Below are positions 1-64,000 of a stretch of 64,000 nt of DNA, one piece after another. Each line of letters opens with the position of its first letter. Positions within the stretch are counted from its first letter, which is position 1. Origin of the DNA: Euglena gracilis. Taxonomy: Eukaryota. The position numbers and the translations under genes were made by a program. The stretch spans positions 16,448,140 to 16,512,139 of the forward strand of contig CP154954.1 of NCBI GenBank assembly GCA_039621445.1, read 5' to 3'. The notes below the pieces were generated by a model, which worked only from the letters and a program-made list of their open reading frames with translations, had not been told where the DNA came from and made no database searches.

Positions 1-344
1 GAAAATGTAGGTAAATAAATAACCATCTTTGACAATAAATTACACAAAAAAATTATTCATTACAAAAATATTTTTCTGGATCATCTGGCGTCCAAAAATG
101 CTAAATTTCATGAGAAAATAAAATAAATGACCAAAAAAGGGGGGGTTGGGTGCTATTTTGGGTCCTATGTGACTTCGAAAAACTTCGAAAATTCTGGGGA
201 GCTATTACTCCCCCCAAATAATACCCACCCCTCGTGCGGGACTTCGGGCGAAAAAATAATAACCCGGGGGGGGAGATATTATTTGGGGGGGTTACACCAG
301 GGTGCGTCCACCTCCCCCATTTCTGGTATGCTGTGACAGACTGC

Positions 345-555
345 CTGTCATGTGGTCTGGGAGCAGTCCGGGCCACCCAAGTCAGGGGGGGGGGGGAGGC
401 CTGACCTTGGGGGGATGGCCCTATGGCCTGGGGGCGGTCCGGGCCGCTTCGGAGCTGCAGCCACAGGTCAGACTTGCTGGGGAGCTGCTGCATGAGGCTG
501 AACGGCGCGGCCATACGGCTTGGGGGGGGGGGCACGGAACGCTGGAGAACCCTGG
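345..555. repeat. Dispersed repeat copy, paralogous to ~7010-7156
   Basis: gccgcttcggagctgcagccacaggtcagacttgctggggagctgctgcatgaggctgaacggcgcggccata closely matches the sequence at ~7035-7095 (cagctgcagccacaggtcggacttgccggggagctgctgcaagaggctgaacggggcggccata). Confidence 0.85.
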
Positions 556-1537
556 TGGAGGTGGGAAGGGTGGCAGGAAGGCGTAGATTGGATTGAGACG
601 TCTGGACCTTCGGATGATCAGAGGTTGGGGGCAGATCGCCTCCAACCGGGTGGACTGCATTGCAACACGTTTCAAAAATGTTTAGTATTGTTGAAAATTC
701 AAAATGAAATTTAATGGGGGGACTAAGATATGTTTCCCATTATCGATGCATGCCGCGTTGGTTGCTGAAAGAACAGCCGTCAAACTATATGAATGCAGTT
801 TTCTTCCATCATGTTAATCCTTTGGTTTTTTTAATTGCGGCCACCAGATCACCGAAATGTTCCTACCTAGACTTCCCCCCCATCCAGGGGGTTTGAGTAT
901 GTGTCCCGCCAAAAGTTTCACAGCAAAGGAGAGTCTCCAAGGGTGGGGGGCACCCCCCAAGAGGCATGGGGGTGGTGGGTCCTTGAGAGTGGGTGGGCGG
1001 TGGGCGGGGTTGGGCTGCTGGACCAACCGGGCGTTGATAGTGCTGTATTTTCTTCAGAAGTAGCTCTGGATGGGTGTTCGTAAAGACACATAATCACTGG
1101 GGGGGGGGGGCTGTGCTCCCCGTTCCTTGGGCCTCCTGTTGTGGGATTTGTGGTGCGTGGTGTGATGGATGACGTCGCTGATCGTCATTCTTTCGGCCAG
1201 GGCTCCCTCACCTGCTTGGTCCCCCACCAGATGCACAACGCGACGATGAAGCCCACACGCATCGCTTCGTCATGTACCGCATTGCGCGTGCACGACGGAC
1301 GTCAACTTGCCACGAAGAGGCAAGAACGGGCAAGAGGCCTCTGTCTGCACTGGCAACCGTTGGGGGTTCTTGGGTACGCAATCCACAGGACCCCCCAAAG
1401 ATGCGAAATCACAGGTTGGACTAAGATTGGTCATTCTTGGCATCCCTTTGTGGGTCTCTAGAAAATTTTCTGTGACTGAGAACTACATCTGAATGGTGGC
1501 GTCACGTACAGCATTGCCAACCGTTGCCAGACAAGAA

Positions 1538-1650
1538 CAGGCTCAGATGAAATAGTTATGGTTTTCCTTGGTATATGAAGCGGGGTTGAGGGAGGACAGC
1601 GAAGACCCGCTTTGGCTTAGACGGGGGCAGCCACCGCAAACGCAAAGACC
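1538..1650 (+). repeat. Dispersed repeat starting CAGGCTC (probable DNA-transposon end); second copy at 10868-10985
   Basis: caggctcagatgaaatagttatggttttccttggtatatg...gaggacagcgaagacccgctttggctt aligns with caggctcggtttgaaatagtaataaacttccttgatatatg...gaggacggcgaggaacccgcttttggctt. Confidence 0.75.
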
Positions 1651-2366
1651 CCCTGCTCGTTGGATCGGAAACCAAGCAAGAACCCTTCAAAAATCACTGA
1701 ACCAGGCTTAAAATTCCCTTGAGTGCGATTCTGCGTCGTTTTTTATTTTGGGTCAAAAACCGTGAATTTTCTCTTGCAGAAAAAAAACACAGTTGGTGTC
1801 AGCTCCTACCCCCACCCTCCCCATCTTCCAGGGCGGGGGAGGGTTCAACAAGGCGTTCCCGTACAGCCCTGCCTCCGCGTTTTGGTACAAATTGCCAGTT
1901 TTCCCCCACTCATCGCATCGGAATTGATCCAAAACGAAAGCAAAAGGCATGGCTTTCCACTTTCGAAAGCCACTCAATCGATTTTGGAAAAGGGGGTTGG
2001 TCATCAGGGGTTTTCGGACCATCCGGGGGGGGGGGGATCATGCGGGCCGGCGGTAAAAAGGTGCTGGTTGGACACCACCCCCCAGGGCAGGGTGGGTCCA
2101 AAGGGGGGGGGGAGTCTGGCCAGCTGGGGTATCGCCAGCAAAAGTGGCCAAAAACATGGCCACCCATCGGTCCAAAACTGGCCACCACAAACCCTCCAAA
2201 ACTGACCCATTTGCCAGACTCAAAAACTGAACCCCCCAATTTTTTAGCTTTTTTGAGCGAGAGAACTTGTTGCACAGGAAAAAAAGAATGCAAGAAACAA
2301 AAAAAACAAGTTTCAGAAGAAAACGAGCATCTCAGGACAAAACGTTTCTGGTCAAAATCTGGCACC

Positions 2367-2486
2367 ATCTGGCCCAAAACTGGCCACCACGTCTGGCCCA
2401 AAACTGGCCACCACATCTGGCCCAAAACTGGCCACCACATGTGGCCCAAAACTGGCCAACACATGTGGCCCAAAACTGGCCACCAC
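2367..2486 (+). repeat. Minisatellite, 5 x 24 bp (atctggcccaaaactggccaccac)
   Basis: Directly visible tandem units. They produce the WPKTGHH repeats in the ORF track. Confidence 0.95.
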
Positions 2487-2510
2487 CTGTTCAGGGCCAC
2501 CAATGGTCCC

Positions 2511-3860
2511 CCACGGCAATGGAGGAGAGGACTGGAAGCCGTAGGGAGACTTGGGGGCACGACGAGGGGGGAGAGGGCCCCCAGGTTTGGATGGGTCGGG
2601 ACTTGGGGGCAGTGTTGGACATCACGCTGGCCATGAGACAGGCACAGAATCCAACTCCCTGCCGACCATGAGCCGTCTGTGGTCAAAGCAAGCAGACATT
2701 ATTTTTGGGCACCTAAAAAATAAAAATTGGCCAAAATGTTGGAAAAAAAACCTTAAACCCCTGAAAAAACCTTTTAAAAATTACTCTGGCAAAATATTTA
2801 TCTGACCGAGCAAAATTGAAGTCGCAAAATCTCGACAAAAAACAAACAAATAACTCCGGAAAAAAATTTGGCATCGGGGGAACATTGTCTATCCACTCAA
2901 ACTCGAAAAAATGAGGGTTTCAACTTTGGGCCCGTCAAATGCCCAGACGACCCTTGGAAAATAGAACCTTAAAAAATCTTAAAACGCCTCAAAGACAATA
3001 AAAAAAATAACTTCAGAGTAACTTAAAAATGTTTGAAAATGTTTGATTTAAAAAAACAATGCGTGAAAACAGGGCTCTACATACAACAGGGTGGGCTTCC
3101 AGAAAACCCCTGGGACCGTAAGAGGGTGGACAGAGTAGTATCACCATGACCACATGACCAGTTTTCAGTCTTGCACATGCAGCGCTGATCTGAAACATTA
3201 AATATCAGAATTTTTTTTAAAAAATGCCGCTTCAGGCACTGCATGGGCAAAAATCTTGTCAAAGATCGTGGAAAAAAAAATTGGCCCATCCTTTCTGGTG
3301 TTCCTGGTCTTTGGATAAAACCGTGCTTCTGGTCATGCATCCCTCAATTGTCACTACAGCTGACCGATGGTTTTCAATGCACGAGGGGCAGGGCTTTACG
3401 GGAAGGCCTAGGTGGGGGGGGGGTCGGAAACCCCCCCAACCCGGGAGATGGGGGGTGGGTTGACCCCCCTACCCACCACCCTGGATGTTTGGCCGATTCC
3501 TGTTCTGCCCTGCCAAAGGGGGGGGGGGTCCTTCAGGTGGCTGGGAAGGGTGTTGGCTGGACCCACTGAAGCAAAGGCAACCTGCCCTACATCTGGGGTG
3601 GGGTGGCTTCTGCTCCACTGCCACCCCGCAGCCGAAAATGGGGGCTGTCCCCTGTGCCGAAATACCTCGTCGGTTTTGGTCACTTTCCCAAAAGAATCGA
3701 CAAAGTTCCTCGCGTCGTATGAGGAACACGTGTGGCTGCACGGAGCGGGACTTGACGTCGTCAATTCATGTGAGCACGTGGCAATTGCCAGTCTTGTCAT
3801 TCAGTGACGCAACCGATTCAAAAGAAATCCCGCTGGCACTCGTGGGTCCGTCCACCCTTG
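2511..3860 (+). repeat. Local duplication, copy 1 (copy 2 at 5444-6411)
   Basis: Colinear matching blocks: ccacggcaatggaggagaggactgg..., tctgaccgagcaaaa, cagggctctacatacaacagggtgggc, gaccagttttcagtcttgc, gacttgacgtcgtcaat, cccgctggcactcgtgggtccgtccacccttg. Copy 1 carries extra sequence at about 3200-3600. Confidence 0.85.
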
Positions 3861-5443
3861 TGGACGCCCGTCCACCCTTGAGATTCTTTTTGGATAAAAG
3901 CGACGGAAATGCAAACCGGCATCTAAACCGAGCGCTTACATTGGAGATCTCATTCGGGGGGAGGGGCTGAAAGCTCTATCTGAAACAGAAAAGACAATAG
4001 CTCCAATCATCTCCACAGAAGCTACCACGGTACATACGGGGGTGCACCTGCCCAAGTGCACAGGTGCACAAAAGGTGTAGCGAGGGAGGGAGGGAGGGAG
4101 GGAGGAGGGAGGGGAAAGTCTGGGTACGGGTTGTCAGACTTTTGAGTTGATCACGAGCCAACGTGGACCACACATTGAGGGCCATCGCAAGGGTCCTGGG
4201 GCCAGGTTTAGAAACGAGGAAGACCTATTGGCCCTAAACCTTGGAGGACCGAATAAAAGAGTGCGGCCTTGAAATGGGGCTGCAGTCCTCAATGTGGACA
4301 ACTTCCAACTGCTAAAACCCAGAAATGTGCAATTCTGGAAGACTTTCATGGGAAATCCAATAAAATGAACAGAACAATGATTGAAATGGTGAATCAAGAA
4401 ATGAGCGCTTTCCTTCTTGACTCGCGTCGTTTACTCCGGGAGTTAGACGAAAGCTGAACATCCCCTGCCCCCAGACACACACACTGCTGTACAGCAAACT
4501 GAACATTGCCAAAGCACCGTCAAAGGAGTACGGATTGTGCACCGTATGGTGGGCTGCCGCCTTCCTGGGCGACATGGGGGGAGGTAGGCTGGGACCCATC
4601 AGAGGGGGATCAGAGGCAGGCAGACCCTCACCGCGGCATCAGTTGCCCGTCTGTCAGAGGATCTGCCTGGCCGCCATGTACCTCGGGCCGCAGGAGTGCG
4701 TGGGAGAGCGGCACGTCAGCGATGATAATGCCGGGCTCTGCCAGTGAGACAGTCCCACCCATGCAGTTGCTTGGCTGGAATGAGTAGCAGGCAAGCACCC
4801 ACAGTCATCCAGAATCCCAGACCCAGTCATGCCCGCTCACGCCCGGTCATTTCATAGGTGCTTGGTGGCAAGCACTCACTCGGGAGGTACGCTGGACAAG
4901 TCAGGTTTTGGGGCAAAAATACAAACTCCCCCCCAAAACAAAACCACACAAAACAACGTCAACAGAAATGCAGACGCCAGAAACCAGACGCCCTGCCAAA
5001 AGGGGTTAATCGGTTTTCCCAAACCAACAGACCAAAAAAAAGCAGTCAGGAGGGGGGGGGCAGGCATAAGCAACCCTGCACGTCCCCACACCCGGCAGCA
5101 CGGTGCGGGGACGGGCGGGTGAGCGGCGCCGACGGGCCCGCCGCCCAGTCAGCCCGGGGAGCCCCGGCGAGCTGCAGCCCGCAGTGCGGGGGGCAGCAGT
5201 CCAGCACCCCGGGGGCCAGGGGTTCGGGGGCGGGCAGGGAGCTGGCAGCCCTGTCCTCCAAAGGCGCGGGCCTGCAGTGTAACGCAGCTACTGACCCCCC
5301 CGGCACAGCAACGTTGGAACGTTCCAAAATAGAATCTCTGTCCAATGTTCAATTGTCCACGTCTGCCAATGTCAGGCAAAACTTACAAAAAATCACACGG
5401 GAATCCGGCCTCGCAGGCGGATATCGAGGCCGCCAATAGTGCT

Positions 5444-6411
5444 CCACGGCAGCGGAGGAGAGGACTGGGAGCCGTAGGGGGACTTGGGGGAACGACGAGG
5501 GGGGAGAGGGCCCCCAGGTTTGGACGGGTCGGGACTTGGGAGCAGTGCTGGGCAAACCTTAAAAAACCAGAAAAAATGCCCAAATTTTGAAAAAAGCCTT
5601 AAAACTCTATATAAAAAAAACTCTTAGAAATCATTCTGGCAAAGCTTGTTTCTGACCGAGCAAAAATGATGTTGCAAAAACAAAAAAGCAAACCAACTCC
5701 GGGAAAAAATAATTTATGGCACCACTCTAACTGAGGAAAACGGGTTTCACCTTAGTAATTTTGGACCCCGTTTGATGCCCAGGCGGCCTCTCTATATCCT
5801 GGGAATCTAAAGAATCCTAAAACACCAAAAACCCCAAAGAAAGAAAATCCGAAGGAAAAAAAACCAAAGCAACCCTGCAAAATGCCTACTTTAAAACCTT
5901 GGAAATGTTTCAAGTTATTTGACTTAAAAAATAATGCCTGAAAGCAGGGCTTTACCTACAACAGGGTGGGCGTCCGGTAAACTCCTGGATCCATAAGAGG
6001 ATGGACAGAGTGTTATGACCATGACCATACGACCAGTTTTCAGTCTTGCCTGCGCAGCGCTGGTCTGCAACATTAAATATTAGGTGGCCGGAAAGCCCGC
6101 TGAATTGAAAGCAACCTGCCCTCCATCTCAGGTAGGGTGAATCTCTCTGCTGCCACCCCACAACCAAAACACGGGGACTGTGGACGGCACGCACCCTTCC
6201 ATTGCCCAAATACCTCATCGGTTTCGGCCGCTTTCCCAAAATCATCGACTAACTTTTTTGCATCATACGGCACACACATGTGGCTGAAAAGAGTGGGACT
6301 TGACGTCGTCAATGCATGCGAGAACGTGGCAACTACTGCCAGTTTTATCATTCGCTGGTGTGACCGATTCAAAAGCATTCCCGCTGGCACTCATGGGTCC
6401 GTCCACCCTTG
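5444..6411 (+). repeat. Local duplication, copy 2 (copy 1 at 2511-3860)
   Basis: Same blocks in the same order and orientation, diverged. Confidence 0.85.
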
Positions 6412-7215
6412 CAAATTTGTCAGCCAGCATTGCCTCCTGCCACGAAGAGAGTATGATGAGCCTGCAAGACGGAGAGCGGGGGCAGGCCACAATATCGGTC
6501 AGCGAAATGTTGCTACCAACGTCTCTGCCGTAGAGTCTCCCGGATGGAACAGGCTTGATGTGGGGTTGAGCCAGGCATTAGAAGAATATCGAAACTGAAA
6601 AAGGGAAAAAAGCCATCTGCAAATCATGTAAAAAAAATCGATTTTGACCAATTTTTGAGCTAGGCAGGCCATATCCGACCGATTCTTACAAATTTTCCCC
6701 CGTTTGTTTGCCCCGTTTTGACCCATGCACTTTGCATTTGAAGAAAAAATACACTACACTGCAGCCGCCCTTCGGGGGCTGGACAGAGATTAAAACCGGG
6801 CTATGCAGGGGACGGGCTCCGAGGCTGGGAAAAGACGCTGGCTGGCTGGCTGGACACACCGGGGTCCGGCAAAAGTTCCCGTGCCTCTCCAATCAATATC
6901 ACAAAACCGGGTTTCTTCCCCCCATATGCATGGTCAAGATTGGATATGAGGCCAGGGGATGAAGGCAACTTCACAGGGTGGCAGGCAACGATCTTCAGGG
7001 TCTACCGTGTGATGTGGTCTGGGCGCAGTCCGAGCCGCTTCGGAGCCGCGCAGCTGCAGCCACAGGTCGGACTTGCCGGGGAGCTGCTGCAAGAGGCTGA
7101 ACGGGGCGGCCATATTTGGGAGGGGGGCCGGGGCAAAAACTTGCTGGAGAACCCTGTCAGAAGAGAGCAGGCGTACATCTGGGGTTTCTGTGGAAGCCGA
7201 CACGCTGGGCACAGC

Positions 7216-7528
7216 CAGGGCGGTCCTTAAGCAAATAAAAAAAAAAACTCCGCTGTCCCAGCACACTCAGTGAAAAATACACAGGAAAATGGGCGAAATT
7301 TTGGCATTTACAGCGAGAACAGGTCGACATCAGGCAAAAAAATGATTCCTGGCACCCTTGGACCATCGTCCATCCACCCAAATCATCAAAAACTGTGTTT
7401 TTTGACTGTTTAATTTTTGTCCCCGTTCAATTCCCAGTCTGGCCCTTAGCCGGCCCTTTGGCTGAATGGGAGGCGGTCCTTAAGGAAATTAAAAAAAAAA
7501 ACTTTCCTGTCCCTTAAGGACCGCCCCG
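7216..7528. mobile_element. hAT-type MITE (313 bp)
   Basis: TIRs cagggcggtccttaag / cttaaggaccgccccg. Perfect 8-bp TSD GGCACAGC at 7208-7215 and 7529-7536. A second internal copy of the left TIR lies at ~7472. Confidence 0.9.
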
Positions 7529-7536
7529 GGCACAGC

Positions 7537-8685
7537 ACCCAAATCGCATCCTGTGCACCGATTTTCCAGGTCAGGTCCAAGACCACAATCCAAAAACGTG
7601 GATTTGTTCCTACCAGTGCTTTGAGCCAAAGGTCACCACATTGATGTACTTTTGCACAAAACGTACCCTTACTTGTGACCAATTTACTTATGACCCTCAA
7701 CCAGACCTCACAGACCCTGCTGACGTATTCTCCCTCGGTGTCCGCTGCCGCATCATCGCCTACGTACCACTCTCTTCGACCGCGAGGAGGAGTCCCCTTC
7801 CATACCCCAAGTGAGACACCACCGACCCCGCCCGCAGCTTGGTGGGGTGCTGATGGGACGCTTCATCGCAAGCTAGGAAAGCATTCTCCCATATGCGGGA
7901 CTTCAAAGAGAGCATCGCCAACGTCGCCCTACCCTGAGAAACTTGATTGTTCGGTCTGGAGCTGCTTCCTGCAACGCCGGTGGCAGGCCTCCGATGTCCG
8001 CACCAAGGAGTTCCACAACTGGTTTCGGAAGATGCTTCAATACCTGCGCTCCCAAGGGTCAGCTCGTGCCCCCAAACCCCAGGTACCCAGCCCCACACAT
8101 CAGGCAAGCCAACAATCCATTGTTCTGGCAGACCTTTGTCCCACACCGACCACAACCCCCGCCCCCGCAAATCCCCCCAGTTCCACCTCCAAGCAGTCAA
8201 ATGAGCGATCTCAGCTCGTGCCTGAACACTCTGGCGGCCATCCCCACACTGCCTCTTGGAGCCCCCATCGTCAAGGTTGTGGAGGAGGAGGTCCACACCT
8301 AAGAGCCGCACGGTACACCACAGGCACCAGGGGCCGACGACACACCATTGCCGGGGCGGTCCGTTTTGTTTCGGAGGGTTTGCAGCCATTTCCCAAACCT
8401 CCAACCAACATCCAGCTGAACACAGCAGAGGACCCCCGTGAGGCCTCGAGCAGCCCCCCTCGTGGAGCCGGAGCCAATCTGGAGGGTGCCGAGGGGGACG
8501 CGGCCAGCCCTATCAACCGCGTTTTGATCCAAGAGGGTGCCCCGGTGGCAATGCGTAGCCCTCCCCCCTGTGCAGGTGCCGTCCCAAGTGTTGCCGTTGA
8601 GGCCTTCACCCTCATGCAAAGTGCTATGCAGAAGGATGCCCCGGAGGCCGTGTCCAGGCCCTCGAAGGTGCCACCGAGGCCTTGA
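7537..8685 (+). pseudogene. Degenerate coding-like region of unknown product with two candidate short GT-AG introns
   Basis: Candidate introns at 7570-7616 (47 nt) and 7663-7704 (42 nt). GC-rich coding-like composition and a 336-codon open frame with a protein-like patch (WSCFLQRRWQASDVRTKEFHNWFRKMLQYL). Stops and frameshifts are needed to join the pieces. Confidence 0.3.
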
Positions 8686-8789
8686 CCAGCCCTCCCTGCG
8701 CAGGCACCATCCCGGAGGGTGCCTCACAGGTAGGAGCGCCAGAATTCAATGGGGCCCACCGATGTGTGTTGGAAAGGCCAGTGTTGGTG

Positions 8790-8885
8790 GACCCATGCCC
8801 GTTCCGGTGCAATTGCCCATGCCCGTGCCAGTGCCAGTGCCGGTGCGGGTGCCGGTGCAAGTCCCCGTGCCAGTCCACGTGCGGT
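8790..8885 (+). repeat. Degenerate hexamer repeat (gtgccR)n, reading as Val-Pro repeats
   Basis: gtgccagtgccagtgccggtgcgggtgccggtgcaagtccccgtgccagtc translates to PVPVPVPVRVPVQVPVPVHV. Confidence 0.7.
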
Positions 8886-9269
8886 CACCTCTAGACCAGC
8901 CAAAAATTGGACTGCAGGCTGAGCAGGGGGTGTGGAAAAAGAACAAAAAAATATACACAACAGAAAAGGCACATCAAAATTTCACCCCTGAGCCTCAAAC
9001 TGGTGAGGTTCACTGGCCGAGGGTACCCCTCCCCAGTGAATGTTCATTGATGACTTCACTTGGGAGGTCCGGGACCCCTCCTTCCATCTGCCTGACCTCC
9101 TCCGGGCCAATATCTTGGTTCGTTTCTGTGGCCCAAATCGGTCACGCCCCCCCAGCCGGGGGATTTGCCCAAGCCATGATTGAAAGGGGGGCAAATTGCA
9201 TACTGGGCGCTTGGCCCCCGACTTGGCTGCGCTTCTCCCGAAGGTTGGAACCCTGGCCTTGCCGTCAAT

Positions 9270-9455
9270 TGTGATGGCAAGGCCGGGAGGGCCAACTTAG
9301 GGGGCCAAGTTTGCATGTTCAGAATTTCGGCATGCACAAAATGGGCCAAAAACCTTAAAAAATGGGCGGCCAAGGTGGCAAGGGAAGGCTGAAGCCCAAC
9401 GTTAGGGGGACAGGTGCACATGCAAGGAGGAGTGGAGCCAAGCGCCTGGGGCTGG
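9270..9455 (+). repeat. Dispersed repeat family (ggccaac-ttagggggccaagtttgcatg / aaggaggag-ccaagcgcctgggg); other copies at ~14100-14290 (+), ~19880-19955 (+) and ~20920-21075 (-)
   Basis: The shared motifs recur in the same order in all four places. Confidence 0.75.
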
Positions 9456-10867
9456 GTTGGGGGTGCTTGAACCCATTGGTGGGTGCAACAAAAAACAGCT
9501 GCCGTGATATATTCACCATCAATTCGTTTTGACTGCCATTTTAATTCCCCCTCTCAAAACTGGTCTGTCTCTCAAAATTGCTGTTGGTGGAAAAGAATCC
9601 AGCTGTCTTCAGGAAGCTCGGGTCGCTGGTTCTCCTCCCAACTCGTTCCGCAATAAACACACAATCCGACAACAAAGCCCACGCACGCATAGTTCTGTCG
9701 CAGACCACATTGCAGGGGCTGCAGCGCATCGGGATGCCTGCGCATGACGGACATCCACTCGCCATCCACTTGGGAGGCAAGGAGTGGGGCAGGGAGGGGC
9801 CCTGTGGCCCTGTGTTGCGGGCGGAAGCCGTTGGGGTTTTGGGCCAACTGTCCCCTCTCTGGGCTTGTGGCCAAGCCGCCATATCAACATCAACGGGGCC
9901 ACACCGAAACGCCATGGGTGGGGGGGGTGGTCAGGTACCTCCAAGCCAGAATGGGGGGGGGGTGTGAGGGCCCCCAGCTATTCCTAAAGTTTGCAGGAAA
10001 ACATTGGCCTAAAAATGTGTGCCTTGGGGAAAAATGGAAAAGTGGGGGGACACCCGGGGGGGGAGGGTGCAAAATATCCACACGGGCAGGCAAAAAAAAA
10101 AAACACTGTATAAAACCGCACACAAGTGCACACAACTGCAAAAAGGCATGCACTGACATACACTGACTTCTGGAAGAAGAAGAAACAGATTGTCAACATT
10201 CTGCTGTGACGGACTGTGGAAAAATTTGCTTCTTTGCCAAAAGAAATTCACACTCAGGGGTTCTTGGCTCAGGTGTGAAGGGTTCAGAGAGGTTTGACCC
10301 AAAAATAGAGTTACCCAAAAGTGGGTTTTCTCCCCCGAGGGGAAGAAAAGCTTCTGAGCCAGGCATCGAACTTTGAAACAGCAAAAATATTTGTAAGAAA
10401 GGGGGGGGGGCAAAAATGGTATTTTGAGGATTTTGGCCGTTATACCTCTAAATTTTAGCTGGAAACCCCCAAACCAGCCTTTGTTGGATTTTCGGTGGCC
10501 GGTTCCAGCTGGATGGACAAAGGCATACCATTCGCCCTCTTTGATGTAGCCAGACTGGAAAAAAAATTACAAAGGCAAAATAAAGTCTTTTCCCTGAGGG
10601 TCATGCAAACCCTCTGACCTGCAGCCTTGAGTAGTGGTCGCAGGGATCCACTGTTTTTGGCACTGTTGGGCGACCGTGCCCAAAGGTTCTGTCCTGCTGA
10701 TTTGCTTTGAGTTGTGTTGTGTAACCCATCAAAGGCCTAAATGAAATGAGTCAGAGGATTGCTGAGGGACCCGGGGGTCAATAAAAAAGGTGCTGGTTAA
10801 ACTGGAAACCAAAGAATGCCCAAATCAGAAGCGAGCAGGCCGCTCTCCCCGACCGCTCCCACCAAAG

Positions 10868-10985
10868 CAGGCTCGGTTTGAAATAGTAATAAACTTCCTT
10901 GATATATGCATTGGGGTTTGGAGAGGACGGCGAGGAACCCGCTTTTGGCTTTGGTGGAGGCAGCCGCAGCAAAAAAAAAAAGACA
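10868..10985 (+). repeat. Second copy of the CAGGCTC-starting repeat (see 1538-1650)
   Basis: Alignment by eye to 1538-1650. Confidence 0.75.
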
Positions 10986-12954
10986 AACATACAAAACGCC
11001 AACAACGAAATTTTCGGCAAATTTGGTCAACATGACATTTTTGATAATGGTAGGTCTCAAGAAAATGACAAAAAATCAGTTTTTGGGTGGTTTGCAGCCG
11101 AAAAAATTGTCCCCGGTGGCTTTCAGTTCTCCTCCTGGGGGGGGGGGTATAACCCCTGGGCCTGGGGGGCGGGAGGGGTTCCCCTTCGGCGACCTCTTCT
11201 GTGAGTTGATTTTCGATGATGGGTCGAAAATTCGGGCTTTGTCCCAAAAAAAACTAATTGACTGCCATTGACTGCCATTGAAACCGATCGACATCTGCCA
11301 AACATGCTATCAATGACCAAGGAGGGGGTGCATCCCCCCCAAGCTGAGCGATGTAGACCATACGTGGACACCTTAAGTGTGTGGTTCATAACTGTGGGGG
11401 GGTTGCGCTTTGAGTTTGAGAATGGAGAATGAACTCATCCATCCATCCCTTCCTGGGCGCTTGGCACGGGCCACAAATGAAGGTATGGCCCCGAGGGCAA
11501 TTTGGGGGGAAAGTCGAATGTTAAAATTTTAGGCCATGACAAATAAGCCAAAAAAGCCTATTGGGGGGACAAGGTTGCACGGCCGAAGGCCAACTTTTGG
11601 GCCAAATTTGCGTGATTATGGGGGCCAAGAGTGTGGAGGGGATCCAAAGCTGTTGAAACTGACTGCAAAAAGCCACAGACACTCCAACAACAGCCCAAAT
11701 AGCTTTTTCAGCACCTTTGGCCTTTTCACTTTGGCACCTTTCGCAATCTTACATCATCGTCTTCAAAAAAGAACAAAGGCGGTCGTAAGTGGGCCGAGTA
11801 GACCAGCACACTGCTTGTGGGACCAGGAATTTTCTTTAAGAACGGGGGTGGTCTGGAACCCCCCCCCCGGGTCACCAAACTGAAAAAAAAATCTCTGGTC
11901 CAGACCAGTGGAGAGCAACCACAGGCGGCGAAGTGGTCTGGGGTAGGGCTGCAGATGTGGGAGGTCCAAGATGCTGAAATGGAGCTGAAAGCCTCCCAAA
12001 CATGAAATGGGTGTAGGGGACAGACTGCATGTCACTTATCCTTTATGCATTGTCGGTAAACAAGGCAATAATTGTCGAAATTATGCGGGGGGGGGAATGA
12101 TTCGGATTATGCGGCAATTATACGGATTTGTGCGGGTGAGAAATGCGGCAGAAAATCCTTTTGGCCACTGTTTGGTCGCTATACAGGATTATATGGGTGA
12201 GAAATGCGGCATAAAATCCTTTTGGCCATTGTTTGGTCACTTTTATTCAATTTTCGGAAACACTTTTTCAACTATTTTTTGTTGCTTCAGGCAAATTTTT
12301 GGTGACTTTTGACCCTCCGGTGCCTGCATCTCTGCTCCAGTTGCTGCATCCAGTAACCGCATCCCCGCACCTGCCGCAGTAGCCACATGGCCACATCTGT
12401 TACTAAATCTGCTGGAGTGTTTGAAAAATACTCTTAACATCTGTGCACGGCAGGAAATCTGCAACTTTAGCCTAAAGTGCTGGTCAAAAAAAAATCCCCA
12501 AAAACAGTGGCCCAGAAAGACCCAAAAATAAACTCCTGGTCCAATGCGTCCCATCGAAAAAAGCCAGCTGAACCTCCTAAAAAATTGACCTCCCCACAAA
12601 AAAAGAAATCCCTAGAGATAGAAAAAAATACAAAAAAAATAGACCTCGCCCGAGTCTGCATTTTTTTTTGGGTTTTTTGTTTAAAAAAAATTGGCAAGGA
12701 GCCTCATTTGCAGGAGGTCTGACTGGTTTGGGGGTGGCACTCTCACGGCTTTAGGAACAAAATTTGTCCCCTTCCCAGGACCCCGAAGTGCTGGTGTAAA
12801 CAGCAAATATTCAAAAAAGCACATCCAAAAATAAGATTAGATTTGAGCAACCAATCGAAACAGTGGACCTGGGTCTTATTTTGTGGGGGGGTTATTATTC
12901 TTATTTTGCCTTCCAATTCTTTTGCAGAATTCTGCACAATCCACATGTTTTAAA

Positions 12955-13351
12955 ACCCCCCTAATAAGTGCACGGGTGCGCGCATTTTAAGGACGTAGTT
13001 TCGGACCCCAAGGGGTGCGCACTTATTAGGGCAGTGCGCACTTTTTAGGGCAAAGCCAAAAATACTGACATTACCCCCACTCTTTTTCAGTTTTCCCCCC
13101 AACTTTGTGATTTCAAGCTATGAGTCAAGTGATTATGTGTCAAATGTGTCAAATTTGGGCTTGGACGATAGAAATATTTGGTCTGAGAAGGACAGTTCTG
13201 AGAATTGTGTGTGCTTTCCGACCTGAGATATGACAATGCTTTCTCCTTTGGGGGGTGCGCACTTTTTAGGGAGGTAGTTTCGGACCCTTGGGGGGTGCGC
13301 ACTTATTAGGGCACTGCGCACAATTAGGGCAGTGCGCACTTATTAGGGGGT
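12955..13351. mobile_element. MITE-like element with TIRs and subterminal gtgcgcactWWtaggg repeats
   Basis: Left acccccctaataagtgcac is the inverse of right gtgcgcacttattagggggt. There are about six internal gtgcgcac(t/a)..taggg units and a duplicated gtagtttcggacccc. Confidence 0.6.
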
Positions 13352-13444
13352 GGGGTTAGACTGATTTGGACCAATTTTGATCATTTTAGTCCCTTTCGTA
13401 AATTTAGGGAAATCACAAAAATTGATGCAATTGGCCCAAAACTT

Positions 13445-13693
13445 AAATAACAATAATAATAATAATAATAATAAATATGTGCATTGTGCAAAAATCCGAA
13501 AATGTAAAAAAGGGCTGGGGAATTCCCTTTGGGTCAATTTTGGCAGACAGCAATCTTTTCAAATGCTTTCCAGCCCTTTTCTTGTTGTCCCCTGAAAAAT
13601 TATCATGCAGATTATATGCAAATTGTTGTTGTTGTTGTGGTTGTTGTTGTTGTTGTTGTTGCTGTGGTTGTTGTTGTTGTTGTTGTTGTTGTT
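13445..13693. repeat. (AAT)n at 13445-13473 and (GTT)n at 13623-13693 microsatellites
   Basis: Directly visible. Confidence 0.95.
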
Positions 13694-15119
13694 AAAATTA
13701 TTGCAAAAACTATGCAAATTATGTGGAATTATGGAGGATTATGCCTCCCACCCCCAACCCTGCCTTAATGCTTCAATTACCCCTCCGAAACACATCGCCT
13801 CAACCATGTCCCCCCCTCGGGGGCATAACCTCCCTTAAAAGAAGCACAGGGTCCTGCAAGCGCAGTGTCCACATAAAAATGCACCCCCCCCCACCGCCGG
13901 TCCACTACGAGCGCACCCGTTCTTCTATTTGTGGGTGGGTCAGGAATGGGACATCAATGCAAATTGCGGAGGACCCCGTGTGCAAGCACAATGCATTTTG
14001 TGAGGACGCTTTCTCCCGTTAGTCTCCTCCTGGCTAGTTCCAAACACACACAATTGATTGGATGAAACTGTCACACGACTGGATTGAATGTTCCTCCACG
14101 ATTGACGGCAAAGCTGGGGTTGCCAACTTTAGGGGACCAAATTGCATATTAAGAATTTCAGCAAGCCAGCACAAAATTCAAAATTGGCCAAGAACATTAA
14201 AGGGGGGGGGGCAAGATCGCAAGTTAAGGCTAAAGGGCAACGAGTTTGCATGGAAGGAGGAGGGGTGCCAAATGCCCAGGGGGGGGGCAAGCGAGGGGGG
14301 AGGTACCTGCACAGCAAATGCCTGGACCTTTCCACACAGATGGGCTGAAAAACAGCGGGTTATGCGCTTATGGGGAACTGGGGTGAGGTCGGTTCAGTTT
14401 CTTGGCACTTCCAACATCGGTTGTGCTTGTTGTGAGGGAAGTCGGTTCAGTGAACACCACAGAACACTCCCTGGCTGGCAAATCATTTTCCAATGACTGC
14501 CACCTTGCCAGCCCCAAACCGCATTGGCCCGCCGATCTAAGCATTGGAAAATATGAATCAGAGTGGTGTTGCCCGCACAAAGAGGAAGTACGAGTTGGAA
14601 AGATGGACCATAAAACGGAATGAGAAACCTCCCTTTTTCCCCTTCAAAAAGAAGAAATCAAAACCACAAAAACTCATTTGTTTTTGAAAAAAGACGATAT
14701 GTTTAATGGGACTTTGGTTTATTGCCGAGCTGTAAAAACACAAACTTAATTAACTTTGAAACCTTTGATGCGGTTTGATTGTTCCAGGAATGTCGCTTTG
14801 ACACGGGGGTGTGGGTGCAAAAGAATGGTAACAATAATGAAAACAGCAAATAACAGGGAAAGGGGTGAGTGTCAACAACATGGCGTGGACGGGATAAGGT
14901 GGAGAACTTCCAAAATTTCCACAACTGGGGATGAAACTCATGAACTGGGGTCCAGGGAGATTCAAGCTCAGTACAACCTTTATCAGGAAAGGTGGTTTCA
15001 AAAGCAGGAAGCCCCTAGCTCGCAAATAATTCCCCAGCTGGCGACCCCAGAACCCCAGAAGGGAGGGCGGATCCACAAAAAATTGCTCAACCACCCTGGC
15101 AGTTGGGGAGGGGGTCCAC

Positions 15120-15592
15120 CAGGGTTTGATACAAGGACAGGTGGGGGGGGGGGGGGCCGGGCCCCCCCCCTGCGGACCAGGAGAGGGGGGACACCCCCCC
15201 GGGGGTCGGTAAGCAATTGTATGGTCCGGACCCCCCCCCTGCGGACCAGGAGGGGGGGGACACCCCCCCACCTAAACAGTGGCGCGGTCCAGGTGATCGA
15301 ATTTCAGCCCTTCGCGAAGCGCCGGGCCGAAAATTTTTGATCCCCCAAAACGACCCAAAGTGCCATTTTGGGCACTTTTTGGGCAAAAATTTGCCAAAAA
15401 TGCAAAAAAAATTCGGCGCAAAATGCTGGAGGAAAAAATTGACCCTTTTTGGGGGGGGGTCCCGGGTACCCCCCCCCAGGGTCGGTCCGGACCCCCCTGG
15501 CAGGTGGGGGGGGGGGTCCGGACCCCCCCCTGCGGGGGGGGGGGGGCACCCCTCCACCTTAACCATGTACGCCCTCCTTGTATCAAATCCTG
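15120..15592. mobile_element. hAT-type MITE (473 bp)
   Basis: 18-bp TIRs cagggtttgatacaagga / tccttgtatcaaatcctg with 1 mismatch. Perfect 8-bp TSD GGGTCCAC at 15112-15119 and 15593-15600. Internal ggtccggacccc and cctgcggaccagg repeats. Confidence 0.93.
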
Positions 15593-16599
15593 GGGTCCAC
15601 CCTCCCACCAAACACAAACTCGGCTGGAAGTCTTTCAAAAAAGTTCCGGTCTGGCCTTCGGTCGGGACAGACTGGCCCATTGTGCACCTCCCCCGCCCCC
15701 ACCCCCCCTGGTTGTTTTGGTTCTTGAAAACCCATCTGTCCCCTGGAGGCAGGTGTGGGGTGAAATGCGGTGGCACTGCCAGTGGCACTGCGGGCCGTTA
15801 CACCACTTGTCTTTTTTTTCCCTTTTTAACTTGGCCTTGTTAAAGTTGGCCTGCGGCCACAACTTGCAACCTTGGCCCAAAAATTTTAATATTCTTCGCC
15901 AATTTGTGCACAGCCTACCGAAACTCTTACCGTGCATACTTGGCCATCCATTGTAGCCCCAGCAAGCGTTGCCACCCGGGGGGGCAACGCTTTGGTCTGA
16001 GGGGATAGCTGCCTCCGCTACTTTGTTGGGCCGGTGCTGCTGGTTCCCTCTTCAAGACGTTGACACAAAATTTGCCAAGATACTGCCGATATTTCTTTTC
16101 CCGAAAAACTCTCTGTTGACCATTGCAAAGTTGCACCCCAGTCCCTGTGTCAACAGAAAAACAGCCTGAATGGTTCGCCCCCATATGCCGGTAACGATTC
16201 GTCCAACGATCCATAAACCTCAAATCAAAATCAAATCAAAAAGACCTCAAATGGCCAAAAAAAAAGGTCAAAGCAGCAAACAAAACAGCCGAATATGGCC
16301 AAAATGGCTGAAAACGTCAAACAGTGGCCAAAAAATGCCGACATCGCCTTGCATTGCCCTGCATCCCCAAAATCAAGAACCTCACGGCCGGGAATGCACT
16401 TTTCTTGTTGAGTCACAAAATTTAGGCAGTTTTAGTGAAAATGCGCATCCGCGTATTTCGGAAGCGGAGTGCGCAGGTGCGCATTCTGAATGATTGCGTG
16501 CCTCTTCCAGACTGGGTGTAAACACCACAAAAATGAGCTGTTTGGATTAACACGACCATAGGGACCACCCCCTTGGATACTGCTTCAACTCCATATCAT

Positions 16600-17580
16600 G
16601 CTGTTTACAGCTGTTTCACAACGACTGTGGTACAGTGCGTGTGCGTGGATGGGCACACACTCAGCACACCACACGGCATGTGGAACACGAGCCACGCAGG
16701 CCAACCTGGACCTGGGTGTGCCACCTTGTGTTTATCAGTGTGTGCTGATGGCTTCCGGGGGCAGGGTCTAGTGAACCAGGGATGAGCCTGGGAAGGAACT
16801 CCTTGCGGCCACAGAGACACAGCCCTCCCAAGGTCAAAACAATGTAGGCGTCACTGAGTGTCAAGGCCGAAGAATGTGCACCTGCGTATTTTTTGGAAAC
16901 CCAAAAGAATGCGCAGGTGTGCATTTTTTTTGGAATGGACACAGGCTGTGGGAAGGGGGAATGCGCACATGTGAATTGATGTTGAAGGACACATTGGGTA
17001 TGGCCTGTTGTTTGCCTGCCTTGAATCCGAGCTGTGCACCGCTATGATGTGGTTTCGGGCTTGCAGAACAAGGGCATGTGAGGGGGAGATGAAAAAAAGA
17101 ATCACCCCTTGGCAACAACGTCGCTGTACCACACCACACCCTGAAACACGATACTTGCAGCGGTGTGGAAAAACCTGGGCTCGGCAACGGCAGGAGTCAA
17201 AGCACGAATTCATGTCCTTCAGTGACAGGGGAACTGCCCCCCTGCAGCTCAAGTCATATAACAAATCAGAATGCGCACCTGCGCATTCCATTTCACCCGC
17301 TGCAGTCCACTGCCCAGCCCAGCGTATGCTGCTCTCATGAATGTGTGGAGCACGTCACAACGCACGTGTAACCGTCCCCCACACGGCGGAGGCGATGGGC
17401 CGGTTGCTGCCGGCGTTGTCTGACCCCACGCCCCAGAGCGTGCATGGCAGCCAATGGTCGCCCTGAACAACCTTATGTTGGGCTGCAGTGCACGGTGCCA
17501 GGAGCACTGTGCCCCACAAGTAGGGTCAACGCAGGGGACTGTGTCTGGTTCCACACATACAGCACTCACTGGGTTGACAC
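16600..17580 (-). pseudogene. Degenerate CxC5-like cluster plus the N-terminal part of a KDZ-like transposase
   Basis: In order on the minus strand: VEPDTVPCVDPTCGAQC..NIRLFRATIGC (CxC5-like), then FPHRCKYRVSGCGVV/[frameshift]SDVVAK (compare HxCxxxGC..VxDGxxK), then HTDKHK..GWPAWLVFHMPCGVL (compare CxTxK..G..PCGII). The downstream catalytic motifs are absent. Confidence 0.45.
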
Positions 17581-18149
17581 CTCGAGAGCGAAACACGCCC
17601 ATCGCCACCTTCGGTATCTCTCAAAAACGGTCTGTAAACACAGAATTATTTCACAATCCAAATGTACTCAAAGAAGCGAACACCACTGGTCAGTCCTTGC
17701 CCCAAAATTTATCCAGGCCCTTGAGACTGTGAGCACATCATAAAAGCACAAGCACATCATAAAAAAAAACCTGGCGGTAAACCCAAGATTTTTTTCCGTT
17801 CTGCTTTTTCTGTGTATTCTACTGTGTCGCACCATGGGAAAACGGATGAGAAAGGGACTTCAGTGCCCGAGGAAATTTCTCAGTGACGGGCACCCTGATT
17901 CCCAACTGCGGTCAGCAGTCTTTCATGGCATGAGTAAAAAGCTGGTGAATGCGCACATGCGGAAAAAAGCGTCCTGTTCCTTTCTTCAAATGACAGCCAC
18001 ACTGCTGAATTTTGTACTCCCAGGTGGGAATGTCACCACCCACGCCAACTCCCCCCGCCGGTTCTGCAGTGTGAAGCCACGGGGCTGATGTGTAGACCTC
18101 CCTGCGCGGATCCAATGGTGTACGAGGACAAGGCAGCCCTGGAGCAAAA

Positions 18150-18352
18150 CTCGGCAAAGGAGGACCACCACCTGTGGCCTTGTTGGCAACAAACGTCACC
18201 CACCACACAGCACCCTTATTTATCATGTGCTCAGAGTCGACGCTCCAGCACTGAAAACAACACCACTGCTGGCCGCTGTGAAGACCAAGGAAATCACATA
18301 TATACACACACTTTCTCCACACACTCCGTCCGCAATGGCTGCAGTCAAACAT
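18150..18352 (-). pseudogene. Degenerate PHD-finger C-terminal half followed by a PWWP-like motif
   Basis: FDCSHCGRSVWRKCV...QQWCCFQC fits CxxCxxxx(H)xxC...WxCxxC with His replaced by Trp. It is followed by KGAVWWVTFVAN/[frameshift]GHRWWSS. Confidence 0.4.
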
Positions 18353-21187
18353 TGAACATTGGGGTGAATGCGCACATGCGCATTCCCTTTGTGTCTCCCC
18401 TTAAAGCACCCTGGTAGGAGATTGACACACAGGGCCATGCCAAACAACTCAGCACACAAGGTGGAGGCACAGCCCAGGAGACATACACCCTACTCTGGTG
18501 GCATCCACTTGTGCAATGAGATGCCTCTGAAATCGCTGACAAAAAAGGCCAGCAGTGCACCATGGGGGTTGCCCTGTCCCAATGCTGTCACTGGGTTCGG
18601 GAGTGCGAGGCACAGCTCCCCAACAACACAGAGAATGCGCACATGAGCACTCCCTCTCAAGAAATGCGCAGGTGCGCACTCTTGTGGATGCCCAGCGCTG
18701 CTCCCCTCCTGCTCATCTTCAGGTAGAACCACACCCAGCCAACGAAGGAATGGCCCCAAGAGTGCGCACGTGCACATTCTTGCGCCTCATGCAACCTCGA
18801 GACCTGTTTGTGAGGGTTGTTCTGGAGGTGCAGTCTGTGGCAAACAGGGTTGAAGTGGGGCTCCGCTCAGGAGCTTTAGGAACCAGTGAAGCACAGCAAA
18901 GGAGTGCCAGCCAGCCCCCCCCCCCCCCATACCCAGCACCCCATCCCAACCGTCAGACCTAAACTCAGGTGGCCCCACATGGTGATGTGCCATGGTGCCT
19001 ATGAGAAGGCGCATGCAGAGCAGACACCGTGCACGGCTGGATGGATGCTATGCCCGCATGTGTTTTGGAGGGGTGCAGTGCACCGTGTGGAATGCAAACC
19101 CCCTGAGGCAGGGCACCGAGCCCTCCTTTACAAACACCTGGCATGGGTTTAAATACACCGTCACCCACCACTCTCTGAAAGCATACTAACCACACACTAA
19201 CCACACACCAGCACCCTCTCGTGTCCTGCTTCCAACACAGGGCACAGAACCTCCCCTCCACTCTAACCATGAAGACCACGGTACCTCCTTCCCCTAACCA
19301 CCCCTGGGAGCCACAATAACCGTCCAAAATTTCAGGAAAAGGCCGGGGAGGGGGGTGAATGCGCACCTGCTCATTCACTGGGCACCACAAAACAGGGGGG
19401 ACAGCGGCAGGTACAACGTCTTCACCTGACCAGGGTTCGTCCTCGTGAAACAGCGTTTTGTGTCGCACCTACTTCGGCAGACGGGAGGTTTCCCCCAGTC
19501 GGCGGAGGTGCTAAATCATCAATTTCAAAACGAAAAAAGTTGGTTTACCCAGTAAAAAAACACGGGGGTCGAAAGTAATGGTACCCATTTTGGTACAAGG
19601 GGCTTCAGCTGACGGGTGCGCCGCCCCGTCAAGTGATGGCAACACAACTGGACACAAAAGAATGCGCAGGTGCGCAAAAAACCACCAAAAATGAAAAGTG
19701 CATTCCCAGCCGTCTAAGTTAGACTCCACAATTACTGCATCGCCCTGCACCAGCGAAGGTGGTTGCCCCCCCCCCCCAGGCGCCCTGGACCCGATTGAAC
19801 GTTAGGCCAGGGTACCAACCATGCGTAAAACAAGCCAAAACGCCCTAAAATTGGGCGCAAAGTTGCAAATTAAGGCTGAAGTTTAGGAAGGTCAAGTTTG
19901 CATGTAAGGAGGAGGGGGGGGGCAAGCGCCTGGGGGGGGGAAGCGCCTGGGGGGGGTACCAACACCCAAGGATTTCCAGCCAAGCCACGCAAGGAACCTG
20001 TGGGGCGGGCGATCGAGTCTTGGCCCGCAGACGCGAGAGCCAAAGCTATTACACACGCAACGCAGAGGACAAGCGACACGTGACTCGCAGAGCTTGCAGA
20101 GCTTCCGAGCTATAGAGGGTGGAAGCGTTATAGCTCCCAAGGAGCTATAAAAACAAGAGCGCGAAAAATTGGGGCCCTTGATTCATCAGATGGGAACGCC
20201 AACAGAATGGTCCCGGGGCTTGGCCTGCGCCTGCAACTGCCGGGCACTGCAGAACACAAGCCACAAATGTCACCGTGGGGGAAAGGAAGGGTAAAAAATG
20301 AGCGGGGACAGGGGGGTAGGACCCCTTGGAGGGTGTGTGAGTTGGACCACCCCTCCCTCTGTGCAAAAAATTCTTAAAGCTCTTTGCACCGGAAAAAAAA
20401 CCGGGCCTTGAAAAAGGCCCCAAAAAGCGCACTTTTGAAAAAAATTGGTCAAAACCTACGGCGAAAATTTCATTTTCCCGGCGAGAAGCGCCGGAAAATT
20501 GTTTTTGGTTCCTGGTGAGGGATTTTAGAATGATCCTGCACTTGTGCAGGATCATTGGAGATTTTGAACAAAATTAATTTTTTTGCCTGCCCCACTAGAT
20601 AGTTCCTGTAGGACGTCCCACTAATTACTACCCCCACTTAAGGAAGCACATTTCACAGTGATTCCGAAAATGCACCCGAATTTTTTGGTTATCCCAACCC
20701 AACCCAATCCCCCCCCCGCCCCCCCCCCCCCCCCCCCACTAGCCCAGGGACCTCGAGGAGAATCGAGCCTGGGGATGGCGTTGCTTGCAGGCTGTTGTCC
20801 TTTTGAAAACACCGTTGGATTGCTTCGGCACTGAAGGTTGCTTGACTGGAGGGGATATCTGCTAGTTGAGACACCCACCCAATTGCTTTGAAGAAAATGT
20901 GCCGGATGCACAATACCCCCCCCCCCCGGCGTTTGGCCACCCTCCTCCTCACATGCAAACTTGGCCCCTGTAGGGATGGCCTTTTGCACATGGCCGCCAA
21001 AATTCTTCACATGCAAACTTGGCCCCCCTAATGTTGGCCCCCTGGCCTTACCTTCATGGCCTGGGCCAAGCGCCCGGGTGGGACAGCAAGAAGAAAATTT
21101 GGCTAGACTGACCGATGGTCCTGTCAGCCATTTCATGCAAAGTCTGTGTTGATGTGGTCTCGATGCTGCCAAGGCCGCAAAAAGCAT

Positions 21188-21190
<3 letters not shown>

Positions 21191-21251
<61 letters not shown>

Positions 21252-21319
21252 CGTGTGCGTGCGTGTGCGTGTGTGCGTGTGCATGTGCATGTGTGCGTGT
21301 GTGCATGTGTGTGTGTGTG

Positions 21320-21383
<64 letters not shown>
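21191..21383. repeat. (GT)n microsatellite with GCGT interruptions
   Basis: Directly visible. Confidence 0.97.
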
Positions 21384-21386
<3 letters not shown>

Positions 21387-21481
21387 GGTTTACCACCGGT
21401 TCGTGCTAGGAAGCATGAAATCCGGTTCGTGATTGTTCGTGATTGTTCGTGATTGTTCGTGATTGTTCGTGATTGTTCGTG
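21384..21481 (+). mobile_element. hAT-like transposon end with 10-bp subterminal tandem repeats
   Basis: It begins cagggtttaccaccggttcgtg, similar to 28056 cagggtttctccggtttccgtg, followed by (ttcgtgattg)x5. The other end was not identified. Confidence 0.55.
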
Positions 21482-21888
21482 CTTCCAAAAAACCCCCCGG
21501 TTTTACGTTTTCCTTGGCGAAATAGGTGATTCATCTTGGACTTTGGCTCCTTGTGCCTCTTTTAATCTAAATATTCAGGTTAATGGGGAAAGAATTGTTT
21601 ATCCATGGGGAAAAAAATTGTTTATCTACCCCCAATAAACAACTTGCTGACAATATGGCAAATCCAAAAATGGAGGACAAATCTCTATGACGACCCACAA
21701 GACGGTTCCTAGAGGCTGAAATTCGATTGCTGCCCCCCCCCCCCGAGTCCAAAGAACACCAAAATGGCTAACATGTCGGTCCCAGGATGCAATATGTCGC
21801 TTTGCATGTGTCTTCTCGGCCCAGTGCACTGAAATATGCACCTCTCACTTTCCATCACTCCACCAAACTGAAAAAGGTGACAACAGGG

Positions 21889-22008
<120 letters not shown>

Positions 22009-22332
22009 CATGAATTTCACCGTTTTTGAATTTTTGATAAACAGGAACCTTCGAAGTCTTGAAGTCGTTCAAACATTGAACTTGTGTTCGGCTCCTGGGG
22101 ATTTGAAAAAAAACAGCCTTTTTGCAAGTTGCTGTAAGAATATGTGTGGTGTCGTTGCCAGGGAAACGGTGCCCCAGATCAGCCAGAGGGCAGCTGGTGG
22201 CGGACGTGTATAACAAATAGGCGAGGGCAAGGCTCCCCGTTCTACCGGTGCGACATACGCAATGTGAAAAGGCCTTTCGCTGGTGCAACCAGGGGCTCAG
22301 GGGCGCAAGGCTGAGTTGCCACAAATGATCGC

Positions 22333-22370
<38 letters not shown>

Positions 22371-23259
22371 CAAGCCATAAATCACCCTGGTAGCTACTTT
22401 CAGGGTAAGCGAATGGTGGCGGGGAGGGGGCAAGGTCTACAACAAGGTCTTCACGGTTTCTAGCATTTTTGGAACCATGGAACTTGTATTTTTTTTAAAA
22501 AAAGCCAAAATAAGGGAAAATGCAAGCTTCGGGGGTGAAGAGAAAATGCAAATTCCATAATTTATATCATTGACAGAATCCAGGTTGTGACAACTAGGCA
22601 TCTTTTCAGAAAGCTTCACCCCGGAGTGCTTCCCATTAGCATTACCCACCCCAAATACTGGCACGGGGGGCACGGGAGGTCGAAAATGAACACCCCTTGC
22701 CTGACCATGGCGTGCCCGATAATGGCCATTCACAAGGGAGCATTGGCTGTAATGGCAATTTTCTTGGGAGTATCAATACCCAAACCAAAGCCCCCGAGGG
22801 GGTTTCCTGTCATGGTGCACCATAGCCCAACACACCCCCCTCCCCAAGGGTTGTTAAAGAAAACCTAATGGCAACACGCAACTCAAAACGAACAAGAACA
22901 CGGAGCAGGGAAACATTCGGAAAAGCGGCCGGGACAAATTGGATGGAAACGAAAAAAGTTGTTGCTTTTGTGCCTTGTGTGTGAATTTTTGGTTTTCTTT
23001 TTGGGGGAAAAATCAACCTGTTGCAGCTTGCAAATTTTCCTGGATAGCATCAATTGCACAATAAAACTCTGTTTACTCGGGACGATCTCGAGGATTTACT
23101 AGGATCAAATCATGAGAAACCCTGGGTGACGAAAGCCATGCCCAATTTTATCTGGGTATTTCTACTTTTTTTTACTTTTGAAAACATGCCCAGTTTTATC
23201 TGGGTGTTTCCCCCTTTTTATATTTTAACCAGACTTCTTGCAGATCCTGGAAAATATTC

Positions 23260-23630
23260 AGGGCCTCTTTCGGCCATTTTTCGATTGCTTTTGGCCACTA
23301 TTAGCGCTTTGGCCACTTTTGGTCCATTTTTTTGGCCACTTTTTGCTTTGGCCACTTTTATCCCATTTTGGCCATTTTAGGGACAAATATGTAGATCCAT
23401 TTTATGGATCAACCATAAGCAGCCAAAAGTAGCCAAAATCTGCCCAAAATGGCCAAAAGGCACCCAAAGGGCCAAATATATATAAAATCAGCCAAAAAAA
23501 ACGGCCAAAAATGCCCCCCAAAATGCCCCCAAAAATGGCCAAAAAAAAAAAATGGGCCAAAAAAAAAAGGACGACAAAGGCCAAAAATAGCCAAAAATGG
23601 ACAAAAACGGCCAAAAGTGGCGAAAATGGC
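23260..23630. repeat. Fold-back array of ttttggcca (left arm) and tggccaaaa (right arm) motifs
   Basis: Motif polarity switches at the central hairpin gatccattttatggatc (~23394-23410). Confidence 0.7.
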
Positions 23631-23997
23631 TTAAATTATCGAACGTTTTCGAAGAAATTATCGAAGAAAAAAATTCCGTTCATCACCCTGCCGCCGGCAA
23701 CAGTACCCAAGCTTTGGCCAAAGCTTGGGAGATGCTGCATCATCAAACGTGCTTGGTCGGGAGGGATTCGCATCCAGAGGGGAGATATATGTGCCAAAGA
23801 TCCAGCTGAACAATCATCTCTGAGGTTATGACAGTCCCCTTTCTGTCAAAACAACGTTCCAGACGCCAAAAATTTCAAGTCTGGACGATTGATGGGTGGG
23901 TATCCTCCTTTTCATCACTCTTAAGCTTGAGCAGAAGATCTGCCGCCACAGAGTGTGGGCCGAGAGGTGCCTTGTGCGAACAGCTACACAAAGCCAC

Positions 23998-23999
23998 CA

Positions 24000-24087
<88 letters not shown>

Positions 24088-24088
24088 C
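23998..24088. repeat. (GCAC)n microsatellite
   Basis: Directly visible. Confidence 0.97.
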
Positions 24089-24448
24089 TAATACACACCA
24101 GCTCAGGGAGCAACCTGCAGTGTGCACATGCTGCTTGTCCGGGCTGCACAGGTGTCCGCTGCCCCAATCCTGCGCATTATCCATTATTTCTCAAATTATG
24201 GGCTATTTATACACTGATTTGTTTATTTGAAATATACTGGTAATTTTTATTCAGCTTGAGTTCTCTTATGTGAAAAAAAGAGCAGATATGGAAGCATAAA
24301 CACCTGAATAGCCAAGCCTGCACTTAAGGGCCCCCAGAGGGTGGGTCGAACTGAATTGGCACTAGCTGGCTCGCTGGAAACAAAAATACTTCAGAGTCGC
24401 AGCAGGCTGCAAAAAAAATTGTTCCCGGTGGTCGCAATGAAAAAAAAA

Positions 24449-25056
<608 letters not shown>

Positions 25057-25116
25057 TGTTCTGATTGTGCAAAAAAATGTATGGTGTTGCATAATGAATC
25101 ATGCTATGTGTACGTT

Positions 25117-27200
25117 TGGGGGGTCGTGCTGAGTGAACACCCTGCTGAAGGCGGGGTTCTCATCTACTTTTTACCTATTTTCTGAAAAAGTTTGACCCCA
25201 AATATTGACCAAAAAGTGGGTCTGCCAGACCCCCTTCGCCGGGGTGGGGTGGGGTGGGGGAGGGGAGACCCCCTGCCACCGGTCTTTAAGAAATCCCTGA
25301 TAGAAAAAAAAATGAGAGTCCCCTGGAATACACAAAGGGAAGCGTTATTTCGTGAGGGACGCATTCTGCTGTGCGGTTGGGGGCAATAGTTTTGTTTCCC
25401 TCTGCCATTTCACACCATGATCTCATCCGTTACTTCTCCCACGTTCCGTAGCAAAATTGGTTACCCAAGCCTCCTTGGAGCCTGCGCGGAGCCTCCTAGC
25501 CTGGTAACCTGTGCCGCTCATCAAAAAAAAGAAAATATTCAACTTCAGAATCCCCAGACGATCTGTTGAAATGCAAATGCATTTTTTGTGTAAATACCAG
25601 GAGAAAAAAGCTCCGAGGTTGAGCAGATATGCAAAATAAGAAAAGTATGGAAAATATGTAACTTTCATTGGCAGAATGCCAAATTATTAAAAAAAAATGC
25701 AAATTCCTTCCCTTTAATACTTTTTTGATTTATGCCAGAATATTGCAAGTTGTGCAACCTCTGTTTGTAATAAAGCTGGTTTGAAAACGTGCCTAAAAGT
25801 GCGGGGATTGCAAATTCTTTTACGACCTGGGGGGGTCAGCACTTGGGGCGGGCCACAATTGCAGGGAGGGGGAAACGCAACATGGACCCTCAAAAAACGC
25901 GATGCAAATAAATGAAAAATAAACGTAAAAAATGCAAAAAAAAACGATAATTGCATGTAAAAAATTTTGCAGAGCTCCGGAGCTACGGAGCTCCCCCCGA
26001 AATGCACAACGCCTTCCCCCCCTGCACATTTGAAAACGAGGATTGGGTGGCCAACGTTGGGGCGCCTAACTTACATTCACTATTCTCGGCGGGTCATATC
26101 CAAAAATAGGGTCAAATTCAAATGGCCCCGGGCAAGGTTGCACTTTGAGGTCAGAGACGTATAGGGACGTCAAGTTTGCAAATGCAAATAACCAATTGAC
26201 AATTCTCCGGACAAACCTGTTTTTTTTTTGCGACAACCTTAGATGCAGAATATGAAGACCTTTTCTGTATTTAAATCCCAGCCCCAAATGCTTTCAACCA
26301 AATTCTTATTCACAATTAAAACTTGAACGTCTCATAACTGGTTGTGCATGCCAAAATTTGGCAAACTCGACAGAAAAACTTCTGGAAATTTGTGAGATAC
26401 ACCAAAATTTTGCAACGTGAGTACGGGTGAGGGAGTCATGTCGCGCGTTCTTTAAAGACCGGGGAGGGGAGTCCCCTGAAGCATCCACTCTCCCCCCTGG
26501 GGTTCAACATTCGAAAATACCCGGATCCCACCCAAATAAAAAATCAAGGGTGGACATTGGGGGGGGGGGTAACCAACCCGAACCAACACCCAAACATTAA
26601 TACCTATCTCCAACAACAACCCATAATAAGCAATAAATGTGCAAAATTGTGAATGTTTCAATCAGTTTTTTGGGAGGCAATCCGCCTGGAGGTGTACCTC
26701 GTCTTACCACATTCCGCACAAAGGGCCACTCAGTCAGCCTGCCTCACCACACTATCTGCCCAACGTCGAAGACGCCTGGCCAATGCCGTGCTGTCTTCAT
26801 CGGTCAAACAGGAAGGCAGCACTTTGCAGGCCACAGGCAGCTGTAGCGGACACCAGGGAGGGGGAGGAGAGGTTTGGTTTTGGGGGTGCCGCCGAGGGGA
26901 AGGTAATGTGGGGCCAGCCACGCCAACAAACCGTCGTCCCAGTTGCCCAGGCCACGTGACTGGCATGGATTCACCCACCTCCCCCTTGAGAGGATGGGGT
27001 TTGGACTGACCCCCTGTAAACTTTCTGGGCCAATCTTTTTTGGCACCTTGGCAGTATCCAAAAAACATTCATGGATCTATTCAATGCGCTTTGGAAAAAC
27101 AATTTGGTGTCAAATGGCTTCTATTCAGAGGACAACAAAAAATTATAGCATTTCGGGTTATTGTTGTCCATCAGACTTTTTGGAGGAAACATTTTGTCAA
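25117..27200 (+). repeat. Duplicated block of at least 2.1 kb, copy 1 (copy 2 at 61902-64000)
   Basis: Colinear high identity from tggggggtcgtgctgagtgaacaccctgctgaaggcgggg to ggaggaaacattttgtcaaa, with small indels. Confidence 0.95.
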
Positions 27201-28055
27201 AGAAAATTGCTGTGAAAAGCCAGTAGGGAGAATCTGTCCAGTTTGGTGGGATCTCTGGGTATCCTGTGGGGTTTGATGCAGGTGATGGTGTCTGAGAAAG
27301 AATCCTGTTTGGGTCACTGGAACCTCCCCCCAGACTGAGGTGCACTCAGGGTCAATACAGTCCGGCCGGAAAGAGGTTTCAGACAATTCATTTCGGAGGG
27401 GGTCGATGTCCCCGAGGAGTTGCGGAGGTCCCCAGAAACAACCTCACATTGATTTCCACAGACACTATCAGCATCTGCCTGGTGGCGTGGACGACCGATC
27501 CACCTTCTCCTTTCCTCCAAAAAACTGACCTGCTGATTTTGCACAATTCTGATGAGGTGCTTTTGATCCCCCCCCTTCAACTTTGCGACAGACACAAACC
27601 CAAGGTATCGCAAGGACCTACTGCTACCGATACTAATGTCTGACATTGCTGCGGTGGCCTGACTACCGTGTCCACATGGTGGTCCCCTGTTTTATGTTGG
27701 TGTGAAATAACAAGTGTGGCCCACACTGTCCATCGGATGGGGAGAGGCCAAAGGCAAGTAATCGCAGAAGGGAGCCAACATTGCTGCCCAGAATCCTCGG
27801 AAAGGGAAATTTCCCCTGCGAATTCGAGGAGTGGCTGGGGTTTTCAGCAAGACCGGCTGTCCTGGCACGGTGGACAGGCCACGCGTGGCGCAGGGCGGGG
27901 CGCTAATGGGTCAAAAAAAAGCCAATGCTGGGGGGGGGGGGGCGCAAGAGAGACAGAACCACATGGGTTGGCACAGTGGCAGCACAGGGTTGGCTTGCCT
28001 CATATTCATATGCAAAAGTTGCAATTTGCCACCCCAGTGCCTGTGCATTGCCGTT

Positions 28056-29054
28056 CAGGGTTTCTCCGGTTTCCGTGCTGGTCGAGGCCAAAATGTATCC
28101 GTGATTTTCCGTGATTTTCCGTGAATTTAAACTTTGAATTTGAACTTTAAAAAAAAGTCAAAAATCATATTCCATATCAAATCATATCCCTCTGCCTCAT
28201 CCATGAATTTCCGTGAATTTTTGTGATTTCTGTAAAAATGGCCTCCCGCCTTTTTTCCGTGATCCTCCATGAATTTCATTTAATTTCCTTTTCAGGAAAT
28301 GGAAGGATCCCTGTGCTTTTACGCCGTTGAAAAACGATTCTCTTCGTTTCACATCATCACCAAAAAGGAAAAATTACTTTTCCAATTACAAATAAAGCAC
28401 AGCACCAGAAAACTTAAAAAAAGCATGGGGGTAGGTCGGCGCGAAAAAGAATTAGCGTCCTCCAAAAAAACTGGTGACTTAATTCTGAGGACATTCGGAG
28501 GAATCGTTTCTGATTGAAGCGAGCAATGCTTCTGCTTGAGCAGTATTCAGTGCTGGTCCGCCTGCATGGAGGCAAAAAAGAACAGCGCACGAACGTAGAA
28601 ATTGAACATCACAAATATTAGCAAAACATTTTTCATAATTGCTGAAGAGTTGGGGAAAGACTTCAGAACGGGTGGCTGATGTTTCTTTGGGTGAACATCT
28701 GGAAAATAATTTTGATTTTCGCCGAAATTCTGGTGACACCACTTTTCAGAATACATTGTTCAGAGTTTCATCAGAGAATACATCGTCCATTCATTACAAT
28801 ACATTGTCCAGAATCAAATATTTCATATCCGAAGAATTAAAGCAGACAACAAAACGCCATTACTTTCCCCGTCCAGCCTCACCCCTGTGAATGGAACCCG
28901 AAAGAACAAATTCAGGAAAACCAAGCGCTGTCTCCAGTCCACAAGGGGACAGTTGGTGCAGCAAAAGTATTGAAACCACCGCGGGTGCCATTCACACAAG
29001 GGGGGGAATTTCGGGCCAGGAAACAGCATTTTGCAATCCGGCGAAGCAACCCTG
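28056..29054 (-). mobile_element. Probable non-autonomous hAT derivative with a degenerate C-terminal dimerisation-domain remnant
   Basis: Imperfect TIRs cagggtttctccgg / ccggcgaagcaaccctg and subterminal ccgtgatttt repeats at 28099-28265. Minus-strand remnant LKSFPNSSAIMKNVLLIFV...KQKHCSLQSETIPPNVLRIK at ~28478-28670. No clean 8-bp TSD. Confidence 0.5.
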
Positions 29055-29336
29055 CCGTCTTCTCTCTCTGCTTGTGGTGTGAGTTGACCAATTCAAAATT
29101 GGCCAAGGGGCCAAACTGTGCGACTGTGTGTGTGGTGACTGCAGGCGAGAGAGCTGCGAAGTGCCCGCTAGGCAGGAACCCCGTGCCAGTTAATCCTAAC
29201 CAGGCCACTGAAGCCTGGGTTTGGCTGCGCAGGGCAGGCTCCAGACCGTAGGGCAGGGAGGTGCTTGACCCGGGTTTGGGGGGGAGGGGATGGTGTTGGG
29301 TGCCGGGCAATCCGGACTGGGCCAATGAACCTGGAG

Positions 29337-29613
29337 CAGGGGTTTTTTTTAAGACCGGGGGGGGGGGGTCCCCCCCACCCACCCACCCCCTGGCCCCCCC
29401 CGGGGGGGGGGGGGTTCCGGAGCCACTCAAAAATCGGGGAAAATTCCAAAAATAGCACCTTTTCAAAAACTCTCGGCGCCTTCGGCACCGAAAAGTATAT
29501 CCCACTCCCCCCTAGGGAGACCCGGGGGGGGGGGGCTCAGCCGGACCCACCCACCCTACCCCCCCTCCCCCCCCCGGGGGTCCCCCGTGTCCACGACTAA
29601 AAAAAAACCCCTG
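29337..29613. mobile_element. hAT-type MITE (277 bp)
   Basis: TIRs caggggttttttttaag / ctaaaaaaaaacccctg. Perfect 8-bp TSD ACCTGGAG at 29329-29336 and 29614-29621. Related short ends occur at ~11824-11897, ~25280-25299 and ~61817. Confidence 0.92.
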
Positions 29614-31249
29614 ACCTGGAGGCAGTTGGAAGTTCAGTGCCAAAATGTGCACATTTTCTGAGTGGTGCTGTAGCAAACCCGTCAGTGTGCCCAATGTGGA
29701 GCCTGATTCTCACAAACCAAGGGGTGGGGAGCGGAATTCTGGGTGCTGTCAAGGAAGGCACCCTCCCCCTCGGTTGCACCTTCTCCCTTGAACTTGACAC
29801 GCCAAAATACGGGTGAAATGCGGCCAATAAGGCGCCAGTGTATGAATGCTTGCACCTTAATATCGAGCCTGATAATAAATTTGGCTGGAGGAACATCTAG
29901 TTGTCCAGATTTTCAGCAGTCATTTTTCTGTCTCACGTTAATGTCCTGACATTTTCAGTTCGAACAAAAACAATGGATAAAAAAAATTCCCCAAAACAGA
30001 AACCACCACTTCGGCACAGGGGAGAGAACAATGGGATAAAAAAAATTCCTGCAGACAGAAGCCACCACTTCAGCATGAGAGAGGGTGACGAACGAGTCAG
30101 TCGCTCAGAGATTCAATCATCACATCGGTCAGCCTCCTCCCTCACATGAAAATACCCAGTTGGCAAAATGCACTCCGGGGTGGGTCACCTCGCAGACAGC
30201 CTGAGGAAGCCTCAGCAAGCTGGAAAGCGTTGGGAGAGGATCTCACGCCATCCTTTCCTGCCCCTTGGTTCCATCTTTACCCAGCCTCCCCACTCCGGAA
30301 ACTGTCCCAAGACAAATCAGCAAGCACCGATGTAGGAGGCAGGTCAGCAAATACGGAGAGGGGGGGGTGGGGCTGGGTGACAGCGAAAAAAGTCAAAAAA
30401 AATTCAACCCCAGCAGACAGAAAATCCGACAACACAATTTTTCGCAAGTTTGGGATAAGCTTGAAAGCAATGTTCGGAGTTCTTTTCAGCTCAGGAATCT
30501 GCTTCTTCAAGAAAAAAAGTGAAAATTTTCAAACAATCGTTGGGAGACAAGGTGCGGGGAGAGAGGAGGACAGGTGCCCCCAATGAAGACAGGTTGGCGA
30601 ATATGGAGGGAAGAGAACAGGCTCCCTGGGGGGGATTCCAACCTCAGAGTTTTTCAAAGGAACTATATTGAATTTTGACCTCGACATGTTGGCCAGTACC
30701 TGGGGACCTGGCAGTTTCGCTGGTGGGCTGCTGACAGGTTCTCGGTCATGACAGCTTACTGAGAGGGGGGTGACGGCCAATTCTTCGACCCATTTCTGGA
30801 AACGTCTTTCTGCAACCAAGCTCCAAAACTTTGGAAATTCTGCATCATGCCCTTGCTCCAACTTTACACCTTCCAGCCAGAATGGGTTGGAAAAACCTCA
30901 CGGACATTTTTTTCCAGCCTCTGCAAACCGCCACTAACCAGACCACCACCACCACCCCCATTTCCAAGTCAGGTCTGGTTGCAAGGAAGGAGAGCGCTCA
31001 AAAGGCATGCTAGGTTGCCCACCAATCGCACTCTGTTCTCTGGGAGAGAAAACATATAACAGGGCCATGACAGGCATCATATGCATGTGAATGAGCCGCG
31101 CGTCGGAGAGGGGTTGGTCATTGCACAGCAGCTCTCCACTGGACCAGGCGTAAGTTACATCCCCACAGGGAAAAATTAGGGGGAAAGATGGGAAATAATT
31201 CCAAGCTTCTTTTTACCAAACTCTGCGGGGACGGGGGATGGTCCTAGCA

Positions 31250-31415
31250 GGCTTCTGTTTACCACACTTGGGGGATTGGGGGGGGGGTTAGTCCTGTAAT
31301 AATAAAAAAAAAAACTTGCGCTTACCTGTACGGTTGGCCTAGGGCTTTCTGTTTACCAACTCTGGTGGGGTAAGGACCACCTTTATTAAAAAAAAGCGCT
31401 TACCTGTACCGGTGG
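31250..31415 (+). repeat. Degenerate tandem duplication, about 80-90 bp x2
   Basis: ttctgtttacca...aaaaaaaa..gcgcttacctgtac occurs twice. Confidence 0.75.
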
Positions 31416-32187
31416 GGGAGGTCAGGACCACCTAGCCAATTTTATTGCAGAACTACTTAACCCAGGCGCTGTCGGAGCAGCAGTATAATGTAGACATATC
31501 AAAATACCTGACCTTGCTTGAGTTGGGATGGCGTCAACTTCTGCCTCAACGCTGGTGTGTCGGCGTCTATTTTCTGTTGTTGTGTTGTGTATTGCCTCTT
31601 CACTGACAAATGACCCTTCCAAGATTTTTGAAGGAAGCTTGCACCTTCCCCCAGGGAGCTGGGAGCCATGGCAGGGGGTGGGCGATTTTGACGGTGTCAC
31701 GATTTGGACCTTACACTGGCATAGATTCTGTGTCTGTTGCAGGAGGATCAAAAGAGCTCATGCATAGTGTGTGGATGAAGAGCAAGAAAAAAACAACTTT
31801 CTGTTTGATTGGCCTCACAATTACGGGATGTGATCAGAACAGCGACGGGTTTCTTCTTCCGCTAAAAGCCGGGTTGAACAGACTGACTATTCATTTGCAA
31901 TTGAACCACTGCGGAAATGCTGCACGACTCACCTGGTGCCACGTCCAATTTTGACGGCAAACCATCCTTTGAAACCTGGCACGTACTCCACCACTGTTCT
32001 GTCAACAGAAAATGCTCGAGCTTCTGTTGTTAAAATCATTCTTTGGGTTGTAATGAGCTGATTTTTTCCATAAAATCGATGTTCCTTTGCGCAATTGCAC
32101 AAAAGAACATAGCACAAACATTCCAAGAGTTGCTGCTGCGGGATGCCTAGGTCCTGTACCGTACAGTGCGCCACCGCGACTGCCCTA

Positions 32188-33371
32188 CAGGTTGCCAACA
32201 CAAAAAACATACCCCCCCTGACAGCACAAAAAACATACCCCCCATCTGGTGAGTAAAGCTATAAGCAGCAATGCGGCCAATCAAGCGCTGGATTTGCCGC
32301 GAATGCAACCGTCATGCAAAAGGGCGGGATATGGGAAGGTCAGTAGCGGGTGTGTGACAGCCGGCATGCAGTTAGGCATGCTGTCATAAAATGCTTTGAC
32401 CTGTTCGGGGGAGATTTCTGCGAAGGCAGCTTGCAAAGCCAACCACAACTGGTCTTTGCCCGCAAACGCATGCCCACGCAACTTGTGCAGCACCATGGGC
32501 CACAAATGTTCAATGGGGTTAAGGTCTGGCGACTGTGGTGGCCAAACCCCTCCGTTGAAGCGCAGCACTCGCTTCCACCTCATCCACGCTGTGGTACTCC
32601 GCGCACGGTGGGGAGAAGCCCCGTCCTGCTGGAAGCGGTAGCCCGCAGTCCTGCACAATGGATTGTGAATATGTCGAATATTGGCGTGCAAACACCAGGC
32701 GTTTCCGCTTGTTCACCGAGGACAGTAATGGCTTCCTTGCTGCGGTTTGGCAGCACAAGCCCGCCTTCCGTAGGATTGTACGGATGAATTCTGGAGATGG
32801 TTTTGGCGGTATCTGAAATTCACACAAAAAAAGCATATGCATAACGATTGACAAACACGCCTTAACCACTGCCCCTGCTGGGCGGGCTAACAATGCGGTG
32901 CTAACTCGGAGGAAATGCTCGTCGGCGATTTGTTTGCAATTCCAAAAAGGGTTTTTCATTGCCATTTTTAATATACCTCTTCGAAACCTGTGGGAATTTC
33001 GGAATGGAATATAATTTATTGCAAACGTCGCACACCGTGCTGAATATTTCTTTGCCTTTTGCTGATTGGATCCCGATCCAACTTTGCGATCAAGCGTGCA
33101 ACGTTCTTTGAATCTGGATGCCATACCTGGGATAAGTGGCTGGTGTGTACAAGCTGGGTATATACCTTGCACTGTAGCTTTGGATATTTTCTCGTGATTT
33201 TGCAATCTTATTGAGCGACCAGGGTGGAACAAAAGAGAGATACGTCTCCACGCGCTTGCGCAAAACCGCTCTGTCGGCAGTGCTCATTTTTGGGGGCATG
33301 AGAGCAACTGGGGACAAAATGGAATGCGGAATTTGCTTTTTGGGGGGTATGTTTTTTGTGTTGGCAACCTG
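32188..33371 (-). mobile_element. Tc1/mariner (IS630-Tc1-mariner) transposon, internally deleted, 1184 bp
   Basis: Perfect 30-bp TIRs caggttgccaacacaaaaaacatacccccc (32188-32217) and its inverse (33342-33371). TA on both sides (32186-32187 and 33372-33373). Inner direct repeat cacaaaaaacataccccc at ~32225. Transposase motifs inside. Confidence 0.97.
32281..33299 (-). pseudogene. Tc1-like transposase pseudogene (D37E), three candidate introns
   Basis: Reconstructed as MPPKMST..., HTH region ISKATVQG|MASRFKERCTLDRKVGSG, ARKPLLSSVNKRKRLVFARQY, and FQQDGASPH...WPPQSPDLNPIEHLW. There is a +1 frameshift in the A-run near 33200. The first catalytic Asp region is missing at a junction near 32650-32670. 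Candidate introns: 33127-33165, 32988-33035 and 32813-32860. Confidence 0.92.
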
Positions 33372-33609
33372 TATGGCGCAACAGCCCATCGTGGCCCCTG
33401 AGGACGTCCAATGCAGATGAAGGAGTCATTCAGCAGACACCTGAGTCCCGGCGGCATCCACCTGACTGAACCCGACTGAAATCAGTGGTCACAAGGAGCG
33501 ACCGTCGCTCTCGTCCCCCTCTCCTCTCCTCTCTCCGGTGTATGTCCCGACCCTCTCCTACTTCTTCTCTATTCTCTGTCCTTTCTCTGTCTCTCGGCTT
33601 TGTTTGTCG

Positions 33610-33915
33610 GGGGGTGATGGAACTGCGGCAGCAGAGGGCGGGGAAAGTCTGTGTGCTGTGGTACGACAACTTCAGGAAGCACCAGATGCGCTCCACCCCT
33701 TTTGAACCTGTCCGCACCCAGGACTTCACCGCCATAGCCATCGTGGCCATCGTGCGGACGACCCTGGTGGCCATCCCGGAGTACCCAAAGTGCCCTTCCG
33801 TGGAGAGGGTGCTGTGCTACGTCCCGCTGGTGGCCAGGCGCCCAGTGCAATCAGTCCTGGCGGACTTCGTGCAGCATCACCAACATCGCTGTGTCCCCGC
33901 TGGATGGCAAAGCGT
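33610..33915 (+). pseudogene. Coding-like fragment of unknown protein (KVCVLWYDNFRKH...QDFTAIAIV), possibly transposase-related
   Basis: GC3-rich open frame following a pyrimidine-rich tract. A hydrophobic strand ends in a DN pair. No secure family call. Confidence 0.35.
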
Positions 33916-34189
33916 GGACGTTCCCAATCAGTACACTCATGACTTTGTTTCTTCTTTCTCATGCCATATGCCATGAAAAACAATAATTTTCAGTGGATTG
34001 CTAGCAGAATTGCGGATGTGCAAGCTTTGTGGTATCAACTAGTTCGCGCAATTGTCTTTACAAGTCTTCACAGGCACCGTTTGCGCAATTGTGATTCTAA
34101 TGTTTCAATAAATGTTTGGGTTAGGGTTAGACAGTTCGAGTAAGGGATGGCTCGACAACAAAATCTGAATCCTGCATTTTTTTTGGGTT

Positions 34190-34320
34190 GCCTCTGCGGA
34201 GCCCCCGTGGAGGCTCCGCAGAGGATCTGGGTAACCAGTCTCCACAGAGGCTCCGCGAAGGCTCCGTGGGTACAAACAACCAGCCTCCACAGCGGTTCCT
34301 CAGAGGCTCCGCGGAGGCTC
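34190..34320. repeat. Cluster of ggctccgcggag-like repeats (probably subterminal repeats of a transposable element)
   Basis: About eight degenerate ctccRYRgag units, preceded by telomere-like gggttagggttag at ~34118. Confidence 0.6.
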
Positions 34321-35109
34321 AGGTAACCAATTTGCCAGAGCATGGCAAGACACATGGAAATGAACGGGAAAATCTCAAAAAAAAATGGAACGCAAAAAGA
34401 CATTTGAGCCTCACCGTGCACAGAGTAGTGATGCCATTTTTGTTCTGGGGGGGCATCCCCTCCCCCAGACGAGGCCGGTGTCAAAAAATGACGCCAAAAA
34501 AGGAGCCAACAAAAAGTGAATTGTATGCCAAAAACTTGGCATTCAATGAGGTCCAAGTGTGAGGTGACAGGGGGGGGTGGCAAGGAAGCGGTATGTGTGG
34601 GGTGGCAGCAGGGGGGGGATGTGGGGTGTGGGGGGGTGGAGGGGGGGGGTACTGTGGGTGCACCACTTCACGTCATCTCTCACTTTGAGATTGAAAATTT
34701 TAGCACTTCGAGCCAAAAACAAAATAACAACAAACCCGCCCCCAAAAAGGCTGAGGGATGATGCCCCAGGGCAAATTATAAGCCGAAAAATACTGCACAC
34801 ACACGCATACGAACATTACTCCCGTTTGATAAATCTTTTCTGTGGAATTTTCGATACTGCGGGCAAAAATCACAAACTTTCGATCGAGGAGGGGAGGTGT
34901 GGGAGGTCGATGCTGCTGGTTTCTTTCAGGTTCGGTCACACAAATGAGCGACCCTGAAAAGCATTGGCGGGCGCGGGGCCCATTTTCCCTTCGAAACAGC
35001 CAACCTTTGCCATCGCTCCCCAACCATTTACCAAGCTCAAAAACGATGCCTTGGGTCGTTAACACTCGGAGAACAGGAAAAAAGGCCGAGAAATGATGCC
35101 CCAGGGCCC

Positions 35110-35158
35110 ATTATAAGCCGACAATATTATAAGCCGACAATATTATAAGCCGACAATC
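35110..35158 (+). repeat. 3 x 16-bp tandem repeat (attataagccgacaat); related single copy at ~34757-34790
   Basis: Directly visible. atgatgccccagggc precedes both occurrences, and degenerate (ccctaa)-like repeats follow at 35160-35210. Confidence 0.9.
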
Positions 35159-35829
35159 CTGAACGTAACCCAAACCCTAGCTCAAACCAAACCCCAACCT
35201 GAACCCTTAAACCAGGGCCCCACCTGCTGGTGAGGTCCTGGCGTGGTCAATTGCCCTTTTTCTGCAGTGGAAAGCAATACTCTTCCATTCACTTGCAAAT
35301 TTTCTTCCGTTTTGCACTCATTTTTTCCATTCTTGGAAGAGTTTTGCATTTGCATGGTTTTTTGTCTTTGTCCCTTTAATTCTTTTTCCCCAATTCTCTC
35401 ATTTTTTCATTTTTAAATGAAATTTTTCTTTGCATTTTTTCAGCACACTTTTGCACGCTTTTTTCCCTGAAGACGTCCAAAAGACAGATACAGACACTCA
35501 GACACACATATTGACAAACAAAAATACATCCAGGCAGAGATGGGAAAATCCGTGATATTTTTTTGCGGAGAGAAACTGGTCAAAACAGCATTCATTCATT
35601 CATTCATTCATTTCATAAAAACTGCAAAAAAAATCAGCTAATTGAGATTTTGCAACTACAAAAAATCTTCAGAGTCCCCTCACAGAGCTGGGGAGCTTCA
35701 TAGATCAGAGCTACAATGGGGAGTTGGCGCCCTCACCATAACTAAAATGTATTGCACGTGTTGAGAGCTGCCCTAGATTCACCCAATATAAAGATTGTGG
35801 GTGCGACATGGCTCAGCGGAAGGATAAGA

Positions 35830-36370
35830 CTCCATGGCAGCAACCATCCTGTAGCAGCGGTTGCCGACTTCTGCTGGCAATCAGGGATGGGACAATCCAA
35901 AAGCAAGAGCAGACCCTGAAATAAACGAGGAGAGTGGGGCAACCTGTGAATGTCCAATGCTCTCAGGCAATTGGGCTCCTTCAGTAACTCCCAATTTGTT
36001 TCTTGTATATCCTTGTATAAAATCCTTGTGTACAGATGAAAATTCTTAACATATTCAATAAATCTACAGTGTGCCCGGTAAATATCAATTTTCGGGAAAT
36101 TGTCACCTGTCAAATCAGTGAGTACGGAGGGAGGTGACAGGTCCCTATAAAGATAGGTCAGCGGTGCAGTGCTAGAAGCCACATTCTCCCGGGGAGTCCA
36201 GGTAGCCAACACAAAAATCCGAAAATGTGGTTTTTCCACACATTTGCGATCAGCAGCCAAAGAAATTCAAGCAATTTTTTTCGACTCGGGAAGTGTGATT
36301 TTTCGACAAGAATGTGAAAAATCTCAAAAGCATATAGGTTACAGGTCTGCGGATGAACCAGGTTTTGAAT
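35830..36370 (-). pseudogene. Highly degenerate Penelope-like element reverse transcriptase (C-terminal half)
   Basis: Ordered motifs on the minus strand: HPQTCNLY (compare SPxLANLY); HCTADL, in which HCTA are each one substitution from RYID (compare RYIDDL); VDLLNMLRI..GFYTRIYKK (compare FLDxxI..FxTxIYxK); and TFTG..VYFRVCS..LLQDGC (compare RxxRICS..LxxxGY). Confidence 0.55.
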
Positions 36371-36459
36371 AGTGCTGAGCTCTTAATAAGCGCTCACCCA
36401 CCCCTTCATTGACACCCCCATATAAACCGGCCCACTCCATGGAGCTCTGTTTACTGAAA

Positions 36460-39400
36460 TGCAAAGGTTTTGTGCCCGAAACAGGGCGCCGGGGGGTGGA
36501 AACCCACTAATTTTTGGCTCAAAATACACCTTTTCCGGGTCTGGGGAGCCAAAAAAACAGCGCTTTGAGCGAAAAAAATTTTCGATTTTTTTCGTGTTTT
36601 TTGACCCGAAAATGACCAACAGTGGGTTGACGGCCCAAGACGGGGCGCTGGCGGGTGGAAAAAACGCTCATTTTTCGGCCCAAAAACAGTTTATCTGGGT
36701 CCAGGAGGCCAAAAAACATCGCTTCGAGCAAAAAAATTTTTCGATTTTTTTTCGACTTTTTTGACCCGAAAATGACCAAAAATCAATGGGTTGGCGGCCC
36801 AAAACGGGGTGCTGGCGGGTCGAAAAACGCTCATTTTCGGCCCAAAAACAGTTTTTCTGGGTCCGGGAGGCCAAAAAAACAGCGTTTCGGGCCAAAATTA
36901 TCACGGTTTTCACGGTCTACCCAGGGGGGGGGCAGGGGGGGTGTTGGACCCCCTTTTCCCTGGTGCTAAGCTTCGCTCTTACTCTAAAGAGATAAGAGCT
37001 CAGCGACCAGGGTGTGACGTAGAGCTGAGCACTTTGGGAGACTACCCCGGCGTCCCAGCCCGGCCCGGCCCGGCCCGGCCCGGCCCGGCCCGACTGCGGC
37101 CCTGTGGCCCGTCGATGCCCCGCCCAACCTGGCCAACGCCTCGGCGGCCCAGCCCGGGCTGGGGACGGGGGTTGTTTTTGAGCTCGTTTTCGGCTCAAAA
37201 ACACCTTTTCTGGTCAAAAAACATGGTTTTGGACAAAATTTTTCGAATTTTTCCGACTTTTTGACCCAAAATGGCCAATTCCACCGGCCGGGGGGTCCGC
37301 TCGGAAAATTTTTTTCGCTCAAAAACACTTTTTTTGGTGTTCTAAAGTGAAAAAAAAAGTTTTTGAGCGAAAAAAAAATTCAAAATTATGGATCCCGACC
37401 TGCCTCCCGACGCCCAGCCGCCCTCACAGCGCCCGCAGGGGTCTCCGAATACCCTCACTGGCCCAAAATCACACATCCAGGCCCCGGGATCCCCAAAAAC
37501 GGTCACCCCCCCCCTAAACCTCATGCCCTGGTTTGGGTCCCACTTCCTTGTCTAGCCCAAGATGGCCAATTTATGGTTTCGGGCCCCAAAGAGGCCCGAA
37601 ATGGCCAAAACTGGCAAAACCATAAAACAGCCGTATCTCGGGCTAGGCGAGGAGTTGGCCCAAACCGCAAATATCGGTGGATAGGGCGTCCCAAAGTTGT
37701 GGAATGACGTCCTCTTTACTTTTTCTCAACTCCGCAGCGTTTTTGAAGTATTTTGAATTTTTCGATTTTTTGACCCCAGAATGACCCTGAAATTTTCCCG
37801 GAAAAAAAACGGTATACAACTTTTTTGCTCGGGGCATATCTCCGGACTGGTGTGGAGTTGCGGGTAACCCAAGGGCTCTGGAGAAACCAGGATCGTCCCC
37901 TAACCTATTGGCTATTCACTTTGGGGGCCAGGAAATCCAATCACATCGATAATCCTCGGGGGTCCGTGCCCACCCAGGGAGGGGGGGGGCGGGGGGGCGG
38001 GGGCGGACCCCCCCTCCGGCCCCGGTGGTAAGCTTCGCTCTTACTCTAAAGAGATAAGAACTCAGCGACCAGGGTGTGACGTAGAGCTGAGCTCTTTGGA
38101 AAACCACCCCAGCCCGGCGTCGGCACGGCCCGGCGGCACGGCCCGGCGGCCCGGCTCGGCCGGCGGCCCAGCCTGGGCCGGGGCCGGGCTGTTGAAAAAC
38201 ACTCATTTTCGGCTCAAAAACACTTTGGCCAGGTCCAGGAGGCCAAAAAACATCGCTTTGGGCAAAAAGATTTTTTTCGACTTTTTTGACCCGAAAATGG
38301 CCCAAAGTCCATTGGTTTCGGGCCTAAAATGGGGGGCCGGGGACACAAAAACGCTCCCCCACCCCATGCCCCTCCTGGCTGGGGCCCGCCCCGCCCCTGC
38401 CCAGTGGACTTAGCCATTTTTGGGTCAAAAAAGTCGAAAAAAATTCGAAATTTTTTTTGCCCAAAACCATGTTTTTTGACCCCGCGGACCCGAAAAAAGT
38501 ATTTTTGGGCCAAAAATGGGTCCGGGTTGGAAATTTTTTTTTGCTCAAAAAACACTTTTTTTGATGTTCTAAAGTGAAAAAAAGTGTTTTTGAGCAAAAA
38601 AAAATTCAAAATTTGGGTCCCGACCTGCCTCCCGACCCCCCAAGACCATCCACCCTGGGACCCCCCGCAGGGCCCCGACTAAGAGGCTGGAAAACTATGG
38701 CTGGCTGGAAAAAAGCCGCTGGCTGACGGCCCATAGCTGGAACTGATCCTTGACAACTGCTCTCCGACACATTTTCGCCCATTGTTGTACCCCTAAAAGT
38801 GTGAAATCCGTTAACATTCAGCCGCCGGGCTGCAAACTCTGAATATTTTTCAGTGTAGGAAGAACAATGGTTTGCAAAACCACAAAATGCACGAAGACCA
38901 GTAATTGTTTTGGGGTAGCTGCCCTTTTTTCCACAACCAACATTTTGCCGAAGGAAGGTTTCCTTCGGCTGTCTTTCAAAATGTGGCCCAAAAACTCAAC
39001 CTCCTTCTGGAAAAATTTGCACTTCGAAAATCTGGCGCCCCATTTCTTTTCACGGAGCAAATCCAAAATGGTGCGAATTTCAAAATCATGCCTTCTCAAA
39101 AGTTGTTCCACCGCACACAAATTTGTTTGGGGGGAATTTTCATGAGAATATCATCGATATAGCCATCGGCGATTTCTCGTGCGGGGGCAAGTGCCGATTC
39201 CAAATTCCTTTGACAATATTGCACACCGTTTTTCCAACCCATTACAACCACATTGTTCCCGAATACCCAAAAATGGCCCAAAATCGCACAACCAGACCCC
39301 GGGAACCTCAAAAAAAACGGTCAACCCCCCCCCTAAACCTCAGGGTTGACCCCTTGGTTTGGGTCCCAACTCCTCGTCTAGCCCGAGATACGGCCAATTT

Positions 39401-42400
39401 ACGGTTTAACGCCCCCCGAAATGGCCAAAACTTGCTAAAATAGACCAAAAACACCAAAACGGCCGTATCTCAGGCTAGGCGAGGAGTTGGCCCAAACCAC
39501 GCATACCAATCGATCGGGCGTCCCAAAGTTGTGGAAGGAGGTCCTCTTTAATTTTCCTCAACTCCGCAGCGTTTTTGAGATATTTTGAATTTTTCGATTT
39601 TTTGACCCCAACCTTTTTTGCCCAAAGGCACGTGTTTTTGCCTCCCAGACCCAGAAAAACTGTTTTTGACCCAAAAATGACCCTGCAATTTCCCCGGAAA
39701 AAAAAGACGGTAGACAACTTTTTTGCTCGGGCATATCTCCGGACTGGCGGGGAGTTGGGGTAACCCAAGGGCTCTGGAGAAACTAGGGATCGTCCCCTAA
39801 CCTATTGGCTATTCACTTTGGGGGCCAGGAAATCCAATCACATCAATAATCCTCGGGGGTCCTTGCCTACCCAGGGAGGGGGGGGCGGGGGGCGGGGGGG
39901 GCGGGGGGGGGTCGGACCCGCCCCCCTCCGGCCCCGGTGATAAGCTTCGCTCTTACTCTAAAGAGATAAGAGCTCAGCGGCCAGGGTGTGACGTAGAGCT
40001 GAGCTCTTTGGGAGACCACCCTGGCCCGGCCCGGCCCGGCCCGGCCGGCGGCTCGGCGGCCCAACCCAGGCCGGGGACGGGGTTGAAAAACACTCATTTT
40101 CGGGTCAAAAACACCCTTTCCTGGGTCTGGGAGGCAAAAACACGTGGTTTTGGGTAAAAAAAAATTCGATTTTTTTTGGCTTTTTTGACCGGAAAATTAC
40201 CCAAAGTCCAAAGGATTCGGTCCAAAAACGGGGTGCTGGCGGGTCGAGTGGCGCTCATTTTTTTTTCGGCTCAAAAACACTTTTTCCGGGTCCGGGAGGC
40301 CAAAAAACATCATTTCGGGCAAAAAAAATTTGATTTTTTTCGACCTTTTTGACCCGGTTTTGACCCAAAGTCCTTAAGATTTGGGCCCAAACCGGGGCTG
40401 GCGGGTCATTTTTTGCTAAAACGCTCATTTTTTGGCTCAAAAACAGTTTTTCCGGGTCCGGGAGGCCAAAAAAACATGGTTTTGGGCGAAAAAAAAAATT
40501 GATTTTTTTCGACTTTTTTTGGCCGAAAACGGCTAAGTGGGGATTGCAGGTCATTTTGGGGTCAAAAAATCGAAAAATTCAAAATGTCTCGAAAACGCTG
40601 CGGAGTTGAAAAAAAGTAAAGAGGACCGCCTTCCACAACGCCCGATCGATCGGTATGCGCGGTTTGGGCCAACTCCTCGCCTAGCCCGAGATACGGTCGT
40701 TTTGTGGTTTTGGGCCAGTTTTGCCAGTTTTGGCCATTTCGGGCCTGTTCGAGGCCCGAAACCGTAAATTGGCCGTATCTCGTTGGGACCCAAACCAGGG
40801 GGTCAATCATGAGGTTTGGGGGGGGGGTTGACCGTTTTTTGAGGTTCCCGGGGTCTGGTTGTGCGATTTTGGGCCAGTTTTGGGTAGCGGGTAGCGGGTA
40901 GCGAGGGGGGGTTGGCAGGCAGGTTGGGACCTAAAATTTTGAAAAAAATTTTCCCTCAAAAACACTTTTTTTCACTTTAGAACATCAAAAAAAGTGTTCT
41001 CGAGCCAAAAAAATTAAACCGACCCGGACCCCCGCCCCCCGGCTGTGCCCCCCCCCCTCCCGGCCGGTGGATGTAGCCATTTTTGGGTCAAAAAGTCGAA
41101 AAAATTCGAAAAAAATTTCAGGGTCATTTTGGGGTCAAAAAAAATCGAAAAATTCAAAATATCTCGAAGACGCGGAGTTGAGATAAAATAAAGAGGAACT
41201 CATTCCACAACTTTGGGACGCCCGTTCGATCGGTATGCACGGTTTGGGCCAACTCCTCGCCTAGCCCGAGTTACGCCCGTTTTGTGGTTTTGGGCCAGTT
41301 TTGCCAGTTTTGGCCATTTCGGGCCCGTTCGGGGCCCGAAACCGTAAATTGGCTATATCTCGGACTGGACGAGGAGTTGGGACCCAAACCAGGGGGTCAA
41401 TCCTGAGGTTTAGGGGGGGGGGGTTAACCGTTTTTTGAGGTTCCCGGGGTCTGGTTGTGCGATTTTGGGCCATTTTTGGGTATTCGGGGACCCCGGCGGC
41501 TCGGCGGCCCAACCCAGGCCGGGACGGGGTTGAAAAACACTCATTTTCGTCAAAAACACCCTTTCCTGGGTCTGGGAGGCAAAAACACGTGGTTTTGGGT
41601 AAAAAAAAATTTCGATTTTTTTTTGACTTTTTTGACCGGAAAATGACCCAAAGTCCAAAGGATTCGGGCCAAAAACGGGGTGCTGGCGGGTCGAGTGGCG
41701 CTCATTTTCGGCTCAAAAACACTTTTTCCGGGTCCGGGAGGCCAAAAAACATCATTTCGGGCAAAAATGTTTTTGATTTTTTTCGACCTTTTTGACCCGG
41801 TTTTGACCCAAAGTCCTTAAGATTTGGGCCCAAACCGGGGCTGGCGGGTCAAAAAACGCTCATTTTTTTTATTTTTTATTTTTTTGGCTCAAAAACAGTT
41901 TTTCTGGGTCCGGGAGGCCAAAAAAACATGGTTTTGGGCGAAAAAAAAAATTCGATTTTTTTCGACTTTTTTTGGCCGAAAACAGCTAAGTGGGGATTGC
42001 AGGTCATTTTGGGGTCAAAAAATCGAAAAATTCAAAATGTCTCGAAAACGCTGCGGAGTTGAAAAAAAGTAAAGAGGACCGCCTTCCACAACGCCCGATC
42101 GATCGGTATGCACGGTTTGGGCCAACTCCTCGCCTAGCCCGAGATACGGTCGTTTTGTGGTTTTGGGCCAGTTTTGCCAGCTTTGGCCATTTCGGGCCTG
42201 TTCGAGGCCCGAAACCGTAAATTGGACGTATCTCGTTGGGACCCAAACCAGGGGGTCAATCATGAGGTTTGGGGGGGGGGGTGACCGTTTTTTGAGGTTC
42301 CCGGGGTCTGGTTGTGCGATTTTGGGCCAGTTTTGGGTACCCAGGGACCCCTGCTGGAGGGCGGCTGGGCGAGGGGTGGATGGCATGGCAGGCAGGTTGG

Positions 42401-45400
42401 GACCCAAAATTTTGAAAAAAAATTTTCCCTCAAAAACACTTTTTTTTCACTTTAGAACATCAAAAAAAGTGTTTTCGAGCCAAAAAAATTAAACCGACCC
42501 GGACCCCCCCCCCCGGCTGCGCCCGCCACCCCCCCCCCTGGCCGGTGGACGTAGCCATTTTTGGGTCAAAAAGTCGAAAAAATTCGAAAAAAATTTGCCC
42601 AAAACCATGTTTTTTGACCTCTTGGACCCGAAAGAAGTGCTTTCGAGCCGAAAATGAGCGTTTTTGGACCCCCGACCTCCGTTTTGGGCCCGAAACCAAT
42701 GGACGTTGGATCATTTTCATGTCAAAAAAAGAAAATTTCAGGGTCGTTTTGGGGTCAAAAAAAAATCGAAAAATTCAAAATATCTCGAAGACGCAGAGTT
42801 GAGATAAAATAAAGAGGAACTCATTCCACAACTTTGGGACGCCCGTTCGATCGGTTTGGGCCAACTCCTCGCCTAGCCCGAGTTACGCCCGTTTTGTGGT
42901 TTTGGGCCAGTTTTGCCAGCTTTGGCCATTTCGGGCCCGTTCGGGGCCCGAAACCGTAAATTGGCTATATCTCGGACTGGACGAGGAGTTGGGACCCAAA
43001 CCAGGGGGTCAATCCTGAGGTTCGGGGGGGGGGGGGGGTAACCGTTTTTTGAGGTTCCCGGGGTCTGGTTGTGCGATTTTGGGCCATTTTTGGGTATTCG
43101 GGGACCCCTGCGGGGGGTCCGTGGGCGGATGGGCTTGGGAGGTCGGGAGGCAGGTCGGGACCCAAAATTTTAAAAATTTTTTTTTGCTCAAAAACACTTT
43201 TCTTCACTTCACAACATCAAAAAAAAGTGTGTTTGAGCAAAAAAAATTACGACCCGGACTGCCCCCCCCATGCCCCCCCCCCCCGGCTGGGGCCCGCCCC
43301 GCTGGCCGGTGGTGAATTTAGCCATTTTTGGGTCAAAAAGTCGGAAAAATTCGAAAAAAAATATGCCCAAAACCATTTTTTTGACCTCTCGGACCCGAAA
43401 AAAGTGTTTTCGAGCCAAAAATGAGTGTTTTTCGACCCTCCAGCGCCCCGTTTTGGGCCGCCAAGCCATTGACTTTGGGTCAAAGCTGGGCCGAAAAAAA
43501 GTTGGGAAAAAGCGAAAAAATCTTTTTTGCCCAAAACCACGTGTTTTTGCCTCCCAGACCCAGAAAAACTGTTTTTGACCCAAAAATGACCAACTTTTTT
43601 GCTCGGGCATATCTCCGGACTGGCGGGGAGTTGGGGTAACCCAAGGGCTCTGGAGAAACTAGGGATCGTCCCCTAACCTATTGGCTATTCACTTTGGGGG
43701 CCAGGAAATCCAATCACATCAATAATCCTCGGGGGTCCTTGCCTACACAGGGAGGGGGGGGGCGGGGGGCGGGGGGGGGGGGGGGGGGGGGGGGGCCGGG
43801 CCGCCACCCTCCGGCCCCCGGGGTAAGCGTCGCCCTTTCTCTAAAGAGATAAGAGCTCAGCGGCCAGGGTGTGACGTAGAGCTGAGCTCTTTGGGAGACC
43901 ACCCTGGCCCGGCCCGGCCCGGCCCGGCCGGCGGATCGGCGGCCCAACCCAGGCCGGGGACGGGGTTGAAAAACACTCATTTTCGGGTCAAAAACACCCT
44001 TTCCTGGGTCTGGGAGGCAAAAACACGTGGTTTTGGGTAAAAAAAAAATTCGATTTTTTTTGACTTTTTTGACCGGAAAATGACCCAAAGTCCAAAGGAT
44101 TCGGGCCAAAAATGGGGTGGGGTGCTGGCGGGTCGAGTGGCGCTCATTTTCGGCTCAAAAACACTTTTTCCGGGTCCGGGAGGCCAAAAAACATCATTTC
44201 GGGCAAAAATTTTTTTTGATTTTTTTCGACCTTTTTGACCCGGTTTTGACCCAAAGTCCTTAAGATTTGGGCCCAAACCGGGGCTGGCGGGTCAAAAAAC
44301 GCTCATTTTTTGGCTCAAAAACAGTTTTTCCGGGTCCGGGAGGCCAAAAAAACATGGTTTTGGGCGAAAAAAAAAATTGATTTTTTTCGACTTTTTTTGG
44401 CCGAAAACGGCTAAGTGGGGATTGCAGGTCATTTTGGGGTCAAAAAATAGAAAAATTCAAAATGTCTCGAAAACGCTGCGGAGTTGAAAAAAAGTAAAGA
44501 GGACCGCCTTCCACAACGCCCGATCGATCGGTATGCGCGGTTTGGGCCAACTCCTCGCCTAGCCCGAGATACGGTCGTTTTGTGGTTTTGGGCCAGTTTT
44601 GCCAGCTTTGGCCATTTCGGGCCTGTTCGAGGCCCGAAACCGTAAATTGGCCGTATCTCGTTGGGACCCAAACCAGGGGGTCAATCATGAGGTTTGGGGG
44701 GGGGGGTGACCGTTTTTTGAGGTTCCCGGGGTCTGGTTGTGCGATTTTGGGCCAGTTTTGGGTAGCGGGTAGCGGCTGGGCGAGGGGGGGTTGGCAGGCA
44801 GGTTGGGACCTAAAATTTTGAAAAAAATTTTCCCTCAAAAACACTTTTTTTCACTTTAGAACATCAAAAAAAGTGTTTTCGAGCCAAAAAAATTAAACCC
44901 CCCCAGCCCCCCGCCCCCCCGGGTGTTCCCCCCCCCCCCCCCGGCCGGTGGATGTAGCCATTTTTGGGTCAAAAAGTCGAAAAAATTCGAAAAAAAATTG
45001 CCCATGTTTTTTGACCTCCTGGACCCGAAAAAAGTGTTTTCGAGCCGAAAATGAGCGTTTTTGGACCCCCGGCCGTTTTCGGCCCGAAACCAATGGACGT
45101 TGGATCATTTTCATGTCAAAAAAGGAAAATTTCAGGGTCATTTTGGGGTCAAAAAAATCGAAAAATTCAAAATATCTCGAAGACGCGGAGTTGAGATAAA
45201 ATAAAGAGGAACTCATTCCACAACTTTGGGACGCCCGTTCGATCGGTTTGGGCCAACTCCTCGCCTAGCCCGAGTTACGCCCGTTTTGTGGTTTTGGGCC
45301 AGTTTTGCCAGCTTTGGCCATTTCGGGCCCGTTCGGGGCCCGAAACCGTAAATTGGCTATATCTCGGACTGGACGAGGAGTTGGGACCCAAACCAGGGGG

Positions 45401-48400
45401 TCAATCCTGAGGTTCAGGGGGGGGGGGGGGGTTACGCTGCGGAGTTGAAAAAAAGTAAAGAGGACCGCCTTCCACAACGCCCGATCGATCGGTATGCGCG
45501 GTTTGGGCCAACTCCTCGCCTAGCCCGAGTTACGGTCGTTTTGTGGTTTTGGGCCAGTTTTGCCAGTTTTGGCCATTTCGGGCCTGTTCGAGGCCCGAAA
45601 CCGTAATTTGGCCGTTTCTCGTTGGGACCCAAACCAGGGGGTCAATCATGAGGTTTGGGGGGGGGGGTTGACCGTTTTTTGAGGTTCCCGGGGTCTGGTT
45701 GTGCGATTTTGGGCCAGTTTTGGGTAGCGGGTAGCGGGTAGCGAGGGGGGGTTGGCAGGCAGGTTGGGACCTAAAATTTTGAAAAAAATTTTCCCTCAAA
45801 AACACTTTTTTTCACTTTAGAACATCAAAAAAAGTGTTCTCGAGCCAAAAAAATTAAACCGACCCGGACCCCCCCCCCCCGGCTGTGCCCCCCCCCCGGC
45901 CGGTGGATGTAGCCATTTTGGGTCAAAAAGTCGAAAATTTTTGAAAAAAATTTGCCCAAAACCATGTTTTTTGATCTCCTGGACCCGAAAAAAGTGTTTT
46001 CGAGCCCAAAATGAGCGTTTTTGGACCCCCGGCCTCCGTTTTGGGCCCGAAACCAATGGACGTTGGATCATTTTCATGTCAAAAAAGGAAAATTTCAGGG
46101 TCATTTTGGGGTCAAAAAAAATCGAAAAATTCAAAATATCTCGAAGACGCGGAGTTGAGATAAAATAAAGAGGAACTCATTCCACAACTTTGGGACGCCC
46201 GTTCGATCGGTATGCACGGTTTGGGCCAACTCCTCGCCTAGCCCGAGTTACGCCCGTTTTGTGGTTTTGGGCCAGTTTTGCCAGTTTTGGCCATTTCGGG
46301 CCCGTTCGGGGCCCGAAACCGTAAATTGGCTATATCTCGGACTGGACGAGGAGTTGGGACCCAAACCAGGGGGTCAATCCTGAGGTTTAGGGGGGGGGGG
46401 TTAACCGTTTTTTGAGGTTCCCGGGGTCTGGTTGTGCGATTTTGGGCCATTTTTGGGTATTCGGGGACCCCGGCGGCTCGGCGGCCCAACCCAGGCCGGG
46501 ACGGGGTTGAAAAACACTCATTTTCGTCAAAAACACCCTTTCCTGGGTCTGGGAGGCAAAAACACGTGGTTTTGGGTAAAAAAAAATTTCGATTTTTTTT
46601 TTGACTTTTTTGACCGGAAAATGACCCAAAGTCCAAAGGATTCGGGCCAAAAACGGGGTGCTGGCGGGTCGAGTGGCGCTCATTTTCGGCTCAAAAACAC
46701 TTTTTCCGGGTCCGGGAGGCCAAAAAACATCATTTCGGGCAAAAATGTTTTTGATTTTTTTCGACCTTTTTGACCCGGTTTTGACCCAAAGTCCTTAAGA
46801 TTTGGGCCCAAACCGGGGCTGGCGGGTCAAAAAACGCTCATTTTTTTTATTTTTTATTTTTTTGGCTCAAAAACAGTTTTTCTGGGTCCGGGAGGCCAAA
46901 AAAACATGGTTTTGGGCGAAAAAAAAAATTCGATTTTTTTCGACTTTTTTTGGCCGAAAACAGCTAAGTGGGGATTGCAGGTCATTTTGGGGTCAAAAAA
47001 TCGAAAAATTCAAAATGTCTCGAAAACGCTGCGGAGTTGAAAAAAAGTAAAGAGGACCGCCTTCCACAACGCCCGATCGATCGGTATGCACGGTTTGGGC
47101 CAACTCCTCGCCTAGCCCGAGATACGGTCGTTTTGTGGTTTTGGGCCAGTTTTGCCAGCTTTGGCCATTTCGGGCCTGTTCGAGGCCCGAAACCGTAAAT
47201 TGGACGTATCTCGTTGGGACCCAAACCAGGGGGTCAATCATGAGGTTTGGGGGGGGGGGGTGACCGTTTTTTTAGGTTCCCGGGGTCTGGTTGTGCGATT
47301 TTGGGCCAGTTTTGGGTACCCAGGGACCCCTGCTGGAGGGCGGCTGGGCGAGGGGGTGGATGGCAGGCAGGCAGGTTGGGACCCAAAATTTTGAAAAAAA
47401 ATTTTCCCTCAAAAACACTTTTTTTTCACTTTAGAACATCAAAAAAAGTGTTTTCGAGCCAAAAAAATTAAACCGACCCGGACCCCCCCCCCCCCGCGGC
47501 GCCGCCCCCCCCCCCCCTGGCCGGTGGACGTAGCCATTTTTGGGTCAAAAAGTCGAAAAAATTCGAAAAAAATTTGCCCAAAACCATGTTTTTTGACCTC
47601 TTGGACCCGAAAGAAGTGCTTTCGAGCCGAAAATGAGCGTTTTTGGACCCCCGACCTCCGTTTTGGGCCCGAAACCAATGGACGTTGGATCATTTTCATG
47701 TCAAAAAAAGAAAATTTCAGGGTCGTTTTGGGGTCAAAAAAAAATCGAAAAATTCAAAATATCTCGAAGACGCAGAGTTGAGATAAAATAAAGAGGAACT
47801 CATTCCACAACTTTGGGACGCCCGTTCGATCGGTTTGGGCCAACTCCTCGCCTAGCCCGAGTTACGCCCGTTTTGTGGTTTTGGGCCAGTTTTGCCAGCT
47901 TTGGCCATTTCGGGCCCGTTCGGGGCCTGAAACCGTAAATTGGCTATATCTCGGACTGGACGAGGAGTTGGGACCCAAACCAGGGGGTCAATCCTGAGGT
48001 TCGGGGGGGGGGGGTAACCGTTTTTTGAGGTTCCCGGGGTCTGGTTGTGCGATTTTGGGCCATTTTTGGGTATTCGGGGACCCCTGCGGGGGGTCCGTGG
48101 GCGGATGGGCTTGGGAGGTCGGGAGGCAGGTCGGGACCCAAAATTTTAAAAAAAATTTTTTGCTCAAAAACACTTTTCTTCACTTCACAACATCAAAAAA
48201 AGTGTGTTTGAGCAAAAAAAATTCCGACCCGGACTGCCCCCCCCATGCCCCCCCCCCCCGGCTGGGGCCCGCCCCGCTGGCCGGTGGTGAATTTAGCCAT
48301 TTTTGGGTCAAAAAGTCGGAAAAATTCGAAAAAAATATGCCCAAAACCACTTTTTTGACCTCTCGGACCCGAAAAAAGTGTTTTCGAGCCAAAAATGAGT

Positions 48401-48738
48401 GTTTTTCGACCCTCCAGCGCCCCGTTTTGGGCCGCCAAGCCATTGACTTTGGGTCAAAGCTGGGCCGAAAAAAAGTTGGGAAAAAGCGAAAAAATCTTTT
48501 TTGCCCAAAACCACGTGTTTTTGCCTCCCAGACCCAGAAAAAAACTGTTTTTGACCCAAAATGACCAACTTTTTTGCTCGGGCATATCTCCGGACTGGCG
48601 TGGAGTTGGGGTAACCCAAGGGCTCTGGAGAAACTAGGGATCGTCCCCTAACCTATTGGCTATTCACTTTGGGGGCCAGGAAATCCAATCACATCGATAA
48701 TCCTCGGGGGTCCTTGCCTACCCAGGGAGGGGGGGGGG

Positions 48739-48772
<34 letters not shown>

Positions 48773-51700
48773 CGGACCCCCCCCTCCGGCCCCGGTGGTA
48801 AGCTTCGCTCTTACTCTAAAGAGATAAGAGCTCAGCGGCCAGGGTGTGACGTAGAGCTGAGCTCTTTGGGAGACCACCCTGGCCCGGCCCGGCCCGGCCC
48901 GGCCGGCGGATCGGCGGCCCAACCCAGGCCAGATACGGGGGTTTGAAAAACACTCATTTTCGGGTCAAAAACACCCTTTCCTGGGTCTGGGAGGCAAAAA
49001 CACGTGGTTTTGGGTAAAAAAAAAATTCGATTTTTTTTGACTTTTTTGACCGGAAAATGACCCAAAGTCCAAAGGATTCGGGCCAAAAACGGGGTGGGGT
49101 GCTGGCGGGTCGAGTGGCGCTCATTTTCGGCTCAAAAACACTTTTTCCGGGTCCGGGAGGCCAAAAAACATCATTTCGGGCAAAAAATTTTTTTGTTTTT
49201 TTTTCGACCTTTTTGACCCGGTTTTGACCCAAAGTCCTTAAGATTTGGGCCCAAACCGGGGCTGGCGGGTCAAAAAACGCTCATTTTTTTTTTTTTTTAT
49301 TTTTTTGGCTCAAAAACAGTTTTTCTGGGTCCGGGAGGCCAAAAAAACATGGTTTTGGGCGAAAAAAAAAAATCGATTTTTTTCGACTTTTTTTGGCCGA
49401 AAACAGCTAAGTGGGGATTGCAGGTCATTTTGGGGTCAAAAAATCGAAAAATTCAAAATGTCTCGAAAACGCTGCGGAGTTGAAAAAAAGTAAAGAGGAC
49501 CGCCTTCCACAACGCCCGATCGATCGGTATGCACGGTTTGGGCCAACTCCTCGCCTAGCCCGAGATACGGTCGTTTTGTGGTTTTGGGCCAGTTTTGCCA
49601 GCTTTGGCCATTTCGGGCCTGTTCGAGGCCCGAAACCGTAAATTGGACGTATCTCGTTGGGACCCAAACCAGGGGGTCAATCATGAGGTTTGGGGGGGGG
49701 GGTGACCGTTTTTTGAGGTTCCCGGGGTCTGGTTGTGCGATTTTGGGCCAGTTTTGGGTACCCAGGGACCCCTGCTGGAGGGCGGCTGGGCGAGGGGTGG
49801 ATGGCATGGCAGGCAGGTTGGGACCCAAAATTTTGAAAAAAAATTTTCCCTCAAAAACACTTTTTTTTCACTTTAGAACATCAAAAAAAGTGTTTTCGAG
49901 CCAAAAAAATTAAACCGACCCGGACCCCCCCCCCCCGGCTGCGCCCGCCACCCCCCCCCTGGCCGGTGGACGTAGCCATTTTTGGGTCAAAAAGTCGAAA
50001 AAATTCGAAAAAAATTTGCCCAAAACCATGTTTTTTGACCTCTTGGACCCGAAAGAAGTGCTTTCGAGCCGAAAATGAGCGTTTTTGGACCCCCGACCTC
50101 CGTTTTGGGCCCGAAACCAATGGACGTTGGATCATTTTCATGTCAAAAAAAGAAAATTTCAGGGTCGTTTTGGGGTCAAAAAAAAATCGAAAAATTCAAA
50201 ATATCTCGAAGACGCAGAGTTGAGATAAAATAAAGAGGAACTCATTCCACAACTTTGGGACGCCCGTTCGATCGGTTTGGGCCAACTCCTCGCCTAGCCC
50301 GAGTTACGCCCGTTTTGTGGTTTTGGGCCAGTTTTGCCAGCTTTGGCCATTTCGGGCCCGTTCGGGGCCTGAAACCGTAAATTGGCTATATCTCGGACTG
50401 GACGAGGAGTTGGGACCCAAACCAGGGGGTCAATCCTGAGGTTCGGGGGGGGGGGGGGGGGAACCATTTTGTGGGGTTCCCGGGGTCTGGTTGTGCGATT
50501 TTGGGCCATTTTTGGGTATTCGGGGACCCCTGCGGGGGGTCCGTGGGCGGATGGGCTTGGGAGGTCGGGAGGCAGGTCGGGACCCAAAATTTTAAAAAAA
50601 ATTTTTTGCTCAAAAACACTTTTCTTCACTTCACAACATCAAAAAAAAGTGTGTTTGAGCAAAAAAAATTCCGACCCGGACTGCCCCCCCCATGCCCCCC
50701 CCCCCGGCTGGGGCCCGCCCCGCTGGCCGGTGGTGAATTTAGCCATTTTTGGGTCAAAAAGTCGGAAAAATTCGAAAAAAATATGCCCAAAACCACTTTT
50801 TTGACCTCTCGGACCCGAAAAAAGTGTTTTCGAGCCAAAAATGAGTGTTTTTCGACCCTCCAGCGCCCCGTTTTGGGCCGCCAAGCCATTGACTTTGGGT
50901 CAAAGCTGGGCCGAAAAAAAGTTGGGAAAAAGCGAAAAAATCTTTTTTGCCCAAAACCACGTGTTTTTGCCTCCCAGACCCAGAAAAACTGTTTTTGACC
51001 CAAAAATGACCAACTTTTTTGCTCGGGCATATCTCCGGACTGGCGTGGAGTTGGGGTAACCCAAGGGCTCTGGAGAAACTAGGGATCGTCCCCTAACCTA
51101 TTGGCTATTCACTTTGGGGGCCAGGAAATCCAATCACATCAATAATCCTCGGGGGTCCTTGCCTACCCAGGGAGGGGGGGGGGGCTGGGGGGGGGGGGGG
51201 GGGGGGGGGGGGTGGGGCCGGACCCGCCCCCCTCCGGCCCCGGTGGTAAGCTTCGCTCTTACTCTAAAGAGATAAGAGCTCAGCGGCCAGGGTGTGACGT
51301 AGAGCTGAGCTCTTTGGGAGACCACCCTGGCCCGGCCCGGCCCGGCCCGGCCGGCGGATCGGCGGCCCAACCCAGGCCGGGGACGGGGTTGAAAAACACT
51401 CATTTTCGGGTCAAAAACACCCTTTCCTGGGTCTGGGAGGCAAAAACACGTGGTTTTGGGTAAAAAAAAAATTCGATTTTTTTTGACTTTTTTGACCGGA
51501 AAATGACCCAAAGTCCAAAGGATTCGGGCCAAAAACGGGGTGGGGTGCTGGCGGGTCGAGTGGCGCTCATTTTCGGCTCAAAAACACTTTTTCCGGGTCC
51601 GGGAGGCCAAAAAACATCATTTCGGGCAAAAAAAATTTGATTTTTTTCGACCTTTTTGACCCGGTTTTGACCCAAAGTCCTTAAGATTTGGGCCCAAACC

Positions 51701-54700
51701 GGGGCTGGCGGGTCAAAAAACGCTCATTTTTTGGCTCAAAAACAGTTTTTCCGGGTCCGGGAGGCCAAAAAAACATGGTTTTGGGCGAAAAAAATTTTTC
51801 GATTTTTTTGGACTTTTTTTGGCCGAAAACGGCTAAGTGGGGATTGCAGGTCATTTTGGGGTCAAAAAATAGAAAAATTCAAAATGTCTCGAAAACGCTG
51901 CGGAGTTGAAAAAAAGTAAAGAGGACCGCCTTCCACAACGCCCGATCGATCGGTATGCGCGGTTTGGGCCAACTCCTCGCCTAGCCCGAGATACGGTCGT
52001 TTTGTGGTTTTGGGCCAGTTTTGCCAGCTTTGGCCATTTCGGGCCTGTTCGAGGCCCGAAACCGTAAATTGGCCGTATCTCGTTGGGACCCAAACCAGGG
52101 GGTCAATCATGAGGTTTGGGGGGGGGGGGGACCGTTTTTTGAGGTTCCCGGGGTCTGGTTGTGCGATTTTGGGCCAGTTTTGGGTAGCGGGTAGCGGCTG
52201 GGCGAGGGGGGGTTGGCAGGCAGGTTGGGACCTAAAATTTTGAAAAAAATTTTCCGTCAAAAACACTTTTTTTCACTTTAGAACATCAAAAAAAGTGTTT
52301 TCGAGCCAAAAAAATTAAACCGACCCGGACCCCCGGCCCCCCGGCTGTGCCCCCCCCCCCCCGGCCGGTGGATGTAGCCATTTTTTCAAAAAGTCGAAAA
52401 AATTCGAAAAAAAATTGCCCATGTTTTTTGACCTCCTGGACCCGAAAAAAGTGTTTTCGAGCCGAAAATGAGCGTTTTTGGACCCCCGGCCGTTTTCGGC
52501 CCGAAACCAATGGACGTTGGATCATTTTCATGTCAAAAAAGGAAAATTTCAGGGTCATTTTGGGGTCAAAAAAATCGAAAAATTCAAAATATCTCGAAGA
52601 CGCAGAGTTGAGATAAAATAAAGAGGAACTCATTCCACAACTTTGGGACGCCCGTTCGATCGGTTTGGGCCAACTCCTCGCCTAGCCCGAGTTACGCCCG
52701 TTTTGTGGTTTTGGGCCAGTTTTGCCAGCTTTGGCCATTTCGGGCCCGTTCGGGGCCCGAAACCGTAAATTGGCTATATCTCGGACTGGACGAGGAGTTG
52801 GGACCCAAACCAGGGGGTCAATCCTGAGGTTCAGGGGGGGGGGGTAACCGTTTTTTGAGGTTCCCGGGGTCTGGTTGTGCGATTTTGGGCCATTTTTGGG
52901 TATTCGGGGACCCCTGCGGGCGTGGGCGGATGGGCTTGGGAGGTCGGGAGGCAGGTCGGGACCCAAAAATTTAAAAAACACACGAAAACGGCTAAATGGG
53001 GATTGCAGGTCATTTTGGGGTCAAAAAATCGAAAAATTCAAAATGTCTCGAAAACGCTGCGGAGTTGAAAAAAAGTAAAGAGGACCGCCTTCCACAACGC
53101 CCGATCGATCGGTATGCGCGGTTTGGGCCAACTCCTCGCCTAGCCCGAGTTACGGTCGTTTTGTGGTTTTGGGCCAGTTTTGCCAGTTTTGGCCATTTCG
53201 GGCCTGTTCGAGGCCCGAAACCGTAATTTGGCCGTATCTCGTTGGGACCCAAACCAGGGGGTCAATCATGAGGTTTGGGGGGGGGGTTGACCGTTTTTTG
53301 AGGTTCCCGGGGTCTGGTTGTGCGATTTTGGGCCAGTTTTGGGTAGCGGGTAGCGGGTAGCGAGGGGGGGTTGGCAGGCAGGTTGGGACCTAAAATTTTG
53401 AAAAAAATTTTCCCTCAAAAACACTTTTTTTCACTTTAGAACATCAAAAAAAGTGTTCTCGAGCCAAAAAAATTAAACCGACCCGGACCCCCCCCCCGGC
53501 TGTGCCCCCCCCCCCCCGGCCGGTGGATGTAGCCATTTTGGGTCAAAAAGTCGAAAAAATTTGAAAAAAAATTGCCCAAAACCATGTTTTTTGATCTCCT
53601 GGACCCGAAAAAAGTGTTTTCGAGCCCAAAATGAGCGTTTTTGGACCCCCGGCCTCCGTTTTGCGCCCGAAACCAATGGACGTTGGATCATTTTCATGTC
53701 AAAAAAGGAAAATTTCAGGGTCATTTTGGGGTCAAAAAAAATCGAAAAATTCAAAATATCTCGAAGACGCGGAGTTGAGATAAAATAAAGAGGAACTCAT
53801 TCCACAACTTTGGGACGCCCGTTCGATCGGTATGCACGGTTTGGGCCAACTCCTCGCCTAGCCCGAGTTACGCCCGTTTTGTGGTTTTGGGCCAGTTTTG
53901 CCAGTTTTGGCCATTTCGGGCCCGTTCGGGGCCCGAAACCGTAAATTGGCTATATCTCGGACTGGACGAGGAGTTGGGACCCAAACCAGGGGGTCAATCC
54001 TGAGGTTTAGGGGGGGGGGGTTAACCGTTTTTTGAGGTTCCCGGGGTCTGGTTGTGCGATTTTGGGCCATTTTTGGGTATTCGGGGACCCCGGCGGCTCG
54101 GCGGCCCAACCCAGGCCGGGGACGGGGTTGAAAAACACTCATTTTCGTCAAAAACACCCTTTCCTGGGTCTGGGAGGCAAAAACACGTGGTTTTGGGTAA
54201 AAAAAATTTCGATTTTTTTTTGACTTTTTTGACCGGAAAATGACCCAAAGTCCAAAGGATTCGGGCCAAAAACGGGGTGCTGGCGGGTCGAGTGGAGCTC
54301 ATTTTCGGCTCAAAAACACTTTTTCCGGGTCCGGGAGGCCAAAAAACATCATTTCGGGCAAAAATTTTTTTTGATTTTTTTCGACCTTTTTGACCTGGTT
54401 TTGACCCAAAGTCCTTAAGATTTGGGCCGAAAACCGGGGCTGGCGGGTCAAAAAACGCTCATTTTTTTATTTTTTATTTTTTTGGCTCAAAAACAGTTTT
54501 TCCGGGTCCGGGAGGCCAAAAAAACATGGTTTTGGGCGAAAAAAAAAATTCGATTTTTTTCGACTTTTTTTGGCCGAAAACGGCTAAGTGGGGATTGCAG
54601 GTCATTTTGGGTCAAAAAATCGAAAAATTCAAAATATCTCGAAGACGCAGAGTTGAGATAAAATAAAGAGGAACTCATTCCACAACTTTGGGACGCCCGT

Positions 54701-55637
54701 TCGATCGGTTTGGGCCAACTCCTCGCCTAGCCCGAGTTACGCCCGTTTTGTGGTTTTGGGCCAGTTTTGCCAGCTTTGGCCATTTCGGGCCCGTTCGGGG
54801 CCCGAAACCGTAAATTGGCTATATCTCGGACTGGACGAGGAGTTGGGACCCAAACCAGGGGGTCAATCCTGAGGTTTAGGGGGGGGGGTAACCGTTTTTT
54901 GAGGTTCCCGGGGTCTGGTTGTGCGATTTTGGGCCATTTTTGGGTATTCGGGGACTCCTGCGGGGGGTCCGTGGGCGGATGGGCTTGGGAGGTCGGGAGG
55001 CAGGTCGGGACCCAAAATTTTAAAAAAACACTTTTTTTCACTTCACAACATCAAAAAAAGTGTGTTTGAGCAAAAAAAAAAAATCCGACCCGGACTGCCC
55101 CCCGCCCCCCCCCCCCCCCCCCATTCCCCCCCCCTGGCTGGGGCCCGCCCCGCTGGCCGGTGGTGAATTTAGCCATTTTTGGGTCAAAAAGTCGGAAAAA
55201 TTCGAGAAAAAAAATTGCCCAAAACCATGTTTTTTGATCTCTCGGACCCGAAAAAAGTGTTTTTGAGCCAAAAATGAGTGTTCTTCGACCCTCCAGCGCC
55301 CGGTTTTGGGCCGCCAAGCCATTGACTTTGGGTCAAAACTGGGCCAAAAAAAGTTGGGAAAAATCGAACCACGTGTTTTTGCCTCCCAGACCCAGAAAAA
55401 CTGTTTTTGACCCAAAATGACCCTGCAATTTCCCCGGAAAAAAAAAGACGGTAGACAACTTTTTTGCTCGGGCATATCTCCGGACTGGCGTGGAGTTGGG
55501 GTAACCCAAGGGCTCTGGAGAAACTAGGGATCGTCCCCTAACCTATTGGCTATTCACTTTGGGGGCCAGGAATTCCAATCACATCAATAATCCTCGGGGG
55601 TCCTTGCCTACCCAGGGAGGGGGGGGGGGGGGGGGGG

Positions 55638-55668
<31 letters not shown>

Positions 55669-58600
55669 TCGAACCCGCCCCCCTCCGGCCCCGGTGGTAA
55701 GCTTCGCTCTTACTCTAAAGAGATAAGAGCTCAGCGGCCAGGGTGTGACGTAGAGCTGAGCTCTTTGGGAGACCACCCTGGCCCGGCCCGGCCCGGCCCG
55801 GCCCGGCCGGCGGCTCGGCGGCCCAACCCAGGCCGGGGACGGGGTTGAAAACCACTCATTTTCGGGTCAGAAACACCCTTTCCTGGGTCTGGGAGGCAAA
55901 AACACGTGGTTTTGGGTAAAAAAAATTTCGATTTTTTTTGACTTTTTTGACCGGAAAATGACCCAAAGTCGGGGTGCTGGCGGATTCGGGCCTAAAACGG
56001 GGTGCTGGCGGGTCGAGTGGCGCTCATTTTCGGCTCAAAAACACTTTTTCCGGGTCCGGAAGGCCAAAAAACATGGTTTTGGGCGAAAAAAAATTTTTCG
56101 CTTTTTTTTCGACTTTTTTTGGCCGAAAACGGCTAAGTGGGGATTGCAGGTCATTTTGGGGTCAAAAAAATCGAAAAATTCAAAATGTCTCGAAAACGCT
56201 GCGGAGTTGGAAAAAAGTAAAGAGGACCGCCTTCCACAACGCCCGATCGATCGGTATGCGCGGTTTGGGCCAACTCCTCGCCTAGCCCGAGATACGGTCG
56301 TTTTGTGGTTTTGGGCCAGTTTTGCCAGCTTTGGCCATTTCGGGCCTGTTCGAGGCCCGAAACCGTAAATTGGCCGTATCTCGTTGGGACCCAAACCAGG
56401 GGGTCAATCCAGAGGTTTAGGGGGGGGGTAACCGTTTTTTGAGGTTCCCGGGGTCTGGTTGTGCGATTTTGGGCCATTTTTGGGTATTCGGGGACCCCTG
56501 CGGGGGGTCCGAGGGCGTATGGGCTTGGGAGGTCGGGAGGCAGGTCGGGACCCAAAATTTTAAAAAATTTTTTTTTGCTCAAAAACACTTTTTTTCACTT
56601 TAGAACATCAAAAAAAAGTGTGTTTGAGCAAAAAAAAATTCCGACCCGGACTGCCCCCCCATGCCCCCCCCCCCCCCGGCTGGGGCCCGCCCCGCTGGCC
56701 GGTGGTGAATTTAGCCATTTTTGGGTCAAAAAGTCGGAAAATTTCGAGAAAAAAAATTGCCCAAAACCATGTTTTTTGATCTCTCGGACCCGAAAAAAGT
56801 GTTTTCGAGCCAAAAATGAGTGTTTTTCGACCCTCCAGCGCCCCGTTTTGGGCCGCCAAGCCATTGACTTTGGGTCAAAACTGGGCCAAAAAAAGTTGGG
56901 AAAAATCGAAAAAACCTTTTTTGCCCAAAACCACGTGTTTTTGCCTCCCAGACCCAAATGACCCTGCAATTTCCCCGGAAAAAAAAGACGGTAGACAACT
57001 TTTTTGCTCGGGCATATCTCCGGACTGGCGTGGAGTTGGGGTAACCCAAGGGCTCTGGAGAAACTAGGAAACGTCCCCTAACCTATTGGCTATTCACTTT
57101 GGGGGCCAGGAATTCCAATCACATCAATAATCCTCGGGGGTCCTTGCCTACCCAGGGAGGGGGGTGGGCGGGCGGGGGTGGGGGGGGAGGGGGGGGGGGG
57201 CGGACCCGCCCCCCTCCGGCCCCGGTGGTAAGCTTCGCTCTTACTCTAAAGAGATAAAAGCTCAGCGGCCAGGGTGTGACGTAGAGCTGAGCTCTTTGGG
57301 AGACCACCCTGGCCCGGCCCGGCCCGGCCCGGCCCGGCCCGGCCCGGCCGGCGGCTCGGCGGCCCAACCCAGGCCGGGGACGGGGTTGAAAAACACTCAT
57401 TTTCGGGTCAAAAACACCCTTTCCTGGGTCTGGGAGGCAAAAACACGTGGTTTTGGGTAAAAAAAAATTTCGATTTTTTTTTGACTTTTTTGACCGGAAA
57501 ATGACCCAAAGTCCAAAGGATTCGGGCCAAAAACGGGGTGCTGGCGGGTCGAGTGGCGCTCATTTTCGGCTCAAAAACACTTTTTCCGGGTCCGGGAGGC
57601 CAAAAAACATCATTTCGGGCAAAAAAAATTTGATTTTTTTGGACCTTTTTGACCCGGTTTTGACCCAAAATCCTTAAGATTTGGGCCCAAACCGGGGCTG
57701 GCGGGTCAAAAAACGCTCATTTTTTTTATTTTTTATTTTTTTGGCTCAAAAACAGATTTTCTGGGTCCGGGAGGCCAAAAAACATGGTTTTGGGCGAAAA
57801 AATTTTTTTCGCTTTTTTTTTCGACTTTTTTTGGCCGAAAACGGCTAAGTGGGGATTGCAGGTCATTTTGGGGTCAAAAAAATCGAAAAATTCAAAATGT
57901 CTCGAAAACGCTGCGGAGTTGAAAAAAAGTAAAGAGGACCGCCTTCCACAACGCCCGATCGATCGGTATGCGCGGTTTGGGCCAACTCCTCGCCTAGCCC
58001 GAGATACGGTCGTTTTGTGGTTTTGGGCCAGTTTTGCCAGCTTTGGCCATTTCGGGCCTGTTCGAGGCCCGAAACCGTAAATTGGCCGTATCTCGTTGGG
58101 ACCCAAACCAGGGGGTCAATCCAGAGGTTTAGGGGGGGGGTAACCGTTTTTTGAGGTTCCCGGGGTCTGGTTGTGCGATTTTGGGCCATTTTTGGGTATT
58201 CGGGGACCCCTGCGGGGGGTCCGAGGGCGTATGGGCTTGGGAGGTCGGGAGGCAGGTCGGGACCCAAAATTTTAAAAAATTTTTTTTTGCTCAAAAACAC
58301 TTTTTTTCACTTTAGAACATCAAAAAAAAGTGTGTTTGAGCAAAAAAAAATTCCGACCCGGACTGCCCCCCCATGCCCCCCCCCCCCCGGCTGGGGCCCG
58401 CCCCGCTGGCCGGTGGTGAATTTAGCCATTTTTGGGTCAAAAAGTCGGAAAAATTTGAGGAAAAAAATTGCCCAAAACCATGTTTTTTGATCTCTCGGAC
58501 CCGAAAAAAGTGTTTTCGAGCCAAAAATGAGTGTTCTTCGACCCTCCAGCGCCCGGTTTTGGGCCGCCAAGCCATTGACTTTGGGTCAAAACTGGGCCAA

Positions 58601-61362
58601 AAAAAGTTGGGAAAAATCGAACCACGTGTTTTTGCCTCCCAGACCCAGAAAAACTGTTTTTGACCCAAAATGACCCTGCAATTTCCCCGGAAAAAAAAAG
58701 ACGGTAGACAACTTTTTTGCTCGGGCATATCTCCGGACTGGCGTGGAGTTGGGGTAACCCAAGGGCTCTGGAGAAACTAGGGATCGTCCCCTAACCTATT
58801 GGCTATTCACTTTGGGGGCCAGGAATTCCAATCACATCAATAATCCTCGGGGGTCCTTGCCTACCCAGGGAGGGGGGGGGGCGGGGGGCCGGGGGGGGGG
58901 GGGGCGGGGGGGGGGGTGGGACCCCCCCCCCCCCAGCCCCGGTGGTAAGCTTCGCTCTTACTCTAAAGAGATAAGAGCTCAGCGGCCAGGGTGTGACGTA
59001 GAGCTGAGCTCTTTGGGAGACCACCCTGGCCCGGCCCGGCCCGGCCGGCGGCTCGGCGGCCCAACCCAGGCCGGGGACGGGGTTGAAAAACACTCATTTT
59101 CGGGTCAGAAACACCCTTTCCTGGGTCTGGGAGGCAAAAACACGTGGTTTTGGGTAAAAAAAAAATTCGATTTTTTTTGACTTTTTTGACCGGAAAATGA
59201 CCCAAAGTCGGGGTGCTGGCGGATTCGGGCCTAAAACGGGGTGCTGGCGGGTCGAGTGGCGCTCATTTTCGGCTCAAAAACACTTTTTCCGGGTCCGGGA
59301 GGCCAAAAAACATGGTTTTGGGCGAAAAAATTTTTTTCGCTTTTTTTTTCGACTTTTTTTGGCCGAAAACGGCTAAGTGGGGATTGCAGGTCATTTTGGG
59401 GTCAAAAAAATCGAAAAATTCAAAATGTCTCGAAAACGCTGCGGAGTTGGAAAAAAGTAAAGAGGACCGCCTTCCACAACGCCCGATCGATCGGTATGCG
59501 CGGTTTGGGCCAACTCCTCGCCTAGCCCGAGATACGGTCGTTTTGTGGTTTTGGGCCAGTTTTGCCAGCTTTGGCCATTTCGGGCCTGTTCGAGGCCCGA
59601 AACCGTAAATTGGCCGTATCTCGTTGGGACCCAAACCAGGGGGTCAATCCAGAGGTTTAGGGGGGGGGGGGGTAACCGTTTTTTGAGGTTCCCGGGGTCT
59701 GGTTGTGCGATTTTGGGCCATTTTTGGGTATTCGGGGACCCCTGCGGGGGGTCCGAGGGCGTATGGGCTTGGGAGGTCGGGAGGCAGGTCGGGACCCAAA
59801 ATTTTAAAAAAAATTTTTTTGCTCAAAAACACTTTTTTTCACTTTAGAACATCAAAAAAAAGTGTGTTTGAGCAAAAAAAAATTCCGACCCGGACTGCCC
59901 CCCCATGCCCCCCCCCCCCGGCTGGGGCCCGCCCCGCTGGCCGGTGGTGAATTTAGCCATTTTTGGGTCAAAAAGTCGGAAAAATTCGAGGAAAAAAATT
60001 GCCCAAAACCATGTTTTTTGATCTCTCGGACCCGAAAAAAGTGTTTTCGAGCCAAAAATGAGTGTTTTTCGACCCTCCAGCGCCCCGTTTTGGGCCGCCA
60101 AGCCATTGACTTTGGGTCAAAACTGGGCCAAAAAAAGTTGGGAAAAATCGAAAAAACCTTTTTTGCCCAAAACCACGTGTTTTTGCCTCCCAGACCCAGA
60201 AAAACTGTTTTTGACCCAAATGACCCTGCAATTTCCCCGGAAAAAAAAGACGGTAGACAACTTTTTTGCTCGGGCATATCTCCGGACTGGCGTGGAGTTG
60301 GGGTAACCCAAGGGCTCTGGAGAAACTAGGAATCGTCCCCTAACCTATTGGCTATTCACTTTGGGGGCCAGGAATTCCAATCACATCAATAATCCTCGGG
60401 GGTCCTTGCCTACCCAGGGAGGGGGGGGGAGGCGGGGGGCGGGGGGGGGGGGGCGGGGGTCGGACCCGCCCCCCTCCGGCCACGGTGGTAAGCTTCGCTC
60501 TTACTCTAAAGAGATAAGAGCTCAGCGGCCAGGGTGTGACGTAGAGCTGAGCTCTTTGGGAGACCACCCTGGCCCGGCCCGGCCCGGCCCGGCCCGGCCC
60601 GGCCGGCGGCTCGGCGGCCCAACCCAGGCCGGGGACGGGGTTGAAAAACACTCATTTTCGGGTCAAAAACACCCTTTCCTGGGTCTGGGAGGCAAAAACA
60701 CGTGGTTTTGGGTAAAAAAAAATTTCGATTTTTTTTGACTTTTTTGACCGGAAAATGACCCAAAGTCCAAAGGATTCGGGCCAAAAACGGGGTGCTGGCG
60801 GGTCGAGTGGCGCTCATTTTCGGCTCAAAAACACTTTTTCCGGGTCCGGGAGGCCAAAAAACATCATTTCGGGCAAAAAAAATTTGATTTTTTTCGACCT
60901 TTTTGACCCGGTTTTGACCCAAAATCCTTAAGATTTGGGCCCAAACCGGGGCTTGCGGGTCAAAAAACGCTCATTTTTTGGCTCAAAAACAGTTTTTCCG
61001 GGTCTGGGAGGCCAAAAAAACATGGTTTTGGGCGAAAAAAAAAATTCGATTTTTTTCGACTTTTTTTGGCCGAAAACGGCTAAGTGGGGATTGCAGGTCA
61101 TTTTGGGGTCAAAAAATCGAAAAATTCAAAATGTCTCGAAAACGCTGCAGAGTTGAAAAAAAGTAAAGAGGACCGCCTTCCACAACGCCCGATCGATCGG
61201 TATGCGCGGTTTGGGCCAACTCCTCGCCTAGCCCGAGATACGGTCGTTCTGTGGTTTTGGGCCAGTTTTGCCAGTTTTGGCCATTTCGGGCCTGTTCGAG
61301 GCCCGAAACCGTAAGTTGGCCGTATCTTGTTGGGGCCCAAACCAGGGGGTCAATCATGAGGT

Positions 61363-61420
<58 letters not shown>

Positions 61421-61540
61421 GGGGGGGGGGGGTGGGGGGGGGGGGGGGTGGGGGGGTGGGGGGTGGTTGGGTTTTTTTGACCAGTTTTTTTGAGGTTCCC
61501 GGGGTCTGGTTGTGCGATTTTGGGCCAGTTTTGGGTACAC
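36460..61540. repeat. ~25-kb complex satellite / macrosatellite with higher-order repeats
   Basis: Ten copies of module A (gagctcagcggccagggtgtgacgtagagctgagc core). About 21 forward and 2 reverse copies of module B (ttgggccaactcctcgcctagcccgag core), plus A/T-tract linker modules. Matching ORF-track peptides recur at offsets of 4978, 7421, 3239, 1712 and 1532 bp. Confidence 0.97.
38679..39257 (-). mobile_element. Ty3/gypsy reverse transcriptase fragment inserted in the satellite
   Basis: VVVMGWKNGVQYCQRNLESAL..GYIDDIL (YIDD at 39150-39161), H..IRTILDLLREKKWGARFSKCKFFQKEVEFLGH, and TPKQL. Frameshifted, with no LTRs, and flanked by a cccga direct repeat. Confidence 0.92.
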
Positions 61541-61608
61541 GGGGACCGGCTGGCTGGCTGGCTTGCTGGATGGCTGGCTGGCTGGCTGGTTGACCGGCCA
61601 GCTAAACC

Positions 61609-61699
<91 letters not shown>

Positions 61700-61810
61700 G
61701 GACGGATATATATATATGTATATATATATAGGTATATATGTATACATATATATATACATATATATACACACATATATATATATCTATATATATATGTATA
61801 TATATACAAT
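61364..61810. repeat. Poly-G tract (61364-61465), (GGCT)n (61548-61590) and (TA)n (61615-61810) at the right satellite boundary
   Basis: Directly visible. aaaccggacgga occurs twice, each time before a (TA)n run. Confidence 0.95.
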
Positions 61811-61901
61811 GGGCGCAGGGAATTTCTTAAGACGTACACATAACATGATTCATTATGGAACATCATACACACACACACACACACACACATATAATATATA
61901 T

Positions 61902-64000
61902 ATGGGGGGTCGTGCTGAGTGAACACCCTGCTGAAGGCGGGGTTCTCATCTACTTTTTACCTATTTTCTGAAAAAGCTTGACCCCAAATATTGACCTAAA
62001 AAGTGGGTCTGCCAGACCCCCTCCACCGGGGTGGGGTGGGATGGGTGAGGGGAGACCCCCTGCCACCGGTCTTTAAGAAATCCCCGATAGAAAAAAAAAT
62101 GAGAGTCCCCTGGAATACACAGAGTCCCCTGGAATACGTGAAGGGAAGCGTTACTATTTCGTGAGGGACGCATTCTGCTGTGCGGTTGTGGGGCAATAAG
62201 TTTTGTTTCCGTCTGCCGTTCTGTGGCAAAATTGGTTACCCAAGCCTCCTTGGAGCCTGCGCGGAGCCTGGTAACCTGAGCCTCTGCAGAGGCTCATCAA
62301 AAAAAAAATCAACTTCAGAATCCCCAGACAATCTGTTGAAATGCAACAGATTTTTTGTGTAAATACCAGGAGAAAAAAGCTCCGAGGTATATGCAAAGCT
62401 CCGAGCAGATACGCAAAATAAGAAAAGTATGGAAAATATGTAACTTTCATTGGCGGAATGGTAAATTATTTAAAAACCTTCCCTTTAATACTTTTTTTGA
62501 TTTATGCCAGAATATTGCAAGTTGTGCAACCTCTGTTTGTAATAAAGCTGGTTTGAAAACGTGCCTAAAAGTGCGGGGATTGCAAATTCTTTTAGGACCT
62601 GGGGGGTCAGCACTTGGGGCGGGCCACAATTGCAGGGAGGGGAAAACCGCAACATGGACCCTCAAAAAACGCGATGCAAATAAATGAAAAATAAACGTGA
62701 AAAATGCAAAAAAAAACGATAATTGTATGTAAAAATTTTTGCAGAGCTCCGGAGCTACGGAGCTCCCCCCGAAATGCAAAACGCCTTCCCCCCCTGCACA
62801 TTTGAAAACGAGGATTGGGTGGCCAACGTTGGGGCGCCTAACTTACATTCGCTATTCTCGGCGGGTCATATCCAAAAATAGGGTCAAATTCAAATGGCCC
62901 CGAGCAAGATTGCACTTTGAGGTCAGAGACGTATAGGGACGTCAAGTTTGCAAATGCAAATAACCAATTGACAATTCTCCGGACAACCCTGTTTTTTTTT
63001 TGCGACAACCTTAGAAGCAGAAAATGAAGACCTTTTCTGTATTTAAATCCCAGCCCCAAATGCTTTCAACCGAATTCTTATTCACGATTAAAACTTGAAC
63101 GTCTTATAACTGGTTGTGAATGCCAAAATTTGGCAAACTCGACAGAAAAACTTCTGGAAATTTGTGAGATACACCAAAATATTTGCAACGTGAGTACGGG
63201 TGAGGGAGTCAGTACGTTCTTTAAAGACCGGGGAGGGGAGTCCCCTGAAGCATCCACTCTCCCCCCTGGGGTTCAACATTCGAAAATACCTGGATCCCGC
63301 TCAAAAAAAATATAGGGTGGACATTGGGGGGGGGTTAACCCAAACCCGAACCAACACCCAAACATTAATACCTATCTCCAACAACAACCCATAATAAGCA
63401 ATAAATGTGCAAAATTGTGAATGTTTCAATCAGTTTTTTGGGAGGCAATCCGCCTGGAGGTGTACGTGGTCTCACCACATTCTGCACAAAGGGCCACTCA
63501 CTTTGAAGCTCAGTAAGCCTGCCTCACCACACTGTCTGCCCAACGTCGAAGACGCCTGGCCAATGTCACTGTTTTGGTGCTGTCATCGTCGGTCAAACAT
63601 GAAGGCAGCACCTTGCAGGCCACAGGCAGCTGTAGCAAACACCAGGGGGGGGGGGTGGGAGAGGTTTGGTTTTGGGGTGCCGCCGAGGGCGAGGGGAAGA
63701 TAATGTGGGGCCAGCCACGCCAACAAACCGTCGTCCCAGTTGCCCAGGCCAGGTGACTGGCATGGATTAGCCACCTACCCCTTGGGAGGATGGGGTTTGG
63801 ACTGACCCCCTGTAAACTTTCTGGGCCAATCTTTTTTGGCACCTTGGCAGTATCCAAAAAACATTCATGGATCTATTCAATGCGCTTTGGAAAAGTAATT
63901 TGGTGTCAAATGGCTTCTATTTCAGAGGACAACAAAAAATTACAGCATTTCGGGTTATTGGTGTCCATCAGACTTTTTGGAGGAAACATTTTGTCAAAAA
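61902..64000 (+). repeat. Duplicated block, copy 2 (runs off the window end)
   Basis: Matches 25117-27200. Confidence 0.95.

Follow-up and report, generated by a model that had tools for sequence, protein, structure and literature searches.

Terminal inverted repeats and boundaries of the element

The 64-kb stretch of DNA analysed here (the window) contains a transposon copy of about 3.33 kb that is bounded by terminal inverted repeats (TIRs) and carries a family of internal palindromes (Table 1). The left terminus, ACGGCCGGGAATGCACTTTTC (16384-16404, plus strand), recurs as its reverse complement with one mismatch at 19693-19713. When the terminus pattern was searched with up to three mismatches, these were the sole two matches in 64 kb as compared to a mean of 0.00 in 100 shuffles, in agreement with the earlier note on this DNA, which had described 21-bp TIRs with one mismatch. 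In a repeat search, the inverted arms could be extended to 26 nt at 88% identity. Neither blastn nor the terminus pattern revealed a second element copy in the window.

Contigs of the public DNA run X2 (about 2.27 Gb in total) were aligned to the window. Forty-two of them, together with four RNA reads, stopped matching exactly at 16384. Upstream of this position the letters of the 42 contigs were variable (agreement 0.45), with a consensus ending in CTTAG. Among the best-supported rows of loose ends listed (there are 1,132 further rows), the pile-up occurred at the left end only. In other copies CTTAG lies outside ACGG at the left end, and its mirror image, CTAAG, is present at the 19718 end. 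Because of this correspondence, the full terminus probably comprises 26 bp, CTTAG plus ACGGCYGGGAATGCACTTTTC, and the outermost ca. 5 nt of the left terminus are probably missing from the copy starting at 16384, leaving it with a damaged left tip. Relative to the extent proposed previously, 16384-19713, the right end probably lies 5 nt further out, at 19718.

A single X2 contig joins 16385 to 19719 with one C between the two sides and a depth of 182.5, about half of that of the flanks. We regard this one contig as a candidate empty allele. The right flank that it shares with the window copy begins at 19719, which makes for a precise right junction provided that 19718 is the last base of the element. 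On the left side the duplication is absent, and the reading as an empty allele needs a secondary deletion there to fit. With CTTAG counted inside the element, one extra event suffices to accommodate the contig. Two other delimitations, ACGG...CCGT as the end with a 5-bp CTTAG-type duplication and GACGG...CCGTC as the end with a TWA duplication, each need two extra events and were not adopted. No target-site duplication is visible at the copy 16384-19718: the 8 nt beyond either choice of boundary hold no direct repeat, and the left junction seems to be deleted in this copy. Inspection of the flanks of other copies for the length of a duplication, as recommended earlier, established that the left flanks end in CTTAG; no constant duplication could be derived from them.

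An internal palindrome family

Between the termini, the element contains a palindrome of 20 bases, GAATGCGC-N4-GCGCATTC, in 11 good and two degenerate copies, the latter (16438-16457 and about 17947-17966) having been added by the repeat search. The pattern GAATGCGCANNTGCGCATTC with up to three mismatches gave 11 matches, all within 16467-19679, against 0.04 expected, and the exact 9-mer GAATGCGCA occurs eight times inside the element and not at all in the remaining 60.7 kb of the window. A palindrome family private to the interval between the TIRs had been claimed before and is fully corroborated. Sequences flanking the 20-mers are not conserved, and the half-site is similar to the GAATGC..AC core of the terminus. 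The perfect palindrome at 17269 is predicted to fold into an 8-bp stem with a 4-nt loop (-8.7 kcal/mol, z -5.1), and a hairpin of -6.8 kcal/mol is predicted for the left subterminal one. In the family consensus from the X2 contigs, CpGs of decayed palindromes are restored. Position 16454 is T>C in 658,188 of 659,654 of the run X2 depth, and consensus C residues at 16970, 16972 and 16974 correspond to CpGs that are gone from the window's palindrome at 16959.

Table 1. Features of the element (positions refer to the window)
Feature	Position	Strand	Basis and remarks
Whole transposon copy, ~3.33 kb	16384..19718	no strand	run X2 summed contig depth
Left TIR, inner 21 nt	16384..16404	+	2 matches vs 0 expected
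Palindrome, degenerate	16438..16457	no strand	repeat search; consensus C at 16454 restores GCGCATT
Palindrome, 1 mismatch, subterminal, 84 nt from left end	16467..16486	no strand	pattern search
Palindrome, 3 mismatches	16872..16891	no strand	pattern search
Palindrome, 2 mismatches	16907..16926	no strand	pattern search
Palindrome, 3 mismatches	16959..16978	no strand	pattern search
Palindrome, perfect (0 mismatches)	17269..17288	no strand	pattern search
Palindrome, half-decayed, left arm intact	17947..17966	no strand	repeat search (17942-17969)
Palindrome, perfect (0 mismatches)	18366..18385	no strand	pattern search; fold -9.5 kcal/mol
Palindrome, 2 mismatches	18633..18652	no strand	pattern search
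Palindrome, 2 mismatches	18662..18681	no strand	pattern search; endpoint of the joint from 18387 to 18663
Palindrome, 2 mismatches	18760..18779	no strand	pattern search
Palindrome, 1 mismatch	19357..19376	no strand	pattern search
Palindrome, 3 mismatches, subterminal, about 35-40 nt from right end	19660..19679	no strand	pattern search and fold
Right TIR, 21 nt with 1 mismatch, plus outer CTAAG	19693..19718	-	sequence

Copies elsewhere and deletion variants

Summed contig depth in run X2, which is not equivalent to copy number, amounted to 90,054-462,458 in the bins covering the element (16285-19824) versus 378-606 in the flanking bins (15931-16284 and 20002-20355), i.e. it was about 200-1,000 times higher inside the element. 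The 32,665 matching contig pieces fell into classes of at least 99% (4,749), 95-99% (10,945) and 90-95% likeness (16,971). Many joints resulting from internal deletions were present among the contigs. One of them connects 16486, at the left subterminal palindrome, to 19683 and leaves a MITE-sized derivative in which only the two ends are kept. Relative P0001, a protein database entry, lacks 87 nt between the palindromes at 16872 and 16959. Of the 50 joint endpoints listed, about 10 coincide with palindromes, a weak enrichment over the 6-7 expected by their share of the length.

Because of the depth step, the 42 contigs breaking at 16384 and the contig joining 16385 to 19719, we conclude that the stretch represents a single member of a mobile family present in high copy number. 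A lack of other copies with these termini had been named as one outcome that would refute the proposed element; the depth step, the 42 contigs and the internal-deletion variants document that such copies exist. It is very improbable that the interval is not a transposon, that is, a dispersed or segmentally duplicated repeat with an incidental TIR and with palindromes that are host regulatory or structural sites. The absence of a visible target duplication and of a linked transposase would suit such a repeat, as would the richness of the window in other complex repeats, but the 21-nt inverted repeat with its one mismatch sits exactly at the depth step from about 400 to more than 90,000, 16384 is the exact point beyond which the 42 contigs run into unrelated flanks, and one contig is without the whole interval.

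The 16-nt core of the terminus was also found at 120 or more loci in metagenomes. None of 120 extended with TTTTC or CTTAG and none of these 120 listed loci was similar to the element by blastn. They were dismissed as relatives and are considered chance matches.

Coding capacity

The earlier note had read the minus strand of the element as a series of Cys/His-rich remnants (PHD-like, PWWP-like, CxC5-like and others) of a KDZ transposase. Pfam includes a model for the KDZ transposase. An hmmscan of all six frames against Pfam-A, with X at stop codons, retrieved no family at E≤10, be it the KDZ catalytic domain or the CxC5, CxC6, PHD and PWWP domains named earlier for such a search. Searches of the window with Rfam (gathering thresholds) and ARAGORN yielded no match either. 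The longest ORF of the element has 167 aa as compared to a mean of 197 aa in composition-matched random sequence, and four ORFs of at least 150 aa face 2.2 ± 1.3 in simulation. In first-order Markov simulations, Cys and His reached 5.65 ± 0.39% and 4.19 ± 0.34%, respectively, versus 6.07% and 4.84% in the element. The palindrome, which reads ECAxAH, NAxxRI or MRxCAF in translation, contributes 26 of the 202 Cys and 28 of the 161 His residues while making up 7.8% of the length. For N-terminal CxC clusters, too, there was no Pfam match, and the Cys fraction is near the dinucleotide expectation. The HxCxxxGC..DxxxK remnant could not be recovered, the string H.C...GC being absent by pattern search. 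The TDK and PCGV strings do exist on the minus strand (16731-16739 and 16665-16676) and that part of the claim stands; no Pfam domain lies there or elsewhere. The element is without a coding signal and the proposed transposase remnants stem from its base composition. Nor is a transposase "invisible because of frameshifts", as had been suggested, since there is no detectable coding remnant that could be frameshifted.

An internally deleted, frameshifted KDZ element whose minus strand still holds remnants of PHD, PWWP, CxC and the catalytic core is therefore exceedingly improbable. The element resembles KDZ transposons in its general TIR-bounded plan, which is common to most DNA transposon superfamilies and not diagnostic, in being multi-copy and in the two short strings. 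Against this stand the empty six-frame Pfam scan, ORF lengths and Cys/His contents that do not exceed random expectation and related database ORFs (see below) that are all of 202 aa or less and, in the 10 of 11 that were scanned, without a domain. Furthermore, the accessible part of PMC12730594 gives 8-bp target-site duplications for Zisupton and Dileera, whereas the element has no 8-bp direct repeat in its flanks, although its left junction seems deleted. As far as that part of the source goes, KDZ elements have been described mainly from fungi, with Zisupton as the sole well-characterised member (PMC12730594).

Related ORFs in protein databases

A phmmer search of 1.84 billion representative proteins with one (minus) frame gave 11 matches, all of 95-202 aa and representing ORFs from other copies. 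Ten of these 11 were scanned and all ten were devoid of real domains, one of them having two sub-threshold matches (E ~0.1). All 14 retrieved proteins map solely within 16594-19696. One relative, P0002, is annotated as a transcript of Euglena gracilis.

These relatives raise the question of whether the family encodes or encoded a novel minus-strand protein of no known family, the window copy having decayed. All 11 matches were in the queried minus frame, and several of them align unbroken in frame across 110-140 residues, with 35-57% identity. For the distant relatives P0003, P0006 and P0007 the alignment keeps to one frame for about 140 residues (35-40% identity); this exceeds what neutral DNA would be expected to show and may point to a coding past. 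Blocks of the type LTPAVAEPRFFHTAA..VFQGVVW are preserved in three relatives, and the minus-strand ORF 17912-18400 has one relative while the overlapping plus-strand ORF 17938-18417 has none. However, phmmer covered one frame only and the contrast of one versus no relative is weak. The relatives differ in frame among themselves, P0002 being shifted relative to the window copy, and the P0007 alignment extends into the TIR and a palindrome, both of which are cis elements. With ORFs no longer than random and with neither a domain nor a match above 202 aa, we judge a novel protein of this kind to be unlikely.

RNA and the code of nonconventional introns

In the raw RNA run X21, 136 reads fell on the window stretch, 114 of them lying on it only partly. 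Inside the element their depth was 0-2.7, on both strands. Among the 136 reads there was no splice junction at the element, the DNA here being almost without RNA cover. The available part of PMC12501133 describes euglenid nonconventional introns by the code 5'-N3CDG-/-CH'GN5-6|R, the bases behind the motifs being paired. The plus strand of the element fits this code with TCA-CGG at 16382-16387 and CCG-TCTAA|G at 19710-19718. Like such introns, it has termini of the form CGG...CCG backed by at least 17 paired bases, a 3-nt spacer to a possible 5' boundary and, on the 3' side, a 5-nt spacer followed by a purine. The likeness has to be read with caution, as the code is low in information and most TIRs holding a CDG triplet would fit, and the window copy differs from such introns in lying in DNA nearly free of RNA cover, with no spliced read among the 136.

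Discussion

Most probably, the stretch 16384-19718 represents one member of a high-copy, non-autonomous, protein-less cut-and-paste (TIR) family in a large, repeat-rich Euglena-like genome. The 2.27 Gb of the X2 contigs compare with 2.4 Gb and more than 50% repeats estimated for E. gracilis in the part of PMC12455990 at hand, and P0002 is likewise assigned to this species. The term cut-and-paste is taken from the anatomy alone, because neither a transposase nor an autonomous relative was found. Like non-autonomous TIR transposons and their MITE-sized deletion derivatives, the element has short TIRs, occurs in high copy number, codes for no protein, shows varied internal deletions (among them one that spares just the two ends) and has a candidate empty allele. 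It differs from them in its length (3.3 kb is long for a protein-less element) and in its 13 dispersed copies of one 20-bp palindrome. Canonical Harbinger elements create 3-bp duplications, according to the accessible part of PMC12730594. The right flank starts with TTA in the candidate empty allele and is compatible with such a duplication, but the left-flank consensus of other copies contains no constant 3-nt duplication next to CTTAG, and the element has no transposase or Myb-like ORF, whereas autonomous PIF/Harbinger (PHIS) copies encode a DDE transposase and a second, Myb/SANT ORF. Ac/Ds and En/Spm carry reiterated subterminal transposase-binding motifs. The element likewise repeats a short terminus-related motif internally in both orientations, but its motif is a dimeric palindrome that is spread over the whole 3.3 kb and not confined to the ends.

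A protein-less element of this type would be mobilised in trans by a transposase encoded elsewhere. In the window copy, the left tip and an adjacent target duplication have probably been lost by a small deletion of 8 + n bp, n being the length of the duplication; lacking its left end, this copy can probably no longer move. Another haplotype or strain appears to lack the insertion, which would then be hemizygous. The 13 internal copies of GAATGCGC-N4-GCGCATTC belong to the ancestral make-up of the family. Judging from the likeness of the half-site to the terminus core, the palindromes could tentatively be taken as repeated sites to which the family's transposase binds. Being dispersed 20-bp repeats and hairpins, they may also have supplied breakpoints for internal rearrangements (deletions and duplications) by which the family diversified.

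As a KDZ element, it would have widened that superfamily in a notable way, but this assignment is not upheld. The result is instead a cleanly delimited TIR family of very high abundance in a euglenid-type genome. For annotation, the element is a practical reminder that zinc-finger remnants can be mimicked by the Cys/His-rich strings that arise when CA/TG-rich repeats and GCGC-containing palindromes are translated. In its accessible part, a 2013 paper states that no transposable element had been identified in euglenids up to then (PMC3935182), and a transposon origin of nonconventional introns is still treated as a suspicion in the corresponding part of a 2025 paper (PMC12501133). It is a doubtful proposition that the window holds the type copy of an undescribed euglenid DNA-transposon family, possibly of a new superfamily, with a transposase recognising GAATGC(GC)AC sites repeated as the 13 internal palindromes. 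If so, and with termini that fit the intron code, the MITE-sized derivatives would be concrete candidates for the long-proposed, still unproven transposon source of nonconventional introns. Its defined ends, its short derivatives and its possible presence/absence polymorphism make the family a specific test case for the origin of these introns from transposons.

Termini and boundaries of the element

The inverted termini of 21 nt that the earlier note had described proved to be real. The left terminus, ACGGCCGGGAATGCACTTTTC, recurs at the right as its reverse complement, and at up to three mismatches this pattern gave just two matches in the 64-kb window and none in 100 dinucleotide-preserving shuffles. 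In a repeat search the arms lengthened, as an inverted pair, to 26 nt at 88%. The unmatched letters left of 16384 have a consensus that ends in CTTAG in a public DNA run and in an RNA run alike, and the right end of the window copy reads ...CCGT CTAAG, the mirror of CTTAG at the left ends of other copies. Given this mirrored arrangement, CTTAG is most likely element sequence. The terminus would then comprise 26 bp, the element would end on the right at 19718, and the window copy would lack its left tip, a loss that has probably left this copy unable to move.

Among the contigs of the DNA run, one passes directly from 16385 to 19719, a single C lying in between. Its depth of 182.5 is about half the local flank depth, and it covers 76 nt of the left flank, where two small differences occur. 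We read this one contig as an insertion-free allele or haplotype. If it is an empty allele, the right junction would be exact (element ...CTAAG followed by host TTAGACTCC), and the filled left junction would have lost 8 + n bp, namely one host base, the target duplication (n) and seven tip bases. This boundary placement was preferred to others since it requires one additional event where they require two, a choice that has a single contig behind it. No fixed triplet was present beside CTTAG in the left flanks of other copies among the DNA-run contigs; the 3-bp duplication of a PIF/Harbinger or CACTA-like element is compatible with the element but unproven. Duplications of 8 bp are typical of hAT, Zisupton and similar elements.

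Mobility, abundance and age of the family

The genome of E. gracilis has 2.4 Gb with >50% repeats, as cited in PMC12455990. No second copy of the element was found in the 64-kb window. Contigs of the DNA run, a set of ~2.27 Gb from the same organism, were aligned on 15400-20700. Summed contig depth, which is not equal to copy number, was 606 and 436 in two flank bins on the left side and 378 and 437 in two on the right, against 90,054-462,458 throughout the bins of 16285-19824. A total of 32,665 contig pieces aligned, 4,749 of them at ≥99% likeness, 10,945 at 95-99% and 16,971 at 90-95%. Thousands of distinct variants, each at about single-copy depth, mean that the family numbers at least in the hundreds and that its copies differ in age. 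In 42 contigs and four RNA-run reads the match was lost exactly at 16384 and the letters beyond disagreed (agreement 0.45), indicating a sharp-ended repeat inserted at many places. Many contigs of the DNA run skipped internal parts, and the 16486 to 19683 joint of one contig left the two ends, one palindrome and little else, a MITE-sized derivative. The depth step, the break at 16384 and the deletion variants thus bear out the claim of a TIR-bounded element, and we conclude that it qualifies as, and works like, a non-autonomous TIR transposon. Most likely, a transposase acting in trans recognises the 26-bp ends and moves such an element by cut and paste.

The observed/expected ratio of CpG was 0.55 for the element, against 0.70 for the window as a whole. 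Most departures of the window copy from the family majority are a T in place of C or an A in place of G, also inside decayed palindromes (16454, 16970 and 16972). The palindromes are therefore ancestral to the family, and the window copy is eroding.

Absence of KDZ transposase remnants

The earlier note had taken the element for an internally deleted KDZ transposon with PHD, PWWP and CxC remnants on the minus strand, and had called for a profile search. This search, done as a Pfam-A scan of all six frames with X at each stop, gave no family at E ≤ 10. The longest stop-to-stop ORFs measured 167, 167, 162 and 159 aa, whereas in composition-matched first-order Markov simulations the longest ORF averaged 197 aa and attained 167 aa in 77% of cases; ORFs of at least 150 aa numbered four versus 2.2 ± 1.3 simulated. 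Over the three minus frames Cys amounted to 6.07% (5.65 ± 0.39 expected) and His to 4.84% (4.19 ± 0.34 expected). Read in its different frames, the palindrome yields ECAxAH, NAxxRI or MRxCAF. Its copies make up 7.8% of the length and account for 26 of the 202 Cys and 28 of the 161 His. The 'cysteine clusters' are a product of CA/TG-rich composition plus palindromes.

A phmmer search with minus frame 3 only (X at stops) against 1.84 billion representative proteins returned 11 proteins, all of 95-202 aa. Ten of these were scanned for Pfam domains and had none, one showing two sub-threshold matches (E about 0.1). Together with three cluster members, 14 proteins were fetched, and tblastn placed all of them only within 16594-19696; they are ORF calls made on other members of the element family. 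One relative, P0002, shifts out of the frame of the window copy and later returns to it, and is labelled by its source as a Euglena gracilis transcript model; the remaining relatives come from Logan assemblies and a single JGI contig.

For three distant relatives (P0003, P0006 and P0007) the alignment stays in one frame for about 110-140 residues, with 35-40% identity, and the minus-strand ORF at 17912-18400 found a relative in a word-indexed search while the overlapping plus-strand ORF found none. Both observations would fit a protein of no known kind hidden in the element family. However, one of the distant-relative alignments crosses terminus and palindrome, which are cis elements, and the sensitive phmmer search covered one frame only; we consider such a protein improbable.

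Zisupton and Dileera make an 8-bp target duplication (PMC12730594). No 8-bp direct repeat was seen at the element flanks, where the left junction of the window copy is damaged. The element shows none of the diagnostic KDZ features tested, and a decayed KDZ transposase was rejected because there is no domain, the ORFs do not exceed random length and Cys and His are compositional. Hence termini and palindromes hold and the protein remnants do not: the family is mobile and TIR-bounded, but it does not belong to KDZ. No description of it was found among the Euglena genome and transposon papers searched, and the family may be undescribed.

The palindrome family

The private palindrome family claimed for the element was confirmed, all 11 good sites lying between the termini (0.04 expected). 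A repeat-family search added two degenerate copies, and the exact half-site GAATGCGCA occurs eight times inside the element and not once in the other 60.7 kb of the window. Since the sequence flanking the 20-mer differs between copies, the repeated unit is the palindrome itself, best written GAATGCGC-N4-GCGCATTC. As a single DNA strand the palindrome forms a hairpin with 8 bp in the stem and 4 nt in the loop; the two perfect copies reach -8.7 and -9.5 kcal/mol.

In Ac/Ds and En/Spm, subterminal motifs act as reiterated transposase-binding sites. By sequence comparison, the terminus core GGGAATGCAC resembles the palindrome arm GAATGCGCAC minus two bases. Our preferred, tentative reading is that the palindromes are putative reiterated dimeric binding sites of the protein that recognises the ends. 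Alternatively or in addition, they may act as hairpins or dispersed repeats from which internal deletions and duplications arise. This is supported by several deletion joints and by the relative P0001, in which precisely the 87 nt between the palindrome at 16872 and the one at 16959 are missing, but among the joint endpoints listed, about 10 of 50 lie at palindromes, a weak enrichment.

Surroundings in the window

The G/C-run repeat left of the element had a summed contig depth of 1.7 million, above the element's own, and is a very abundant low-complexity class in the genome. In the transcribed segment to the right, X21 RNA depth was 14.8 and 10.8 in bin 20002-20178, and loose read ends marked the edges (n=22 before 19993, n=11 behind 20205). 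A 125-nt contig within it had depths of 358 and 126 in X15 and X16, runs taken as RNA by guess. GT-AG was absent at the boundaries of the transcribed segment on both strands, and Rfam gave no match for it; the segment may represent a small RNA or else an exon whose boundaries are nonconventional.

Features of the element and its surroundings (window coordinates)
Feature	Position	Strand	Remarks
Microsatellite blocks, (GTT)n/(GGT)n	13584-13712, 24441-25100, 21149-21466, 21865-22040		long, partly inverted; two arrays among microsatellite-type blocks have a period of about 8 nt
G/C-run repeat	15400-15576		9-16-nt G or C runs, short spacers
Left terminus	16384-16404
Palindrome sites	16467-19679		11 matches to GAATGCGCANNTGCGCATTC at ≤3 mismatches
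Right terminus	19693-19713		1 mismatch
C-run/G-run arms	19742-19777, 19911-19946		inverted
Transcribed segment	19993-20205		280 bp right of element
125-nt contig	20056-20180
Inverted repeat pair	21886-21987, 23998-24099		102 nt, 94% complementary, 2.0 kb apart; may be another TIR element, ends longer and better preserved than those studied
Tc1/mariner remnant	32519-33283	-	254-aa open frame, Tc1/Tc3-type transposase HTH (PF01498, E 4e-11, above curated cut-off); no relation to studied element
Nested and tandem complex repeats	about 36400-61400		25 kb, units every 1.45-2.45 kb, up to 12 copies at 90-100% identity, many inverted partners

Relation to nonconventional introns

PMC12501133 gives the nonconventional-intron code of Euglena as 5'-N3CDG-/-CH'GN5-6|R with pairing behind the motifs. 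The plus-strand termini fit this code (TCA-CGG at 16382-16387 and CCG-TCTAA|G at 19710-19718, then at least 17 paired bases), which is so loose that most inverted termini with a CDG triplet would match. No spliced reads were seen at the element in the RNA run. A MITE-like origin of these introns has been proposed in PMC3935182 and PMC12501133, which name no element. With a defined family that has short derivatives, the idea that nonconventional introns originate from MITEs becomes testable.

What the first reader, a model, noticed from the sequence alone, without database searches (positions are those of the whole stretch)
16440..19678. Thirteen copies of an 18-bp palindrome AATGCGCA(CC/GG/CA)TGCGCATT confined to one element, three as head-to-head pairs
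Seen: copies start at 16440, 16468, 16873, 16908, 16960, 17270, 17948, 18367, 18634, 18663, 18761, 19358 and 19661. I saw none elsewhere in the window. Pairs 16440/16468, 16873/16908 and 18634/18663 are inverted around 10-17 bp spacers. The copies are spread through the coding remnants rather than being subterminal. The motif also reads CAG|GTGCGC, so one half is a splice acceptor (AATGCGCAG) and the other a donor (GTGCGCATT), and the halves are complementary. Inference, three options: a lattice of protein-binding sites overlaid on the gene; self-complementary intron ends (introner-like or alternative-splicing cassettes); or CpG-containing palindromes acting as modification targets.
Basis: partly seen in the sequence, partly recalled or inferred. 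Interest (0 to 1): 0.7.

Follow-up and report, generated by a model that had tools for sequence, protein, structure and literature searches.

The report
Palindrome-studded gene-less transposon in Euglena
The thirteen palindromes are real and all lie inside one 3.3-kb gene-less jumping element, present in very many copies, that sits in an intron; they most likely serve as docking sites for a protein made elsewhere by the same transposon family.

Summary
Observation confirmed. There are exactly 13 sites matching the 20-bp dyad GAATGCGCA-NN-TGCGCATTC, all at 16439-19679, against about 0.2 expected, and none in the other 60 kb.

They lie in a bounded mobile element, 16386-19718:
- It has a 27-bp terminal inverted repeat.
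- Summed DNA-contig depth inside it is 100-1000 times that of the flanks, and one DNA contig joins the flanks without it.
- Nothing codes in any of the six frames. "Coding remnants" is not supported.
- It lies inside a non-GT-AG intron, 14874-19992, of an expressed locus.
- No RNA junction was seen at a palindrome centre, at low coverage.

New points:
- The dyad is polar: the left half matches 112 of 117 positions, the right half 95 of 117.
- Deletions between family copies often end in palindromes.
- Diverged Euglena gracilis relatives keep several of the sites.

Best reading (0.5): cis docking sites for a family-encoded dimeric DNA-binding protein, kept by a non-autonomous derivative.

The scan saw this kind of thing before on other DNA of this genome (e1-7359102, e1-7335275): transposons with a ParB-fold gene and private palindromes. 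No such gene is present here. I rate it a new variant of a known kind, of moderate interest.

The parts
16386..19718 (+). The mobile element: 3,333 bp, gene-less, from a high-copy family
   Evidence: one DNA contig of run X1 (depth 204, 34 letters on the shorter side) joins 16385 to 19719 with a single C between. Summed contig depth is 65,000-410,000 inside, against 300-690 in the bins 15800-16252 and 19726-19876.
16384..16410 (+). Left terminal inverted repeat, ACGGCCGGGAATGCACTTTTC-TTGTTG. This copy lacks the family's outermost CTTAG.
   Evidence: 25 of 28 bases complementary to 19686-19713. loose ends before 16384 end in TCTTAG (4 reads in X21, 9 reads in X24).
19686..19718 (-). Right terminal inverted repeat, ending ...GCCGTCTAAG
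   Evidence: Its reverse complement, CTTAGACGGCTGGGAATGCAC..., matches the family's left end inferred.
16439..16458 (+). Palindrome 1 (4 mismatches to the 20-mer); first of pair 1
16467..16486 (+). Palindrome 2 (1 mismatch); second of pair 1
16872..16891 (+). Palindrome 3 (3 mismatches); first of pair 2
16907..16926 (+). Palindrome 4 (2 mismatches); second of pair 2
16959..16978 (+). Palindrome 5 (3 mismatches)
   Evidence: kept in relative P0007
17269..17288 (+). Palindrome 6 (perfect)
17947..17966 (+). Palindrome 7 (4 mismatches)
   Evidence: kept in relatives P0009 and P0011, and present beside a gap in P0008
18366..18385 (+). Palindrome 8 (perfect)
18633..18652 (+). Palindrome 9 (2 mismatches); first of pair 3
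   Evidence: kept in P0016
18662..18681 (+). Palindrome 10 (2 mismatches); second of pair 3
   Evidence: kept in P0016
18760..18779 (+). Palindrome 11 (2 mismatches)
19357..19376 (+). Palindrome 12 (1 mismatch)
   Evidence: kept in P0010, absent in P0013
19660..19679 (+). Palindrome 13 (3 mismatches)
14874..19992 (.). Host intron with non-GT-AG ends (AA..AA on the + strand) that encloses the element
   Evidence: the loose end before 19993 (22 reads in X21, 10 reads in X24); that loose end equals window 14844-14873 exactly.

Best explanation
The 13 palindromes are cis-acting docking sites carried by a non-autonomous terminal-inverted-repeat DNA transposon (16386-19718) of a very abundant family. 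The family is from Euglena gracilis, according to scan notes and one named relative. A sequence-specific DNA-binding protein, supplied in trans by an autonomous relative, would bind each dyad as a dimer; it could be the transposase or an accessory protein such as the ParB-fold proteins noted elsewhere in this genome. One high-affinity half-site, GAATGCGCA, would pair with a weaker partner one helical turn away. The half-site-like GGGAATGCAC in both terminal repeats would also be bound. The resulting coat along the whole element would mark it as self, for end pairing or mobilisation or for protection from silencing. Shown here: the sites, their restriction to the element, the element's edges, its mobility and abundance, the lack of a gene, the polarity of the dyad, and palindrome-associated indels. 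Inferred: that a protein binds the sites, which protein, and what binding achieves.
For: 1. Thirteen copies of one 20-mer lie in 3.3 kb of otherwise unique sequence. Self-comparison finds only the palindromes and the three pairs, so they did not arise by tandem duplication. There are none in the other 60 kb.
2. The geometry fits dimeric helix-turn-helix operators: 9-bp half-sites, a free 2-bp centre, and half-site centres 11 bp apart.
3. The sequence is kept, not the pairing. Of 19 mismatches, none is a compensatory double change, 7 give G-T pairs and 12 break the pair (my reading).
4. Polarity: the left half matches 112 of 117 positions and the right half 95 of 117 (Fisher p = 0.0008). Neutral decay of a perfect palindrome would not produce this.
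5. The family-majority letters restore the consensus at 16454, 16887 and 17962, and restore the outer GCATT arm at 16974. The master element was therefore closer to the ideal palindrome.
6. Both terminal repeats contain GGGAATGCAC. One diverged relative appears to have the GAATGCAC-type variant at site 7, judged by back-reading P0009.
7. Relatives at 32-57% translated identity keep recognisable sites at homologous places in 6 of 13 site-by-hit comparisons. P0016, at 32% overall identity, matches 11 of 14 residues across pair 3.
8. The element is mobile and abundant yet has no gene. Whatever acts on it acts in trans.
9. Parallels: PAG3 with adjacent arrays of inverted repeats in red-algal Plavaka (bioRxiv 10.1101/2025.02.11.637652, passages read), and VANC proteins bound to motifs in non-coding parts of VANDAL (PMC5735166, abstract read).
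Against: No binding protein was identified. The element has no open reading frame with any family match, and no ParB-like gene or transposase lies beside it.

In the translated alignments to 11 relatives, palindrome columns are not better conserved than the other columns: 36 of 91 identical against 528 of 1139 (Fisher p = 0.23). In that comparison, 3 of 13 site-by-hit cases are poorly kept and 3 are fully gapped.

The resemblance between the terminal repeat and the half-site is only 8-10 bases and could be chance.

The sites are spread over the whole element rather than concentrated near its ends, which is unusual for transposase-binding repeats.

The autonomous partner could not be sought because no genome is held for this window.
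Confidence: 0.5

Rival explanations
1. Recombination and deletion hot spots with no function of their own. On this view the palindromes are short repeated, hairpin-prone sequences that spread and persist passively. They matter only because template switching or slippage between them generates the family's length variants.
For: DNA-contig joints with both ends at palindromes: 16486->19683, 17287->18657, 17289->18656 and 17288->18674. A fifth joint, 16423->17272, has one end in a palindrome (15 of 107 joints shown, plus table 5c). Relative P0007 lacks exactly the 87 bp between sites 16873 and 16960. Gap columns make up 26 of 91 palindrome columns against 91 of 1139 elsewhere. Palindrome columns are not better conserved than the flanks.
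Against: It does not explain how 13 copies of one 20-mer arose in unique sequence, why the left half is kept much better than the right, or why the family majority is closer to the ideal palindrome. Being a deletion hot spot is compatible with being a binding site.
Confidence: 0.2
2. Structural hairpins or cruciforms acting on single-stranded DNA or on the element's RNA. Examples would be processing signals or a source of small RNAs from a strand-specific transcript.
For: Single sites fold at -8.7 and -9.4 kcal/mol (z about -5), and the pairs fold as 46-59-nt hairpins (z down to -8.3). In run X24 the reads on the element lie about 10:1 in one direction, 48.7 against 4.9 by my sum of the bin depths. 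The dyad is polar, as would suit a strand-specific role. A deletion derivative occurs in a transcript of a Euglena gracilis transcriptome (P0008).
Against: No compensatory pair change occurs among the 19 mismatches, and 12 of them break the stem. The same sequence is used at all 13 sites, which points to sequence recognition. Many right halves are too degraded to fold. RNA depth is very low (0-6).
Confidence: 0.12
3. Targets of a DNA-modifying activity. Each site carries two GCGC words and 2-3 CpG. A family-encoded or host enzyme would mark, or remove marks from, these sites to control silencing. This overlaps with the best explanation if the binder is itself a modifier, as proposed for PAG3.
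For: CpG observed/expected is 0.54 in the element against 0.70 in the window. By my count, 20 of the 26 core CpGs of the sites are retained. PAG3 is described as combining a ParB-like domain with a putative 2OG oxygenase. VANC causes loss of methylation on its own transposon family.
Against: No base-modification data were available, and no enzyme gene lies in or beside the element.
Confidence: 0.1
4. Self-complementary intron ends or introner-like cassettes, spliced at the CAG|GT centre.
For: Four of 13 centres read CAG|GT. Earlier scan notes report small transposons acting as non-conventional introns in this genome (e1-7363118, e1-7360881).
Against: None of the 15 joints shown has any read in X21 or X24, or any contig in X15; all come from DNA contigs. 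The intron that RNA reads actually define runs 14874-19992, and its ends lie outside the element and outside any palindrome. Nine of 13 centres lack CAG|GT.
Confidence: 0.03

Closest known systems
Euglena DNA transposons with a ParB-fold gene and private palindromes
   Same: They are in the same genome and are cut-and-paste-type elements. They carry a family-specific short palindrome at about 3-4 sites per kb, spread through the non-coding parts. Here the density is 13 sites in 3.3 kb.
   Different: No ParB-fold gene, transposase or any open reading frame with a match is present here. This copy is a gene-less, very abundant derivative. The palindrome differs and is polar. I could not read the earlier loci, so shared ancestry is untested.
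PAG3 (ParB-like domain plus putative 2OG oxygenase) with adjacent arrays of inverted repeats in red-algal Plavaka, Zisupton and Mutator-like transposons (bioRxiv 10.1101/2025.02.11.637652; passages read)
   Same: A transposon carries multiple inverted-repeat units that are proposed to be bound by its own accessory protein.
   Different: There the repeats are tandem arrays next to the PAG3 gene. Here they are dispersed singly and in pairs over a whole gene-less element. The host lineage is different. Binding is unproven in both cases.
VANDAL (Mutator-like) transposons and their VANC anti-silencing proteins in Arabidopsis (PMC5735166; abstract and section headings read)
   Same: Family-specific short motifs in the non-coding parts of the element are bound by an element-encoded protein. 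Motif number changes through repeat formation, and non-autonomous copies can be targeted in trans.
   Different: As I recall, VANC motifs are not dyads and often form tandem repeats. There is no VANC homologue here. The terminal repeats and host are unrelated.
Subterminal transposase- or TnpA-binding repeats of En/Spm (CACTA), Ac/Ds and similar plant elements
   Same: Multiple short binding motifs occur, some as head-to-head pairs, inside a terminal-inverted-repeat element and are retained by non-autonomous derivatives.
   Different: Those motifs cluster within a few hundred bases of the ends. Here they span the whole 3.3 kb. The ends read CTTAG..., not CACTA.
Bacterial parS sites bound by ParB (PMC5815017 and others; search listing only)
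   Same: Dyad-symmetric sites of 16-20 bp occur in several copies.
   Different: parS belongs to a prokaryotic segregation system. No ParA or ParB is present here, and any link is by analogy only.

Membership tests
Class II (cut-and-paste) terminal-inverted-repeat DNA transposon, non-autonomous | Terminal inverted repeats at both ends | tested here: met
   16384-16410 against 19686-19713, 25 of 28 bases; loose ends extend the family's left end by CTTAG, which mirrors CTAAG at 19714-19718.
Class II (cut-and-paste) terminal-inverted-repeat DNA transposon, non-autonomous | Target-site duplication flanking the ends | tested here: inconclusive
   The left end of this copy lacks the terminal CTTAG and probably the duplication too. 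The empty-site contig reads ...CTCAC-C-TTAGAC.... The duplication length cannot be read from a single damaged copy.
Class II (cut-and-paste) terminal-inverted-repeat DNA transposon, non-autonomous | Many dispersed copies, and sites with and without the insertion | tested here: met
   11,236 DNA contigs of run X1 were laid at 90% identity or better (1,952 at 99% or better). There is a depth step of 100-1000 times at the repeat edges, and one contig joins 16385 to 19719. Summed contig depth is not a copy number.
Class II (cut-and-paste) terminal-inverted-repeat DNA transposon, non-autonomous | No transposase gene of its own | tested here: met
   Pfam gave no hit on 66 ORFs of 40 aa or more at E<=1, nor on six read-through frames. 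PDB sequence search on frame -1 gave nothing. No homologue of 611-1945 aa was found for frame -1.
ParB/PAG3-associated palindrome-bearing transposons | Gene for a ParB-like (PAG3-type) protein in the element | tested here: not met
   No ORF in the element or within 13-23 kb has a family match. No structure prediction was run, because there is no credible ORF to fold.
ParB/PAG3-associated palindrome-bearing transposons | Multiple inverted-repeat units private to the element | tested here: met
   An exact-word scan of metagenome contigs found 38 loci (285 kb fetched), each with 1-2 sites and no cluster.
ParB/PAG3-associated palindrome-bearing transposons | Protein binds the repeats | not testable with these tools
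   This needs EMSA, DAP-seq or ChIP, and no candidate protein is in hand.
CACTA / En-Spm | Ends reading CACTA, 3-bp target duplication | tested here: not met
   The ends read CTTAGACGGC....
Introner or transposon-derived non-conventional intron of Euglena | Intron boundaries coincide with the element (or with the palindromes) | tested here: not met
   The intron is 14874-19992 and the element is 16386-19718. No RNA joint at any palindrome appears among the joints shown.
RNA family (Rfam) | Match to a curated covariance model | tested here: not met
   0 matches in the window at gathering thresholds.

The most novel reading that the evidence does not exclude
Euglenid DNA transposons may use a parS/ParB-like self-recognition system. 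On this reading a family-encoded ParB-fold protein loads at polar, family-private dyads scattered through the whole element and coats it. This parasitic gene-less derivative would have reached very high copy number by keeping only the loading sites and the ends. The polarity of the dyad would set the direction of loading or of the element's strand-specific transcription.
Probability: 0.18. Interest if true: 0.8.

Novelty: new variant of a known kind. Interest (0 to 1): 0.55.

Why it matters
About a third of the Euglena gracilis genome is made of unclassified repeats (PMC11252322, passage read). This family gives a concrete, bounded example with an unusual anatomy. It is a gene-less element whose only repeated feature is a lattice of one polar 20-bp dyad.

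If the dyads are docking sites for a protein made by an autonomous relative, the family offers a direct way to find that protein and to test how a eukaryotic transposon recognises its own copies. Recognition could serve mobilisation or escape from silencing. That question currently rests on VANDAL/VANC in plants and on an untested proposal in red algae.

The palindrome-to-palindrome deletions also show how such elements shrink into miniature forms.

Tried and rejected
- **Whole-genome motif census:** not possible, because no genome is held for this window.
- **Rfam:** no match.
- **Pfam:** nothing within 13-23 kb among 116 ORFs of 90 aa or more from the window outside the 36.4-61.9 kb repeat array; the only hits were a Tc1/mariner remnant at 32-33 kb and a sub-threshold INCA1 match. 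Nothing on 66 ORFs of 40 aa or more in 15957-19719.
- **Read-through translations:** I then made read-through translations with X at stops. They gave no Pfam hit, nothing in the PDB and no near-length homologue.
- **Earlier-findings look-ups:** searches by sequence and by relatives returned nothing.
- **Sequencing runs:** no RNA holder was listed by the look-up of sequencing runs.
- **Spliced-leader motif:** a recalled Euglena spliced-leader motif has no match in the window, which says nothing either way.
- **Conservation in relatives:** the test of whether palindrome residues are better conserved than flanks in 11 relatives was not significant (p = 0.23). It is crude, being at the amino-acid level and sensitive to frame.
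- **Exact-arm palindrome scan:** too strict to be useful.
- **Tiny 20-bp mobile unit:** rejected. No duplicated bases flank the sites.
- **Circle or end-to-end junction of the element's own ends:** rejected. The ends read CTTAGACGG, unlike the dyad.
- **Real ORF in frame -1:** it is the most open frame (23 stops, against 23-37 across the six frames and 44 expected from composition). I do not accept it as coding. Stops are depleted in all six frames. Relatives also show positives barely above identities, for example 115 identical and 121 positive of 200 for P0007.
- **Host transcription-factor site cluster:** cannot be excluded, but there are no sites in the other 60 kb.

Full report
**1. The observation**

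A search for AATGCGCANNTGCGCATT finds 2 exact sites and 13 sites at up to 3 mismatches. Dinucleotide-preserving shuffles give 0.18 on average and never more than 2.

The unit is really 20 bp, GAATGCGCA-NN-TGCGCATTC. Against that form there are 13 sites with 0-4 mismatches, none with 5 and 4 with 6. A Markov control expects 0.4, 1.9 and 12, so the set is discrete.

The word AATGCGCA occurs 10 times in 64 kb, always in these sites. An exact-word scan of the metagenome collection returned 38 loci (285 kb with flanks). Each holds one or at most two sites, and there is no cluster.

The three close pairs are composite palindromes of 46, 59 and 51 bp that fold as long hairpins.

**2. What carries them**

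Bases 16384-16410 and 19686-19713 form a 27-bp inverted repeat, with 25 of 28 bases complementary. I laid reads and contigs of four public runs on 15800-20300 at 90% likeness or better. The results were:

- In the DNA run X1, summed contig depth is 303-659 in the bins up to 16252 and 685 in 19726-19876. It is 65,000-410,000 in every bin between. In all, 11,236 contigs were laid: 1,952 at 99% or better, 3,593 at 95-99% and 5,691 at 90-95%. Summed depth is not a copy number, but the step of two to three orders of magnitude falls at the inverted repeat.
- One X1 contig (depth 204, 34 letters on its shorter side) joins 16385 directly to 19719 with a single C between. This is a site without the element.
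- RNA reads from other copies run off the left end at 16384 with loose ends finishing in TCTTAG (4 reads in X21, 9 reads in X24). The family's left end is therefore CTTAGACGGC..., the mirror of ...GCCGTCTAAG at 19709-19718.

This copy has lost those five bases and probably its left target duplication. The duplication length, and with it the superfamily, stay open.

Inside the element, self-comparison finds nothing repeated except the palindromes themselves.

**3. No gene**

- Pfam finds nothing on the ORFs of 90 aa or more that fall in 13-23 kb.
- It finds nothing on 66 ORFs of 40 aa or more in 15957-19719 at E<=1.
- It finds nothing on the six frames read through with X at the stops.
- Frame -1 gives nothing against PDB sequences and no homologue of 611-1945 aa.
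- All six frames have fewer stops than composition predicts (23-37 against 44), so the four ORFs of about 160 aa are not evidence of coding.

**4. Relatives**

The exhaustive protein search with frame -1 found 11 short predicted proteins of 95-202 aa at E<=0.001. None has a Pfam match above noise.

They behave like translations of diverged copies of the element, not like a conserved protein. Positives barely exceed identities, for example 115 identical and 121 positive of 200 columns for P0007.

One of them, P0008, is labelled by its source as a Euglena gracilis transcript. This agrees with the organism named in earlier scan notes.

Recognisable palindrome translations sit at homologous places in 6 of 13 site-by-hit comparisons. 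The clearest is P0016: 32% identity overall, but 11 of 14 residues across pair 3. One further case is partial (3 of 7), three are poorly kept and three are fully gapped.

Taken together, palindrome columns are not better conserved than the rest: 36 of 91 identical against 528 of 1139, p = 0.23. I report this as a result against selective constraint. The caveat is that the test works on amino acids and is sensitive to frame.

**5.

*The dyad is polar.* Over the 13 sites the left nine positions match the consensus 112 times out of 117, and the right nine only 95 times (Fisher p = 0.0008; 5 against 22 mismatches, binomial p = 0.0015). Symmetric neutral decay does not give this. Relatives also tend to keep the same half, by my reading. 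At three positions (16454, 16887, 17962) the majority letter of the family restores the consensus that this copy has lost. At 16974 it restores the outer GCATT arm.

*Palindromes are frequent indel end points.* Among the 15 joints shown of 107, plus the 12 rows shown in table 5c (39 more not shown), four DNA-contig joints have both ends at palindromes: 16486->19683, 17287->18657, 17289->18656 and 17288->18674. A fifth, 16423->17272, has one end in a palindrome. P0007 lacks exactly the 87 bp that separate sites 16873 and 16960. Gap columns are 26 of 91 in palindromes against 91 of 1139 elsewhere. The shown joints are the best supported only, and the columns are not independent, so this is suggestive rather than proven.

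**6. Setting and RNA**

The loose end that 22 reads (X21) and 10 reads (X24) carry before 19993 equals window 14844-14873 exactly. RNA thus joins 14873 to 19993. This defines an intron, 14874-19992, with non-GT-AG ends. It encloses the element but shares no boundary with it.

The exon 19993-20205 has RNA depth of 10-18 at about 5% sampling, and its DNA depth is at the level of the single-copy flanks.

Within the element, RNA depth is 0-6, mostly from reads 90-95% alike, which means they come from other copies. None of the 15 joints shown has RNA support.

In run X24 the element's reads lie about 10:1 in one direction (48.7 against 4.9 by my sum of bin depths), as does the exon. X21 is unstranded. 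If this holds in other data, the family is transcribed from one strand.

**7. Mechanism**

The anatomy is that of a non-autonomous terminal-inverted-repeat transposon that has kept its ends and a lattice of one dyad. Several things point to recognition of the sequence by a dimeric DNA-binding protein rather than to a structure:

- 9-bp half-sites whose centres lie 11 bp apart across a free centre;
- the use of one sequence at all 13 sites;
- the absence of compensatory changes;
- a half-site-like GGGAATGCAC in both terminal repeats.

The protein must come from elsewhere. Earlier notes of this scan describe, on other DNA of this genome, decayed transposons that pair a ParB-fold gene with their own private palindromes (e1-7359102, e1-7335275). 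I could not read those loci. What I tested here is that this element has no such gene.

Published parallels are PAG3 with inverted-repeat arrays in red-algal transposons and VANC with its motifs in VANDAL.

I give this reading 0.5. The rivals are passive recombination hot spots (0.2), hairpins on single strands or RNA (0.12), modification targets (0.1, overlapping the main reading) and splice sites (0.03).

**8. Verdict**

It is a new variant of a known kind, a transposon carrying family-private binding motifs. The scan has already seen that kind twice in this genome. It remains of moderate interest because of the polarity, the whole-element spread, and its retention by an abundant gene-less derivative.

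Noticed in passing
window 12958-13345: A second private palindrome cluster. About seven copies of (A/G)GTGCGCAC(T), each followed by TTATTAGGG-like words, lie in two roughly 80-bp direct repeats flanking about 190 bp. The cluster shares the TGCGCA core with the main dyad.
   Followed up: partly
window 23280-23620; also 16240-16340, 12160-12221, 2145-2728: Arrays of TTTGGCCA(CT) are followed by the inverted word (T)GGCCAAAA, 7 and about 12 copies, forming a foldback-like arrangement. A fragment with the same word abuts the left end of the main element.
   Followed up: partly
window 14874-19992 and 19993-20205: An expressed exon (RNA depth 10-18 at about 5% sampling) is joined to 14873 across a 5.1-kb intron with non-GT-AG ends. 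The next exon probably starts near 20758 (3 mismatches). Position 20090 reads A in the RNA runs and in the DNA run, so it is a strain or allele difference.
   Followed up: partly
window 32284-33283 (-): Decayed Tc1/mariner-type transposase: HTH_Tnp_Tc3_2 at E = 4e-11, and a DDE_3 fragment at E = 2e-6, just under its cut-off.
   Followed up: no
window 36400-61900: A large complex tandem array: 12 copies of units 1.0-3.1 kb apart, many at 89-100% identity. It is built from sub-repeats rich in TTTTGGCTCAAAAACA-like words and G or C runs.
   Followed up: no
window 21886-21987 and 23998-24099: Two (ACGC)n-type arrays in inverted orientation (102 nt, 94% complementary) bracket about 2 kb, including the TGGCCAAAA arrays. 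This may be one larger foldback element.
   Followed up: no
window 14207-14307 vs 19853-19960; 19890-19940 vs 20918-20966: A short dispersed repeat (72% identity direct, 84% inverted) lies just upstream of both exon-bearing stretches.
   Followed up: no
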